Of a stretch of 64,000 bases of DNA, positions 1-64,000 are shown piece by piece; position 1 is the first letter of the stretch, and every line of letters starts with the position of its first letter. The notes beneath the pieces are model-generated. The model was given only the letters and a program-made list of their open reading frames with translations, was not told where the DNA came from and did not search any database. The position numbers and the translations under genes are program-made. Source of the DNA: Sedimentisphaerales bacterium (lineage in GTDB: Bacteria; Planctomycetota; Phycisphaerae; Sedimentisphaerales; SM23-30); the NCBI GenBank assembly GCA_963666285.1, contig OY762711.1; one strand, 5' to 3'.

Positions 1-1
1 A

Positions 2-571
2 ATCCGTAATAAGGGTTACGCAATCGGCATGACTAATTATCTCATTTATGCGCGGCGCAAAAGAAGGATCGACATTAAGAATAATAGTATCGAAACCATT
101 GGCCGCCTCATTGATTTGAGGTATCAAAGAGGCAGCCGTTCCTTCGGTTTCAGCGATGACAATCGGGTAATCAAAAGGATCACCGTTGAATACTTCAAGC
201 AGAGTAACCTCGTATTGATCGATACTGACCAACGCTACCCGTTCATCTCTCTGTGACTGATATTCGGCATAGTCATGCACCTTTGAGAAAGAATCTCTCA
301 AATGATAGGCCAGTACGATCTCACCCTGAAGGCTGTCATCCAGATCAAAGTCATAATCGCTGCGTCCTGTATTTTCACCGGCACCATCATTAAAATCTGC
401 CGAATAATCAGTAATATCATTCTGCACTGGCAATTCATTTCCAGACGAATTATCCGCTGGCGGAGTTCGCCTGTCAGAATTACCTTCTCTTTGTTTATCA
501 AGCTGCGAAAGGAACAGATGCGCTATGGATTCTATCCCTCTTTGTTTCTTTTTGTTATTATGCTCATCCAT
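2..571 (-). CDS. Hypothetical protein running off the window edge; degenerate MinD/FlhG/ParA-like C-terminal part
   Basis: Not in the ORF track. Manual translation from ATG at 571 is open to the edge: MDEHNNKKKQRGIESIAHLFLSQLDKQRE...FDTIILNVDPSFAPRINEIISHADCVTLITD. The last segment resembles the Walker B/AD-x-V region of MinD-family ATPases; no Walker A visible. Confidence 0.75.
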   Translation of the reverse strand, partial: MDEHNNKKKQRGIESIAHLFLSQLDKQREGNSDRRTPPADNSSGNELPVQNDITDYSADFNDGAGENTGRSDYDFDLDDSLQGEIVLAYHLRDSFSKVHDYAEYQSQRDERVALVSIDQYEVTLLEVFNGDPFDYPIVIAETEGTAASLIPQINEAANGFDTIILNVDPSFAPRINEIISHADCVTLITD

Positions 572-770
572 GGTTCGCCCCTCAGGTAATATAATACCGT
601 TCAAAATGTACTCCAAACATTTTGACAGAACACTCAATGCCTTATATTTAAATGCAGACAAACCCTCAAACCGTCAGAACTATCCTGACAATTTAAGGGG
701 ACATATTATCACATCTAATTTTATTATATTTTAATAGAAAATAAACAGCAATAAAAATGCATGCCAATCT

Positions 771-799
771 TCATCGGCCACAGCACTATTATAACGTAA
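771..799 (-). promoter_or_regulatory. Putative sigma28/FliA-WhiG-type promoter
   Basis: TTACG-N16-GCCGATGA on the minus strand, about 200 bp upstream of the ATG at 571. Confidence 0.5.
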
Positions 800-828
800 G
801 ATATTTATTATCCAATAATTTACGTAAA

Positions 829-2055
829 TTAAACAAGCTCAACAAGAGAGTTTAGTTCACCAAATTCATTTTCAACTACTTTACCATTATGCGGATCCTG
901 CTGCCAACGACCGTCAACAACGTATCTGTACTGATAGCAACCGGAATCAAGATTCATCCGTGTAAACCAGCGACCGTTTTCAGACTTTTCCAAAGGCGTC
1001 TCTTCAGGATTCCAGCCATTAAACTCACCTGCAATTGCCACACTTTGAGCATGGGGATACATAGCAACAAAAGTAACCTGATCACCATCCTGTTTTACGC
1101 CATAGAAATCAGCTATCTTCTGCTCAATACTCTTAGGCAATTTTGGCTCGAATTTATTAGCAGATTCAGATGGAGCAGCTCCAATAAGTTCTTTTGATTC
1201 AACTAAAAGCTCATTTGCAGACTTGCTGATTTCCTTGAGTTGTTTTTCAACAGTCTCAACGCTTTTAGCATAGTTATCCTTCTGCAAACCGCCTGCTTCT
1301 ACTACTTCATTTGCCAATGCAACAAAGTCTTTCATCCCTTTACTGCTAGGATCGTACTCCGTAATAGGTTGGCCAAAACTTGCAGCTTCTTTCAGCTTTG
1401 TATTGAAGTTAATAATAGTCTTGAACATTAAATCAGAATAGTTTCTGCGGAGCTCATTGAGTATTTCACGAGCAAGCTTAGTACGCACATCGTACATACT
1501 GCCAAGAACTTTCACCTGGATATCCTGTTTACACTGCTTCTTTAGAACATCAAGGGTTTCAAGCTGCTTTTGCAAACCATGCATAGCAAAATACCCGGTT
1601 TCAACAGGAATAATAACTTCATCACTGGCTCGCAAAGCATTAAAAGTGAGAATACCTACGCCAGGAGGACAATCAATAATAATGTAGTCATACCCCTGGG
1701 CGTCGCGTTCAAAAATACTCTTAAGCAGGTTTTCTCTGCCTTCCATTTCGGTAAGCTGAGGCTCTAATGCCGCCAGTTCAATTCCGGCCGGTGCCAGGTC
1801 AAAATTCTGAGCAATCTGCCAGTTAATATTTTTTAGAGTAACCGGTTTATCAGAATTCGCAGATATAAGCACGTCATAAATATTCTGCTCAACCTGATCT
1901 TCCGGAACAGCCAGACCAACAGCGCAATGAGTCTGAGGGTCCATGTCAATAAGCAGAGTTTTGTGCCCCAATGAAGCCAGACATGCTGCCAGATTCATTG
2001 AGATAGTTGTCTTACCACATCCACCTTTTTGATTGATTACAGAAATACAACGCAT
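829..2055 (-). CDS. parA: ParA/Soj-family ATPase fused to a C-terminal glycogen-binding (CBM48/AMPK-beta-like) domain
   Basis: Deviant Walker A QKGGCGKTT, IDMDPQ, Walker B IIIDCPP, Soj-like MYDVRTKL and KLKEAASFG. C-terminus AGEFNGW...YQYRYVVDGRW...NEFGELNS is typical of CBM48. Confidence 0.9.
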   Translation of the reverse strand: MRCISVINQKGGCGKTTISMNLAACLASLGHKTLLIDMDPQTHCAVGLAVPEDQVEQNIYDVLISANSDKPVTLKNINWQIAQNFDLAPAGIELAALEPQLTEMEGRENLLKSIFERDAQGYDYIIIDCPPGVGILTFNALRASDEVIIPVETGYFAMHGLQKQLETLDVLKKQCKQDIQVKVLGSMYDVRTKLAREILNELRRNYSDLMFKTIINFNTKLKEAASFGQPITEYDPSSKGMKDFVALANEVVEAGGLQKDNYAKSVETVEKQLKEISKSANELLVESKELIGAAPSESANKFEPKLPKSIEQKIADFYGVKQDGDQVTFVAMYPHAQSVAIAGEFNGWNPEETPLEKSENGRWFTRMNLDSGCYQYRYVVDGRWQQDPHNGKVVENEFGELNSLVELV

Positions 2056-2428
2056 AAAGTCACCTCTCTATTAGCTCGGAGGTCCAATAGATTATATAAA
2101 ACAGTATAATCCACTTACATTACATTAAAAACACTGTCACTACTTCTCAAAGCAATAACGCAAAGAGACACAGTTAAAAATGAATGGAAATCGACCTGAA
2201 AGAAATGAAGCAATAGATATACCTCGGCCAAATACTGAATCAGATATATCCTCATATCTAAAGCAGTAACAGGGAGGTTATAAGATATTGCTATTCCCTT
2301 ATCCATGGGAAACAAATCAATCCATTTATCTTACTGTACTAACAAAGCTCCGCCTCGCACAGCACAGTCAGCCCCAAATTTCTGGCTGATACTTGTACCA
2401 GCACCAGTTTAAGGCTTTTCATTCGAAT

Positions 2429-2457
2429 CTATCGGCGAGGCTTTTCAGAAAACTTTA
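2429..2457 (-). promoter_or_regulatory. Putative sigma28/FliA-WhiG-type promoter of parA-CBM48
   Basis: TAAAG-N16-GCCGATAG, near consensus, about 370 bp upstream of the start codon. Confidence 0.6.
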
Positions 2458-2555
2458 CTAATTTAACACTTTTTTTTAAAAAAGTGCTATTTACAATACT
2501 GAAAACTAATATCAACAGAACAATAGCTCATGAGAATGGTAAAACCAACCCGGCT

Positions 2556-3230
2556 CTACCACTTAACAAGCCAATCTAAATCAGAGTCTGTATGAATATC
2601 AAGGAAGTATACATCACTAGCCTCAGACTTTTTCAAGCGTAATTTGCACTTTCCTGCACTTGTATGCTCATAGTCGAAACCATTATCAGTGCTAATATCA
2701 GGGATATCCCTGGGTAAAGCCTGAAGTTTTGTAATTCCAATTCCAAATACCATTGAAGCCATATCAATAAAATTTTTGGTCTCCGAATCATTGGCAAAGG
2801 CATTTCCATCCTGCATCATAGCATCATGGAAATGACGAAGGATGGCCATATTTTTAGCATCCTCTGATTCATAAGGCTTTATAAGAACATCAGGAGCCAC
2901 CTTGGCGGAAATAATAACTCTAATTTCAACATTAGTCAGTGATTTCACTCTACTTATGTAATCATAACGAGTTACAGCAGCTCCATTTGGCTGAAGAACC
3001 GCAATTGCCACTTCTCTGTCAAACTTTCCTGATTTATTCAACACAGAAATACGATCGGTAGTCTGAAGTACCTTTTCGCCGGAAAACATATCTAAAAGCT
3101 GGTCACCAGTAGTTTCACCAATGATAACGCCGCTAAATTTACTCTCAACTGCCAAAGGTTTGCCGGATTGACACCCAGTAATTACAACAGTTATTAAAAC
3201 AAGCAGGCAAATTTTTATAGCTTTAGTCAT
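2556..3230 (-). CDS. Hypothetical lipoprotein
   Basis: 224 aa ORF, signal peptide with lipobox ITGC, SD-like GGAG upstream. Confidence 0.75.
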   Translation of the reverse strand: MTKAIKICLLVLITVVITGCQSGKPLAVESKFSGVIIGETTGDQLLDMFSGEKVLQTTDRISVLNKSGKFDREVAIAVLQPNGAAVTRYDYISRVKSLTNVEIRVIISAKVAPDVLIKPYESEDAKNMAILRHFHDAMMQDGNAFANDSETKNFIDMASMVFGIGITKLQALPRDIPDISTDNGFDYEHTSAGKCKLRLKKSEASDVYFLDIHTDSDLDWLVKW

Positions 3231-3493
3231 GTTTTACTCCTGACTGGTAATGTATCTTTCTTATTATTATAAAGTTATAAATATTAATACCTTAGTTTAT
3301 CAGATAATTCAAGAGCATAAATTAGCAAAAAACGGAAAAAAAGCAAGTTTTCTTTCCTAAGTTATTAAATAATAATAATTTCTGTCAAATAATACAGTTC
3401 AGGATCCCATTATCCAGAAAATTCATAGACTTTTATTAATTATTTGTTAGCATATAATTACAAATCATTAGTGGAAATGAGTTTTTCGCTGGT

Positions 3494-3566
3494 GCCAACT
3501 TAGCTCAGTTGGTAGAGCACGGCTTTCGTAAAGCCGCGGTCGCGGGTTCGACTCCCGCAGTTGGCT
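3494..3566 (+). tRNA. tRNA-Thr (CGT)
   Basis: Acceptor stem GCCAACT/AGTTGGC, D arm GCTC-AGTTGGTA-GAGC, anticodon arm CGGCT-TTCGTAA-AGCCG, T loop TTCGACT; CCA not encoded. Confidence 0.97.
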
Positions 3567-3631
3567 ATCATTTTTATCTTTCTTCGGGTTAAATAAAGTA
3601 CAATCGGAATTAATATTGAAAGATCTTGGCA

Positions 3632-4372
3632 ATGTTCAGAGGAATCAAACACAAAAATATCGGATTTACACTCATAGAACTGCTGGTAGTAATATCTATT
3701 ATTGCGTTATTAGTTTCAATATTAATGCCTGCCCTGGCAAAAAGCAGAGAGCAGGCACGCGGAGTAGTATGTAAAACTCACCTTCGTTCTATTGGCCTAG
3801 GTATTAGCATGTATTCCGAGGATAATGACGGCCGATCATTTGATGCCCAAAATACCAACAGTTTTTTCTGGAAAGATTCAAATGGAGACTATCTGGATCC
3901 GAAAGAAGATGACGCATACTGGGGACTAGGTTACCTGAAATACATTGAAGAACCTGATATTTTTGAATGCCCCAGTTTTCTGCGAGTTTCAAAGTTGATT
4001 TACTCTGTAGACCCTGAACTGATCCAGCAAGCAGCATTCAGCCTGAATTCAAACTTCAGTAATAAAAAAATCGGCCAAATCCGCCAGCACTCATCATTTA
4101 TTATCGCTCACGACCATGTTGAACCAAAAATTGAAAACGGCAGCAAAGATATGTTCTATAACAATGGTTCCGGAACTAAAAACCTGACAGATTACCGTAA
4201 AGGAGGGTTCAGGTCAGATTTTTACAGAGGAATTTTTCGTCATAACATAAATAAAAATAAAGAATTTGAAACTGGCGGAAGAGCTAATATACTATGGCTT
4301 GATAATCATGTAGATCATCTTAACGAAACTACTGGAGATGATGTTATGAAGAAATGGTATACCGGCAAATAA
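3632..4372 (+). CDS. Prepilin-type N-terminal cleavage/methylation domain protein (planctomycete DUF1559-like)
   Basis: [34 protein letters not shown] and C-terminal RH...[10 protein letters not shown] (H-X9-DG-like); ATG at 3632 preferred over TTG at 3626. Confidence 0.88.
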
Positions 4373-4551
4373 ATCACACACATAATGATTAGAGCTTACT
4401 ACGCCCCGTTTATACTTTCTGCAACTTCGTCTGGCATTTCATAATTTTTTGAATATGAAGAATTTCTATTCCAAAATAGATGTGCCAATACACTTCATTC
4501 TGAAATTCTTATCTTTCGACAATAATGAGTTGCAAAAGAAAAACTAAGAAC

Positions 4552-5010
4552 CTATTGGGACGGTGGCATCGGACGCCCCTTAAGCTGTGCAACAATATCA
4601 CGGGCTGAGTCAAGTTTAACAGCCAATCTCTTCAATACTCTTTCAGCAATACAACCTTTTTCACGTAAAATTGCTAACACAAGGTATTCAGTACCAACTT
4701 TGCGGTCATTAAATAATTCAGCTTCTTCCAAGGCATATGAGATTACTTTTTTGAAATGCGGTGTACCTGGCAGGCGACCCAGTACCCAGGATTCCTCCAT
4801 GCTTTTTCTGGCAAATTCATGGACCATACTTTCTGCAAGAGGAAAAGTAACACCAAACCTATCCAAAACCTGGGCCCCCAAACCCATTCCATACTCAAGA
4901 ATACCAAGCAAAACATGCTCGGTACCAATATATTCCTGGTTTTGCTGTCTGGCTTTCTGGGCGGCCAGTTTAAGAACAACCTTTGATGACTCTGAAAGAT
5001 GCTGGTACAT
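4552..5010 (-). CDS. Stand-alone Clp N-terminal domain protein (two Clp repeats, no AAA+ module)
   Basis: YIGTEHVLLGIL and KVGTEYLVLAIL repeats; ORF ends after 152 aa. Confidence 0.85.
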   Translation of the reverse strand: MYQHLSESSKVVLKLAAQKARQQNQEYIGTEHVLLGILEYGMGLGAQVLDRFGVTFPLAESMVHEFARKSMEESWVLGRLPGTPHFKKVISYALEEAELFNDRKVGTEYLVLAILREKGCIAERVLKRLAVKLDSARDIVAQLKGRPMPPSQ

Positions 5011-5211
5011 AATAAAACTTTTAAACTTAATATTGAAATTTATCTCTACTGTATTACCAATCGGTAAATATTAGTAAATGATATTAAAAAAATATAAACA
5101 TTATGTTAAAACAGCAAAAAATATACTAACCAGAATGTTAAAAAGAACCAGACAAACAGCCTCTGGGTATCAGGGAAATCTATTATTGCCTGAATGTTTA
5201 CCAGATTATGA

Positions 5212-6927
5212 TCAAGCTAATGCCTGTTTGATTTCGGTGAGTAATTGCTCAACTTTGAATGGCTTATATAAAACAGCACTTAAACCTTCACGATTCGCCC
5301 TGACAATTGAATGATTTGGGTCATAACCAAAACCTGTCATTAGAATCACAGAAGTTGCATCATTCTTTTCTTTAGCAGAAGCAAATACATCATAACCGGA
5401 TGCGCCAGGCATCTTAATATCGGAAATAACCAGATCGTAATTATTCTGACCGATAAGGGTAATAGCTTCACTGCCATTAGCAGCGATATCAACAATACTA
5501 CCTTGATCTGTCAAAACACTAGCAATAGTTTCACGAATAAATATTTCATCATCTACAACAAGAACACGCTTATTCCATAGTTCTTCAGCCTTGATATTTT
5601 CAGCACCTTTAATATCGAAAATACCTCTCGGCCCAGATTGCACATCTTTAACTGCGGTTTTGATCTCAACTGCACAATCAACCACACCCTGAAGTTTATG
5701 GCGAAGGTCGTCATGACCAATATATTCCTCGAGAAGACTAGACACCTCGGTAATAATTTTGTTAACAGGCTTGGAAATCGAAATATTGAGAGTATCAGCA
5801 GTCTGACCGGTAGTATGATGTCTTTCAACTACCATAAGGTCAAGAATATTAATAGCAATAGCTATATAACGGGCAAAGATCTCTGCCATTTGACGAGACT
5901 CTTCGGTAAGAACATTTGAATGATGGCTTTCTACATTAAATGTGCCAATGATTTTATCATGCAACCTAAGAGGAACAGTAAGAGAAGACTCGCCGCCATC
6001 AAGCCCAGATAGATAATGAGGGTCTGTTTCAGGATGATTGCACAGATAGCTGCGGCCGGTTGCAGCAACATATCCGGTTATACCGTTATTTTCCGAACTG
6101 GCAAATATCTCCTGACAGGAATCGCCGGGAAGTCCCTGGCTAAAAAGTACTTCAAGCTTATTGCTTTCAGGATGAAGTAATCTGATACAAAAATGATCAA
6201 AGTAAAGCAGATCTTTTGCATATTTTACTATTTTATTCTCAAGCAGACTAATACGCTGCTCAACATTCATGTTTGAAAAATTCTCTGCTTCCAACCTGAC
6301 AAGTTCATGACCGGCTTTGTCAATAGCATTGATGCGCATCTGCAGTTTTCTACCGGCAGTTGCATCAATCACGACAGTTGTTGTCTGAATAAGCTTTCCG
6401 GCTTCATCTAAAACCGGGGCAGCAGACATTTCATAATAACTTCCGGTCATGTCGTCGAAAAAAGAATATTTTCTTTTTCGCTTGCTAATGGTCAGCAAAT
6501 CTTCTTTGGAGGCAGCGGCAAGCTCTTTATCATAAAACTCAAATATTTTTTTGTTATGATTCGAGATCGCATTTTTTACAGCATTAGTTAAATCATTAAC
6601 TTTCTGATTCGCCCAAAGGATAGTGCCATCCCGATTTGTAACACATACACCTTCGCCGATATTGTTTAACAATTCTTCAGCCTGACGGCTTAATAGTAAA
6701 TTCTCCAGCATGGAACAGCCCTGAGGAGAAATAACAACCGCTTCAAACTCGCCTTCATTTACCGCTTTAATCAGTTCATTAAAAGAACCAACGTATGTAC
6801 AATTCCAGTCAGAAATATTACTAATAAATGCCGGTAAAGACCCATTCTCATTTTGAGATTCGGAGTTATGATCAAGAATGATGATATTCTTTCCCTTTGC
6901 TTCTGATTTATATGCTTCGCTCATCAA
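5212..6927 (-). CDS. PAS-GAF-receiver domain response regulator
   Basis: PAS (NIGEGVCVTNRDGTILWAN), GAF (GITGYVAATG...SLTVPLRLHDKIIGTFNVES), C-terminal REC (VLVVDDE, DIKMP, MTGFG, KPF). Confidence 0.88.
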   Translation of the reverse strand: MMSEAYKSEAKGKNIIILDHNSESQNENGSLPAFISNISDWNCTYVGSFNELIKAVNEGEFEAVVISPQGCSMLENLLLSRQAEELLNNIGEGVCVTNRDGTILWANQKVNDLTNAVKNAISNHNKKIFEFYDKELAAASKEDLLTISKRKRKYSFFDDMTGSYYEMSAAPVLDEAGKLIQTTTVVIDATAGRKLQMRINAIDKAGHELVRLEAENFSNMNVEQRISLLENKIVKYAKDLLYFDHFCIRLLHPESNKLEVLFSQGLPGDSCQEIFASSENNGITGYVAATGRSYLCNHPETDPHYLSGLDGGESSLTVPLRLHDKIIGTFNVESHHSNVLTEESRQMAEIFARYIAIAINILDLMVVERHHTTGQTADTLNISISKPVNKIITEVSSLLEEYIGHDDLRHKLQGVVDCAVEIKTAVKDVQSGPRGIFDIKGAENIKAEELWNKRVLVVDDEIFIRETIASVLTDQGSIVDIAANGSEAITLIGQNNYDLVISDIKMPGASGYDVFASAKEKNDATSVILMTGFGYDPNHSIVRANREGLSAVLYKPFKVEQLLTEIKQALA

Positions 6928-7090
6928 AAAACCTCTAATAAACAGGTTTGGAATTTAAAGTATTAAGAGCCGAGCTGGCAAAATGAGCAATCAGGCATAT
7001 TCTTTCTCGAACTGCTATATCTCTTTACAGCAGCAAAAAATGCAGCCAGGCTGACTTTACCTTCGCCACTATTATCTTTTCCCCACTATA

Positions 7091-7119
7091 GTTATACAAA
7101 AAAACAAAAAAAATGTCAA
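7091..7119 (-). promoter_or_regulatory. Putative sigma70 promoter
   Basis: TTGACA-N17-TATAAC upstream of the response regulator gene. Confidence 0.65.
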
Positions 7120-7178
7120 ACTTATTCACAAGTTCGACATTTTTTTTCAAAAGTTATTTACGACTTGCATTCAGGTTA

Positions 7179-8282
7179 TCACTCCTGAGACCAACTATTT
7201 TTAGGATGAGCGTTATCATAAACTTCCTTCATCCTGCTAGTTGTAAGATGAGTGTAAATCTGAGTTGTGCTAAGCGACCTGTGTCCAAGTAGTTCCTGAA
7301 CCACTCTCAGGTCAGCACCATTGTTAAGCATGTGGGTCGCAAAACTGTGCCGGAGGGTGTGAGGGCTGATTCGTGGGTCAAGACCAGCTTGACGCAGGTA
7401 CTTGTCCAATTTTCGGCGAACAGAACGAGTACTCAGCCTTTGTCCATGTTTATTTATCAGTAGAGCTTGAGGATCGAAGCTGCTTTTACGGGGATCGGCG
7501 TCCCTAAAAGTAAGATATCTTTGAATCGCCTGTAGAGCCGAAGGTCCAATCGGGGCAATTCTTTCTTTCTTACCTTTACCACGTAGATGCAAAACTTCCC
7601 CTAGGAAATCGACATCTGTCAGATTCAATGAAACCAACTCACTTACACGTAATCCACTACTGTAAAGTGTTTCCAAAATTGCTCTGTCACGAGCACCCAA
7701 GAGGGTATTTGTGTCCGGGCAACTAAGTAGTTTCTGAATCTGCTCCGGTTCAAGGCACCTAGGCAATCTTTTTTCCTGCCTTGGTGTACGAATAGCACTT
7801 ACGGGACTTGTCTCTACATATCCACGGCGAGAGAGGTACTTATAAAAGCTCCTCAATGTGGCCAGTTTTCTTGCCGAAGATGTTTTCGAGTAATTCTTTT
7901 CACTAAGATGAGCTAAAAACGTCCTGATAGTATTTACGTTCATCTCTAGCAAAACATTTGTCATTCCCGAGCCGCCTTCAGCATAAACTGAAGAGTCGGC
8001 ATAAGAAGCACCATCCGCCTGGGCCTGATCCTGCCAGGTATGAGGATTATCATTAAGATAATCAACAAACTGTCTTAGATCGGCACTATAACACTTGACC
8101 GTATGTGCTGAAAAATGACGCTCATACTGCAAATACTCCAGGAACTCCCTGATTGGGGCAATCCCCAGAATTTTGTCCTGAACCGGCAGCGTACTTACAT
8201 CCGATGTACTCCGCTCACCAGCTCCGGCTTGAAAGCCCAATTCGGGACTTTCGAATTTATTATCTAACTTATTTTCCAGCAT
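7179..8282 (-). CDS. xerC: Tyrosine recombinase XerC
   Basis: SAHTVKCYSADL, RKLATLRSFYKYL, RDRAILETLYSSGLRVSEL, GKGKKER, SPHTLRHSFATH, LLGH..LSTTQIYTH (full catalytic set); start uncertain (ATG 8282 or TTG 8309). Confidence 0.88.
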   Translation of the reverse strand: MLENKLDNKFESPELGFQAGAGERSTSDVSTLPVQDKILGIAPIREFLEYLQYERHFSAHTVKCYSADLRQFVDYLNDNPHTWQDQAQADGASYADSSVYAEGGSGMTNVLLEMNVNTIRTFLAHLSEKNYSKTSSARKLATLRSFYKYLSRRGYVETSPVSAIRTPRQEKRLPRCLEPEQIQKLLSCPDTNTLLGARDRAILETLYSSGLRVSELVSLNLTDVDFLGEVLHLRGKGKKERIAPIGPSALQAIQRYLTFRDADPRKSSFDPQALLINKHGQRLSTRSVRRKLDKYLRQAGLDPRISPHTLRHSFATHMLNNGADLRVVQELLGHRSLSTTQIYTHLTTSRMKEVYDNAHPKNSWSQE

Positions 8283-8501
8283 AACAAGACTCTCACGGCG
8301 AAAATCCAATACTTATCGTAGCTCTTGCGTTCAGCGTCCTTACACAATCAAATCGCGGGTCACACGATCAAAAAGTTTTACGCAATAGCTTCAACTCCAT
8401 GACAAAGCCGTCCAATCAGGCATAAGAAACTCCGTTGTCTTATACCTACTCTGTCAACACTATATAATAACCCGGCCCACGCCAGGTCCGTTAAATGGAA
8501 C

Positions 8502-8780
8502 CTACAGTTCCTGTTCCCAGAAGAAATCACCTTCCTTGAGCGTCCTGTCGGCTTTCTTCTGTGGACACAATATTTTGTCCGCCTCCTCGACCAGATTCTT
8601 ACTTAACTGAAAACTTAGAACTGCTGCATCAAACCAGTCAAAATTTCTTTCATCATCGTTTGCCAGTTCAACAAAAGTATCCAGAAGCTGCTCTTCACTA
8701 CCTTTTTCATAGCGAAAAACAAAATGGTCCGATTCTTTCTGAATCGTTAATACTCTTCTTCCTGTATGTTCCTTTTCCAT
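8502..8780 (-). CDS. Small hypothetical protein
   Basis: 92 aa, tightly coupled to the upstream gene; motif FVFRY...FDWFDAAVLS recalls a planctomycete-conserved small protein (from memory). Confidence 0.75.
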   Translation of the reverse strand: MEKEHTGRRVLTIQKESDHFVFRYEKGSEEQLLDTFVELANDDERNFDWFDAAVLSFQLSKNLVEEADKILCPQKKADRTLKEGDFFWEQEL

Positions 8781-8788
8781 CGCGAATC

Positions 8789-9526
8789 CTACTCATAAAT
8801 AAGACCGGTCCTTACAGAGTAATCATATAATAGTCTTCCTATTACCTGGTGTGATACAAATCTCATGTACCCTGTGCTGGTCTTGACTTTTTCGGCACCC
8901 AAAGGTGAATCCTCCATCTTTTGGGCTGCGTATTCTTCTATTTGCCGAATGATGTCCTTATCAGCGGCATCAAAAACGTCATTAACCTGAACAACCGGTG
9001 CCAGTATCGGTCCAGAGCTTATTTCAAACGGAGTCGCCTTTCGCGATAGCTCACCCGGATCAAACTCGCCACTATCTGACATTTCCGTTTCACCTGGGCG
9101 GCGCTGCTCATATATCTGAACAACAATACCAATCAACGGTGGAGGATACGGCTGATACCTGGTCACAGAACCTACAAACAATGCATCGGCTCCAAGCTCA
9201 TCAGCTATTGCCGCAAGGTCATCCGTATCCTTTATTTTACTAATTCCAAGCTTATGCTGAGCGGCAAGTACATGATTAACTGACAATACCTGAATATTGT
9301 CCTGTACAGAAGCCAGCTCTGTATAAAACTCATCAGTCATTGTAATCGTACTAAAGTGCTCAGAACCTGAATCATTTTTGAACGGAACCACCGCAACAGT
9401 CCATACACCGGGTCGAAATGGATTGGAAAATCGCATTTTTTCCTTTGTTTCAGGACTGATACAGCCAGTCAAAAAAAACATCAGCAAAATAAGTCCGATA
9501 CTTGCTCTATTCACTTTTTTTATCAC
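8789..9526 (-). CDS. Hypothetical lipoprotein (CsgG/LpoB-like alpha/beta fold possible)
   Basis: Lipobox LTGC; VAVVPFKNDSG and LGADALFVGSVTRY motifs. Confidence 0.7.
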   Translation of the reverse strand: MIKKVNRASIGLILLMFFLTGCISPETKEKMRFSNPFRPGVWTVAVVPFKNDSGSEHFSTITMTDEFYTELASVQDNIQVLSVNHVLAAQHKLGISKIKDTDDLAAIADELGADALFVGSVTRYQPYPPPLIGIVVQIYEQRRPGETEMSDSGEFDPGELSRKATPFEISSGPILAPVVQVNDVFDAADKDIIRQIEEYAAQKMEDSPLGAEKVKTSTGYMRFVSHQVIGRLLYDYSVRTGLIYE

Positions 9527-9720
9527 ATGAGCTCCACTTTCAGGACTTGCGTCCCATAATGCGACAACTCATCTTGACACTAATTACTAAGTGCCTGTCT
9601 CCGGAAGAACTTATAAAAGCCTGTTCTCATAAAGGTTTCATTGCAATAAATCCAATTTTTGCAATGCAACATTTTGTTCGTATGCCCTGTAAGCGTCCAA
9701 ATAAATCAGGGCAAAGACGC

Positions 9721-10875
9721 TTAATTGGCTTTTATTCCGCCGCCCAGAGGATGGGTACTCATTTCAAGCGGCTCAGTTCTGCCAAAGTCAACTTTGACAG
9801 GCCTTACAGACCAAACATTATCGATATAGCTGCGATCAGAACAGAAGAACATTCTGCCGTCAGGCGACCATGTCGGAGAAAAGTCTGCAGCATCACTTCC
9901 AGTTACACGATGGTTGTTCCGGCCAGTAATATCAACAACCCATATATCTTCACCGGCAGCGTCTGGAACCGGTGATGTTTGGCTATTTTCATGATCGTAC
10001 ATACTCTTGCCAACGGTACAGTATGCTATTTTAGAAGCATCTTTAGCCCAGGAAGGAGTAATACAAGCATAATTCACATTGCTTACTATCTCTGTCTCAT
10101 ATTTAGCTTCGCCATCAATCATATCTACAGTCCATATGCTAAACCATTGACTTCCGCGATAACGAGCTCTTTGAAATACTATTTTATTTAATTTCGGGTT
10201 AGGTGACCATTCTGGGAATAAGCCGTAACCAATCCATTTTTTCAAACTGGGGTTTTCAACGTCTACAACCCATAGCTCCCACTGCTTTGATCGTGGCCCA
10301 AAAGAACAATATACTATACTTTTCCCATCAGCCGACCATGATGGATGAATATCATTGCTGGCACTGCTGGTCAACCTGGTAGGATTTGAGCCATCCAACC
10401 CAATAACCCAGATATTCCATGAACCACTTCTGTTGCATGCGTATGCAATCTTATCACTGTTAGGAGAAAATGCCGGCTGAATTTCACTTGCCGGGTCACT
10501 GGTAAGCCTGGTAGCTACCATGCCATTAATCTGCTTAATGTATATATCGGGATTAGGTGCATGTCTTAAGGAACTGAAAGCTATCAACTTGTTATCATTA
10601 CTGATTACCGGATCATAATCGCCACCTTCTTCGCTAAAGCTATGCTGAATTAAAGAAGTAAAAGGCTTTGATTCAAATTCTATTGGCTGATAGCCGGAAA
10701 GATCGCCATTCAAACCTACATCCAATGACGTGTGCTGATACATTCCACCCTGTGACATAGGACGGCTGCCGGCACTATCATTATTAATGAAATTACATCC
10801 ACCGACAAATAATATACCGAATGAAAATAAAGTCAGAAATGTGGCTCTGTATTTCAACCCTGCAAAATGCATCAT
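9721..10875 (-). CDS. TolB-like beta-propeller lipoprotein (PD40 repeats)
   Basis: Lipobox VGGC; repeated PAFSPNSDKIAY, PSWSADGKSIVY, PTWSPDGR blades. Confidence 0.88.
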   Translation of the reverse strand: MMHFAGLKYRATFLTLFSFGILFVGGCNFINNDSAGSRPMSQGGMYQHTSLDVGLNGDLSGYQPIEFESKPFTSLIQHSFSEEGGDYDPVISNDNKLIAFSSLRHAPNPDIYIKQINGMVATRLTSDPASEIQPAFSPNSDKIAYACNRSGSWNIWVIGLDGSNPTRLTSSASNDIHPSWSADGKSIVYCSFGPRSKQWELWVVDVENPSLKKWIGYGLFPEWSPNPKLNKIVFQRARYRGSQWFSIWTVDMIDGEAKYETEIVSNVNYACITPSWAKDASKIAYCTVGKSMYDHENSQTSPVPDAAGEDIWVVDITGRNNHRVTGSDAADFSPTWSPDGRMFFCSDRSYIDNVWSVRPVKVDFGRTEPLEMSTHPLGGGIKAN

Positions 10876-11076
10876 AGGGCTTCCTTAATATTTAAAGCCT
10901 TTATTGCCGGTATCCCAGCAGCAATGTTAAAAGCTTTGTTCTCTTATGGTGGTACCTAACATCCTGTCATGGTACATTCTTTCTTAGACTTTCTTAATAA
11001 ATCTTATTATTTGACTTATCAAAATAAGGGCTCTTGTCATCCGTAAACTTTTCGAGTCCTATAAAAGCCTGAAAAT

Positions 11077-11105
11077 ACATCGACTATATAGTCAATAATT
11101 CTTTA
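11077..11105 (-). promoter_or_regulatory. Putative sigma28-type promoter of the TolB-like gene cluster
   Basis: TAAAG-N16-GTCGATGT. Confidence 0.55.
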
Positions 11106-11169
11106 ACTTTATCAGACCCATAAACTCCTTAAATGTTTCACTCGTAAACTATTTACTTTCAACGTGTTA

Positions 11170-11198
11170 CAAAAATAAAGATAAGCTTTGCCCGATAA
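11170..11198 (+). promoter_or_regulatory. Putative sigma28-type promoter of the MerR-type gene
   Basis: CAAAA-N16-CCCGATAA, divergent from the promoter at 11077-11105. Confidence 0.4.
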
Positions 11199-11278
11199 AA
11201 AAATAAAAGTTATAATAAAAAATAAGCTGAACTGTAACATTATGGGACCAAAAGTGTTAGTAACTTTGAGAACGTTTG

Positions 11279-11542
11279 ATGAAAAAAATAGTCAATAATG
11301 ATCATGAACAGGAAATGGTAGGCCTGGGCAGGGCCGCCCATACGGCAGGAATATCTACCGGCAGTCTGCAGTACTATATTATGTGCGGATTGATAGAGCC
11401 TGATATGTACACACCTACAGGCAGAAAAAGATTCAGTACAGACAATATTGAAAGAATAAAATTGATTAAACAATTGAATGAAAGCGGTTATCCTTTAAGG
11501 GAAATTCGCGAAATTTTCCTTAAACGAAAAATAATCAAGTAA
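11279..11542 (+). CDS. MerR-family HTH protein (HTH only)
   Basis: AAHTAGISTGSLQYY..GLIEP..TPTGRKRFS..IERIKLIKQL..GYPLREIRE. Confidence 0.85.
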   Translation: MKKIVNNDHEQEMVGLGRAAHTAGISTGSLQYYIMCGLIEPDMYTPTGRKRFSTDNIERIKLIKQLNESGYPLREIREIFLKRKIIK

Positions 11543-11553
11543 TTTCCAGCCTT

Positions 11554-12840
11554 CTATTCTATTCTTAATGATTCAACCGGATTTTGCCTGGCAGCCAAAA
11601 TTGCCGGGATTAGTGCGCCTGCAACAGAAAAAATAATTGCAGCCAGACATATTCCAACTGTATCGGAGATTACTACCGTATCTGGTATCTTTTCAATAGC
11701 ATACATACCTTCAGGCCACAACTTAAAATTCAAAAGTTCTTCTATCTTATTTGTATTAAAGACAAAAGTAACACCTAAAACTACTCCAATTACAGTCCCG
11801 ATCAAGCCAACAATTAACCCAAAGTATAAATAAATACCTGCCAACAGTCCTCTGCTGCCCCCACAGCTTTTTATAATGCCAATGTCTTTTTGCTTTTCCA
11901 GCACAATCATATGGAATATTGCAAATATAATAAAACTGCAAACAACTGCTATCAAACAAAATACGAGAGACATCATATTCTTTTCGTGTTCCAGCGGTTC
12001 AATGTTTGCTCGGCGAAAAACATCCCATCTTTGTACTTTAACATCACGCAACAACTTTGCCTGACCGGCTAAATCTTTTTCTTTTACAAAAGTTTCCCAC
12101 AAGTTATCAACATTATTTACAGCCTCTTCAAGTTTAGTGCCTTCACGAAGTTTGATGCGTAACTCATGTATTCTTGGTGGATTATTATCCTGACCGGCCA
12201 TCCAGCATAATTTCTGCAGCTCATTAAAATCTACATAAATGGCAATATCAATATCGGGCATACCAGTTTTGAACATATCGACAACTTTGAAGTTCTGATT
12301 CATACCGGCTTCAGGCCCGGCCGGCATCCCTCGATAATCAATGCCTGGAAAAGTAATCCCTATCTGTCGCCCTTGCCAGCTGCCGGAGCCGAAATGTCTT
12401 CCAGCAAAACACCCATTAGATATGCCATCATAATTAACTGGGCAAGTAAAATTATCGGGAAAATCCGGATCATCGGTCTGCAATTTTCCCGGACTGACAA
12501 CTTTTTTAAACGTGCTGAGTTCAATACCATAAACAGGAACAGGCAGATCGTCAAAAGCTATCCCAAATGCCGTAATAACAGGTGTAACTGCCTGAATATA
12601 CTCCTGATTCGTAAGAATCTGAGAAAAATCGGCATAATGATCAAATCCGACCAGAGATGAACGGTTTAGTACTATATCGCCGGACCAAATGTGGTTCTTA
12701 CCCCGGACCTCGTTCACTAAACCGGACATTACATTCAAGACAATTACGACCATCATCACAATAAGTGAAACAGCCGCTATAGCAGCCCAGGCTACCCGTT
12801 TTTTTGTAAAATATCTCCAACTGAGAATAAACTGTATCAT
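11554..12840 (-). CDS. LolC/LolE-family (FtsX-like) ABC transporter permease
   Basis: N-terminal TM, periplasmic domain, EKQKDIGIIKSCGG motif, three C-terminal TMs, PAILAARQNPVESLR. Confidence 0.88.
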   Translation of the reverse strand: MIQFILSWRYFTKKRVAWAAIAAVSLIVMMVVIVLNVMSGLVNEVRGKNHIWSGDIVLNRSSLVGFDHYADFSQILTNQEYIQAVTPVITAFGIAFDDLPVPVYGIELSTFKKVVSPGKLQTDDPDFPDNFTCPVNYDGISNGCFAGRHFGSGSWQGRQIGITFPGIDYRGMPAGPEAGMNQNFKVVDMFKTGMPDIDIAIYVDFNELQKLCWMAGQDNNPPRIHELRIKLREGTKLEEAVNNVDNLWETFVKEKDLAGQAKLLRDVKVQRWDVFRRANIEPLEHEKNMMSLVFCLIAVVCSFIIFAIFHMIVLEKQKDIGIIKSCGGSRGLLAGIYLYFGLIVGLIGTVIGVVLGVTFVFNTNKIEELLNFKLWPEGMYAIEKIPDTVVISDTVGICLAAIIFSVAGALIPAILAARQNPVESLRIE

Positions 12841-12971
12841 TCATGCACCAGATCAAATTCGCTATATTATCGAGATAAAACTAATTAGAGAATGATAACA
12901 GTTTTTGAAATAATAAGCAAAATATAACTAATCCAGCATCTTCTCATTCAAGCTAATATTGAAGCTTGAAA

Positions 12972-13169
12972 TTAAAATGGACACGCAAAAAATGATTCTA
13001 TTGCACTTTCGATTTGGTCGTAATTAAGCCCCCGCTCAACCTGCACTTTGCGAAACTGCAGCTCACCAGCAGCAAATTGATTACCCCTGGCTATTTCTTC
13101 TGATAATTCTCGCTGTCTATCTAATTCTCGGGGATCAATACCGGTCGGATATGTTTCGACATTAATCAT
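12972..13169 (-). CDS. Small hypothetical protein
   Basis: 65 aa ORF with SD-like AAGGAAG and a sigma28-type motif about 80 bp upstream. Confidence 0.5.
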   Translation of the reverse strand: MINVETYPTGIDPRELDRQRELSEEIARGNQFAAGELQFRKVQVERGLNYDQIESAIESFFACPF

Positions 13170-13251
13170 AGCTAACTTCCTTGTCTTATCAACAAAGCAA
13201 AATAATTTGCTTCAATCCTTTTTTATTAAATTATTCTTCTCTGCTCACTTG

Positions 13252-13281
13252 ATATCGACAAAGAAAATACCAGATAATTGA
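13252..13281 (-). promoter_or_regulatory. Putative sigma28-type promoter
   Basis: TCAAT-N17-GTCGATAT. Confidence 0.45.
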
Positions 13282-13405
13282 AAAAAGCATAAAAATAGTA
13301 TTATCAGACTAAGTCACGAAACAATAACAACTTATGTGGACCCTAGCGGCTGTTATCCGGACTTTACCCCTGTTGAAGATTCATCTGTATGACCTATCCG
13401 GGCAT

Positions 13406-13432
13406 AAAAAAACCCGCTCAAAAAAAGCGGGT
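13406..13432 (-). terminator. Rho-independent terminator
   Basis: ACCCGCT/AGCGGGT stem followed by a T tract downstream of the HD-domain gene. Confidence 0.75.
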
Positions 13433-13461
13433 AAAAGGTGGAAAACGATCATTACTACAGG

Positions 13462-14205
13462 CTAAATAAATTGTTTATCCTGTTTTGTTGTCACTGGTTT
13501 TTCAACAATTCTATTATTAAACTGCTGTTGTAGAATAATATCCTCTAAATCGGCAGCTCTGTTTTCTATATCCATCTGTTCCATAAACAAAATTGCTCTG
13601 TTCAGCCTTTGTTCTGCTACTATTCTGACACTATCAAATCTGAAACTTTCTCTCAGTCGTGCATTCCAGTACTCATATTCTATTTTACGATTCCAACTGG
13701 CAATTGCATCAGTTGCTCCACGGCCATGGATCATATACCTGCGAGATTCATTAAAAATACCTATAGCTCCCATATCATCCAGATTACGGGCGTCAGATAA
13801 TATCATAGCCTCGGAAAGGGAAGTATTTCGTTTACCCGACTCAATTATGATACTGCAAACTCTTTCCATCTCCCGAGGAGTTAATATTCCAACCAATTTT
13901 TCCTGGACGACCTGAGCCGAAAAATCTCTCATATCTTCATCTGAGAGATCTGCCAGAACCATTCGAGACATCTTGTCCTGCTCATTTGCATATCGTGCAA
14001 AACCGGTATCACGCATTAAAGCCGCTATATTCAGGCAGTTATGGTCGACATGAAAGCGTCGGACATCCGGCAGCTGCGAAATACAGCCGCAATGGCGAAG
14101 AACTCGGTAGGCTCTATCTATTAGATATCTATCAGGCGTATCCTTTAACGTCGGAACGGATAACGCCTGTTCAGCTATTTCTTTAACTACAATTAAATCG
14201 CTCAT
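13462..14205 (-). CDS. HD-superfamily fold protein with degenerate metal site
   Basis: DRAYRV, AALMRD (expected AALLHD), ILSDARNLDDMGAIG. Confidence 0.75.
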   Translation of the reverse strand: MSDLIVVKEIAEQALSVPTLKDTPDRYLIDRAYRVLRHCGCISQLPDVRRFHVDHNCLNIAALMRDTGFARYANEQDKMSRMVLADLSDEDMRDFSAQVVQEKLVGILTPREMERVCSIIIESGKRNTSLSEAMILSDARNLDDMGAIGIFNESRRYMIHGRGATDAIASWNRKIEYEYWNARLRESFRFDSVRIVAEQRLNRAILFMEQMDIENRAADLEDIILQQQFNNRIVEKPVTTKQDKQFI

Positions 14206-14268
14206 AATACAAGACTCCTGATAAAACCGGCTTAAAAGAATACCGCAAAAAGTAATTCTTCAGATTCT

Positions 14269-14297
14269 TTATCGGATTCGATTTTAATATTACTTGA
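14269..14297 (-). promoter_or_regulatory. Putative sigma28-type promoter
   Basis: TCAAG-N16-TCCGATAA, about 60 bp upstream of the HD gene start. Confidence 0.6.
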
Positions 14298-14668
14298 ATC
14301 TTTCCAAGAGCAATAAAAAAAAGAATATATATGTCCATCAGATTCGATTTTGCGCATACCAAAATCTTCTGGCATATCACAAATTGCCAGTTTTCTGCTC
14401 GAATAATAAAGTCCAATTAATTCATTTTCACAAATGGTCCCACCGAATAGCAAGACGCAAGAAATTTAACTGTGAATAAACAAACGAGTAATACAGGTAC
14501 TATCTCATAATATCCGCTAAAAATCCAGTAAATAAATCCAGATAATTCATTTTAATTTGCCGTCAATACAGCGTAATTTCAGACTAATTTGATCAAAGTA
14601 AAAAAAGCCTTTAAATCAAACTATAAAAAGAAGTTGAAAGTTAATTCAAATTGCCTAAAATACCATAT

Positions 14669-15415
14669 ATGAACGAAAGGATAAAAGATAACCTTCAACG
14701 GATCAAAGACAATATCGTCGATTCCTGTGCAAAAGTAGGCCGCGATCCATCAGAAGTAACACTTATTGCTGTTACAAAAAATGTTGAGCCTACCGTAATC
14801 CGTACATTGCTTGATCTGGAACATGAAAACCTGGGAGAATCTCGTCCCCAGGAACTGGTCAAAAGAAATGCCCTTGTATCAGAAGCATTGCACCGAAGAG
14901 TAGAATTGCCGGGGCTAGTTGCAGATCCCAGGCCTATTATTCGCCCTAAATGGCATATGATCGGACATCTTCAGCGTAATAAAGTCAAAAGTATTTTGCC
15001 AATGGTCGAATATATTCATTCTGTTGATTCTCTCAGACTGGCAGAAGAGATTAATACTTCTGCAGCGAGATTAGGAATGGAAAAAAAGGTTAAAATCTTT
15101 TTACAGGTCAATGTTAGTGAAGAACCGCAGAAATATGGGCTGGCTGTCGGCGCTCTTACCCCGCTGGCCGAGCAGATTCGCACTCTGCCAAACCTGAATA
15201 TATGCGGACTCATGACAATGGCGTCAAATACTGAAGACACAGACACTTGCAGATTCTGCTTTAACCGACTGAGAGAACTTTTCGAGGAAATTAAGGGTGA
15301 ACAGATTCTTGGTGACTGTTTTCAGCATCTCTCTATGGGGATGAGTCAGGACTACCGGATTGCAGTCGAAGAAGGAGCTACAATGTTGAGGATAGGGTCA
15401 GCATTATTTGAATGA
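14669..15415 (+). CDS. yggS: YggS/PLPBP pyridoxal-phosphate homeostasis protein
   Basis: LIAVTK, LGESRPQE, WHMIGHLQRNKVK, IHSVDS, GLMTM, LSMGMSQDY, LRIGSALF. Confidence 0.95.
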   Translation: MNERIKDNLQRIKDNIVDSCAKVGRDPSEVTLIAVTKNVEPTVIRTLLDLEHENLGESRPQELVKRNALVSEALHRRVELPGLVADPRPIIRPKWHMIGHLQRNKVKSILPMVEYIHSVDSLRLAEEINTSAARLGMEKKVKIFLQVNVSEEPQKYGLAVGALTPLAEQIRTLPNLNICGLMTMASNTEDTDTCRFCFNRLRELFEEIKGEQILGDCFQHLSMGMSQDYRIAVEEGATMLRIGSALFE

Positions 15416-15440
15416 TTAGTACATTATTTGGAATATTTTC

Positions 15441-15473
15441 AAAGATCATCTTTCAAGGGTGATCTTTTTTTTT
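15441..15473 (+). terminator. Rho-independent terminator
   Basis: AAAGATCATC-loop-GGTGATCTTT plus T tract after yggS. Confidence 0.7.
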
Positions 15474-15502
15474 GAACTTTTTAGCCATCCCATGTTACTC
15501 TA
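15474..15502 (+). promoter_or_regulatory. Putative ECF-sigma promoter (possible autoregulation)
   Basis: GAACTT -35 box followed after about 16 nt by TACTCTA, just upstream of the ECF sigma ATG. Confidence 0.4.
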
Positions 15503-15514
15503 TTAATACATAAT

Positions 15515-16021
15515 ATGTTTGATAGAAATACACAGTCATTTAAGATTGAATATCTGGAACAAATGTACCTTGATTATGGACCGGATATTATGAGGTTCCT
15601 GGCTAGAAAAGTTGGGCCGACAGCAGCATCGGATCTGTTTCAGGACACATTTGTTCAAGCCCTTACCCATTTTGACAAGTTAGACAGCATTGTCTCTCCT
15701 AAAGCCTGGCTTATCAAGATAGCATATAATTTATCCTGCAATTTCTATCGTAAAAAGAAATTATCATTTATTGAACTTTCTGAAGATCATATCTTTATAA
15801 AAAATAATAATGAAGACCCGCGTCTGGACAGAATACGAAATATTGTTCAAACACTTCCGACACAAAAAAAAGATATTATACTGTTAAAATGGTACGACCA
15901 GCTCAGCTATGAAGAAATATCGCATATTCTTGAGATACCAATTGGGACCGTCCGTTCCAGGCTGCATAATTCAATGAATCTAATACGTCGGCAACTGTCT
16001 TTATCAACAACGGAGGTATAA
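15515..16021 (+). CDS. ECF RNA polymerase sigma factor
   Basis: DLFQDTFVQA, KAWLIKIAYN (region 2); LSYEEISHILEIPIGTVRSRLH (region 4). Confidence 0.92.
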   Translation: MFDRNTQSFKIEYLEQMYLDYGPDIMRFLARKVGPTAASDLFQDTFVQALTHFDKLDSIVSPKAWLIKIAYNLSCNFYRKKKLSFIELSEDHIFIKNNNEDPRLDRIRNIVQTLPTQKKDIILLKWYDQLSYEEISHILEIPIGTVRSRLHNSMNLIRRQLSLSTTEV

Positions 16022-16022
16022 A

Positions 16023-16541
16023 ATGGAATATGAATTAATAGAATCGCTGCTTATTGACAAACAAATGGGGAACTTATCTGATCAAAGTGCACAATTACTT
16101 AACCAATACATATCCGAACACGAAGGCATAAACGATCTGGATAATCAATTCAAATACATATTTACATTAAGTAAAAATGCATTTGAATCAAAATGTGAAT
16201 TAGATCTACCTCAATTCCCTCTTGATAAGCTGACTGACAATGTAAAAGTAAAACGAAATAATAATATAACGAAGATAAGCTCTATTGCTGCATTAATTGC
16301 CCTTATATTTTGGCTGGGAGTTAACCTTGGAACAACAATAGATCCCGAAGACAAATTACAAACGAAAATAATAAACAGTCAGACTCCAAATATATATGTT
16401 CTCAAAAATAATAGTTCACATTTTCCACAAAGTTATTTTGAAAATCTAAAAAAGTTGCGAATTGACAATAATTACAAAAGCATCCAAGAAAGTTACTCAG
16501 AAATATTTAATAAGTATTCAAATAAAAAACAAAGTTTATAA
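16023..16541 (+). CDS. Putative membrane anti-sigma factor
   Basis: Starts 1 bp after the sigma gene; N-terminal helical domain plus single TM (IAALIALIFWLGV). Confidence 0.7.
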   Translation: MEYELIESLLIDKQMGNLSDQSAQLLNQYISEHEGINDLDNQFKYIFTLSKNAFESKCELDLPQFPLDKLTDNVKVKRNNNITKISSIAALIALIFWLGVNLGTTIDPEDKLQTKIINSQTPNIYVLKNNSSHFPQSYFENLKKLRIDNNYKSIQESYSEIFNKYSNKKQSL

Positions 16542-16560
16542 TAGTGCGGTATCGCACTTT

Positions 16561-16726
16561 TGACTGTTCAACATTACACGCAAAGGCCGGAACAGGGCCT
16601 TGTGAATGAAAAACTATATATTTAAATGTGTTTCAGAGCTAATTCTCGAAAGTACATTTAATTCAAAGCGTTGCAGGAAGGCCCTTTTAGGCGATTTTTG
16701 CAACTTAAAAACTGCGAAAGTAAACT
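16561..16726. repeat. Dispersed intergenic element, copy 1
   Basis: Two blocks shared with 53098-53276: TGACTGTTCAACATTAYACGCAAAGRCCRGAACAKGG and CCTTTTAGGCGWTTTTWGCAACTTAAAAA..TGCRAAAGT. Confidence 0.75.
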
Positions 16727-16770
16727 AATTTTTTTAACAGAAATTTATTAGTACTAAACGAGGTGCCGAC

Positions 16771-18102
16771 ATGTCAGATAAAATAAAAATTACAGCTATC
16801 ATTTTGTTATTATCATCCATATTTTTTTTGAATGGCTGTTTTCCAAAACGTGTAGTATGGAATCCTTCCGGCCAGTACGCAGCTGTATTGGGAAATGAAG
16901 GCGAGTTATATATTACTGATGCACAAGGAAACCTGTCTGAAATGTTATATGATGACGTTTTCAGAATTGAATGGTTTGATGACAATAAAACCTTTCTGGC
17001 TGCAAGGCAGAAATCTATCGCAAACTGGGAACAGGCAGAGAGTGAACTGTCAAAAGCAAATCTGGATATAATTATAAATGCTGCTCAGGAAACCCACGGA
17101 GGAAAGGTCATAACAAAGTGGCAGCCCAATAAAGGTTTATTCAACACCGAAGATGATATCGAAAATGCGGTTAAAGTATATATCAGAGATGTAACCCCAA
17201 AAATGGCGACAGAAGAAATAATAAACTCTTGGAAAAATGTCTCATTCGATGCATATTTTGTGGAGAAATGCTCCTGGGATAATAAATTTATATCCGAAAA
17301 ACAATTATTTAACACTCTGGAAATAATCTGGGACATGAGAATTTCTCCCGATAATAAAAATTTATTATTCACCCAATCGTCAAAATCAATCGAATCAATA
17401 AAAATGAATGCTTTTAATTTTGAAAGTCAAAATATCCTGCATATTGATGACATGACAAGCATGTATCCGGATTGGTCGGTCGATGGAAAGTCAATTTTCT
17501 ATGTCAAATTCATCGGAGAAGAATACGACGATATGGTTATTGGAAATCTAAATACCATAACCATATGTAATGACAATGGTGAATTGTTAAAAGAAGCACA
17601 AAACAAAAATCAACAATTAACCCTTGCAGTAAACGGTCTCGCAAAAATACGATGCTTAGATGACAACAGAATCATTTTTTCTTCTATGGAAATATCATTA
17701 CCCGGCAATACAGATGATTTTTCTGAACAACCACTGCTGTTTATGATCGAACCTGGCAAACATAAAAGCATTGTCCCTCTCGTACCAAAAAGTTCATTCC
17801 ATGAAATCGCCGGATATGATCTGAACTTCTTTGAAGTCAGTCCCGACAAGCAATATGTGTCAATGATAGATCATGATTCCAGAGTGGCTGTCATGGAATT
17901 AGCCACAGGCCGGGTAACAATAATGCAGCCGGAAGATATGGGTGATATCGAGTCAATTCCTACCTGGCGAGGGTCAAATGAGTTATGTTATTTCGGTAAA
18001 AATGAAAATGGCGATTTCATTGCACTGCAAAAACCGGGAACCCCTGCAAGCAATCTCAGTATTAACTGGCCCGACGAAGTGAAAAAAGAAATTTTAGACT
18101 AA
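16771..18102 (+). CDS. Lipoprotein with TolB-like propeller repeats
   Basis: Lipobox LNGC; WNPSGQY, ISPDNKNL, PDWSVDGK, VSPDKQY repeats. Confidence 0.75.
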   Translation: MSDKIKITAIILLLSSIFFLNGCFPKRVVWNPSGQYAAVLGNEGELYITDAQGNLSEMLYDDVFRIEWFDDNKTFLAARQKSIANWEQAESELSKANLDIIINAAQETHGGKVITKWQPNKGLFNTEDDIENAVKVYIRDVTPKMATEEIINSWKNVSFDAYFVEKCSWDNKFISEKQLFNTLEIIWDMRISPDNKNLLFTQSSKSIESIKMNAFNFESQNILHIDDMTSMYPDWSVDGKSIFYVKFIGEEYDDMVIGNLNTITICNDNGELLKEAQNKNQQLTLAVNGLAKIRCLDDNRIIFSSMEISLPGNTDDFSEQPLLFMIEPGKHKSIVPLVPKSSFHEIAGYDLNFFEVSPDKQYVSMIDHDSRVAVMELATGRVTIMQPEDMGDIESIPTWRGSNELCYFGKNENGDFIALQKPGTPASNLSINWPDEVKKEILD

Positions 18103-18114
18103 AGGTTACTCTAA

Positions 18115-18162
18115 AAAAATAAAAGGCGGGCTGGAATAATATCCGGGCTCGCCTTTTTATTT
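18115..18162. terminator. Bidirectional rho-independent terminator
   Basis: AAAAGGCGGGC...GCTCGCCTTTTT between convergent genes. Confidence 0.8.
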
Positions 18163-18179
18163 CTTGTATAAACTATAGA

Positions 18180-18509
18180 CTATGCCAGTTCGTCAATTGC
18201 TGCCTGCAAGTCTCCTTTGCTTACCATGCCAACATTCTGCTTAACAACTTCACCGCCCTTAAAGAAAATTATAGTTGGGATAGATGTTATATTAAACTTT
18301 GCTGCTGTTTCACGGTTATTATCTGTATCAACTTTGCCAATCTTAACCTTACCGACATTATCGGTTGCCAATTCATCGATCACAGGACCAAGCATTCTGC
18401 ACGGGCCACACCATTCTGCCCAAAAATCTACAATTACCAGTGTGTCAGAGTTTAATACTTCAGATTCAAAATTGGCATCTGTAATTACCAGTGTATCTTT
18501 TCCAGCCAT
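18180..18509 (-). CDS. trxA: Thioredoxin
   Basis: DFWAEWCGPC active site, SIPT cis-proline motif. Confidence 0.97.
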   Translation of the reverse strand: MAGKDTLVITDANFESEVLNSDTLVIVDFWAEWCGPCRMLGPVIDELATDNVGKVKIGKVDTDNNRETAAKFNITSIPTIIFFKGGEVVKQNVGMVSKGDLQAAIDELA

Positions 18510-18714
18510 TTACGCTTCCTCCATAATAGAGTTTTTAGTTTTATTTTCTTAGCTTTGCTTTTAGCAAACAATAATTTTCACATTCCCATTTAGGAAATAT
18601 AAATAGTATGTGATATATTATTGAGAGATCAGGATTTAATGTCAAGCCATATATTACTATTTCTTACGTAAAACTCTATAATGTAAGCATTTATTAACGA
18701 TTAATCACAATAAT

Positions 18715-18752
18715 AAAAAACGCTCTCGCAATGTAAATATCACGGGAGCGTT
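18715..18752 (-). terminator. Rho-independent terminator of tatA
   Basis: AACGCTCCCG...CGAGAGCGTTTTTT on the minus strand. Confidence 0.7.
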
Positions 18753-18778
18753 AAAATTTCTAATCTGAAATAATAAAT

Positions 18779-19009
18779 TTAGTTGCCGGTATTATCGTCA
18801 TTTTTGTTGACTTCACGGTCGATATCATCGTTTACGCTATCAACCTCGTCTTGAACATTTTTTAGACCTTTCTTAAATTCGACAACACTTTTGCCCATAT
18901 TTCTTGCAACTGTTGGTAAATTGCGGCCAAAGATCAAAAGCGCAACTACAGCAATTACCAAATACTCGGTTCCTCCGAGATTAAAAAAAGCTAGAATATT
19001 TTGATTCAT
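18779..19009 (-). CDS. tatA: Twin-arginine translocase TatA/E subunit
   Basis: LGGTEYLVIAVVALLIFGRNLP..ARNMGKSVVEFKKG. Confidence 0.93.
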   Translation of the reverse strand: MNQNILAFFNLGGTEYLVIAVVALLIFGRNLPTVARNMGKSVVEFKKGLKNVQDEVDSVNDDIDREVNKNDDNTGN

Positions 19010-19225
19010 CTTGGTGATACCTCTTTCAATATTTTAAGCAATAAGTAAAAGTATACTTGTTTCTGGCTAAACATTAATTATATCATGAATATTCAATAAT
19101 TCAAACTGTATTTAATAGCCGGGAAATCAACATACGCCAAAATTTACAGAAATAATAAATCTTAATACGACCGGCAACACCTAGGTCAACCAACATAAGG
19201 TGTTTTATAAAAAAGACTTATACTA

Positions 19226-20068
19226 TTATGATAATACAATATTATCAATAAGCCGAGTATTACCTATATATACCGCCAGAGCAACCAGCACCGGAGCTTC
19301 TATTTTATCAACATATGTTATTAACTCATTATCAACAATAGAGATATAATCTATTTTAGCCATTGAATAATCAGAAATAACTTGCCTCATTTCATCAATA
19401 ATGACCTTACAATCCATGCAACCGTTATTAAACTGCTGTTCTGCGGTATCAATAGCTTTTTTAAGGCATATCGCCTGCTGCCTTTCCTCTTTATTCAAAT
19501 ATTTATTCCTGCTGGACATAGCCAGTCCATCAGACTCACGAATTATTGGGCAACGTTTAATTTGTGTCGGAAAATTGAGCTGTTCGGTCATTTTTTCGAT
19601 AATTGATACCTGTTGAGCATCCTTTTGACCAAAATAAGCGATATCAGGCAATACTATATTGAATAGTTTGGCTACTACGGTTGTAACTCCCCGGAAATGG
19701 GTTGGCCTGGAACTGCCGCATAGATTCTCGGTCAATCCCTCAACTGTTACCCAGGTCAAGGTTTTGTCTGGATACATCACCTCCGGCGTAGGGGCAAAAA
19801 TCAAATCGGCTCCACAGGATTTACACCCGGCACAATCCTGCTCAAATGTCTTAGGATATTTATCTAAATCTTCGTTTGGACCAAATTGTGTTGGATTTAC
19901 AAATATTGTTACAACTACATAATCACATTCTTTACGGCATTGACTTACCAGCGAATAATGGCCGTCATGAAGCGCCCCCATTGTAGGAACAACTCCAACT
20001 ACTTTGCCGGCAGCCTTTGCGGAATATATCTCTTTTCTAACACTATCTATAGTATCAGCTATTATCAT
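19226..20068 (-). CDS. panC: Pantoate-beta-alanine ligase
   Basis: VPTMGALHDGH, IFVNPTQF, RPTHFRGV, YFGQKDAQQ, GLAMSSRN, RLIDN. Confidence 0.97.
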   Translation of the reverse strand: MIIADTIDSVRKEIYSAKAAGKVVGVVPTMGALHDGHYSLVSQCRKECDYVVVTIFVNPTQFGPNEDLDKYPKTFEQDCAGCKSCGADLIFAPTPEVMYPDKTLTWVTVEGLTENLCGSSRPTHFRGVTTVVAKLFNIVLPDIAYFGQKDAQQVSIIEKMTEQLNFPTQIKRCPIIRESDGLAMSSRNKYLNKEERQQAICLKKAIDTAEQQFNNGCMDCKVIIDEMRQVISDYSMAKIDYISIVDNELITYVDKIEAPVLVALAVYIGNTRLIDNIVLS

Positions 20069-20666
20069 TTTCTGCTTTCGCTCCTAACTCCAGCTTTTTC
20101 CTCTGCTTTTTCTTAAGTAGAGCCTTCATAAACCTTTTACCTTCTGAAGTATGATTCCTGTAAAAATATATCAGGCGGTAACTCAGAAAATAAGTAACTA
20201 TGCCTAAAACCAGGCCAATAATGATACTTCCTACCCAAAGGTCAACAATAAAGGCCATACATTCGGAAACAATATCTGTAAAGTTACTTATTTTACCAGA
20301 ATAAAACAGCTCTTTAGTGCTATTGACAACTGTTAAAGTAAGCTCCTTGAAATCCTGGTAATTCATTCTGGGACGATGAAGACATATTGCCATTATGGCA
20401 TTGCCAATTAGATAGTTTGGCCAATAAATCGCCAAAAAAGTAAATGGATTTGAAATCCAGACAAATGGCAAGCCAACAATTTTATTAGCACGCAGCAAAA
20501 CAGCAAACATAACAACAAGTATCGATTGCAAACCGATAGTTGGTGTCCACGAAACAAAAAAACCTATTGCTACTCCTAAAGCAAGCCTGTGAGGTGTGTC
20601 ATCTATGTGTAAAATATTATGAACAATAAATTGTTTAATTTTATTTACTGTTGTTTTTATCGGCAC
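20055..20666 (-). CDS. DUF2062-family membrane protein
   Basis: DTPHRLALGVAIGFF..PTIGLQ, WISNPFT; overlaps the panC start. Confidence 0.85.
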   Translation of the reverse strand: MPIKTTVNKIKQFIVHNILHIDDTPHRLALGVAIGFFVSWTPTIGLQSILVVMFAVLLRANKIVGLPFVWISNPFTFLAIYWPNYLIGNAIMAICLHRPRMNYQDFKELTLTVVNSTKELFYSGKISNFTDIVSECMAFIVDLWVGSIIIGLVLGIVTYFLSYRLIYFYRNHTSEGKRFMKALLKKKQRKKLELGAKAENDNS

Positions 20667-20723
20667 AGTCTTTTTAACCTTAATATTATGCGGGATAAAC
20701 TACTTCTCAATTAATTATACTTA

Positions 20724-21902
20724 TTATTTCCTGGCCAAATTTTCGGTAAGAACATGTACCAAGGTTTCTCGACTCAGAGGCTTGGAAATATAACCGTTAC
20801 AGCCGGAACTAATACATTCCTGTTCGTCATATGGCATTGCAAATGCCGTAACAGCTATAATTGGTTTATCAAACCCATCCGCTCTAAGTCGAGAGGTAAC
20901 TTCTAAACCACTCATATCTGGCATTCGAATATCCATCAAAATTATATCATAGCTATTATCTATCATCTCTAAAACAGCTTTTCCATTTTTGGCAAATTCA
21001 CACTTACAACCAAGATTCTCCAGGATAACCTTCATAAGCTTTCTGCTTGAATAATTATCATCGGCAACCAGTACTTTTGACGAAAACATGGCAGGCGATT
21101 CAGAACTTGTAACAGGTAAGGTATCATTCACTTTCAAATGATCTTCCTTCTGCTTGATAGTATCATGAGAAACCGTCTCAATTGGAAGACAAATACTAAA
21201 ATCTGAGCCCTCCCCTGGTACACTGTCAAAATATACCGCTCCGTTATTTAGACCGACTAAAGCTGCAAGAATTGTTAGCCCCATACCGGAAGTCATCATT
21301 TCATGATCACCTCTTTCAAATGGTTCAAATACAGTCTGCTGTAGCTCGTATTCGATGCCAACTCCATCGTCGACAACATCGATGAGTAAAAATGAACCGT
21401 CATCTTCTTCATATTTCGAACTGATAGAAAGAGTTATATTACCGGAATCCGTATATGTTAAAGCATTATCTAACAAAATGTCAATACAACGAATAATATG
21501 GTCCTGACAACCATTGAATGTTTTGGGTAGTCCCTGGGAACGTACTATTTCAAATGTATGGTTGCTAACTTTCATAGCACCTGTCCAGTTCTCGTCCACT
21601 ATCTTAATCAGACCATCAGTTACTATCGGTCTGCGAATAACGCCAGCCTGATCCATTGCACGAATGCGAGAATACTCTACAATCTTATCTGTCATACCAA
21701 TAAGACCGTTACCATTTTCCAGGATGGAATGCACAAACTCCTTTTGCTGCTCACTTAAAGCGTCATTTTCTAAAACCGTTCCAAAACCAATGATACCGTT
21801 CATATAGGTACGTATTTCATGACCCATAAGTGTAATGAAGCGGGTATTACTTTGGATCATCTGCTTTAACTGATCATCATAATTATTTTCAAAAACAGGC
21901 AT
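20724..21902 (-). CDS. Cytoplasmic hybrid histidine kinase/response regulator
   Basis: H-box HEIRT, N-box LLDNALTYT, DDGVGI, FEPF, C-terminal REC (VADDN, MDIRMP, KP); GGAGG before ATG 21902; no sensor domain. Confidence 0.9.
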   Translation of the reverse strand: MPVFENNYDDQLKQMIQSNTRFITLMGHEIRTYMNGIIGFGTVLENDALSEQQKEFVHSILENGNGLIGMTDKIVEYSRIRAMDQAGVIRRPIVTDGLIKIVDENWTGAMKVSNHTFEIVRSQGLPKTFNGCQDHIIRCIDILLDNALTYTDSGNITLSISSKYEEDDGSFLLIDVVDDGVGIEYELQQTVFEPFERGDHEMMTSGMGLTILAALVGLNNGAVYFDSVPGEGSDFSICLPIETVSHDTIKQKEDHLKVNDTLPVTSSESPAMFSSKVLVADDNYSSRKLMKVILENLGCKCEFAKNGKAVLEMIDNSYDIILMDIRMPDMSGLEVTSRLRADGFDKPIIAVTAFAMPYDEQECISSGCNGYISKPLSRETLVHVLTENLARK

Positions 21903-22012
21903 AATACCTCCTGGCGGAGAAAACACTTTTTCTTTTTATCGCTATTTGTAAATATTCACATCTTCTGACAATATATTATAGTTTTCTGTATAACAGTAAG
22001 ATCAAGTTTAAG

Positions 22013-23173
22013 TTACCGACAGCCTGTATCTTTTATTTTACGGTAACTCTCCTTACAATATCTATCTGTCATTCCTGAAATATAATCACAGGCAACACGC
22101 TCTGCTGACATTTCTTCCAGTCGTTCGCGAAATCTCTTCGGCAACAATGCAGGATGGCTCACATACTGCTCAAATAGATAGCCTATTTCTTCACCTGCTC
22201 GACTTCTTGCCTGAGCTACTGTTGGGTGTTTATATACTCTATTATAGAGAAAATTCTCAAGCTGGCCTAGCTGTCTTAAGCTCCTCTCTGATAAACCTAC
22301 AACCTTAATTTCTGCATTTTTTATATCCGTTGGTGTTTTAGGTGCAAGTTTAATTAAGTTTTTCTCTGACGTTTCAAGAGCATCACTAACCATTTTATTT
22401 ATAATCAGTTTAGCACATCGCAGCTGCCTCGCGAACTTATGAGCATCAGGATATAATTCCTGAACCAATTCTTTAACATCTTCATAAAGCTCAATATCCT
22501 TTAGATCCTCCTCCTTTATCAGGCCGGCTGCCAGGGAGTCATCCAAATCATGAGAATCATAGGCTATGGAATCAGCCAGATCGGCTATTTGCCCTTCCAG
22601 GGAATTCTGGCCTGTACCAAATTCCTCTAAGATATCTGGTGAATCATAACGCGTCTCATGTTTTGCCAAACAATTCCTGGTCTCAAAACACAAATTCAAA
22701 CCTCGAAAATTAGGATATGGATGCTCCAGGTAGTCAACTACTCTGAGCGACTGACGGTTATGTTCAAAACCGCCATACCCTTTCATAAGTTCATCAAGCA
22801 CAGCTTCGCCGCAATGGCCATAAGGCGGATGGCCCAGGTCATGTGCTAACGCGGCAGATTCGGTTAAGTCCTCATTGACCCCTAAAGCCCTGGCTAACGT
22901 TCTCGCTACCTGTGATACTTCAATACTGTGCGTAAGCCTGGTCCGGAAATAATCTGTGCCCGTATCACCAAAAACCTGTGTCTTGGCTTCTAACCTGCGA
23001 AAAGAGGCCGAGTGCAATATACGGTCACGATCGCGTTGAAAACAAGTACGATATTCATGTTCTGGTTCTTCAAAACAACGAGCTGGAGAATCGCTGCTTA
23101 ATATAGCATAACCTGCCAGCTGAGCCTTTTCATACTCTTGATATTGTTGCCTTGTTACTAGATACCTATTCAA
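22013..23173 (-). CDS. dgt: Deoxyguanosinetriphosphate triphosphohydrolase-like protein
   Basis: FQRDRDRILHS..FRRL..KTQVF, RTRLTHS, AHDLGHPPYGH, FEHN, DYISGMTD; TTG 23173 preferred as start. Confidence 0.93.
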   Translation of the reverse strand: MNRYLVTRQQYQEYEKAQLAGYAILSSDSPARCFEEPEHEYRTCFQRDRDRILHSASFRRLEAKTQVFGDTGTDYFRTRLTHSIEVSQVARTLARALGVNEDLTESAALAHDLGHPPYGHCGEAVLDELMKGYGGFEHNRQSLRVVDYLEHPYPNFRGLNLCFETRNCLAKHETRYDSPDILEEFGTGQNSLEGQIADLADSIAYDSHDLDDSLAAGLIKEEDLKDIELYEDVKELVQELYPDAHKFARQLRCAKLIINKMVSDALETSEKNLIKLAPKTPTDIKNAEIKVVGLSERSLRQLGQLENFLYNRVYKHPTVAQARSRAGEEIGYLFEQYVSHPALLPKRFRERLEEMSAERVACDYISGMTDRYCKESYRKIKDTGCR

Positions 23174-23521
23174 GTAGAACCTATACCCCTCTCGCCTGTC
23201 TTTGCTAACATCAGCTCCAATCGCTTTAAAAACGACTTGCACACATTTACACAAAATAACGAATATGATTATCAAATATAATAATAAAAATGTCAAGTTC
23301 TAACAATAAAGAATAGTATAGATATCACAAATATTGTAGCAATTATAAATATACAAACAGACCTCCTGCAATCTGGGATAATTATTGTATTTTTGTACAA
23401 TCATTGATATACTAATCAAATATTGATATTATCTAGCTTCGATGGGCAATTTTGAAGATAATAGATAAATGCCAAATATTCCTGCCTTATTACTATACTA
23501 AATTAACCCAAGGATAAAATC

Positions 23522-25153
23522 ATGGTCAAGAAAAGTATTTATTTGTCGATGGTAGTTGCGTGGATGCTGATCTCGGGATGCAATTCAGGTGAAAAAGAGG
23601 AACGTGATATTGTCGTAGAAAAATTTGGCGAGAATATAAAGAGTATCTGCCATTTGGCCGGCTATGAAGGTCTTCGCGTTTCCGGATATTCACTGGTATG
23701 GGGTCTTCAGGGAACAGGTTCGGCGGAATGCCCACCTGATATTAGAAATGTGTTAATAAAGCATATCAAAGTTCTTAAATCATCTGATAAGAAATACTTA
23801 CCAGATAAATATGCAAAAATGTCAGCGGAACAGCTGATAAACAGCCACGATACCGCCGTAGTAAGGATATCCGGTACAGTACCAGCCGGAGCACCGGCGG
23901 AGACGAAATTTGACGTAAATGTTTACATACCATTTGCCAGCCAGACAACGAGCCTGGAAGGCGGCACCCTGCTGCCGACAGAACTTCGCCGGGTGGAAGG
24001 CGGAATTCCGGGCCGTGAAGTGGCCATAGCAGGCGGACCTATCTATATAGATCCACTGCCTCTCTATCAGGAAGGTGAGATAAAAAAAGCAGATAAGCGT
24101 TTTGGCACCGTACTGGGCGGCGGTATAAGTAAATATGACCGCAAGATCAAGCTGGTATTATTTGAAGCAGATTCCAGGGTAGCCCAGCTGGTACAAAAAA
24201 GAATAAACAGCCGATTTCCCATTGATGAATTCAAGAAGGTGGCAATTGCCCAAAACCGTGAATACCTGACAATCAACATACCAGAAGAATATAAAGAAGA
24301 CTACAATTATTTCATTAAGATATTGTTAAATCTATACTTAAATGACAGTTTCACATACCAGGAGCAAAAACTGGCAGAACTGGAAGAAAAAGCCAAATCA
24401 CCTGATGCCAACTTTGAAGAGATCACCTTGGCCTGGGAGGCAATAGGCAAGGGAGCATTACCAAACCTGAATAAGCTATGTGAAAACCTGGATACAGTAG
24501 AAGCATTTTATGCAGCCAGAACCGTTCTTCATATGAACGATCTAAGCGTAATCAAGCCTTTAAGCCTGATATCCAGGAATGAAAAACACCCATGCCGATA
24601 CAAAGCCGCCTCAACATTGAGTACTGCCGTAGATGATCCTATGGCATCATGGACCCTGGCCGGATTGCTAAATAGTAATGATGATAAGATGCGAATGATA
24701 GCTTACGATGCTCTCAGAAAAGGAAATCACATCAATATTATCCCTATTAAGCTGGCAAACAACTCCACCATGGATTCGGTTAAATCCGAGGCAAAGAATA
24801 TGATATGTGCGTGGGCGGCACTTGAACCTCGAATCGCAGTATTTGGGCGGTCCATTAAAATGGAAGACAATATATTCTATACAAACGAGGCTTCCGGCGT
24901 AGTAATCAATTCTCTGGAAAATGATCCGACATTATCTATCACCAGACAGTTGCCTGACAGCAGTAAGTTTGTTAAAATGACCTGTCCGGCAAAAGTTGAA
25001 AATCTGATTGCAAAGCTAAGCGGTCCGGAAAAAGACGAAACCGGAGCCGGTTTGAGTTTTGGCCAGACAATCGGCATATTGTATGAAATGTGTGAAAAAG
25101 GCTTTATTGACGCAGAATTCAAGATGAAGCGTATGAAAGACAAACTGGAATAA
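23522..25153 (+). CDS. FlgI (flagellar P-ring)-like lipoprotein with HEAT-repeat region
   Basis: Lipobox ISGC; VSGYSLVWGLQGTGS, TAVV, TTSLEGGTLLPTEL FlgI motifs; helical HEAT-like middle part. Confidence 0.8.
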   Translation: MVKKSIYLSMVVAWMLISGCNSGEKEERDIVVEKFGENIKSICHLAGYEGLRVSGYSLVWGLQGTGSAECPPDIRNVLIKHIKVLKSSDKKYLPDKYAKMSAEQLINSHDTAVVRISGTVPAGAPAETKFDVNVYIPFASQTTSLEGGTLLPTELRRVEGGIPGREVAIAGGPIYIDPLPLYQEGEIKKADKRFGTVLGGGISKYDRKIKLVLFEADSRVAQLVQKRINSRFPIDEFKKVAIAQNREYLTINIPEEYKEDYNYFIKILLNLYLNDSFTYQEQKLAELEEKAKSPDANFEEITLAWEAIGKGALPNLNKLCENLDTVEAFYAARTVLHMNDLSVIKPLSLISRNEKHPCRYKAASTLSTAVDDPMASWTLAGLLNSNDDKMRMIAYDALRKGNHINIIPIKLANNSTMDSVKSEAKNMICAWAALEPRIAVFGRSIKMEDNIFYTNEASGVVINSLENDPTLSITRQLPDSSKFVKMTCPAKVENLIAKLSGPEKDETGAGLSFGQTIGILYEMCEKGFIDAEFKMKRMKDKLE

Positions 25154-25397
25154 GCCTGGTTTTAAGATACCGGATACAGTTTCAGTTTTAAGCAGAAACC
25201 CAAGAAATCCATGTAAATGCATTAAAATAAACACTTTAAAACAATAAGTAATATTTTAATACATTACAATCTTATAATTATGAAATTATAACAGAGAAAA
25301 GAGCAAGGCTTGGGCCGTCCATCTTAAAATGGCGGCTATTTCTATGGGTATCTCTCATAGAAAATGGAGCGATTAATAAATAAAAACAAAAAATAAC

Positions 25398-25426
25398 TAT
25401 AGCAATTCCCGGCTATGTTCCGATAA
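25398..25426 (+). promoter_or_regulatory. Putative sigma28-type promoter of smc
   Basis: TATAG-N16-TCCGATAA, about 120 bp upstream of the smc start. Confidence 0.5.
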
Positions 25427-25547
25427 CTAGATAAATAGAACAACAAAAGAGCTCTAAATGTTGTTGATTTAATCGGTGGAACCGGTATTATTATGCCACT
25501 AGAATAGTCTGTTGAATGTGGTAAGTCACGGAGGACGTGAATTAATT

Positions 25548-28500
25548 ATGAAGTTGAAAAAGATAATTGTCTGCGGTTTTAAAAGCTTTGCAGACAAAAC
25601 AGAATTTGAATTCGGTGATGGTATTACCGTTGTAGTAGGCCCTAACGGCTGCGGCAAGAGCAATGTAGTTGATGCCGTAAAGTGGGTGCTAGGCGAGCAG
25701 TCTGCCAAGAGTCTGCGCGGTACCCAAATGCTGGATGTAATCTTCAATGGCTCCGGTACTCGCAAGGCAATGGGATTTGCCGAAGTAACCCTGATTTTTG
25801 ACAATGTCGATAAACAGCTATCTGCAGATTACGATGAAATTGCAATCACCCGCAAACTATTCAGAAGCGGTGAAAGTCAATATAAATTAAATGGTAAAAA
25901 CACCCGTCTAAAAGATATCAAAGAAATGTTTATGGGTACCGGCCTGGGCTCAAACGCCTATTCGATCATCGAACAGGGTCGAGTAACCCAGCTTTTGCAG
26001 GCCCCCAAGGAAGAGCGTCGCGCTATTTTCGAAGAAGCTGCCGGTATCAGTCGTTACAAAGCCCGTAAAAAAGAGACGTTACGCAAGCTGGAACGTACCG
26101 AGCAGAACATGCTCAGACTGCATGATATCATAGCCGAGCTGGAAAAGCAGCTCCGTTCGATCAAGATCCAGGCCGGTAAAGCCCGCAACTACCAGACATA
26201 CACTTCAAGGTTAAACGAGCTCAGACTGAATCAGTATTTGAGCGAATACCGCAAGCTGCAGATGTCGGCTGAGAAATCCCGAGAAAAGGTAACCGTAATT
26301 CAGGACGAACTAATCGCACATACCGCCGAAATCGAAAAACGCAGTGCCAGACTTAGTATCCTGGAGCATGAAGCCCAGCAGTCAGATACCGAGATTCGCC
26401 AAAGCGAAAACCAGGTCATGCAATATACCAGCCAGATCAGCCAGCAGCAGGACCGCATCGAAATGGGCCACCGCCGCTGCGAAGAACTGCAGGAGATGCT
26501 AAAACAGAACAACAGCCGCATCGACGAGCTGAGGAAACAGTCTCACATCTTGAGTGAGAACATAAAAATGGCCCAGGAAGAGATAGAAAACTCCCAGGGC
26601 GAGCTGGATAAGAAACAGCATGAGCTGAACGAAAAACAGGAATACCGCAACCAGCAGGTATTGGAGCTAAACGAATATCGCAGTCAGCTGGACGATGAAA
26701 AAAGCGGCCTGATGGACATAGTCCGTCAGACGGCCCAGCTGCACAACGAGATTAATGCAATCGATATAAAATGCGAGAATCTGAGCGGCCAGAAAGAGAA
26801 GCTATCAGACAGGGTAGATGTGATCCGCAGTGAAATGCAGGATCTGCTAACCCGGCGGGCGGCCCATACCGAACAACTGGAAAGAATACATACCCTGCAG
26901 GAAAACTGCCGGATACAGTTGGAAGAAAAACGCGAGCAGCTGGCCTCGGTAAGCCAGGAACGGCTGGAATGCAGTGAAGACCTTTCATCGGCGAGAGAAT
27001 ATCGCAGCGGGCTCTTGAGCCGGAAACAGCTGCTGGAAGATATGGAAGCCAAGTTTGAGGGTCTGGACAAAGGTGTAAAAACCATTTTAGAGGACCACCG
27101 CCAGAACCCGGACAACTTTTATTATGTCCGCGGCCTGATCGCCGAGCTGATCCGTTCTGAAGTGAAATATGCCTCGGTTATCGAAGCGGCCCTGGGCAGC
27201 CAGTCCCAGAATATCGTTGTCACGAGCTCAGAAGAACTATTGAAAGATCAGGACAGGTTAAACGAACTGGCCGGCAGAGTATTTATGACCTGCCTGGACA
27301 AACAGCCGGCGTACAATGACAGTTTTGACATTTCGCAGCATCCCCAGATAAAAGCCAGACTGGCAGACCTTGTAACATCTCCGGAAGACTGCAAGCCGCT
27401 GGTATGGAACCTGCTGGGCAAGACAATGATGGTAGAATCGCTGGAAGATGCGTTTGCTATGGCACCTATCGCACCCGCTGACTACAGGTGGGTAACACTA
27501 TCCGGTGAGGTACTGGAACCAGACGGTACAGTAGCGATCGGCTCACAGATAATAGGCGGCGGCCTGATCTCTCGTAAGAGTGAACTGCGTGAACTGGACA
27601 ACTCGATCCGGGAAGCTCAAGAGCGGATAGAGACACTGGAACAAAGAAACACCCAGCTGGACAGCCAAACAGAACACCTGGAAAAGAACCTGCAGGAACT
27701 GCGTACCGCGGTTTATGAAGCAGGAACCGAAGAAGTAGAAACCCGTGGCAACCTGGAACGAATCGAGCAGAACGTAAACAGACTGCAGCAGGAAGAACCT
27801 CTGATCGCCAATGAAATCAGCAGTATCGAAACCCAGATCGGCCAGGCGATGCATTCCCAGGAACACGGCCGCCAGCAGCTGAAAGATCTTCAGGATCTGA
27901 ATACCGAACGACAATCCAGGGTAGAATTCCTGGAAGAACAAATCGATGTCCTGGAAGCACAGGATAACGAGATAGTCGAACAGATAACAAACATCAAAGT
28001 AGAGCTGGGCCAGTCGCGTCAGCGAAATATGGCACTGCACGATAAGATTACATCTTTGAAGACCCAGGCCCAGCAGGCAGACCACAATATCCAACTGCTG
28101 CAGAATGACCTGGACAACGCAGACCACAACTACCAGGAAACGCAGCGTTCGATACTGTCAGCTGAAAACCAGTTAAGCGAACTGTTCCTGATGCGTCAGC
28201 AACTGCAGGAACAGGTAAAAGATATGCGTGAGAAATTCGCTGCACTAACCGAAGAGCGAAAGCAGCTGACAATTGAAAGTAAAGAACTGGAGCACAAGCA
28301 CCAGGAATGTCAGCAGCAGCTGCATAACCTGCAGATGGCGTATAATGAGAACAGGCTGAGATGTGAAAATCTTACCCAACGAGCAATGGAAGAGATGAGC
28401 CTGAACCTGGAAGAGCAGTTGAAGACAACCGAAGTTCAGGAAATGGACTGGAACGCAGTAACAGCAGAGATAAAAGACCTGAAACAGAAGATCAACCGCC

Positions 28501-29132
28501 TGGGTAATATCAACCTGGGCGCGATCGAAGAGCAGGAAGAGCTGGAACAGCGTGCCGAAACCCTCAACCAGCAGTATAAGGACCTGAATGACGCCCGCAA
28601 ACAGATGGAAGAGCTGATCGAGAAGATCAATATCGAAAGTACCGAGCTGTTCCGCAAGAGCTTCGATACGATCAAGGGCAACTTCTCCGACCTGTTCCGC
28701 AAGCTGTTCGGCGGCGGACGAGCCGAGGTGATCCTGGAAGACCCAGAGAATCTGCTGGAGTCACCGATCGAGATAATCGCCCGCCCTCCGGGGAAACAGC
28801 CTCGCAGTATCTCGCAGCTTAGCGGTGGCGAAAAGACCATGGCAGCGGTAGCGTTAATCATGGCTATCTTTAAGAGCAAGCCAAGTCCGTTCTGCCTGCT
28901 GGACGAGGTAGATGCGGCGCTGGACGAGGCGAATGTGGAGCGATTCAATACCGTAATCCAGGAATTCCTGACCCAATCACAGTTTGTAGTGATTACCCAC
29001 TGCCGCAGAACCATGAGCATAGCAGATGTGATCTATGGTGTTACCATGCAGGAACAAGGAGTCAGTAAGAAAGTAGCAGTCAAGTTTGACAACTTTAGTG
29101 ATGACCTGGACGAAAATAACGCGGTAGCTTAA
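25548..29132 (+). CDS. smc: Chromosome segregation protein SMC
   Basis: GFKSFAD, GPNGCGKSN, coiled coils, hinge, LSGGEK signature, LLDEVDAALDEAN; ATG 25548 after GGAGG. Confidence 0.97.
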   Translation: MKLKKIIVCGFKSFADKTEFEFGDGITVVVGPNGCGKSNVVDAVKWVLGEQSAKSLRGTQMLDVIFNGSGTRKAMGFAEVTLIFDNVDKQLSADYDEIAITRKLFRSGESQYKLNGKNTRLKDIKEMFMGTGLGSNAYSIIEQGRVTQLLQAPKEERRAIFEEAAGISRYKARKKETLRKLERTEQNMLRLHDIIAELEKQLRSIKIQAGKARNYQTYTSRLNELRLNQYLSEYRKLQMSAEKSREKVTVIQDELIAHTAEIEKRSARLSILEHEAQQSDTEIRQSENQVMQYTSQISQQQDRIEMGHRRCEELQEMLKQNNSRIDELRKQSHILSENIKMAQEEIENSQGELDKKQHELNEKQEYRNQQVLELNEYRSQLDDEKSGLMDIVRQTAQLHNEINAIDIKCENLSGQKEKLSDRVDVIRSEMQDLLTRRAAHTEQLERIHTLQENCRIQLEEKREQLASVSQERLECSEDLSSAREYRSGLLSRKQLLEDMEAKFEGLDKGVKTILEDHRQNPDNFYYVRGLIAELIRSEVKYASVIEAALGSQSQNIVVTSSEELLKDQDRLNELAGRVFMTCLDKQPAYNDSFDISQHPQIKARLADLVTSPEDCKPLVWNLLGKTMMVESLEDAFAMAPIAPADYRWVTLSGEVLEPDGTVAIGSQIIGGGLISRKSELRELDNSIREAQERIETLEQRNTQLDSQTEHLEKNLQELRTAVYEAGTEEVETRGNLERIEQNVNRLQQEEPLIANEISSIETQIGQAMHSQEHGRQQLKDLQDLNTERQSRVEFLEEQIDVLEAQDNEIVEQITNIKVELGQSRQRNMALHDKITSLKTQAQQADHNIQLLQNDLDNADHNYQETQRSILSAENQLSELFLMRQQLQEQVKDMREKFAALTEERKQLTIESKELEHKHQECQQQLHNLQMAYNENRLRCENLTQRAMEEMSLNLEEQLKTTEVQEMDWNAVTAEIKDLKQKINRLGNINLGAIEEQEELEQRAETLNQQYKDLNDARKQMEELIEKINIESTELFRKSFDTIKGNFSDLFRKLFGGGRAEVILEDPENLLESPIEIIARPPGKQPRSISQLSGGEKTMAAVALIMAIFKSKPSPFCLLDEVDAALDEANVERFNTVIQEFLTQSQFVVITHCRRTMSIADVIYGVTMQEQGVSKKVAVKFDNFSDDLDENNAVA

Positions 29133-29244
29133 TTCCCACCCCCCAACCGACACCCATATAATATGGTTTTTTAGGGTATTTCTGCTTAGGGCGGACAAGT
29201 AAGCCCTAAGAAAGAGTAAAGTGTAAAATAAAAAATGTAAAGAA

Positions 29245-29286
29245 GGTGTCCTGCACCGTACGGTACATGACCTTATTTTAAAAGCT
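29245..29286 (+). repeat. Short intergenic hairpin repeat (GGTGT-hairpin-TTTTAAA family)
   Basis: GGTGTC-CTGCACCGTACGGTACAT-GACCTTATTTTAAAAGCT; flanks identical to 44985-45016. Confidence 0.65.
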
Positions 29287-29609
29287 GACGCAAAAGTCGG
29301 ATAGTATTGAAATAGTTATAATTATCTAAAATATAATATTTTTTAGAACCGGTTACAAATATCCATTATAGCATTACAACTGTCTATTTAAGGAATTTAC
29401 CGTATATGATACCCTAATATCTGTATCACATACTTGGTATAAGCTATTGTCGTTGCAGTAGTAAAATACTCAAACAGACAGATGGCCGATTTCCGCACAG
29501 GATTTGCAACCAGAAGATAAACAATACAAAATAATACGTTTCAGCCGGAACCTAAAACTCCGGCTGCTTAACAAAACCACAATAACTCCCTCCCAGAAAC
29601 ATTAATGCC

Positions 29610-30626
29610 ATGTTAAAAAAAATCAGTATTTCACTATTCGTACTATCAGCTATTATCGTAATGTCAGGATGTCAGAGTACCGGCGAATTATCTGTAGATA
29701 AAGCATTAACCCAAAAGTTGTTAGGCGCCTCAGTCGAAGTACTGGCCAATGGCAAGATGCAAGGTTCGGGAGCATTGGTATCTGCTGATGGCTATGTTCT
29801 GACAGCGGCTCATTATATTTCCAGCTCATCCATAAAACTAGAAGTGTTAACAGCCGGTCAACTCCGCGCCGAAGCCAAGCTTGTGGCGATCGATAAGGGA
29901 GATGATATCGCCCTGCTAAAGATAGAATCAGCAAAAGCTCTACCATACCTGGAAATATCTTCAGAAGAATTACATGCCGGTGACAAGACGTATATAGTTG
30001 GCTCACCGTTATTTAAGCACAGGCTGTTATTAGAAGGCATGATCTCTTCGATCCAACCAAGCTATATCTATCTCGATGACCAAAAATCTTACCTGCATAT
30101 CAACTACATACAAACCATGGCATCCAGAGGTCTTTCCGGTGGATGCTGGACCAACAGCAAAGGTGAGGTAATAGGAGTACAATCGGGCTTTTTGAACGAC
30201 CAAGTATCCGGTACTGACGGTCATGCAAATTCCGGGATAGCGTTTATTGCCGGATTAGACGAAGTGAGAACGCTATTCGAGACCAAAAAACACGTTCCGG
30301 CCACATCCCTGGGCTGTCAGCTGGAAGAGCTATGGACTCAAAACCCCGGATTCCAGGAAAGATTTCCGAGCGGAACAGAGGGAGTTGCGATCTGTGCAAT
30401 TCGTGAGGACGGGCCAATGGCAAAGGCAGAGTTTGTAAAGGATACCATAATAACAGCCATTGACGGAACAAAGGTAAGATACATAAGCGAGATCATGAGC
30501 CTGGTGAGAGCAAAGAAACCAGGAGATAAGATGTCGGTAACTACTTTATTTCCAGATGATAAAGGAAGCGAAACCAAAGAAGTTATATTAGACTGTCAGA
30601 CAGATAACTGGGCAAATAGAAAATAG
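29610..30626 (+). CDS. Trypsin-like (S1C/HtrA) serine protease with PDZ domain, lipoprotein
   Basis: GSG..GYVLTAAH, DIALLK, GLSGG catalytic motifs; C-terminal PDZ (GPMAKA..DTIITAIDG). Confidence 0.88.
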   Translation: MLKKISISLFVLSAIIVMSGCQSTGELSVDKALTQKLLGASVEVLANGKMQGSGALVSADGYVLTAAHYISSSSIKLEVLTAGQLRAEAKLVAIDKGDDIALLKIESAKALPYLEISSEELHAGDKTYIVGSPLFKHRLLLEGMISSIQPSYIYLDDQKSYLHINYIQTMASRGLSGGCWTNSKGEVIGVQSGFLNDQVSGTDGHANSGIAFIAGLDEVRTLFETKKHVPATSLGCQLEELWTQNPGFQERFPSGTEGVAICAIREDGPMAKAEFVKDTIITAIDGTKVRYISEIMSLVRAKKPGDKMSVTTLFPDDKGSETKEVILDCQTDNWANRK

Positions 30627-30675
30627 CGAGAAGCGAGAAGTAAGAGGTTAGGGGAAATGAAAAATGAAAAAACAA

Positions 30676-30712
30676 GGTGTTTGCCTGGCGGCTCACGACT
30701 TGTTTTAAAGCT
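30676..30712 (+). repeat. Short intergenic hairpin repeat (GGTGT family)
   Basis: GGTGTTTGCCTGGCGGCTCACGACTTGTTTTAAAGCT preceded by purine-rich short repeats. Confidence 0.5.
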
Positions 30713-31180
30713 GGTGCGGGAGTAAAGATTGAACTACGGGTGAAAATAATAAGGGGTCATGTGCCAGATGCCAGGGGTCAGGGACAAGAATTTGAGAGTG
30801 GTAAGGGTTCAGGGCTTGCCGCGTGATTGTTAAAGAAAATATATTTGGTTGGCCCATGATTGGTTTATGCTTTATGGCGGGCCATTTCAAAATTGAATTG
30901 TTTTAATCCATTCTGCATAATCGTAATAAAAACCACGATAATATCTCAGATAATATTTAATCTCCATTTCAGCATGGTCATACCAAAATGGCAAAAAATG
31001 GGTGTTCAGCGGCGTCTCGAAACGTTTAACGGCGTGAGCGCGGCGGTGTACGGCGAAGCGTAAACGATTACGGAAGCAAACGGAGAGGGCGCGGCGGGCA
31101 ACGAATTTTGCCCAAAAAGGGTAAAATCGGGCCTGGTAGCACCACTTACGAGTCGTTAATATTTAGAGCAATCCTATTTT

Positions 31181-31226
31181 AAAAAAGAAACATTCCGGCA
31201 AGATTAAATGCATCTCGCCGGAATGT
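31181..31226 (-). terminator. Rho-independent terminator
   Basis: ACATTCCGGC/GCCGGAATGT stem with T tract on the minus strand. Confidence 0.75.
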
Positions 31227-31262
31227 AAGCTTATAAAAAATTAAATTATGGTAATAACAATC

Positions 31263-33515
31263 TTATTCCAGTACGGGATAAATACGGTTACTATTTAACC
31301 AGCTAGCGGCTAAAATGGCAAAGTCACCAATATCAACCTGGCAGTTATTGTCAAGGTCAAGAGTCAGGTCCTGGGTACCTTCGTTATCGCATACCCATCC
31401 GCCATTAACGGCGAGATAATCCTGAGCAATCTGGTCGGTAGTCCTGGCATAATTATAGATCCTGACATCATCTAGTGTGCCGTTCAGGAACTGAGCGGCT
31501 TCACCTGTTTCTACAGATAAATTACTGCAAGCGAGTTTTAACGGTGCATCGACGCCGGTACCATAAGAGAACCCGGTAACAGACGACTGGAGTTCACCGT
31601 CGAGATAGATTCTGGCGTTGCCAGAAGCTTCATCGAAAGTAGCGGTAACATGATGCCACTGCCCTTCGGCAAGGACTGCCATGCCAGCGCCGGTTACACC
31701 ATTCCTGGCAAATGCGAGTCCGCCACCGTCAATATCCTGGCCAATCTGCCACATCATCTCTTCGGCAGTCCATGCGAATCGTCTGTCGATAACGCCCTGC
31801 CAGTCACCGTTAGTGCCGGCATAGTTAATCCAGAATTCAATGGTCAGTCCGGTACCCATATCTTCGACATCGACATCACCGGCAGAGGCGTATTGCCCCC
31901 AGGCACTGTTCGGATCGGTTGAATCGCTATTATTAAACCAAAGAGCACCATCGCCGATCTTGCCGCTGACAAGAGTTGGGAAATCGAGCGAGTTGTCATT
32001 ATCAGCAGGGGCACTGTACAATACCATATCGTAGCCGCTGACAACATCCGGAGTGACATTATCAACAACAACATCCAGAGGATAGTAAACCACCATGCGT
32101 TTAGTCATAAGAAGCCCCGGTTCGCTATTGGCAGGATCAGTTGAAGCATTGTCAACCTGACAATAGTAATTACCTTCATCTTCAAGTTGAACACCAATTA
32201 CAGTTAGCGTATCTGTAGTAGTGCCAGAATAATCATCACCATCAGAAAGAGCGACATCCGGTGAACCAACTTTGAACCACTGGTAAGTTTCGGCATTAAC
32301 GCCAACCACCGAAAGTACGGCATCAGTGCCGGCATCGACGGCAGATTTAGCCGGGCTAACCGGAGAAGCAGACGCCTGCTGAGCGATAGTAGTGAAAGAA
32401 TATACTTTTCCAGAGGTAAGAATTTCACCACCAGAGCCATCCGGTTCGTAAGCATCAACGGTCCAATAATAGGTAGTTGAGTAATCAAGCGTCTCCAAAT
32501 CATATTCCATTAACTCAGTTGCAGCAACATGAGATAATTTCTGATAATTAGAGAGGAACAGATTAGGTTCATCTTCGACACCAAAATACAGATCAACATA
32601 TTCAACATTAGCATCTTCGATAGACCAGCTTAGATCCTGGCCAAGCGGCGCATTAACTTTACCGTCGGCAGGTTCAACCGGTAAGAATTTAGGAGGGACA
32701 ACGCCAGTAACATCTTCCCAAGTCTGACCGACGCGTAGTTCGTCGATGCCGGGCCAAAGGCCGTTGCCACCGGCAAGCTTTAGACGTAAATTATCAAAGT
32801 CAGCACTAACACCGGTTAAGGTCATAGAGCGAGTCCATACCGCAGGATCAATATCATCGATTACCGAGCTAGAGCCGAGATCGTAGTAGATAATATTCAC
32901 ATCCAGGGTATCGCTGACACCGGAATCTGATTTAACAATTTTAACAACCCAGAAAACGGAGTTCCACCAGTTAGCAACGGTATACCTGGTGCCATCATTA
33001 TTAGCATCTGATGCATTGGCATCTATATTTCCGAAGTATGAGGTAAGACCGCGGTTGTACCCGTTACCAATCAACAGTTCCTTCGTACTGTTTTGAAAAC
33101 CGATCTGGGTAGCCACATCATCGCCGCCAGTACGAGTGAAAAAGCTGAGATACCAGGTACCGTCAGCGGTAAGATCGACGTTTGAGCTAAGCGGTCGAGT
33201 GGCGTTAGTAACAGTCCATGAGTTCTGCTGTTCGAGCCAATGCTGAATATCATTAAATGTATCCGGCGAATAGCCATCAGTAATACCGGCTTCAAAATTA
33301 CCGGAAGCACCTCGAGCCAAAAGCTTTGAAATAGAAGTATCCTGGTTCGATGTCCAGGTGCCGGTCAGGCCAATTTCGGTTGTACCATTGGTTCCCGAAT
33401 AGCCGGTAAGATCCTGCCCTTCAGTGGCGTCACCGAAACTTTCATAGACCAGAATATCAGCCTGGACTGCGGCGGTGAATACCGTCATTAATAAAACAAT
33501 TAATAATCTCTTCAT
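31263..33515 (-). CDS. Secreted LamG-like jellyroll + immunoglobulin domain protein with dockerin-like C-terminus
   Basis: Signal peptide; YYWTVD, YQWFK..DEGNYYC Ig domain; WHHVTATFD..IYLDG..LDDVRIYN LamG; DLDNNCQVDIGDFAILAASWL. Confidence 0.85.
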   Translation of the reverse strand: MKRLLIVLLMTVFTAAVQADILVYESFGDATEGQDLTGYSGTNGTTEIGLTGTWTSNQDTSISKLLARGASGNFEAGITDGYSPDTFNDIQHWLEQQNSWTVTNATRPLSSNVDLTADGTWYLSFFTRTGGDDVATQIGFQNSTKELLIGNGYNRGLTSYFGNIDANASDANNDGTRYTVANWWNSVFWVVKIVKSDSGVSDTLDVNIIYYDLGSSSVIDDIDPAVWTRSMTLTGVSADFDNLRLKLAGGNGLWPGIDELRVGQTWEDVTGVVPPKFLPVEPADGKVNAPLGQDLSWSIEDANVEYVDLYFGVEDEPNLFLSNYQKLSHVAATELMEYDLETLDYSTTYYWTVDAYEPDGSGGEILTSGKVYSFTTIAQQASASPVSPAKSAVDAGTDAVLSVVGVNAETYQWFKVGSPDVALSDGDDYSGTTTDTLTVIGVQLEDEGNYYCQVDNASTDPANSEPGLLMTKRMVVYYPLDVVVDNVTPDVVSGYDMVLYSAPADNDNSLDFPTLVSGKIGDGALWFNNSDSTDPNSAWGQYASAGDVDVEDMGTGLTIEFWINYAGTNGDWQGVIDRRFAWTAEEMMWQIGQDIDGGGLAFARNGVTGAGMAVLAEGQWHHVTATFDEASGNARIYLDGELQSSVTGFSYGTGVDAPLKLACSNLSVETGEAAQFLNGTLDDVRIYNYARTTDQIAQDYLAVNGGWVCDNEGTQDLTLDLDNNCQVDIGDFAILAASWLNSNRIYPVLE

Positions 33516-33956
33516 TGCGTGTTACCTCCAAAAGAATGTTCCAACAACCTATATATTACTTAGCAATACAATATCCAAGTAATAACTACCGGCAAAAATT
33601 AACAAATACAAATATGGCTATAAAATCAACTTAAGAAAATATACCATTTTTATACAGACACCACAAAAGGGTGGATCTAATTATGAGATTTATTGTGATC
33701 CAAATGAATTTCAGACTACTGTATTAATGATACAAGATACAGGGGCAGGCAGTCAAGAGTAATTCCCGGCTAATGATTGATTTACTCAGGCCGATAATCA
33801 GCCTGAAAGGTATCAGGCTGCTACATGTGCGCTTATTGAAGTAGAAATGATAATTTATGCACATTTGATAATTGTCATACTTGTGAGTACACTTTATACC
33901 GAGTCTCCGCTAGAGTGGATAATTGCCTGACATTTTATGCCCGGCGCAAGAAAATA

Positions 33957-33982
33957 GGCCCGGAGAGAAATATCTCCGGGCC
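33957..33982 (-). terminator. Stem-loop/terminator
   Basis: GGCCCGGAGA-loop-TCTCCGGGCC perfect 10-bp stem after the 34016-36004 gene. Confidence 0.7.
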
Positions 33983-34015
33983 CACACCTATTCATGTTTG
34001 CAAGATACAAACTAT

Positions 34016-36004
34016 TTATTCGACATCATAGATACGATTGCTGTCGAGCCATCCGCCAGCAAAAGCAGCAAAATCAAGAATGTCAACCAGGCAGTCATCA
34101 TTGAAGTCGAAAGGTATAGCTTCGATTTCATTATTACATACCCAGCCACCCATCGTATCCATATATTCATGAGCAATCTCTACGGTAGTTAACGCATAGT
34201 TATAAATTTTCAGATCGTCAATACTACCATTAAATAACTTATCTGCAGCAAACTGGCTTTCACCAATATAGTTAAGCGCAGGTTTGATATCGATAGGGTC
34301 GATTGTAACAGCATCATTTGTACCCTGTAGTTCGCCATTGACATACAGCTTAGCAGTGTCACCAGAAAGGGTAACAGCAATATAAGTCCATTCGCCAACT
34401 ACGATAGCATCTTCAGAGTTTACGATCTGCTCATCACCACCGTCTTTTATAGCAAAACGAATAACAGAACCATTGTGAGGAGTCAGGAAGAGATATTGAG
34501 TATCATCATTACCAAAATCCCAGACACGGTGCCAGTCAGCAGAGCCGTCCCACTTGACCCAGGAAGATATGGTCATATCATTATAATCAAGAATTCCTGC
34601 AGGGACCTGACCATAAACACCGTTCGGATCGTTTGCAGCAGGATTAGCCAGGCTTAAGCTAGTACCCAGAGCAGGGTCAGCTACATCAGTAGATAATACA
34701 GCAACAGCATCGCCAATACTCACTAAATCCATATCAACACCGTCAACGATATCCGGGGTAGTGGTCTCAGAAATAGATTCCATAGGATAATGATTTACAA
34801 GTCTTTTGTACATAACACGGCAAGCTTCATCCATGTTGTCATCTTCGCCAACTGAATTAATACCTTTGCAATAGTAAGTACCTTCATCTGCAGCTGTAAC
34901 ACTTTTAACTATCAGAGTGTCAGTTTTTGTGCCAGCATAATCATCACCATCAGAAAGAGCCGTGGCGTTGCCAACCTTGTACCAGAAGAATTCTTCTACA
35001 TTAACGTAATGCTGTAGAGTAATTTCAGCATCGGCACCCTCGGCAACAACGATAAGTTCATTAGTAGCAGCACCAAGATTTGGCACCTCCGGAACTGTAG
35101 TAAAGCTCATAACAGAAGTCGAAACAGGAGTTCCACCCTCAGTTTCATAGCCAACAACTCTCCAATAGTAAGTTGTTTCAAACTCAAGGTCAGCAGCAAG
35201 TTCAGTCTCAAGTGTTATAGTTTGTGCACCCATTCCCGGCGCAGTGATCGTTGTAAGCAGGTCGTCCGCATTTGGGTCGCCGGCATCAAAGTAAATCTCG
35301 ATATCATTAGCACCGATAGCTGGATCATAAACAGAGAAAATCAAATCATTCTTATCATCTGCCCTGCTGGTCGGAATCAGCGTATCTTCATTCGCTGGAG
35401 AAGCAGCGTGCAAGAGCACCCTTTCAACAACCACTTCGTCCAGATTCGCAAAGCTTGAACCTGTGCTTTCGAAGAGGATACCAAGTGTACCACCAACTGA
35501 TTCCGGAGTTGCTTCAATCACTCCATCCATTGAATATGCGGTCCAACCGAATGGAAGAGCAGTTGCCACGTATGTACCGATTACATTTTCAGGATCGTCG
35601 TAAAACAAGGTGGCTGTCCATTCACCACTAGAGTCATCCCACCATCTCTGAGCCATAAAACTAATGGCAAATGCATCGCCGGCCTGTATAACATAAGAGC
35701 TAATATTGTAAGCGGCATCGCCAGAGCTCATAAAGGCAGAATTGGTTTCGTGTGGACTCCACCAGGCACCTTCTGCCTCAACTCCAGAGTCGTTCAAAGC
35801 ACCGGCAGGATAGTTTGACCATCCTTCGATTTCTGTGGCATCAGGAGCATCAAAGCCTTTGAACCCAGGTCCGCCGGTAGTAACGGCACCACTATCAAAA
35901 TCCAAGTTCACAAACGAATCAATAACTTCAGTCTGAGCAGATGCCAAACAGGCAAGAGATAATACTATCATTCCAACAAATAACTGTTTAAATTCTTTTA
36001 ACAT
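34016..36004 (-). CDS. Secreted LamG-like jellyroll + immunoglobulin domain protein with dockerin-like C-terminus
   Basis: Same architecture as 31263-33515: YYWRV, DEGTYYC, WTYIAVT..LYVNG..IDDLKIYN, DFNDDCLVDILDFAAFAGGWL. Confidence 0.85.
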   Translation of the reverse strand: MLKEFKQLFVGMIVLSLACLASAQTEVIDSFVNLDFDSGAVTTGGPGFKGFDAPDATEIEGWSNYPAGALNDSGVEAEGAWWSPHETNSAFMSSGDAAYNISSYVIQAGDAFAISFMAQRWWDDSSGEWTATLFYDDPENVIGTYVATALPFGWTAYSMDGVIEATPESVGGTLGILFESTGSSFANLDEVVVERVLLHAASPANEDTLIPTSRADDKNDLIFSVYDPAIGANDIEIYFDAGDPNADDLLTTITAPGMGAQTITLETELAADLEFETTYYWRVVGYETEGGTPVSTSVMSFTTVPEVPNLGAATNELIVVAEGADAEITLQHYVNVEEFFWYKVGNATALSDGDDYAGTKTDTLIVKSVTAADEGTYYCKGINSVGEDDNMDEACRVMYKRLVNHYPMESISETTTPDIVDGVDMDLVSIGDAVAVLSTDVADPALGTSLSLANPAANDPNGVYGQVPAGILDYNDMTISSWVKWDGSADWHRVWDFGNDDTQYLFLTPHNGSVIRFAIKDGGDEQIVNSEDAIVVGEWTYIAVTLSGDTAKLYVNGELQGTNDAVTIDPIDIKPALNYIGESQFAADKLFNGSIDDLKIYNYALTTVEIAHEYMDTMGGWVCNNEIEAIPFDFNDDCLVDILDFAAFAGGWLDSNRIYDVE

Positions 36005-36167
36005 TTAGTTCGTACCTCCAAAATAAATATACATTTTCCAAATCATTTCAGTTCTCAAATCAACAAACAACACATTCTATATTTTCATATAAATCCTCCT
36101 TATAAGTAAGAAATACAATAAAACTCAATTAACACCAGATCCTCTTAATTTAACAATATTCCAATTT

Positions 36168-37838
36168 TTATTTCAATTTCAATATCGGATTACCAAACAA
36201 ACACCAGTCACCGTGTTCGAGGTTTAGTTTACCATCTTCAGGTGCTTTCTTTTCGGTACTAACAGTTGACATCAAGGTCAGGAATCGATCATTGGGATAC
36301 AACGGAACATTGACCTGGAAGAACTGCGCCTTAGCAATGTTTTTCTGGTTATACCGTACCCGGCCATCCACCAGGACAGTGATATCAGCCAGGCCGTAAT
36401 CGGGTCCGGTTTCCGAAATACCGCAGATAGACTTGAAGCAAAGAAAATCGGTACTGTCAGCAACTTTGCGAATAAGTTTCAAATCAAAAGTAATACCCTG
36501 ATTGGTATGCATAAAGATTGCCGGATTTTGCGAGTCACCAAAATATGTATTATTCAAGAACAATCCGGGCCCGCCTCTACTGATGGTTACGGCGGTGCCG
36601 TTAACGATTCTCCCGAAATAATTACTGTTCGTAATCGGGCAGTCAGCATAAATATGTCCGAGACTGGTGATGACCTGTTTGCCATCAGCGGCATTGGGAA
36701 CAAAGACACCATCGATAAGCGGGAAGTCCGGGCATAAATGATAGCCGTTTGAAGCATTAGCAATATCATCGGCATGTTCTGGCAGCAAGATGAAGGCACG
36801 GCCGGTTCCGGGATCGACACCATGTTCAAACTGACCGGTGCCGAACCCGTTGCCTCCTCCAACAATATCAGCAAGATTAACCGCTTTCTCACCTCGCCAA
36901 ATCCTATTATTTTTAGATTCTATATTGCGTGCGAACAACCCGGAATTATAGCAAACATCGCTGACCTGGCCGGTTTCAGCATTGTACCGGCTGGCACTAA
37001 ATTCATAAATAGTTTTAGAATACTTACTCTCGCCGGCATCCATATGGACTTTTCCTTTGACCACATGCATTTCAGACGAGCCATCGGTATCGGCTTGAAT
37101 TCCAAACTCGGTTCCAAGGTCAATGAACCGGCATCCCGGCGTATCTACCCGAAAGCCTATACCTGAAACCGGAACCCTGCTGTATAGCCGTCCGTACTCA
37201 AGAAAGATTCCGGCACGTTCAAACTGGAATTTTGCGGGAGCCTCAATCACAATATCGACACCCGTATCATATTGAATTTCCAGAATTCCATTTTCAATCT
37301 GGTATGGCAGCTGGTTATTAAAAACCCTATCGTTATTTTTCAACTTTTCCGAATCATTATTCCAGACTACATCAACTTGATCCTGAACAGTTGCGACGAA
37401 AACAGAAAGTTCGGGAGGGAAGACATTGGCATAAATAATAAACATAAGCATGAACACCGCAGCGACAGAAATAAGTTTATTATAAATACTGAAGAATCTA
37501 TTTGGCTTTACATTATTACGGTCATCACTACATATCTCACATCCAATAGAATCCTCATTTAAGGTTACAACAGAAGCCGTTTCTTCGAAATGCTTCAATT
37601 CCTGTAAAGTATTGGCGTAAACCCTGGCATCATCGATATCCTGCTTGACAAACTGCATTGATATCTGGTCAGGCACATATAACCTGGAAGCCAGCTCAAT
37701 AAAAGAAGAACAGTAATCCAAGACTTCACGATCAGACCGGATCAGACTATTCAACTGTTCCAGCTGGTCATCGGCAGCGTTGCCTTCTAAAGCGAGAACA
37801 AGAAGTTCGTCAATTAATTGTTTTAATTTATCATCCAT
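36168..37838 (-). CDS. FecR-domain anti-sigma factor with C-terminal NPCBM/NEW2-like domain
   Basis: Single TM (ISVAAVFMLMFIIY), GFRVDTP..DLGTEFGI..HVVKGKV FecR motifs, HTNQGITFDL and GDWCLFGNP. Confidence 0.85.
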   Translation of the reverse strand: MDDKLKQLIDELLVLALEGNAADDQLEQLNSLIRSDREVLDYCSSFIELASRLYVPDQISMQFVKQDIDDARVYANTLQELKHFEETASVVTLNEDSIGCEICSDDRNNVKPNRFFSIYNKLISVAAVFMLMFIIYANVFPPELSVFVATVQDQVDVVWNNDSEKLKNNDRVFNNQLPYQIENGILEIQYDTGVDIVIEAPAKFQFERAGIFLEYGRLYSRVPVSGIGFRVDTPGCRFIDLGTEFGIQADTDGSSEMHVVKGKVHMDAGESKYSKTIYEFSASRYNAETGQVSDVCYNSGLFARNIESKNNRIWRGEKAVNLADIVGGGNGFGTGQFEHGVDPGTGRAFILLPEHADDIANASNGYHLCPDFPLIDGVFVPNAADGKQVITSLGHIYADCPITNSNYFGRIVNGTAVTISRGGPGLFLNNTYFGDSQNPAIFMHTNQGITFDLKLIRKVADSTDFLCFKSICGISETGPDYGLADITVLVDGRVRYNQKNIAKAQFFQVNVPLYPNDRFLTLMSTVSTEKKAPEDGKLNLEHGDWCLFGNPILKLK

Positions 37839-37861
37839 GTATACTTCGTACAGCGTTCACC

Positions 37862-38383
37862 TTAGATATTTTGGATACTGAATTTAACACACTTTAACAG
37901 CCTGGCATGAATACGTGACATTCTTTTATAAGTATTTTGTATTGAAAGCCCGAACCTGTTAGACAAATCTTTTGGTTTAACTTTTTCATAGTACCTAAGC
38001 TTAATAAACTGAACATCGCGATCACTTAATTTACTTATACAATTTCTAACGGCATCGATTTTTTGCTTATAATTATCATTGAATTTTTCAGCATTAGGCG
38101 TTATCAGCTCAATAATATCATCATCAAAAACAACCCGCTCATTCAACCGGCGTTTCATTTTGATATGATTCAGAACCTGATTACGTGCAACGGCTATCCC
38201 CCAGGCTAAAAAGTCTGTACCAGACTCAAATTCATCAAACTTTTGCCACAATACCCTGGTGGTCTCCTGGAGAACATCGTCAGCATCATGATAATTGCAG
38301 AGCTGGCCAAGAATATAACTATATAACCTGGACTGATTCTTAAGAATTAAGTTCAAAAATTCGCTTGTCAGATTTTCATTCAT
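37862..38383 (-). CDS. ECF sigma-70 factor (planctomycete/verrucomicrobial type)
   Basis: QSRLYSYI..DADDVLQET..LWQKFDEF..GTDFLAW; region 4 YKRMSRIHARLLKCV. Confidence 0.92.
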   Translation of the reverse strand: MNENLTSEFLNLILKNQSRLYSYILGQLCNYHDADDVLQETTRVLWQKFDEFESGTDFLAWGIAVARNQVLNHIKMKRRLNERVVFDDDIIELITPNAEKFNDNYKQKIDAVRNCISKLSDRDVQFIKLRYYEKVKPKDLSNRFGLSIQNTYKRMSRIHARLLKCVKFSIQNI

Positions 38384-39164
38384 TAAAATACGATAAAAAA
38401 AATTCAGGCACCCTCTGAAAATTTATTTTGAGCGAGAGGTCGCCTTTAATATATTGACTATATTAACGACAATGAAAAACAGGCATAACCTGATTTTTCC
38501 TGGTCGCTAAGCAAGTAACTATTAATTATAATCATTTATTCCCGGCTCGAACGGGCAAAATCAAACAATTGCGGGCATAACAGGAAGAACAGTGAAAAGC
38601 TGCAAATACGGCTAATACCAAGACTTAAACACAATTAAGAATGGGCAAAGCTAATACCTTGACATATTTCTTTTCAATATACTTACTGTATACCCTTTTG
38701 GTGAATACCAATGATCTTTAATTATCTACACCATGAAAAGTGCAAAAGATAATATAGACAGTTCTCTTATATTACAGGAGTTCCACTCAAACCGAAATCT
38801 GGACAATAATTTTTCAAAAAAAATAAAAAAACAACAAAAGACAGTTTGAATAGAATCAATAAGCTTATGATATTATTATAATCGAAATAGCCTGGGAAAC
38901 ACAATTAATTAACCTGAGCGGACAAGCAATTAGCCTAAGTGATTAGTAATAAACAAGTTAAGGAAAGCTTCGGTGAGGCTATTAAGAAAGGCAGTTTGGT
39001 ACAGGGTATTAGGGAAGGAAGAATACTGGATAGGGACTTACGGCGGGAAGCTGACTAATTCCATTACATAACAAGTTGTCTTTAAGAGACTTACAGTAGC
39101 AACACAAGCCTGGTTGGCCCATTTAGCTAATAATAAGAAAGCTTGTTAACGCAGGCATGAAATA

Positions 39165-39959
39165 TTAGATATTCGCTTTTCTGGATTTGATACCAAGGAA
39201 GAAAGGGACAGATTTTGTGACGGCCATATCGGGATATTTTTCGATGGCGTCATCATCGGCAAGTGGTTCCCAGACCTTTTCGATGTTGAAGCCGTGAGCG
39301 ATGAGGGTATTGAGATATTCACTTATGGTTCGTTTGAAATAGCAGACATCGAACTGACCGTGCCGGTCTTTCATTGAATCGGGGGCATGGCTGAAATACC
39401 ACCGGTCGAAATCGAGTTTGTTTTCGAGTCCGAAATAGTCGCCGATTTTATAACCGGTGCGGCTGCCGCTGTCATTAAGAACGAATCCAAGCGACGAGGT
39501 CATATTGGGGTGAAGGATTGAGAAGGTGAACAAGCCTCCGGGTTTGATAAGCAAAGCAACCTCTCGGACGGCAGCATTGTAATCGGGCAGGTCCATCATT
39601 GCCATAAAGCTGACAGCGGCGTCAAACGGACCGGCGATGTGTTTTGACATTTCAGAAGCAGAGCAGACATGGTAGCTGATGCCAAGCGGCGCTTCGAGTT
39701 CGATTTGTATTGCCGATTCGATAAGTATGTCGCTGATATCAATGCCGGTCATTTGAGCGCCAAGCCGGGCACATAGCCTGGTATTGAATCCTTCGCCACA
39801 GCCGACATCAAGAATTTGCATGTTTGCGATATCGCCGAGCTCATTGAAGAATGCCGGATTGTTGATGTGGCTGCGATAGGTATCGAACCCGCCCTGCACG
39901 CCGGCGATCCATCCGGGCGCGTTGCGGTTCCAGCTATTTTTTATGTCGTTGTCGTTCAT
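39165..39959 (-). CDS. Class I SAM-dependent methyltransferase
   Basis: ILDVGCGEG motif I, GIDIS, FDAAVS, IKPGG..FSILHP. Confidence 0.9.
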   Translation of the reverse strand: MNDNDIKNSWNRNAPGWIAGVQGGFDTYRSHINNPAFFNELGDIANMQILDVGCGEGFNTRLCARLGAQMTGIDISDILIESAIQIELEAPLGISYHVCSASEMSKHIAGPFDAAVSFMAMMDLPDYNAAVREVALLIKPGGLFTFSILHPNMTSSLGFVLNDSGSRTGYKIGDYFGLENKLDFDRWYFSHAPDSMKDRHGQFDVCYFKRTISEYLNTLIAHGFNIEKVWEPLADDDAIEKYPDMAVTKSVPFFLGIKSRKANI

Positions 39960-39965
39960 TGATAG

Positions 39966-41252
39966 CTATTGGGGTCTGGGATTATTGTATGCCGGTGTAA
40001 TAATAACATCGAGTTCGAATCTAAGCCAGCCGCTACTGATATTTTCATTTTTGGGCTCGGCAGGCTCTTTGTCGCTGATAATGAATTTATATTTCTGGCC
40101 GGATAAGACCGGATATCTGAACGAGGTCATATAGTTATGGGCGAGGTTGTCGTTGCCGATAACAGATCCATGCTGATCGATCAGTTTAACATTTATTATT
40201 TTGTCGGCAGGCCCGGCAGTATGGGCAGCCGAAACTTTGAGGGAACCTTTTTGGCCATCAAATTCGGGGATGGTGATATCATATTCCAATGAAGCAGATG
40301 CGGTATAATCCTGTCGCCAGTTTTCCTGCGGTTTGAGGAAAACAGTATCGATCATTTTGACTTTAGGGTCAATAACAGAACCGACAGGGAGAACGGCAAC
40401 GGAAAAATCATCATCTCTGACAGTAACCAGGTTGAAGTGATCCAGGTACCCCTTCTCAGGATATACTTCAGTAATACCTGCACCGGTTACGCCCATCCGA
40501 TAGAAATCAATGCCGTCGAAATTGCCATCGAATTTCATCTGATGAAAATGTCCGGCAAAGACTGCTGATACATTACCGGCATTGACGAGCATATTGTGGA
40601 CAGGTTTCCAGCTGTCATCGTAGCTTTCGGTAAGCCAGCGTGGATGGTGCATGAACAGGAAAATGTGTTTGGCGGCAGCCGCCTGTTCGAGCGTGTTTTT
40701 GAGCCAGCTGAGCTGATCGTTACTGAACTGTCGGCATTCGGTTTTGGCGTAGGTTTTTTCGCCGGTATTGGGATCACCTTCGTCGGTATAGAGGACGATG
40801 AACCAGCAGTTTTTATGTTCGAAGGCATACCAGAGCGGTCCGAAATATTTTTCGAAATCGTCGTCATGTTCGTTAATCGGCCGCCCTTCGCCGCGCCAAT
40901 AGACATCATGGTTGCCGGCGGCTGGATACCAAGGGACATCGAGTCTGCCCATAATTTTGTTGAAACGCCGAGCTTCAAACTCCCAGCGATCTTGCAGACA
41001 ATAGCCCTGGACAAGGTCACCGACGGTCATTAACATATCCGGCTTGAAGACATTTATATCGGTAACGGCCTGTTCGAGTACCAGGAGCCCATCTTCGGTT
41101 CCGCCGGTGCGGTCTCCGAGAATGGCAAAGGTAAATGACGGAGACTGATCGGCAACAGGCAGCGATTTGAATTTATCACGGCTGGTAGTAAAATTATTAC
41201 CTGCATTTATAACAGCAGCGAGAAACAGAATAGCAAGAATTATTTTTTTCAT
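39966..41252 (-). CDS. Secreted calcineurin-like metallophosphoesterase
   Basis: GDRT, GDLV, GNHD, MHHP, AGHFH motifs; signal peptide MKKIILAILF from ATG 41252. Confidence 0.88.
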   Translation of the reverse strand: MKKIILAILFLAAVINAGNNFTTSRDKFKSLPVADQSPSFTFAILGDRTGGTEDGLLVLEQAVTDINVFKPDMLMTVGDLVQGYCLQDRWEFEARRFNKIMGRLDVPWYPAAGNHDVYWRGEGRPINEHDDDFEKYFGPLWYAFEHKNCWFIVLYTDEGDPNTGEKTYAKTECRQFSNDQLSWLKNTLEQAAAAKHIFLFMHHPRWLTESYDDSWKPVHNMLVNAGNVSAVFAGHFHQMKFDGNFDGIDFYRMGVTGAGITEVYPEKGYLDHFNLVTVRDDDFSVAVLPVGSVIDPKVKMIDTVFLKPQENWRQDYTASASLEYDITIPEFDGQKGSLKVSAAHTAGPADKIINVKLIDQHGSVIGNDNLAHNYMTSFRYPVLSGQKYKFIISDKEPAEPKNENISSGWLRFELDVIITPAYNNPRPQ

Positions 41253-41265
41253 ATCAGACATCCTT

Positions 41266-41769
41266 TCATTTAACCCTGGCGTATAAGTGGGCATCGCAGA
41301 GTTTACCATTTATATATACCCTTTTGCGCAGGGTACCTTCTTTTTGGAAACCGCATTTGACGGCGACACGTTCGCTGGCGGCATTTTCCGGGACCATAAG
41401 AATTTCAAGTCTCTTGAGGCCGAGCTCATTGAAGCCGATCCTGGTGATCTTTCGTACTGCCCTGGCGGCAATGTTTTTGCCCCAGTAAGCTTCATCGATA
41501 AAATACCCGATAGCTGCGATGTGCCTGGTCCTCTGGTTTACGTTCAGGTCGCAGCCGCCGACAACTTTGCCATTGAATAATATAACATAGATAAAAGCTT
41601 CGCCGGATTTACGTTTGGCAGAAAAGGTACGAATCTTTTCTTTTTCGTCATCAAGAGTACATGTTTTCCTGTTGGTGTAGATAAAATTCGGGTTAGACAT
41701 AATCTCCAGGATTCGTTTTGCGTCAGAAACGCGGGTGTATCTAAGCTCGACTTTATTTGCCATAGTCAT
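41266..41769 (-). CDS. GNAT acetyltransferase, RimJ/RimL family (copy 3)
   Basis: IGYFIDEAYWGKNIA, ENAASERVAVKCGF..EG. Confidence 0.9.
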   Translation of the reverse strand: MTMANKVELRYTRVSDAKRILEIMSNPNFIYTNRKTCTLDDEKEKIRTFSAKRKSGEAFIYVILFNGKVVGGCDLNVNQRTRHIAAIGYFIDEAYWGKNIAARAVRKITRIGFNELGLKRLEILMVPENAASERVAVKCGFQKEGTLRKRVYINGKLCDAHLYARVK

Positions 41770-42221
41770 TTCACCTTTGCGTATAATAAAGCATCGTAAA
41801 AATTTCCATCAATTTTAACCACATTACGGATGAGTCCTTCTTTTTGGAAACCGCATTTAACAGCGACACGCTCACTGGCAGAATTGCGCGGGTCCATCAG
41901 CATTTCAATTCGTTCGAGCTCAAGCTCATTGAAGCCGAGCCATTCGAGCTGACGAACCGCATTGGTAGCGATACCCCTGCCCCAATAATCATGGTCAACA
42001 AAAAAGCCAATTTCAGCGATATACTTTCTGCGATAATTGACATGCAGTCCGCAGCCGCCGACAATTGTTTTACCGAAAAAGATTGAAAAGAAATAGGACA
42101 GTCCCTGCTGCCTCAAGGAAGGCGGATCCCAGAAATACAGGAAATTGGGATCATCAAGTATTTCGACATGCCGCTTAGCGTGGCTTAACTTTGCCAATTT
42201 AAGTTCAACTTCAGATTCCAT
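41766..42221 (-). CDS. GNAT acetyltransferase, RimJ/RimL family (copy 2, 14-aa internal deletion)
   Basis: EIGFFVDHDYWGRGIA, NSASERVAVKCGF..EG. Confidence 0.85.
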   Translation of the reverse strand: MESEVELKLAKLSHAKRHVEILDDPNFLYFWDPPSLRQQGLSYFFSIFFGKTIVGGCGLHVNYRRKYIAEIGFFVDHDYWGRGIATNAVRQLEWLGFNELELERIEMLMDPRNSASERVAVKCGFQKEGLIRNVVKIDGNFYDALLYAKVK

Positions 42222-42223
42222 AA

Positions 42224-42721
42224 TTATTTAACTTTCGCATAAAGATAAACATCAGAGAGTTTGCCGTTGGTAAGGACGGCCTTTTGCATAATTCCTTCTT
42301 TCCGGTATCCGCATTTGACGGCGACACGTTCACTGGCGGTGTTGCCGAGATCCATCAGGATTTCGATGCGTTTGAGTCCGAGCTCGTTGAAGGCGAATCG
42401 TTCGAGTTTACGAACGGCCTTGGGAGCGATACCTTTGCCCCAGTATTGTTCGTCGATGAAATATCCGATCTCTCCGATATATCTTCGCCGCTGATTGATA
42501 TGCAGCCCACATCCGCCGACAAGCTTATCGCCGTAGAATATTGAATATACGTATGAGATTCCATCTTTGCGTTCGGCGGCCATCTTTCGGAGGAAGTCTT
42601 TTTCCTGCTCCACAGTAGGCGGCGGGTCCATAAAATATATGAAGTTGGGATTACTCAATATTTCCAGATACCTTTTGGCATAAGATAAACGCGGTGTTTT
42701 TAATTCAACTTTGTAAGCCAT
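42224..42721 (-). CDS. GNAT acetyltransferase, RimJ/RimL family (copy 1)
   Basis: EIGYFIDEQYWGKGIA, NTASERVAVKCGY..EG. Confidence 0.9.
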   Translation of the reverse strand: MAYKVELKTPRLSYAKRYLEILSNPNFIYFMDPPPTVEQEKDFLRKMAAERKDGISYVYSIFYGDKLVGGCGLHINQRRRYIGEIGYFIDEQYWGKGIAPKAVRKLERFAFNELGLKRIEILMDLGNTASERVAVKCGYRKEGIMQKAVLTNGKLSDVYLYAKVK

Positions 42722-42795
42722 AAGAAAACCATAAATAAGTTAAGAGTAAAGAACTAAGAATAAAGGCAATTTCCAGAGGTCATCTAAAGAGTTGC

Positions 42796-42830
42796 GGTGT
42801 TTGGCTAACGCCACACATTTTTTAAAATTT
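42796..42830 (+). repeat. Short intergenic hairpin repeat (GGTGT family)
   Basis: GGTGTTTGGC-TAAC-GCCACACATTTTTTAAAA. Confidence 0.5.
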
Positions 42831-43068
42831 AGACGACAATAGTAACTTCACAACATTCTACAGTAAAATATTTTTCAAAGCAGTTATCATATAAGATAAG
42901 AGACGCAATATCACCAGAAATGTTACAATTATTTTTACGAGCTGTCGAATATAAATTTGGTAATTACCTGATATTTATCAGACTCTTAAAAAAATATACG
43001 TTGGAAATCAAAGAAATGATAGTTACAAGTTAGCGGTGAAGTTGTCACTAATACAAAAACAACACCAT

Positions 43069-44007
43069 TTATTCTTGTTCAATTTGTTTTTGGCTTTCAG
43101 TATATCGGCCCTGTACGATAACAGCGGTAACAGAACCGGCGATAACAACAGCACCTGAGATATACTGCCAGAAATTAAGTACTTCGTGATGAATGACCCA
43201 CGAAGCAAACAGAACGCAAACCGGAACAAGGCTGAGAATGATAACCGGCAGAGTAGTACCGATAAGCTGTACAGCGGCGACATATAAAACATGAGCTATT
43301 GCCATGCAGATAAACCCAGAGATGATCAAAAGGAACCATACCTTTGAGGTAAAGTGAGCGTATTGTGAGGGATCGCCGACAGTAAAAGCTAGTATGCCGA
43401 GCAGAAACGAGGTATATAAGCTGATAATAGCAAAACCAACAACTGGATTTATGTTCTGCATATACTTTTTGATAGTAACGGTGTAGGCCGACCAGAAAAC
43501 AGCGTTGCCCATGACGATGATGACGCCTTCTGGTTTGACCTTGTCACCGAATCCTTCCTGATAGTAGAGAATGCCGAAGACTCCGATTATTACCATAAAT
43601 ATGCCTACCCAGAGGCCGGGCCTGCGAATAAATCCACGCTGGTCGGGGAACATTATAACAGTCATTATGATAACCCAGAAAATCGTGCTGCGCTGGATGA
43701 GGGTGGCGAATCCCGGATCGAGGAAATACATGGAGTTGCCCCAGCAGCTCTGGAGTGCAGCATTAAAGAAGCTGGGAATAGCAGCGATCAGCCACATTTT
43801 AGGAGGTATTTTTTTCCTGGCGGCATTATAAATCAGCAGCGGCAGCCAAAAAACCGCGGCAGTAGCATACCGGACAAAATTCTGGGTCCATGCATCGGTA
43901 TATGCGGTAAGGGTTTTGATAAATAGCGGAGCAGAAGTCCAACAAATAAGAACCCCCAAAATACAGAGCAGCCCTATCACCCTGCTACTTTTATTGTTAA
44001 CAGTCAT
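43069..44007 (-). CDS. DMT/EamA-family transporter
   Basis: About 10 TM segments in two EamA repeats. Confidence 0.9.
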   Translation of the reverse strand: MTVNNKSSRVIGLLCILGVLICWTSAPLFIKTLTAYTDAWTQNFVRYATAAVFWLPLLIYNAARKKIPPKMWLIAAIPSFFNAALQSCWGNSMYFLDPGFATLIQRSTIFWVIIMTVIMFPDQRGFIRRPGLWVGIFMVIIGVFGILYYQEGFGDKVKPEGVIIVMGNAVFWSAYTVTIKKYMQNINPVVGFAIISLYTSFLLGILAFTVGDPSQYAHFTSKVWFLLIISGFICMAIAHVLYVAAVQLIGTTLPVIILSLVPVCVLFASWVIHHEVLNFWQYISGAVVIAGSVTAVIVQGRYTESQKQIEQE

Positions 44008-44329
44008 TTATAGTCTCATTTCATCAAAAAAAATACATTCCGGCGATCTGAGCCCCCATATTATGCCGGTAAGTTTCACATGATATGTCAATAACCAGCA
44101 GCATACAACAAAAATGCGATTTTTATCTAAAAGCGAGGTGGAACAGCATTTTTTAGCTCTTTACCATCTCAGTATTTATGACTATAATGACAGTATAGTT
44201 GGCAAAGATATTAATATTGCTAAAATATTCTAATACCGGGGCTGACAGAATCCTGCCTGATAAGAGACAGATGTAATTTACTGATAAATATAAGCTTATA
44301 AAATCTAGATGGATCGTTGAGGTTTAATA

Positions 44330-44968
44330 ATGCGTAAAGAGACAAAAATAGGAATTATCATCGGTATAATAATAGTTGCCGGGGTAGCTGTTTATTTTGT
44401 AAACCAGGACAAGGGCCAGCGTGCAAGGACCCCGGATAACTTTTCCATGGATGAGCTTGACAAAACAGCAAGCGGAACCAGCACCGCAAAGCCAGTAAGC
44501 CCGGCAAAACCGACCCTTCCGCCTAAAACTACAGCTAATAGTAGCAAGTCAACGATTAAACTGCCGGAAGGAACAGAGAATAAGGTTGAACCGGCAAAAA
44601 CCGAACCTTTGACACCTGTTAAGAATGATGAGGCTAAGACAGCTGCTTCAGATAACAGGACAGATGTAAAGATATCATTGCCAACCAAGACCGCCGAGCC
44701 GGTAAAGGCCGAGCCGATAGTAACGAAAGCAGTAAAGGATAATGACCCGCTGGCAAATCTGCCAGAGAGCTACCCGGAACAGATAACAGAGACCAAATAT
44801 CATGTAATCAAGAAAGGTGACAGCCTGTACAGTATTTCAACAGAATATTTTGGAACCGGGAAGTACTGGAAGGCGATCTTTGATAAGAATAAAGATGTTA
44901 TCAAGAACGAAAGTTCTCTAACAGTCGGCTGGAAGATCAAGATTCCGACGCCGGAAGAGATAGAATAA
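44330..44968 (+). CDS. Membrane-anchored LysM peptidoglycan-binding protein
   Basis: N-terminal TM, P/T/K-rich linker, YHVIKKGDSLYSIS..W..IFDKN..LTVGWKIKIP. Confidence 0.9.
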   Translation: MRKETKIGIIIGIIIVAGVAVYFVNQDKGQRARTPDNFSMDELDKTASGTSTAKPVSPAKPTLPPKTTANSSKSTIKLPEGTENKVEPAKTEPLTPVKNDEAKTAASDNRTDVKISLPTKTAEPVKAEPIVTKAVKDNDPLANLPESYPEQITETKYHVIKKGDSLYSISTEYFGTGKYWKAIFDKNKDVIKNESSLTVGWKIKIPTPEEIE

Positions 44969-44984
44969 GAAAGTAAGAAGTTGA

Positions 44985-45016
44985 GGTGTCGCTAACGCGA
45001 CCTTATTTTAAAAGCT
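44985..45016 (+). repeat. Short intergenic hairpin repeat (GGTGT family)
   Basis: GGTGTCGC-TAAC-GCGACCTTATTTTAAAAGCT. Confidence 0.65.
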
Positions 45017-45045
45017 TCGCTAGGTGAAACCTATAACAAGATACG

Positions 45046-45077
45046 AAAAAAGGGAGCTGCGAGATGCAGTTCCCTTT
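45046..45077. terminator. Rho-independent terminator between convergent genes
   Basis: AAAGGGAGCTGC-GAGAT-GCAGTTCCCTTT. Confidence 0.75.
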
Positions 45078-45108
45078 AGTATTTTAAAGTAAAGCAAAGA
45101 AAAGAGCT

Positions 45109-46185
45109 TTATTTCATTTTTGCAATAATAGCATCAGCCATTTCCTGGGTACCAACCGCGGTAGGGTCTTTACGATCTTCCTTCATATCATAGGTAACAT
45201 CTTTACCTTCAGCAATAACTTCCGCGATAGCATTTTCGAGCCTGTCAGCTTCTTCGCGATATTCGATATGTCTGAGCATAAGCATTGCACTTAACAGCAG
45301 AGCGGTCGGGTTGACCTTGTTGAGTCCTTTATATTTAGGAGCACTGCCGTGGGTAGCTTCGAAAATAGCCATATCCTTGCCGAAGTTTCCGCCGGGTGCC
45401 ATGCCCAGTCCTCCGATAAGTCCGGCACACAGGTCGCTAAGTATATCACCGTACAGATTTGGCAGTACCAGCACATCGTACATTTCCGGATACTGAACCA
45501 GCTGCATGCACATGTTGTCCACGATACGGTCTTCAAATTCGATATTCGGATATTGTTTAGCAACTTCGCGGCTGATCTCCAGCCAAAGACCGTCGGTATG
45601 CTTCATAATATTGGCTTTATGAACACTGGTAACTTTTTTGCGTCCGTTTGCCACAGCATAATCGAAAGCAAACTTCACAATACGTTCGGTACCTTCAACC
45701 GAGATCGGTTTGATGGTGATACCACTGTCGGGCCTGATTTTCTTTTCGCTGCGTTTGTTGATCCAATCGATGATTTCTGCTGCGGCGTCGGTATCCTTTT
45801 CGAACTCTATGCCGGCATAGCAATCTTCGGTATTTTCGCGGACAATCACCAGGTCAAGGTTGTCGTACTTGCTGCGTATTCCTTTGTAATATTTGCAAGG
45901 TCTGAGGCAGGCATAAAGGTCGAAATGCTGACGAAGGTGAACGTTTATACTGCGAAACCCAGTACCAACAGGGGTAGTAATAGGCGCCTTAATAGCGGCA
46001 TCGCTACTTTCGAGGCTTTTGATAGTTTCGTCGGGCAGAGGAGTGCCAACTCTTTCCATAACGTCGATACCAGCTTCCTGGATGTCCCATTTAATATCAG
46101 CACCGGTAGCATCAACACAACGCATGGTAGCTTCGGCGATTTCCGGGCCGATACCATCACCTGTAATCATTATTACTGTCTTCAA
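45109..46185 (-). CDS. icd: Isocitrate dehydrogenase (isocitrate/isopropylmalate dehydrogenase family)
   Basis: [18 protein letters not shown] (isocitrate-type S-x-N), [33 protein letters not shown]. Confidence 0.88.
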
Positions 46186-46399
46186 AATAATACTCCTTAT
46201 ATACTTCTACTTATTCTAATCGATAAAATTGAAACCCATATGATACCCTAAACAGGTCCAAAAGGCGCGAAAAAACTGGGAAAAGCGTCAAATGTGGCGG
46301 TAAAATAGCCAAAAAATGGAGCATATTGAATTTTTCACAAAAAATCCCTACCTGTTTTTATCTGCATCAAACAATAGCAGGCAAGTCATTATTACGTAA

Positions 46400-47044
46400 T
46401 CAGGACTGTCTATTTCTTTTGGCAAGCAAACCACCCAGAGTAAGCAGAACGATAGTTGCGGGTTCAGGGGTAACAACCTTTACATGAGTATAAGTATCTG
46501 GATATTTGTATTGTATGGTATCGTTTAGGAATTTTATCGAAAATTCGTCATTTCCGTACTTATACCATTGCCCGGTAATGCCGTTGATTTCTCCTTCGTT
46601 ATCGTAAAGCCAGGACCAACCCTCGCAGCATTCAATTGTAATTGTTTCGCCGGCAGTAGGTTTTTGAATACTTCTAATCAGATTGACCTGTCCGCCATTG
46701 ATGATTGCTGCTGCATCTTTTAGGACATAAATATAGTTGGCTATACCACCGGAAAAAGTGACAGTGCTGTTGTCGCTGATGTATATATTATTAACTCCAC
46801 TTTCATTACTAATAAGAGGTTTTGATGTTGAAGTGACTTCTAGATGAGAATAGTCCTGAATGTCTATCCAATTTGCTCCACCATCCGAAACAGTTATTTC
46901 GCTTAAATCTGTAACAATAACATGCCCTCCATATTCACCTTTAGACAAAATACCATCCGTAGCGACATTATGAGTATCAGAAATACTCCCGTAAGATATG
47001 TTAACAGTCAATATCAATATTAACACCATTTGCGATAATTTCAT
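46400..47044 (-). CDS. PEP-CTERM surface protein, copy D
   Basis: Signal peptide; VTPEPATIVLLTLGG plus basic tail; paralog of copies A-C. Confidence 0.88.
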   Translation of the reverse strand: MKLSQMVLILILTVNISYGSISDTHNVATDGILSKGEYGGHVIVTDLSEITVSDGGANWIDIQDYSHLEVTSTSKPLISNESGVNNIYISDNSTVTFSGGIANYIYVLKDAAAIINGGQVNLIRSIQKPTAGETITIECCEGWSWLYDNEGEINGITGQWYKYGNDEFSIKFLNDTIQYKYPDTYTHVKVVTPEPATIVLLTLGGLLAKRNRQS

Positions 47045-47703
47045 TTTTTCTCCTGTAAACTCAACTGAATAAAAACCTTACCTGCCGCTATTGTACCAAA
47101 TAACGGCAGGCAGGTTCAATATTTATTGTAAAGATTCCTTGATTTTGGACAATTCTTCATCAAAAAAGTCCAGAATATCCTGTAAATCTTTCTTATCTTT
47201 ACCTTTATGGGTCTGTAGAATCTTTTCTGCTACGCAATCCTGAAGGTAATAAATATCGCTGACGATTTGTGCCAGTTCAGAATTACTCATCCGATCATAA
47301 GGATTGACCGTTGCTTCTGCATCAGTATCCAGGCTTAATGCCGCCACACTTGCTACAGATTCCAGCGGAGTAACCGAAGCTGCCATCATAGTAACCTCTC
47401 CACTGATGCTTACATTGTAATTTTCATACCAGCATGCCTGCCAGAGCCAGGGCACACCAAATACAAATACTGTCAAATCCGCCAGATCTATACTGTACTG
47501 GCTGGTGCCGGTATCATCCAGGTTGCATGCCGGATTCCAATCAAAGGTATCATTGGGGTCGCCATAGTTAGGGTCAGCCCATCCGGGATCACCGGGGTCA
47601 AGAGTAAGCCATGAATCGGCAAAGAATCTGAACTCTTCCAGGTTTACTATGCCATCCGCGTTCCAATCGTATTCATTGGCAAATTCTCCCTCGGTATAAT
47701 TAC
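47042..47703. repeat. Direct repeat of 49767-50428 (offset 2725 bp)
   Basis: Near-identical 3' end of the 905-aa gene, stem-loop and RBS; homology breaks at ...GGTATAATTAC. Confidence 0.92.
47123..47703 (-). pseudogene. 5'-truncated copy of the C-terminal part (about 190 aa) of the 49848-52565 protein
   Basis: NYTEGEFANEYDW...KIKESLQ matches the parent with about 15 aa differences; no start or signal peptide; preceded by a terminator. Confidence 0.85.
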
Positions 47704-47711
47704 TTTGCACG

Positions 47712-47751
47712 AAAAAAAAACGCCGGGCGATTATAAATTCGTCCAGCGTTT
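47712..47751 (-). terminator. Rho-independent terminator after PEP-CTERM copy C
   Basis: AAACGCTGGACGA-loop-TCGCCCGGCG followed by T9. Confidence 0.75.
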
Positions 47752-47780
47752 GCAAGTTATATTGTTGTGGAATTATGGAA

Positions 47781-48428
47781 TCAGAACTGTCTATTTCTTT
47801 TGGCAAGCAAACCACCCAGGGTAAGCAGAACGATTGTTGTTGGTTCAGGTGTTACAACTTCTACATGAGTCCAGGTATCTGTTAATAATGGTTTATCAAT
47901 ATTCAAGAATTTTATCGAAAACTCGTCATTGCCGTACTTATACCATTGCCCGGCAATACCGTTAATTTCTCCTTCGTTATCATAAAGCCAGGACCAGCCT
48001 TCACAGCATTCAATTGTAATTGTTTTTCCGACATATTCATATTGTGCGGTTCTGATCAGATTGACCTGTCCGCCATTGATGATTGCTGCTGCATCTTTTA
48101 GGACATAAATATAGTTGGCTATACCACCAGAAAAAGTAACAGTGCTGTTATCGCTGGGAGTAATATAATATATTCCACCTCCGCCTTCGTAGTAGTCTGA
48201 TAATGGTGTTTTGGTTGAAATGATTTCTAAATGAGAATTATCAAATAGTCTAATCTGTTCAGCTCCTCCGCCAGTTACTGTTAAAATACTGTCTTCGCTT
48301 ACCTGTACATTAGAACCATATTCTCCCTCAGAAATATACCCATCAGTTGCAATTCCATTGGAATCATAAATACTGGCAAAAGAATGGCTAGCCAGTATTA
48401 AAATTAACATCATTTGTAAAAATTTCAT
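47781..48428 (-). CDS. PEP-CTERM surface protein, copy C
   Basis: ATG 48428 after AGGAG; VTPEPTTIVLLTLGG tail; 648 bp. Confidence 0.88.
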   Translation of the reverse strand: MKFLQMMLILILASHSFASIYDSNGIATDGYISEGEYGSNVQVSEDSILTVTGGGAEQIRLFDNSHLEIISTKTPLSDYYEGGGGIYYITPSDNSTVTFSGGIANYIYVLKDAAAIINGGQVNLIRTAQYEYVGKTITIECCEGWSWLYDNEGEINGIAGQWYKYGNDEFSIKFLNIDKPLLTDTWTHVEVVTPEPTTIVLLTLGGLLAKRNRQF

Positions 48429-48451
48429 TTTTTCTCCTGTGATTAAGAGAA

Positions 48452-49098
48452 TTATACACATCGTCTTTTCATTATCACTCCGCCCAGGGTAAGCAGAACG
48501 ATTGTTGCAGGTTCAGGGGTAACAACCTTTACATGAGTCCAGGTATCTGTTAATAATGGTTTATCAATATTCAAGAATTTTATCGAAAACTCGTCATTGC
48601 CGTACTTATACCATTGCCCGGTAATACCGTTAATTTCTCCTTCGTTATCATAAAGCCAGGACCAACCCTCACAGCATTCAATAGTAATTGTTTCGCCGGC
48701 AGTAGGTTTTTGAATACTTCTAATCAGATTGACCTGTCCGCCATTGATGATTGCTGCTGCATCTTTTTGGACATAAATATAGTTGGCTATACCACCAGAA
48801 AAAGTGACAGTGCTGTTATCATTGGAAGTAATGTTATAAATCCCACCCCCCCCTCATAGTAGCCTGATAATGGTGTTTTAGTTGAAATAACCTCTAAATG
48901 AGAATAGTCTCCAAGTTCAACAACATTTGATCCTCCTCCTGTAAAAGTTAAAATACTGTCTTCACTTACCTGTACATTAGTACCATATTCACCATCTGAT
49001 ATTATTCCATCACTGGTTAACCCATTAGCATCAGAAATACTCCCGTAAGAAATGTTAACAGTCAATATCAATATTAACATCATTTGTGAAAATTTCAT
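48452..49098 (-). pseudogene. PEP-CTERM surface protein, copy B, with a -1 frameshift in a G8 tract
   Basis: 647 bp versus 648 bp for copies A and C; one extra G at 48846-48853 restores YEGGGGIY and a full ORF ending VTPEPATIVLLTLGGVIMKRRCV. Confidence 0.85.
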
Positions 49099-49121
49099 TA
49101 TTTCTCCTGTGATTAAGAGAA

Positions 49122-49769
49122 TTATATACATCGTCTTTTCATTATCACTCCGCCCAGAGTAAGCAGAACGATAGTTGCGGGTTCAGGGGTAACAACCTTT
49201 ACATGAGTCCAGGTGTCGGGGAATGAATATACAATAGTATCATTTAGGAATTTTATCGAAAATTCGTCATTGCCGTACTTATACCATTGCCCGGTAATAC
49301 CGTTGATTTCTCCTTCGTTATCGTAAAGCCAGGACCAGCCCTCACAGCATTCAATTGTAATTGTCTCTCCAACAGTAGGCTTTTGAATACTTCTAATCAG
49401 ATTGACCTGTCCGCCATTGATGATTGCTGCTGCATCTTTTTGGACATAAATATAGTTGGCAACACCACCAGAAAAAGTAACAGTGCTGTTGTCGCTGGGA
49501 ACAATGTTATATATTCCACCTCCACCTTCATAGTAACCTGATAATGGTGTTTTAGTTGAAATAACCTCTAAATGAGAATAATCGCTAAGGCGAACCTGGT
49601 CCCCCCCCCCTCCTGTAAAAGTTAAAATACTGTCTTCACTTACCTGCACATTAGTGCCATATTCACCATCAGAAATTATTCCATCGCTTGCAAGACCATT
49701 TGAATCGTAAATACTTCCATATGAGATATTAACCAATGCCAGTATTAACATCATTTGTGAAAATTTCAT
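49122..49769 (-). CDS. PEP-CTERM surface protein, copy A (in-frame G10 tract)
   Basis: Signal peptide; VTPEPATIVLLTLGGVIMKRRCI; G10 at 49601-49610. Confidence 0.88.
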   Translation of the reverse strand: MKFSQMMLILALVNISYGSIYDSNGLASDGIISDGEYGTNVQVSEDSILTFTGGGGDQVRLSDYSHLEVISTKTPLSGYYEGGGGIYNIVPSDNSTVTFSGGVANYIYVQKDAAAIINGGQVNLIRSIQKPTVGETITIECCEGWSWLYDNEGEINGITGQWYKYGNDEFSIKFLNDTIVYSFPDTWTHVKVVTPEPATIVLLTLGGVIMKRRCI

Positions 49770-49795
49770 TTTTTCTCCTGTAAACTCAACTGAAT

Positions 49796-49841
49796 AAAAA
49801 CCTTACCTGCCGCTATTGTACCAAATAACGGCAGGCAGGTT
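49796..49841 (-). terminator. Stem-loop between the large gene and the PEP-CTERM array (also at 47071-47116)
   Basis: CCTGCCGTTATT-loop-AATAGCGGCAGG followed by TAAGGTTTTT. Confidence 0.6.
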
Positions 49842-49847
49842 CAATAT

Positions 49848-52565
49848 TTATTGTAAAGATTCCTTGATTTTGGCCAATTCTTCATCAAAAAAGTCCAGAA
49901 TATCCTGTAAATCTTTCTTATCTTTACCATTATGGGTCTCTAATAGCTTTTCTTCCACGCAACCCTGAAGGTAATAAATATCGCTGACTATCTGTGCCAG
50001 TTCAGAATTACTCATCCGATCATAAGGATTGACCGTTGCTTCTGCATCCGTATCCAGGCTTAATGCCGCCACACTTGCAATAGATTCCAAAGGTGAAACA
50101 GAAGCTGCCATCATAGTAACCTCTCCGCTGATACTTGCATTGTAATTTCCATACCAGCATGCCTGCCAGAGCCAAGGCACATCAAATACAAATACTGTCA
50201 AATCCGCCAGGTCTATACAGTATTGACTGGTGCCGGTATCATCCAGGTTACATGCCGGATTCCAATCATAAGTATCGTTTGGGTCGCCATAATTCGGGTC
50301 AGCCCATCCGGGATCACCGGGGTCAAGAGTAAGCCAAGAATCGGCAAAGAATCTGAACTCTTCCAGGTTTACTATGCCGTCCGCGTTCCAGTCGTTCTCG
50401 TTGGCAAATTCTTCCTCGGTATAATTACCATCACAGGAATACACTTCATCGGCACCCATATCAACATATGCACCGGCAACCCGCACTTCGTTATCATAGT
50501 CAACCTGATCGGAGTAAACCAGGTTTGGATTGCCAATATCTTTACAGATAGAGTTATATGCCAAATGGTAGTTATTCGGGTCAGGCGTACCGGCCGGGTC
50601 GGCAGGGTAGGCAAACATAGGTGCAGAACTGATATTATGATTGTTGTTGACATCATTACAGTCCTGTATGCAGCTGTAATAAGCAAAATCGGCATCTATG
50701 CCGCTCAGCTGCGGACCGCTGCTGTTGTTATAGTAAATTATGCAGTTCTGGATATCCGGATAATCCGGAGTTGGGTCATTTGGGTCTATGCTGCCATTAT
50801 CCTCAAAATGTATTCCAACTGACTTATTATTTGAGATAGTCAGGTTGTGCAGCACTGGATTGGATGGTGGATTGACAATACGAATTCCTTCATTACCTTC
50901 TTCAGAGAGGTCACTCTCAGATATAATACTGTTTTTGATATTAGGGTTTGAACCATCACTATAAATTCCATGATTATTATTCCGCATAATCCAAGAGTTA
51001 GAGACATTAAGATTACTTAAAATACTTTCATGAAAGATACCACTTGCACCATTATTTTTAACCATACATGATTTGATAGCAGCATTGGCATCTGAAACAT
51101 AGATACCATAGTTAATACTATTTTCAATAGTACAATCATTAATAGTAAAATCCAAACCCGGACTGTAGATATTATAGTCCCAGCCATATTTGATGGTTAC
51201 GCCGTCGAGCAAGCTATCTTGTCCCATTGTTACAACTGTATACGCAAAATCATAATCACTTAGTTTGCCGCTTAATATTGTCTTATATTTCTTTGCGTTC
51301 CTATTGGCAAAATCACATCCTCCGGTCGGGAAACCGCCATAAATCTCGGTTCCATCGGGTAATACGAAGCTGTCATCTTCTGAAATGCCCGGCAGATAGG
51401 TACCTTTAGCCACATAAATCGTAAACGCTTCGCTGCAAGGAGATTTCCAGGCCCGTTGTAATGCCTTTTGCAGGCCGGATTCAGTATTATAAGCATTATC
51501 CCAGCTTGAACCGGTATCATATCCGTCTGCGTTAATATCTACGTAAATTATATTAGGATCGCCATAGCAGCAGACAGGAGTATCTTCTGTTGCAATCGCC
51601 AGAACTGTTTCAAAGGTAACTGTATTACCATTGATATCTTCAATAGAATATGTACCTATTAACTCAGCCACATTGTGCAAAATCTCGCCCGGTTCGGCAT
51701 ATTCGCTTACTTCTACATCCAATGAAACGCATGTCAAAGGAGTATTGGGGTCGGTATCCGGTGCAAGCGTGCCGATTTCCCAGGTATAAGTATGAAAATT
51801 GGGGTCATAATTCGGGTCAGGCGGTATCACGTTCAAGTTGCTATCTATCCATTCCCACCCCTTCGGATAGTAAACATTTTTGGGCAAATAATCAACGATC
51901 TTAACATTTGTCAAGTTGTGATATGATTCATTCTTGTAACAGATAGTATAAGTAAATTCTTTGTTCTCCTGGGTATCGGGAGAGACACATTCGCCATCAG
52001 CAACATCATCATCTTTATATAATAGTATTCGACTCATACCATTCGGAAACAATATAACATCATGCTCATTAAGGCCTGTATCGTTAACAGTTAATGTGCC
52101 AGCCTCAACAACTCTATGAACAGACCAGTTTAATATGTCATCCTGGTCATTTGTGCGAACCCTGATATACGGACAGTTTGGGTCTTTGACTATTATCCCG
52201 GTAAAACTAAAATCACCGTCAGGTGGTATTTCGCCATGAGTAGCGTCTTCATCCCATACAACCATGATGTCGTTTACATTCATTTGCACGGGTACCGGTG
52301 TTGAAAACTGAGGTATTTTATAAACCTCATATTCAGATATAAGGCACCCATCGATATCAACATACAAATACAGATTGGTATAAGTATCCGTACTACGTCT
52401 GCTGATAACTTCAACCCAGCAGTCATTTGCAGAGCTTGAAGTTTCACCGTAATAACATGAAGTTGTTGTTGGTGATATAACAGGCTCAACAACCTGAGCA
52501 GATAGTTTTTGAGAGAGAAACACACATAACATCAAACCACATCCAACAAAAAAATACCTCATCAT
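49848..52565 (-). CDS. Large secreted protein: DUF11-like domain, right-handed beta-helix, dockerin-like motifs
   Basis: Signal peptide; FTYTICYKN..LTNVKIVDYLP; IIYVD..GSSWDNAY; N-N-x-x-GI beta-helix repeats; VDMGADE; DWNADGIVNLEEF. Confidence 0.82.
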   Translation of the reverse strand: MMRYFFVGCGLMLCVFLSQKLSAQVVEPVISPTTTSCYYGETSSSANDCWVEVISRRSTDTYTNLYLYVDIDGCLISEYEVYKIPQFSTPVPVQMNVNDIMVVWDEDATHGEIPPDGDFSFTGIIVKDPNCPYIRVRTNDQDDILNWSVHRVVEAGTLTVNDTGLNEHDVILFPNGMSRILLYKDDDVADGECVSPDTQENKEFTYTICYKNESYHNLTNVKIVDYLPKNVYYPKGWEWIDSNLNVIPPDPNYDPNFHTYTWEIGTLAPDTDPNTPLTCVSLDVEVSEYAEPGEILHNVAELIGTYSIEDINGNTVTFETVLAIATEDTPVCCYGDPNIIYVDINADGYDTGSSWDNAYNTESGLQKALQRAWKSPCSEAFTIYVAKGTYLPGISEDDSFVLPDGTEIYGGFPTGGCDFANRNAKKYKTILSGKLSDYDFAYTVVTMGQDSLLDGVTIKYGWDYNIYSPGLDFTINDCTIENSINYGIYVSDANAAIKSCMVKNNGASGIFHESILSNLNVSNSWIMRNNNHGIYSDGSNPNIKNSIISESDLSEEGNEGIRIVNPPSNPVLHNLTISNNKSVGIHFEDNGSIDPNDPTPDYPDIQNCIIYYNNSSGPQLSGIDADFAYYSCIQDCNDVNNNHNISSAPMFAYPADPAGTPDPNNYHLAYNSICKDIGNPNLVYSDQVDYDNEVRVAGAYVDMGADEVYSCDGNYTEEEFANENDWNADGIVNLEEFRFFADSWLTLDPGDPGWADPNYGDPNDTYDWNPACNLDDTGTSQYCIDLADLTVFVFDVPWLWQACWYGNYNASISGEVTMMAASVSPLESIASVAALSLDTDAEATVNPYDRMSNSELAQIVSDIYYLQGCVEEKLLETHNGKDKKDLQDILDFFDEELAKIKESLQ

Positions 52566-53097
52566 AAGTCTCCTTCATAATGGTAAAAAATATAATCCCG
52601 GAATATTTCAATATCCCGAACCGTAGAATTCCACTCGTTTATTTATAACCCAATATTGGGCACTACCTCAACATTTTGAATTATTTGTTCACAAACATAA
52701 ATTAAGGAAAAAACACTCCTGCTAAATTTTAGCAGTGAATATGACATTAACATAAATGGGTATAAAATCAAGTGTAAACCGAGTAAAAAACACCCATAAT
52801 CTTTATTTATTCAATAATTTATTTTAAGTACCGGGGTATCTCTAAAAACAGGCAGTGGAACGGACGTGAAACTGCAAGTATTGTTTTTGTATTAATTGAG
52901 ATATTATGCAGTTATCGCTTTGTTAGAAAAATCTATTAAGCAAGCAAGTCACAAGCAAGTCATGCATATATTTTCATAAAAAATGAACAGGAATTCACCA
53001 AATCTAAACTAAAGATACAATATTAGAACATCAACAGAGAAATAAAAGATGCTTCATTCTTGTGCGGTTTATGCTTTGCATAATATGTACGGCGTAC

Positions 53098-53276
53098 TGA
53101 CTGTTCAACATTATACGCAAAGACCAGAACATGGTCAATTAAGTGAAAAAAAAGGTGTTTCCCGATGAATTAGGATTTCGCTTTACTCAACATCGCATAT
53201 TATGCTCAGTTTAAAGAGCTACAAAAAGGAGGACCTTTTAGGCGTTTTTAGCAACTTAAAAATGCAAAAGTTCACT
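53098..53276. repeat. Dispersed intergenic element, copy 2
   Basis: Same two conserved blocks as 16561-16726. Confidence 0.75.
53110..53138 (-). promoter_or_regulatory. Putative sigma70 promoter facing the beta-helix/PEP-CTERM cluster
   Basis: TTGACC-N17-TATAAT. Confidence 0.6.
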
Positions 53277-53297
53277 TCTTCATAAGGTCGATTTATA

Positions 53298-55295
53298 CTA
53301 ACCGGCCTTATGATTACCATTTTTCTTCTGGTTTTCCATATGCTTTTTGTGTAATTCCTGGCTGTCAACATCACCGACATATTCAGGAATAATTCTTTTA
53401 ATCAGAGCTACGATCTCATCATATTTGGCGGAATTGGCCACCCTAATGAGTTCGTCGACGGTGTCGTAAAGCTCATTTTCGTCAGGCGGTATATTCTGCC
53501 AGACCGCAATCTTCGGATGAGGAGTCGGCTTCATATCTTCACCGGCGATACTCAATTCTTCGAATAGCTTTTCGCCCGGTCTCATGCCTGTATACTTGAT
53601 TTCAATATCTTCGTCAGGCCTGAACCCGCTAAGAGTAATAAGTTCACGTGCCAGATCAGCGATTTTGACAGGTTCGCCCATATCGAGCAGGAATATTTCT
53701 CCGCCCTTACCCATAGTTGCAGCCTGAAGCACCAGCTGTGAAGCTTCCGGAATAGTCATAAAGTATCGCTGCATGTCAGGGTGAGTAACAGTAACCGGTC
53801 CCCCGGACTCGATCTGTCTTCTGAAAATAGGGACAACCGAACCGTTGGAGCCCAGCACATTACCAAATCTTACCGTAATAAAGTCAGTATTACTTTTGCT
53901 ATTGATACTCTGTATAACCATTTCAGCGATTCGTTTACTGGAACCCATAATACTGGTAGGGTTAACCGCTTTATCGGTTGATATCATAACAAAGTTACTT
54001 GCACCCCATTTATCAGCGGCCGTAGCAACGTTTCTACTACCACAGACGTTATTTTTAAAGGCTTCGCCCGGATTAGCTTCCATAAGCGGCACATGTTTAT
54101 GGGCAGCCGCATGGATAACGACCTCAGGATGGAAAGTAGCAAATAAGCGGTCAACACGTTCAGAATCGGCAATATCACAGATAACCGGTCTAAGCGGAAC
54201 GGTAGGATGGCTTTTCTGCAATTCACGTTCGATATGGAACAGAGGATTTTCGGCCTGTTCAACCAGCAGCAATTTTTTGGGGCCAAACTGACAGATCTGT
54301 CGGCACATTTCCGAGCCAATGGAACCACCAGCCCCGGTAACCATAACAATTTTATTATTAAGAAACTTACTGATTTTATCAATATCAAGAGTTACCGGGT
54401 CGCGGCCGAGCAAGTCGTTAATATCGACCTCTCGCATCTGAGAGACAGAAAACTTACCAGATGCAATAGAAACGAGGTCCGGAACCGTATTGAATTTCAG
54501 GTTGGAACCTTCACACTGACTAATCACGCGTCTGATATCTTTTCTATAAACAGAAGGCATCGCAATAACCAGCTCGTCAATATTCATCTCTTTGGCGATT
54601 CTGGCAATTTCATTGGTAGTACCAATAACCTCTACGCCATGAATCCGCATGCCTTGCTTACGAGCATTGTCATCGATAAAGCCAACGACCTCGTATTTGA
54701 GAATTGCCATCCTGCGAATTTCCCTGAGCAGAGTTTCGCCGGCATTGCCGGCACCAACAATAAGAATACGAGTAAGCCGTCCGGAAACGACCTGCTGATT
54801 TTCTTCGAAATACAACCTGATAATAAGCCTGGAACCACAAACAGTACAGATAGTAGCAACCCAGTCGGCAACCAGAATAGCGACTTCCAGCTCATCAAGC
54901 AAAGGAATTTCCTGGCCGGGCATCATGCCAAGAATGTTAGGGAATCTCCATCTGCAGATATAGTAAGCAGAAATTTCGATAACCAGACAAATATGAGTGG
55001 CTTTTATTATACTAAAGAGATCAGAGACACTAACATATCGCCACCATCCCTGATATTGCCGAAATATGCCGTAAACAACGAGCTTAATAACAGCAATAAC
55101 TAAAAAAGTATTCCAAAAAAGCGGCCCAAACCACTCTTCGTTTATCTCCATACTGTTTAGAACAACAAAGGACATAAACAAGCTAAGCCAGAAAAACACC
55201 AGATGAGCGAATATGATTTTGCCTTTCCACAAAATATAATCTTTCAACGGCATGCCTTGGCCGGATGATGAACTTGTATGTAAGTCTCTTTCCAT
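53298..55295 (-). CDS. capD: Membrane-bound nucleoside-diphosphate sugar 4,6-dehydratase (CapD/PglF/WbpM family)
   Basis: Four N-terminal TMs, IVGAGNAG, DLLGR, VTGAGGSIGSE, HAAAHKHVP, STDKAVNP, MGSSK, VRFGNVLGSNGSV, RPGEKL. Confidence 0.92.
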   Translation of the reverse strand: MERDLHTSSSSGQGMPLKDYILWKGKIIFAHLVFFWLSLFMSFVVLNSMEINEEWFGPLFWNTFLVIAVIKLVVYGIFRQYQGWWRYVSVSDLFSIIKATHICLVIEISAYYICRWRFPNILGMMPGQEIPLLDELEVAILVADWVATICTVCGSRLIIRLYFEENQQVVSGRLTRILIVGAGNAGETLLREIRRMAILKYEVVGFIDDNARKQGMRIHGVEVIGTTNEIARIAKEMNIDELVIAMPSVYRKDIRRVISQCEGSNLKFNTVPDLVSIASGKFSVSQMREVDINDLLGRDPVTLDIDKISKFLNNKIVMVTGAGGSIGSEMCRQICQFGPKKLLLVEQAENPLFHIERELQKSHPTVPLRPVICDIADSERVDRLFATFHPEVVIHAAAHKHVPLMEANPGEAFKNNVCGSRNVATAADKWGASNFVMISTDKAVNPTSIMGSSKRIAEMVIQSINSKSNTDFITVRFGNVLGSNGSVVPIFRRQIESGGPVTVTHPDMQRYFMTIPEASQLVLQAATMGKGGEIFLLDMGEPVKIADLARELITLSGFRPDEDIEIKYTGMRPGEKLFEELSIAGEDMKPTPHPKIAVWQNIPPDENELYDTVDELIRVANSAKYDEIVALIKRIIPEYVGDVDSQELHKKHMENQKKNGNHKAG

Positions 55296-55302
55296 ATGAA
55301 CC

Positions 55303-55330
55303 TTATCGACTTTTATGTAAATACACTTTA
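55303..55330 (-). promoter_or_regulatory. Putative sigma28-type promoter of capD
   Basis: TAAAG-N15-GTCGATAA immediately upstream of the ORF. Confidence 0.5.
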
Positions 55331-55584
55331 TTCATAAAGTAATGAAATAAGATGTTAAGAAGAACAAAATATCAAAATCGCATAAGAATCACGTAAGAAT
55401 ACTATTAATAACAGATTTGGATTGCATACGATTCCTCTTACATTTTTATTAAACAGAGATCAAAATTAAATAACAGGCTTTGTTTAAGTGGAACAATTAT
55501 AGTTAAATTATGTCTATTAACAATAGATTTGTGCATTATCCATAATATCGCGGCGGTCAAAAAACGACATAAACATTTACTATA

Positions 55585-58500
55585 TCATTCTTTATAATCT
55601 GTAAAAATATCCCCGATCAATGAAAGAGGTATCGGAGTAATAACCGGCTTATCATATTTTCCAGTAGCCCGCACATGTATAAAACCGCTCCTAACAGCAT
55701 TAAACAGGCTTTCAACAACCGGAATAGGTTTGAGAATTTTTGGAGCTTCAATTAAAAATTTAATGTCAAGTTCTCCGCTTTTATCTTCATCGCCGGCAAA
55801 AGGACCTACCATTTGCCCCTTTCCGTTAATAGACACCGCACCACCCAGAAAATCCATTTTAGTAAACATTGTTTTATCATCCACAATATCACCAATAATA
55901 GAAGCATCCTGAAACGCCCCTTGATGAGGCATAGAGAAGTTAATAATGTTTAATATGCCGGCGATAAGAGGTAATTTCCCTAGAGCACCATTACTAATAT
56001 AAAACTCAAATTTTCCGATTTTGTTTTCCCGGCTATAGAACAAATTCATATAGCCGTTCAACCGCCCCTTAATCTCTTCTGCTTCCTCAGCCAGGACAAC
56101 ATCTCTCAGATCACAATTTCTAAAGATTAATTCGAGCTCTGTCGACTTATCAGACCTGTCAGTTTTTGCTTTAATTCTACCGCCCAATTTACCGTTACAG
56201 AAAATCGAGTTGATGATGTCGATATCCAATAGATGCCGACTGCTGTTAAAGCTTACCTTTGATCTGGTTTCTTTCAAAGGTCTTTTTAAGATAAGAGCGG
56301 CAGTGTCATAAATATCTGCGTCAAGTTCAAGGTTATCATTGACCTGGTCATATACAAATGAATACTGAAAAGAAGAACTGATATCCGTAGTTTCAAGCGG
56401 CAATAATAATTTACCGTCAGCGATAGAGCCGGTCCCTTTGACATGCCATTTCATATCATTGTTGGTGTCAGCCGTATCAAGCGAAAGGTCAGCATCGCAA
56501 CTGAGATCGCCTGCTAAACCAATTTCATCACTTAACAGCGGTACAAGTTCGACAAAAGCTTTTTTAAGGTTATCGTCAATGGGGAATTCCCGGGCAACGA
56601 CCTTTAAGTCAATATTTTTATGATTGTCTTTATCTGCCAACGAACCATTCAAGCAGACAGAATTATTAGCAAAAGAAACATTATTTAATGTAACCAGCCC
56701 AGGCACCATATTAAACTCACCGTTGAGAGAGTCAACACGATAATCCATAAAGACAGCCTGCATATCATGAGGATTGAAAACAGCAGAATAATCCAGTTTT
56801 TTGTCGGCCTCCCTGGCAACTTTCAATTTTAGATCAAATATACCAGAAGGGTTATACTTTTGGATAATTTCCGGAATGTTTTTACTAACCAAATCTTTCA
56901 GGTCGTAATCAAAAGGCAACCGGCGTCCATCAAGTTCCAGCGTGTAGTTGTTTTTATCAATATAGCCGGACGCCTTAACAGGCGAGGTATTATCCGGCCA
57001 GATAACATTACCGGCAAAATCAAGAATATTGAGACGGAAATCCTTGATATTTACATTAGTTTCAACTTTTTCGATCTTCCTGGGAAACTGTTCCAGGAAA
57101 ACAGAGGCGTCAGAAAGATACAAATTGATATCATGTTCGATGGTATCGACTTTGATTTCATCAATCGGAGTTTTCGAGATATGCCCGTTGAATACTTTTC
57201 TGACGCCAGCGGAACCGGAAAGATTTCCCAGCGGGTTGGCCTTGTCATAAAGTTTTTTAATCATAGTCGGCAACTGGCCTGCAACTGTACTGTCAAGTAC
57301 GGTATTGTCAAAATCAACCCGGCAATCTAAAACAGAATCACCTAGATCCGGAGTATCAATAAAACCTTGAACCTTGAACTTGCCGCCGGCAAAATCTGCA
57401 CTTTGCACTTCAAAAGTAGTTTTTTCACGTTCCCAGCGAACCTTACCGAAACATTTACCGGCCGGTACCGGGAAAAATTTAAACGTGCCGCTGCAATCTT
57501 TCAGGTTAAGTTCCAGGCTGTCATTTGGCGGCTGCCCCTGAATGACATTCAATCTATAATGGGCGTCGGCACTGCCGGTTGGATTGAAGAGGTCAAAGAT
57601 GTTTTTCTGGATATTATTAAAAGCATTGTAAAGAGTATCGTTAACGACAATATTTTTAGCATCAACATCAACATCGATTACCCATTTATTGTCATTATTT
57701 TTGGCAGCACCGCCATTAACAGTTATGTCCTGACCATCCTGCGAACAGTAGATTGGTCCAAACTCAACAAGTCCTTTGCTAATATGAATAGGACCGTGAG
57801 CACCGTGCAAGAGATAAGGGAACCGAACATGTCTGCCAGAAGCGTTGACAAGTTCGATATCGCAAGATACATTATTTACGTCACCGCTTCTTTCAAAGGA
57901 TGCGTCAATGTCAATCCTGCCGGTCGGAACAAGATCCGAAATGATTTGCTTTTTCTTTTCCGGAATAGCACAGACCAGCATTTTAAGAACCGATTTAAAT
58001 GAACCGGTATTAACAGCATCACTACTATATTCTTTGAGCCGGTCGATATCAAGCAGATTGCTTTGCATAATATCGAAATCCTGCCATTGGTCGGCAGGCA
58101 GATTCATATCGGTACTAATGATCCTGAGATTTATATCTGAGTCGCTTGAATAGCCTTTGACAGACCCGGTAAGCAGGAAGTTAGCGTCATTATAACCAAC
58201 TTTAACCGAGTTAATAATAGTTTCATTAGAAGTAACAACAATTTCACCGCTAACATTATTAAGCGGCAGAACAGCGCCTGCCCCAATCCAATCGATACCG
58301 GCAGAAGCCTGTTCAAGAGTAACGGTCAGCCTGTTGCCCTGAACCGGGCTATAAAGACTGTTCAATACAATTTCACCCCTTGGGTTAATCGCATCATAAA
58401 GCAGCCTGAACCTGGCAAGGTTAGGCGGAAGGTTTTCTGAAGCAAACTGTTCGATATCAAACTTAAGTTTTGAAGCAAGTTCTAGAGTTTCCGGGTTATA

Positions 58501-59235
58501 GCTGCCATTTATAACACAGTTGGGCAGCGAAGTAGTTTCGCTGCTGACAAATTTGAAGGAGATGATACTACTTTCCGGATTTCTAAGAGCACTACCGGAG
58601 AACTCCTGTTTCAACGGAGAAGAAAGATAATCTTTTGAGCTTTCCCGATATTGAATATAAGATTCCCTGATAAAAACTTTGGGGAAAGATTTGCGTTTGC
58701 CCTCACCTTTTTTCAATTTCAGTTTAGTAATATTCCAGTTTTTTTCGTCATTGTCATAACTCAGATTAAGAAGCGCCCCAATAGCGACAATACGATCAAC
58801 CTCCAGTTCTCGTGTGAAAATACTCAACGGATTGAATTCGAGCAGAATATCGTCACTGCTGAATATAAGATATTGCGGTTCATGCGGCATGCCGGGCAGA
58901 TAAACATTAAGATTGCGGATCCTGATATCGCTAAGGATATTGATCTCTGCCTGTCCAATATCAACTTCACCACCAGTGATTTTATGAAGTGCCCGGGTGA
59001 GATGTCCGTTAATACGTTTGTCGGCTAACTGGTAAGTAATAATACCAACAGCGATAATAATTACGCCCAGAGCAATCCCGGCAGTTAAACGCTTGCGAAT
59101 TCTTCGTTCAGGTGAATGCCGGCGCGGATTGTGGCTTCGTGCAAGCTGAAGTGCCGATTTGATGAGTCTGGCAACTGTTTTCAGTTTATAGGACCAGCTT
59201 TTATTATCTTGATTTATCTTTTTCACTGACAACAA
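55585..59235 (-). CDS. AsmA-like/YhdP-type large periplasmic protein
   Basis: Single N-terminal TM, long beta-rich repeats, C-terminal GAVSINGKG..LDIKF..VRATGKYDKPVI; start uncertain. Confidence 0.75.
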   Translation of the reverse strand: MLSVKKINQDNKSWSYKLKTVARLIKSALQLARSHNPRRHSPERRIRKRLTAGIALGVIIIAVGIITYQLADKRINGHLTRALHKITGGEVDIGQAEINILSDIRIRNLNVYLPGMPHEPQYLIFSSDDILLEFNPLSIFTRELEVDRIVAIGALLNLSYDNDEKNWNITKLKLKKGEGKRKSFPKVFIRESYIQYRESSKDYLSSPLKQEFSGSALRNPESSIISFKFVSSETTSLPNCVINGSYNPETLELASKLKFDIEQFASENLPPNLARFRLLYDAINPRGEIVLNSLYSPVQGNRLTVTLEQASAGIDWIGAGAVLPLNNVSGEIVVTSNETIINSVKVGYNDANFLLTGSVKGYSSDSDINLRIISTDMNLPADQWQDFDIMQSNLLDIDRLKEYSSDAVNTGSFKSVLKMLVCAIPEKKKQIISDLVPTGRIDIDASFERSGDVNNVSCDIELVNASGRHVRFPYLLHGAHGPIHISKGLVEFGPIYCSQDGQDITVNGGAAKNNDNKWVIDVDVDAKNIVVNDTLYNAFNNIQKNIFDLFNPTGSADAHYRLNVIQGQPPNDSLELNLKDCSGTFKFFPVPAGKCFGKVRWEREKTTFEVQSADFAGGKFKVQGFIDTPDLGDSVLDCRVDFDNTVLDSTVAGQLPTMIKKLYDKANPLGNLSGSAGVRKVFNGHISKTPIDEIKVDTIEHDINLYLSDASVFLEQFPRKIEKVETNVNIKDFRLNILDFAGNVIWPDNTSPVKASGYIDKNNYTLELDGRRLPFDYDLKDLVSKNIPEIIQKYNPSGIFDLKLKVAREADKKLDYSAVFNPHDMQAVFMDYRVDSLNGEFNMVPGLVTLNNVSFANNSVCLNGSLADKDNHKNIDLKVVAREFPIDDNLKKAFVELVPLLSDEIGLAGDLSCDADLSLDTADTNNDMKWHVKGTGSIADGKLLLPLETTDISSSFQYSFVYDQVNDNLELDADIYDTAALILKRPLKETRSKVSFNSSRHLLDIDIINSIFCNGKLGGRIKAKTDRSDKSTELELIFRNCDLRDVVLAEEAEEIKGRLNGYMNLFYSRENKIGKFEFYISNGALGKLPLIAGILNIINFSMPHQGAFQDASIIGDIVDDKTMFTKMDFLGGAVSINGKGQMVGPFAGDEDKSGELDIKFLIEAPKILKPIPVVESLFNAVRSGFIHVRATGKYDKPVITPIPLSLIGDIFTDYKE

Positions 59236-59399
59236 ATATGAGGTTAATACAAATAATCTGCCATTTCTACGTAGATATTATATATTATATTTTCAGGAGT
59301 TAAAGCACATAATAAAATGAATCGATAATAACAACAAGTATTCTATTTACAAAATTTTACATATAGATGCGTTATTAGCTATTTATGACGGCAGTTATA

Positions 59400-59428
59400 T
59401 TGACTCATGTTGGCAATTATAGTATATT
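59400..59428 (+). promoter_or_regulatory. Putative sigma70 promoter
   Basis: TTGACT-N17-TATATT about 80 bp upstream of the glycoside hydrolase gene. Confidence 0.5.
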
Positions 59429-59510
59429 AAAATGTAAGGCAACCTCTGAAAATTGCATTTTGTTGAAAAGCTGCAAAAAACAATAATTCTATATACAAGT
59501 GAGATAAAGA

Positions 59511-62297
59511 GTGAGCAGATTAAAGTTTTGTTTCCTGATCGTCATAAGCTTTGTGATATTCACAAATCCACTCTCGGCCTTTGATAACCCGTTCAGCTAT
59601 GTAAGCGGGATTAATGACTGCGACGTGATAAAGTATAACGGTGAATATTATATCACCGGTAACTGGCTGGGCGGCGATATGTTCAGTTCGCGTAACCTGA
59701 CTGACTGGGGCGAGCGGAAGCATATCTTTTCGCCGAATAATTCCTGGCATGTACCAAGGAACTCTAACCCGGACATGGATATTCACGGGACGCATATTGC
59801 TTATGATAACGGAACATTTCATCTTTACGCTCACCTGGACACCACGGCGACAGTAAGCATCGTCCATGCGATAAGCGACAGCCCGACCGGGCCATATACC
59901 GAGCCAATTGACGAACCATTTGATGTAGCGACAATCGATGTAAAAACATTTAAGGATCTGGATGGTTCGCTGCATTATTACAGTACCCGTTTTGGCGGGG
60001 TAAGCGGCAACCATAACGACTATCGCTCGATGAGCGATTATAATACCCTGACCAGTGATCCAAAGACATTAATCTGGCCGATCTACAGCTGGGAACTTAT
60101 CGACGGTACAATTAATGAAGGTTCATTTGTATTCAGGTACCGCGACAAATATTATATGCTATTTAACGGCAACCACACGCGAGCGCCGGAATATGCCATT
60201 GGTTGCGTGGAAGCAGATACACCAGATGGTTTTTCGAACTCGACCAAGTATGCCGACCCGGTAATCCCGGTAACAGATTATACCGCACTGGGCAATACAT
60301 ACCAGATACGAACAATCGGTCAGCCGTGGATGGTTGAAGGTTTGAACGGTTTCGAGAAATGGGCGGGCTATTTTGCTATAGACACCAGGGAGAGCGGATT
60401 GGGCAGGACCCAGCGAATCGACCGGGCACATTTTTTTGACAGGAAGCTGTACATAGACGGGCCGACAAATCGTTATATGTCTGGGTATCATCCGGGACCG
60501 GCCGAGCCACAGCTGCGAAGTTTGTTTTATCTGCCGGACGGAGATATGCCGGGCGAAGACTGGCAGGAAGCATTTGGCGGACAATGGCAAGTGGAAGACG
60601 AGCAGGCATTTCAGAGCAATCAATCGACCTTTAGCTTTAACCTGGTCAATCGTCAGCCGGCAACAAATTATATATTCGAGGCAAATGTCAAGATGCCTGA
60701 ACTGCGGGACGAGGAAGACAAAGCCGGGGTAGTAGCATATTATAAGGATTCGAATAACTGGATGATTATCGGCGTTGACCGCAGCGAGAATTATAATGGT
60801 GACAACTGGTATTGCCATTTGAAAACGGATACCTCAGAAGGCGTGGTAGGTTACGGTAAATTTGAAGGCAGTTTTGATTACTCGGTATATCATAAGATAC
60901 GGGTAGAGCGAAACGGAAAAGTATTCAGGATATTGTTTGACGATGTTCTGCCGCCAAATTATTCAGATATCGAAACAGACTTTAGCGAGCCGGGAGTACC
61001 AGGGCTGTATTCAGACCATGCCGCAGCGTATTACGATGGTATAATCTACACTATCGGCTGGGATGAATTTGATGAAAGTATAAGCGGCTGGGGTGATGGG
61101 ACAGGCGGGATTACCCAGGCCGGTACATGGTCAGTAAACGGTGATGGTCTTAATACAACTAATAGCGGTCGTATTTTTAAAGGTGATCTAATGGCCGAAT
61201 ATGAGTTTTCGGTTCAGCTGTATAAAGAGGATGCCAGCAATGGCAGTATGGGCGTTTACCCGGTAATAGCCGATAAGAATAATTACCTAAAGGCTTCTCT
61301 CGACCTGTCTGCCGGACAGTTTATTGTAACCGGTAAAAAAGACGGACAGGTATTGACAACCCAGAGTTGTGACATAGACATTCAAAACAGTTATAATATA
61401 CGGGCAGTAAAACTGGAAGACAGGCTTATATTCTTTATTGACGGGAAAGAGACACTAACAACAAATGTGAGTTTTCCGGAGTCACAGGTCGGGCTGTTTA
61501 GTGAAAATATGAATGCCAGGTTTAACGGCATAATGGTGTACCAGACATCGCCGGGCACAGTGCCGAGCCCATGGCAGAGTGCTGATATCGGCAGCGTCGG
61601 CTTTGAAGGCAGTGCAAGCTATAGCGACGGCACATTTACTATTAACGGCAGTGGAACAGATATATGGAACTATAACGACAGTTTTCATTTTGCCTACCGG
61701 GAGATGCTGGGCGACGGCGAGATAAGCGCCCGTCTGGTATCTAATGACAGTACTGACAACTGGGACAAGGCGGCGGTAATGTTTCGAGACGGACTGGCAG
61801 ATAATGCCGGGATGGCACTGCTGGTAGTCAATGGAAACGGTCAGCTGCAACATATGACGCGCAGCGGACCGGGGGCTGCCGCCCAGGTTATAAATTACAT
61901 GACACTAACAAGTGACCAGGTGTGGCTGAAGATGCGAAGGGTGGGAGACAGATATTACAGTTTTTTTTCATATGACGGAGGGGAATGGACACTATTCAGC
62001 AGCAGTGTGCCGGGCTTCGTTGGTGATTATATGAATATCGGGCTGGCGGTATCGGCACATAATAATGCCCGGTTAAACGGCGCGGTTTTTGATGATGTGA
62101 TAATCAACGGTTGTTCGCCGGGAATATACATATCAGATATTAATAAAGATTGCAGTGTTGACATTGCAGATATGCAGATATTTGCGGCAAACTGGCTCAG
62201 TATATTGTCAGCAAATACGCAAACTAATTTCAATGATGACAATATTTCTGATTTGGCTGACTTTGCAACTTTTTCAAATGAATGGTTGAATGAATAA
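59511..62297 (+). CDS. Secreted GH43-like glycoside hydrolase with beta-sandwich domains and dockerin-like C-terminus
   Basis: Signal peptide; propeller motifs DCDVIKYNGEYY, SDSPTGPY, IDVKTFKD, INEGSFVFRYRDKYYMLF; GSGTDIWNYNDSFHFAY module; DINKDCSVDIADMQIFAANWL. Confidence 0.82.
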   Translation: MSRLKFCFLIVISFVIFTNPLSAFDNPFSYVSGINDCDVIKYNGEYYITGNWLGGDMFSSRNLTDWGERKHIFSPNNSWHVPRNSNPDMDIHGTHIAYDNGTFHLYAHLDTTATVSIVHAISDSPTGPYTEPIDEPFDVATIDVKTFKDLDGSLHYYSTRFGGVSGNHNDYRSMSDYNTLTSDPKTLIWPIYSWELIDGTINEGSFVFRYRDKYYMLFNGNHTRAPEYAIGCVEADTPDGFSNSTKYADPVIPVTDYTALGNTYQIRTIGQPWMVEGLNGFEKWAGYFAIDTRESGLGRTQRIDRAHFFDRKLYIDGPTNRYMSGYHPGPAEPQLRSLFYLPDGDMPGEDWQEAFGGQWQVEDEQAFQSNQSTFSFNLVNRQPATNYIFEANVKMPELRDEEDKAGVVAYYKDSNNWMIIGVDRSENYNGDNWYCHLKTDTSEGVVGYGKFEGSFDYSVYHKIRVERNGKVFRILFDDVLPPNYSDIETDFSEPGVPGLYSDHAAAYYDGIIYTIGWDEFDESISGWGDGTGGITQAGTWSVNGDGLNTTNSGRIFKGDLMAEYEFSVQLYKEDASNGSMGVYPVIADKNNYLKASLDLSAGQFIVTGKKDGQVLTTQSCDIDIQNSYNIRAVKLEDRLIFFIDGKETLTTNVSFPESQVGLFSENMNARFNGIMVYQTSPGTVPSPWQSADIGSVGFEGSASYSDGTFTINGSGTDIWNYNDSFHFAYREMLGDGEISARLVSNDSTDNWDKAAVMFRDGLADNAGMALLVVNGNGQLQHMTRSGPGAAAQVINYMTLTSDQVWLKMRRVGDRYYSFFSYDGGEWTLFSSSVPGFVGDYMNIGLAVSAHNNARLNGAVFDDVIINGCSPGIYISDINKDCSVDIADMQIFAANWLSILSANTQTNFNDDNISDLADFATFSNEWLNE

Positions 62298-62429
62298 TTA
62301 ACTCAAACTGACCGAGGGCAATTTTGAGAGGTATTAGGTATTAGGGAAGGTATGCCGCCAAGCGGCAGGTCGAGACAGTTTGTATAAAACTATGATTAGC
62401 CAAAGTTAAATATGACCAGCTAATGGAAA

Positions 62430-63911
62430 TCATTTCTTAAGTTTAACCCAAATCCCATTTTTTTCTATTTTTTGTAATATTATTCTATAATTATGAGTAT
62501 GGCTATCATTACCTTTTCTTTCCCAAATTACTTCCAAAGGCAATTCAGACTCATCAGGTAGGAGGTATGTCATTAACCTGGAATCATTTTTTTGAATTTT
62601 CAGCTTACTTGTTTTGCCAATTGTCAAAAGATCAATATCTTTTCCTGTCAAAAAACCTAAATCCCACATAATGCAGTCATTAGAAATAGAATTAAGCTCC
62701 TTATGAGCATTAGCTAACCCTGCATTTTTACTATCATTTACAATTTTACAATTTTTTAAATCATAAATATATGGCAATTTATTTTTTAAAGCGTAACTCA
62801 TTCTAGGTATATAAATATCGTTATTAAAGTTGCTTTCCTTTACATTATCAATTTCTTTTAGATTATCAATAACATTATTTATCTTTTCAAAAGGATATGC
62901 CTTATAATAAAATTGTATAGGTTGCCCCCCAAATGATCTATCATGAACTCTAGTTCCAACCGGCACACCTAAACCATCAAAGCTAAACATCTCATCAGGT
63001 AAATCAACTCCAATTTTCATATTTTCAAACTTACATGTTAATAGTTCTTCTTTGATGTAGTTAAGATTATATATTTTAACATTTTTTATAAGCCAAATTC
63101 CTTTATAATCCTTTGATTCTTCAAATTCAGCTTCATAAGAACTAACAAGCTTAACATCTTCATAATCTGTAATTTCATTGTTATACACTTTATGGCTCAA
63201 TACAATAAATCTTTTTGGACAAATATTGATTTCCCTGATAACCTTATGCGGTTTACCGTGTTTAGTCGTGGTTTGTTTATTATATTTGAGTTGAATAGTT
63301 CCATCTTTTGTATCTAATGAGATTTCAGGTTCAATATCATTATCATTCTGTTTGGTAATATATTCCCAAACTTTTTGATACCCCCCCATACAACCTCTAC
63401 CATAAAAATAATCGATATCAAAATTCGATGTTAACTGAAATGGTTTAGTTACAAGGGAAGGTCTACGATTTATATATGCCATCTCATCAGTCACATCATA
63501 ATAAATAGACTTTTCTCTATCATAAGCAATTCTCATATTTTTATTGCCAAGAAAAGAGTCTTTATTGGCATTCTGGTTTTCAACTAAAATATCATGCCGC
63601 CTTTTATCATCTTTTTGATACCAATCAACATTCCATTCACTAGTACCAATAATTGATTTTAATCGCATTTGTCCAGTATATGCAGATCTTGCTGACCTGG
63701 ATGCTTTATCATAATCAACACTCTTGCCACATTGCAATGATAATTTAAGACTACCCTCTGAAAAGTGAATATATTCCTGCCGCTGCTCATATGTAAGCTT
63801 AAGGCGTCTGGCTACCTCTTCTATGTCTCCTAGCAATTGCGACTCGGCAAAGGTAATGCTAGCACTGAAAAATACATATAATACAACTAAAAATAAACGG
63901 TTAATTACCAT
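62430..63911 (-). CDS. Hypothetical exported protein
   Basis: 493 aa ORF with signal peptide; visibly more AT-rich than its neighbours. Confidence 0.75.
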   Translation of the reverse strand: MVINRLFLVVLYVFFSASITFAESQLLGDIEEVARRLKLTYEQRQEYIHFSEGSLKLSLQCGKSVDYDKASRSARSAYTGQMRLKSIIGTSEWNVDWYQKDDKRRHDILVENQNANKDSFLGNKNMRIAYDREKSIYYDVTDEMAYINRRPSLVTKPFQLTSNFDIDYFYGRGCMGGYQKVWEYITKQNDNDIEPEISLDTKDGTIQLKYNKQTTTKHGKPHKVIREINICPKRFIVLSHKVYNNEITDYEDVKLVSSYEAEFEESKDYKGIWLIKNVKIYNLNYIKEELLTCKFENMKIGVDLPDEMFSFDGLGVPVGTRVHDRSFGGQPIQFYYKAYPFEKINNVIDNLKEIDNVKESNFNNDIYIPRMSYALKNKLPYIYDLKNCKIVNDSKNAGLANAHKELNSISNDCIMWDLGFLTGKDIDLLTIGKTSKLKIQKNDSRLMTYLLPDESELPLEVIWERKGNDSHTHNYRIILQKIEKNGIWVKLKK

Positions 63912-64000
63912 GTGTTAATTCTTTCACGCTCAATGAAAATAATAGTTTAGTTACCAATATGAAATATTTCTATTTACAATTAAAATCAAATTATATTTAA

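Follow-up and report, generated by a model that had tools for sequence, protein, structure and literature searches.

The window analysed here is a stretch of 64,000 nucleotides from contig OY762711.1 of a Sedimentisphaerales bacterium (assembly GCA_963666285.1; class Phycisphaerae). It encodes a protein of 408 amino acids in which a Soj-type ATPase is followed by a long helix and an AMPK-beta-like CBM48 module, and the analysis confirmed that this ParA-CBM48 fusion is real. The gene is accompanied by a partner gene (Table 1), and we tentatively read the pair, at somewhat less than an even chance, as an accessory two-gene ParA module that would tether a glycogen-like alpha-glucan store inside the cell to the nucleoid in an ATP-gated manner. 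The sequence comparisons show an intact ATPase, basic residues on the DNA face, an aromatic sugar site and a conserved partner.

Table 1. Features of the fusion gene and its partner gene, with positions counted from the first nucleotide of the window.
Feature	Position	Strand	Remarks
Partner gene, 5' part (602 aa in whole)	1..571	-	leaves the window, reaching genome C1:5438763
Start of partner domain without P-loop, FlhG-derived by profile comparison (residues 78-258)	1..340	-	
Partner N-terminal amphipathic helix (residues 11-22)	506..541	-	class-wide conserved motif; candidate ParA-contact element
Hairpin of 17 pairs with weak T tail	663..699	-	within the 257-nt gap between fusion and partner genes
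ParA-CBM48 fusion gene (408 aa)	829..2055	-	ORF without internal stops; Pfam matches; homologues
AMPK-beta-like CBM48 (residues 318-407)	835..1104	-	W348, R377, W384, F398, E400, N402
Linker (residues 253-310)	1126..1299	-	helix on to residue 290, then disorder; mean pairwise identity 23%
Soj/ParA ATPase domain (residues 1-252)	1300..2055	-	deviant Walker A K10/K15, D39-Q41, Walker B D128
DNA-face residues R191, K220, K222 of the ATPase domain	within 1300..2055	-	
Ribosome-binding-like purine run	2061..2068	-	5 nt ahead of the start codon; read from the sequence

Elsewhere in the window, a tRNA-like sequence was recognized by eye at 3490-3570 between a lipoprotein gene and a prepilin-type gene. 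A single minus-strand run at 4552-8309 encodes a protein of 152 aa with a Clp N-terminal domain standing alone, together with a PAS-GAF-receiver protein and a XerC-like recombinase.

The domain composition was established using Pfam models, which matched the fusion beyond their cut-offs at residues 1-181 (AAA_31, E 1e-52), 336-406 (AMPK1_CBM, E 7e-13) and 318-384 (CBM_48, E 1e-8). This was the profile comparison proposed with the original prediction of an intact Soj-type ATPase fused to a CBM48/AMPK-beta-like module, and every motif quoted in that prediction was found. The AlphaFold model of the fusion (pLDDT 87.6, built from 30 sequences) comprises a Soj fold, a single helix at residues 239-290 in agreement with the predicted helical linker, a disordered segment at 291-308 and a beta-sandwich. 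The solved structures nearest to the ATPase half are chromosomal ParA/Soj proteins, and those nearest to the C-terminal domain are the glycogen-binding modules of AMPK beta (E 1e-9 for the domain alone, 7e-15 as a profile); all 22 solved relatives of the CBM belong to AMPK or to glucan enzymes. The residues N8, K10, K15, D37, D39, Q41 and D128 were invariant in 30 of 30 sequences, and the PriB1-type Soj/ParA features are present, i.e., the Asn before Walker A, both Walker A lysines, the DxDxQ sensor and Walker B. At least 120 homologues were listed, each covering 99-100% of the protein with both domains, and those with names belong to Sedimentisphaerales, Phycisphaerae or Planctomycetota. An assembly chimera or a frameshift as the origin of the fusion was ruled out because all listed homologues are full length and contain both domains. 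The contig search for the fusion gave 8 full-length loci among the 42 matches listed, and a promoter scan gave 8 sites against 7.1 expected, too few to be informative.

Retention of basic residues at the Soj DNA-binding positions was also borne out: in the alignment to the solved Soj structures 8RAY and 1WCV, R191 and K220 occupy the positions of the basic residues R189 and R218, in what we take to be the B. subtilis Soj numbering. The role of these two Soj residues is covered in the part available of PMC3778016. R191 was kept in 54 of 60 genomes and in all 106 shorter, more distant forms, while position 220 had Lys in 54 of the 60 and either Lys or Arg in each of the 106. However, R191 was kept in merely 43 of the 144 proteins of the 50%-cluster set and is gone in five of six members of family f5, and nucleoid binding may therefore be limited to part of the family.

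The ATPase had been regarded as a self-contained orphan. This is wrong for the source genome, where a conserved gene of FlhG ancestry, as judged from profile comparison, lies immediately downstream and is cut by the window edge. The partner protein had no Pfam or NCBIfam match and is predicted by modeling to consist of an N-terminal helix and a folded domain (residues 78-258), with a long stretch of acidic disorder between the latter and an alpha/beta domain at the C-terminus. The best fold match of the first domain was FlhG (4rz2; Foldseek E 8e-7, Z 12.9, rmsd 3.5, 173 residues aligned). In HHalign the class-wide partner profile scored 97% (E 2e-11) against the MinD-family gene located downstream of flhA in the same genome, versus only 5% against the fused ParA, which argues that the dead-ATPase domain of the partner is descended from FlhG.

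Among the 60 loci, which are those of the genomes whose fusion was recovered from their loci, the partner was directly downstream of the fusion in 36 (35 identified by script and one, G068, by inspection, in six-frame ORFs). No partner was detected next to the fusion in families f2, f101, f110 and f111, in which a genome-wide search with the partner profile gave at most one weaker match per genome; these weaker matches were taken to be FlhG. The mean column identity of the partner was 22%. For the complex of an ATP-bound ParA dimer with partner residues 1-258 a score of 0.58 was predicted versus 0.03 for the best of three controls, a level at which a pass is wrong more often than right unless the prior likelihood is high. 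The runs agreed in at least 50% of contacts and the partner pLDDT was at least 72. The mark used was attained by 116 of 157 solved pairs and by 2 of 215 mismatched pairs, and scores up to 0.60 comprised merely 18 solved pairs together with both passing mismatches. Likeness to solved ParA/MinD dimers may explain the score, and the prediction gives weak support to a contact between fusion and partner. A ParB-like basic activator peptide in the partner was considered and dropped because it occurs only in some members and in G094, the class-wide motif being a hydrophobic helix without a fixed Arg.

The last 150 residues form an alpha/beta domain in the model of the whole partner, with a strand pattern that we take to recall an REase core. 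Searches of Pfam, the PDB sequences and the Atlas gave no match to this C-terminal domain, and it was not matched by NucS_C either; one of the 25 rows in its alignment is a neighbouring deaminase, and the absence of a match does not speak against an REase.

The possibility had to be weighed that the fusion is the chromosomal ParA working with ParB-parS, with the glucan as a modulator. The source genome has parB and two perfect parS by dnaN/gyrB without an adjacent parA, it contains merely two Soj-like genes, and the nearest solved folds of the ATPase are those of chromosomal proteins. However, the other Soj-like gene (345 aa) was kept in all 46 genomes without the fusion, the fusion itself is lost from whole families, and in family f100, which is without the 345-aa gene, a separate parA was directly beside parB in five of five genomes checked, in addition to the fusion. 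The fusion is thus most likely an extra ParA and not the partner of ParB, and the chromosomal role is very improbable. The 345-aa gene was present in 85 of 100 carriers and absent in the 12 carriers of f100. As originally predicted, neither parB nor parS lies nearby: the closest perfect parS pair and parB are about 300 kb from the fusion, near the GC-skew minimum, and no parS within two mismatches of what we take to be the consensus was found near the fusion gene. On the distributional evidence of the second ParA in 46 of 46 non-carriers, the outcome considered damaging to the original prediction, i.e., a canonical ParA paired with ParB, is probably not the case.

Two observations on these genes may be recorded separately. 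In the source genome parB (C1:5742253-5743179) and the 345-aa ParA (C1:2050422-2051459) are on far sides of the chromosome from each other; the latter has an acidic disordered tail and is the likely ParB partner. In f100 (L147-L151) the class-typical second ParA is absent, and a divergent short parA is located directly upstream of parB.

The taxonomic distribution of the fusion was determined for 146 Phycisphaerae genomes of at least 90% completeness. A fusion-type CBM match was obtained in 98 of these, one per genome; the ParA fusion was confirmed directly in 59, one was cut by a contig end, and the remaining ones were full-length matches in a long frame. With two more genomes containing degenerate CBMs, the fusion was counted in 100 of 146 genomes as a single-copy gene. 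It is nearly all-or-none per family and has been lost from whole families, with carriers making up all of f2 (15/15), f104 (20/20) and f100 (12/12), none of f99 (0/20), f108 (0/4) and f3 (0/3), and 5 of 21 in f102. In a FastTree phylogeny of 116 ParA domains the 62 class members formed a single clade (support 0.996), in which each multi-member family was one group save f4, whose degenerate member G269 falls elsewhere; deep nodes were weak. Among class members the ATPase had a mean identity of 54% and the CBM one of 48%. Outside the class, a clear fusion was found in 1 of 191 sampled Planctomycetota, and shorter, more distant forms occur, to judge from the few that bear names, in Omnitrophota, Myxococcota, Deltaproteobacteria and Nitrospirota. 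Stages of decay were also seen: ParA and partner without the CBM (G387, L224), a CBM short of one tryptophan (G425, L225), and a CBM lacking both tryptophans, with no match for the partner (G269, L210).

The fusion in Phycisphaerae looks vertically inherited, as a housekeeping accessory gene and not as a mobile defence system, because it is single copy, its tree follows the families, its sugar site is invariant and no defence neighbours recur. This bears on the function previously proposed for the architecture. In the passages available of their 2026 preprint (bioRxiv 10.64898/2026.10.19.760177), Li, Burroughs and Aravind catalogue a "CBM-containing system" of ParA with AMPK1_CBM (clade ConB5), including a variant that adds a fast-evolving, inactive ParA and an inactive REase, and immunity is inferred there computationally from sporadic spread and rapid CBM divergence. 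Since the architecture is already catalogued, the fusion is a member of a described kind; the statement that no characterized example is known still agrees with our literature searches, in which no experimentally characterised ParA-CBM protein was found.

According to the immune interpretation, as given in those passages, the CBM would sense an infection-related carbohydrate or its depletion and ParA multimers would coat nucleic acid. By the preprint's description, the likeness to ConB5 includes the AMPK1_CBM at the C-terminus of ParA and an adjacent inactive ParA-like protein, here an FlhG/MinD fold without a P-loop, so that the partner matches the inactive ParA/REase variant in outline; it is also fast-evolving, as its column identity illustrates, and the fusion is patchy across phyla (1 of 191 other Planctomycetota, plus other phyla). 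In contrast to the preprint's account, the dead domain is by our comparison FlhG-derived and an extra C-terminal domain resides within the same gene, inheritance appears vertical and single-copy, and a rapidly diverging CBM with sporadic spread was not found within the class. Further points against immunity are the presence in 100 of 146 genomes, nearly all-or-none by family, the single groups formed in the ParA tree by multi-member families save f4, and a CBM that is barely more variable than the ATPase (48% vs. 54%) with an invariant sugar site. Using PADLOC, 9 of 236 neighbour proteins from 33 loci were matched, two of them clear methylase/restriction genes, a count that stands without a genome-wide baseline and derives from crude gene calls with ORFs miscalled in high-GC loci. 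No recurring system was detected among the 33 loci, and the fusion protein itself had no match. We consider the immune role improbable: the data argue against the published immune reading for Phycisphaerae, and they support the glycogen reading in part.

How far the ligand is glycogen was evaluated from the residues of the sugar site. W348, R377 and W384 were invariant in 60 of 60 genomes, and all 106 of the shorter, more distant forms retain W348, W384 and an Arg or Lys at 377. These residues align with W100, K126 (a conservative change) and W133 of AMPK beta, the nearest solved relative (4Y0G, 1Z0M); the counterparts of its G147 and N150 are likewise conserved. The fused module differs from that of AMPK by Arg for K126, Glu for T148 and Phe or Tyr for L146, and in being joined to a P-loop ATPase instead of a kinase complex. 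According to the part available of PMC6274970, W100 and K126 of AMPK are required for glycogen binding and T148D abolishes it. Residue 400, at the Thr148 position, is Glu or Asp in 57 of 60 genomes (Glu400 in the source protein); the predicted sugar site thus stands as regards its aromatic residues, but it is acidic where AMPK has Thr148. The short, distant forms mostly have Gly at 400, so that the position may be tolerant to change. The Lys-to-Arg plus Thr-to-Glu pair is typical of fused CBMs, with 53 of 67 distinct domains having it; full-length stand-alone CBMs most often show the Lys/Thr form, and the three stand-alone CBMs adjoining glucan genes keep Lys and Thr at the equivalents of 377 and 400.

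Other arrangements of the module were encountered in the same searches. In two fusion-free f3 genomes (L201:3215-9644, L202) a stand-alone CBM48 in a 109-aa frame heads an operon with a phosphorylase, GT5 and a GH13 enzyme, and small stand-alone CBM genes similar to these are found in many genomes of the class. The protein P0123 (1812 aa) has no ParA domain but was matched 18 times by the CBM portion of the profile, i.e., it is a long tandem CBM48 array.

Among the glucan genes of the source genome are a GT4-GH57 pair and a GH57-GT5 fusion, along with those for two glucan phosphorylases and a debranching enzyme; neither glgC nor a cytoplasmic-looking glgB was found in it. Co-occurrence with glg genes had been suggested as a check on the original prediction. 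None of the 146 genomes yielded glgC, and the source genome has only a putative synthase, GT4; GT4 was present in 89 of 100 carriers vs. 24 of 46 non-carriers. In the part available of PMC11046441, GT4-GH57-GH133 sets are possible, unproven glycogen routes, and what GT4 contributes to the making of glycogen is called unclear. Pfam detection of GT5 was divergence-sensitive (53 of 146 only), and the genome's own GT4 was used as query instead. GH57 was found in 90 of 100 carriers vs. 37 of 46 non-carriers and phosphorylase in 87 of 100 vs. 44 of 46. At least one of GT4, GH57 and phosphorylase occurred in 97 of 100 carriers, a figure that fails to discriminate because a glucan marker is likewise present in 45 of the 46 non-carriers. 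Within f102 the GT4 gene was present in 6 of 21 genomes only and all five carriers are among those six; in f99, 19 of 20 genomes have GT4 and none the fusion. Two GT4-negative carriers that were tested both have a true GlgB. The fusion adjoins a glucan gene in one inspected locus only (G413, L174), where the pair is beside a GT4 gene and the C-terminal part of the CBM site is changed. No report of glycogen granules in Phycisphaerae was found in the literature.

Genomes G238, G339 and G370 (98-100% complete) are carriers that keep the full sugar site and gave no matches for GT4, GH57, phosphorylase, GT5 or debranching enzyme; G238 and G370 have no GH13 at all, and the single GH13 match of G339 fits no NCBIfam family (the marker set consisted of these five and GH13). 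Carriers lacking glycogen synthesis genes, the finding named beforehand as contrary to the proposal, were thus encountered in 3 of 100 cases for the markers tested, while the other 97 have a marker. The intact site in these three genomes, together with the Lys-to-Arg plus Thr-to-Glu pair that marks fused CBMs, would suit a cargo-positioning ParA with a CBM directed at a ligand that is not the glycogen of the cell itself, for instance short maltodextrins, a different glycan or a protein complex bearing sugars. We consider this quite unlikely, since the tryptophan clamp fits alpha-glucan binders, as do the solved relatives (22 of 22), position 400 is perhaps tolerant, and recent pathway loss could account for the three marker-free genomes. 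The proposal of a glycogen tether or segregation device consequently retains the intact ATPase, the DNA face and the aromatic sugar site in its favor, and has against it the marker-free carriers, the missing glgC and the acidic residue 400; the glycogen link is partly supported and weaker than first supposed.

Apart from the fusion, the combination of no glgC anywhere with widespread GT4 (113 of 146 genomes) and GH57 (127 of 146) is a candidate class-wide ADP-glucose-independent glucan route. The GH57-GT5 gene of the source genome encodes a glycogen-synthase-like fusion of 918 aa at C1:5067407-5070163 (L075:1407-4160); a GH57-GT5-like frame of 940 aa is present in G381, and several f2 genomes have GT5 domains within frames of roughly 1850 aa.

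Given the partner's descent from FlhG and the way flhA accompanies the fusion, a sugar switch for flagellar motility or cell polarity is a serious rival, even though we rate it as fairly unlikely. The CBM would sense the stored glucan, as it does in AMPK, and the dead ATPase of FlhG origin would pass the signal of the ParA on to the placement or number of flagella, with no transport involved. The partner domain fits this in its HHalign score (97%) and its fold match to 4rz2. The gene flhA, present in 94 of 100 carriers vs. 22 of 46 non-carriers, tracks the fusion at least as well as GT4 does: the five flhA-positive genomes of f102 are exactly its five carriers, f3 and G401 are without both, and the three glycogen-marker-negative carriers are all flhA-positive. 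Retention of ParA and partner without the CBM in G387 also favors it. On the other hand, flhA occurs without the fusion in f108 (4/4) and f99 (16/20), six f100 carriers had no flhA match (their assemblies are fragmented and 90-95% complete), no partner was detected next to the fusion in f2, f101, f110 and f111, and no inspected fusion locus is inside a flagellar cluster. CheW was found in merely 58 of 100 carriers, on which ground positioning of chemotaxis arrays was ruled out. The genomes are moreover kin and not independent, and both the flhA and the GT4 pattern rest on a handful of loss events.

For the tether, which remains our preferred reading, a mechanism can be sketched. By analogy with Soj, ATP would bring about ParA dimerisation and thereby non-specific DNA binding. 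The dimer would present two CBMs and could hence grip the glucan by avidity. Contact of the partner's N-terminal helix or its dead FlhG-like domain with the dimer might, more speculatively, cause release, and release would spread the glucan along the nucleoid or bias it to one daughter or to the flagellated pole. Such a tether could benefit the cell because glycogen condensates shift the nucleoid and the division site in Escherichia coli (PMC12706056, in the part available).

Compared with Soj/ParA of ParABS (8RAY, 1WCV, 6IUB), the fusion shares the fold (TM 0.91 on target length), the Walker motifs and basic residues at the R189/R218 positions, but it has an extra helix, a CBM and its own partner, and is 300 kb from parB-parS. 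McdA-McdB, as described in the part available of PMC13052382, likewise pairs a ParA-type ATPase having nucleoid-binding residues with a dedicated, poorly conserved, disorder-rich partner; there the partner binds the cargo, whereas here the putative cargo domain is on the ATPase itself and the partner is a pseudo-ATPase. In that respect the fusion would be closer to the PHB-granule tethers PhaM, PhaF and PhaH treated in the same source, in that a single protein could bind a storage polymer and, non-specifically, DNA, and it would act as a switchable PhaM-type tether rather than like McdAB.

No machinery for placing glycogen was described in the literature searched, and the available text of a 2025 review of bacterial organelle positioning makes no mention of glycogen. 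A small protein that unites a nucleoid-binding ATPase with a glycogen-type module makes glycogen placement testable in vitro. The comparative data set two predictions against each other, namely an immune sensor, as in the preprint, and a housekeeping role suggested by the inheritance, and the FlhG ancestry of the partner with the flagella co-occurrence adds a motility link absent from the preprint passages available. In its boldest form, which we regard as unlikely, the ParA grips a storage polysaccharide and, via the FlhG-derived pseudo-ATPase, places or partitions the carbon reserve relative to nucleoid and flagellated pole, so that the motile daughter inherits fuel. If true, such a polysaccharide-partitioning ParA would overturn, for this class, the interpretation of the ParA-CBM family as immune systems.
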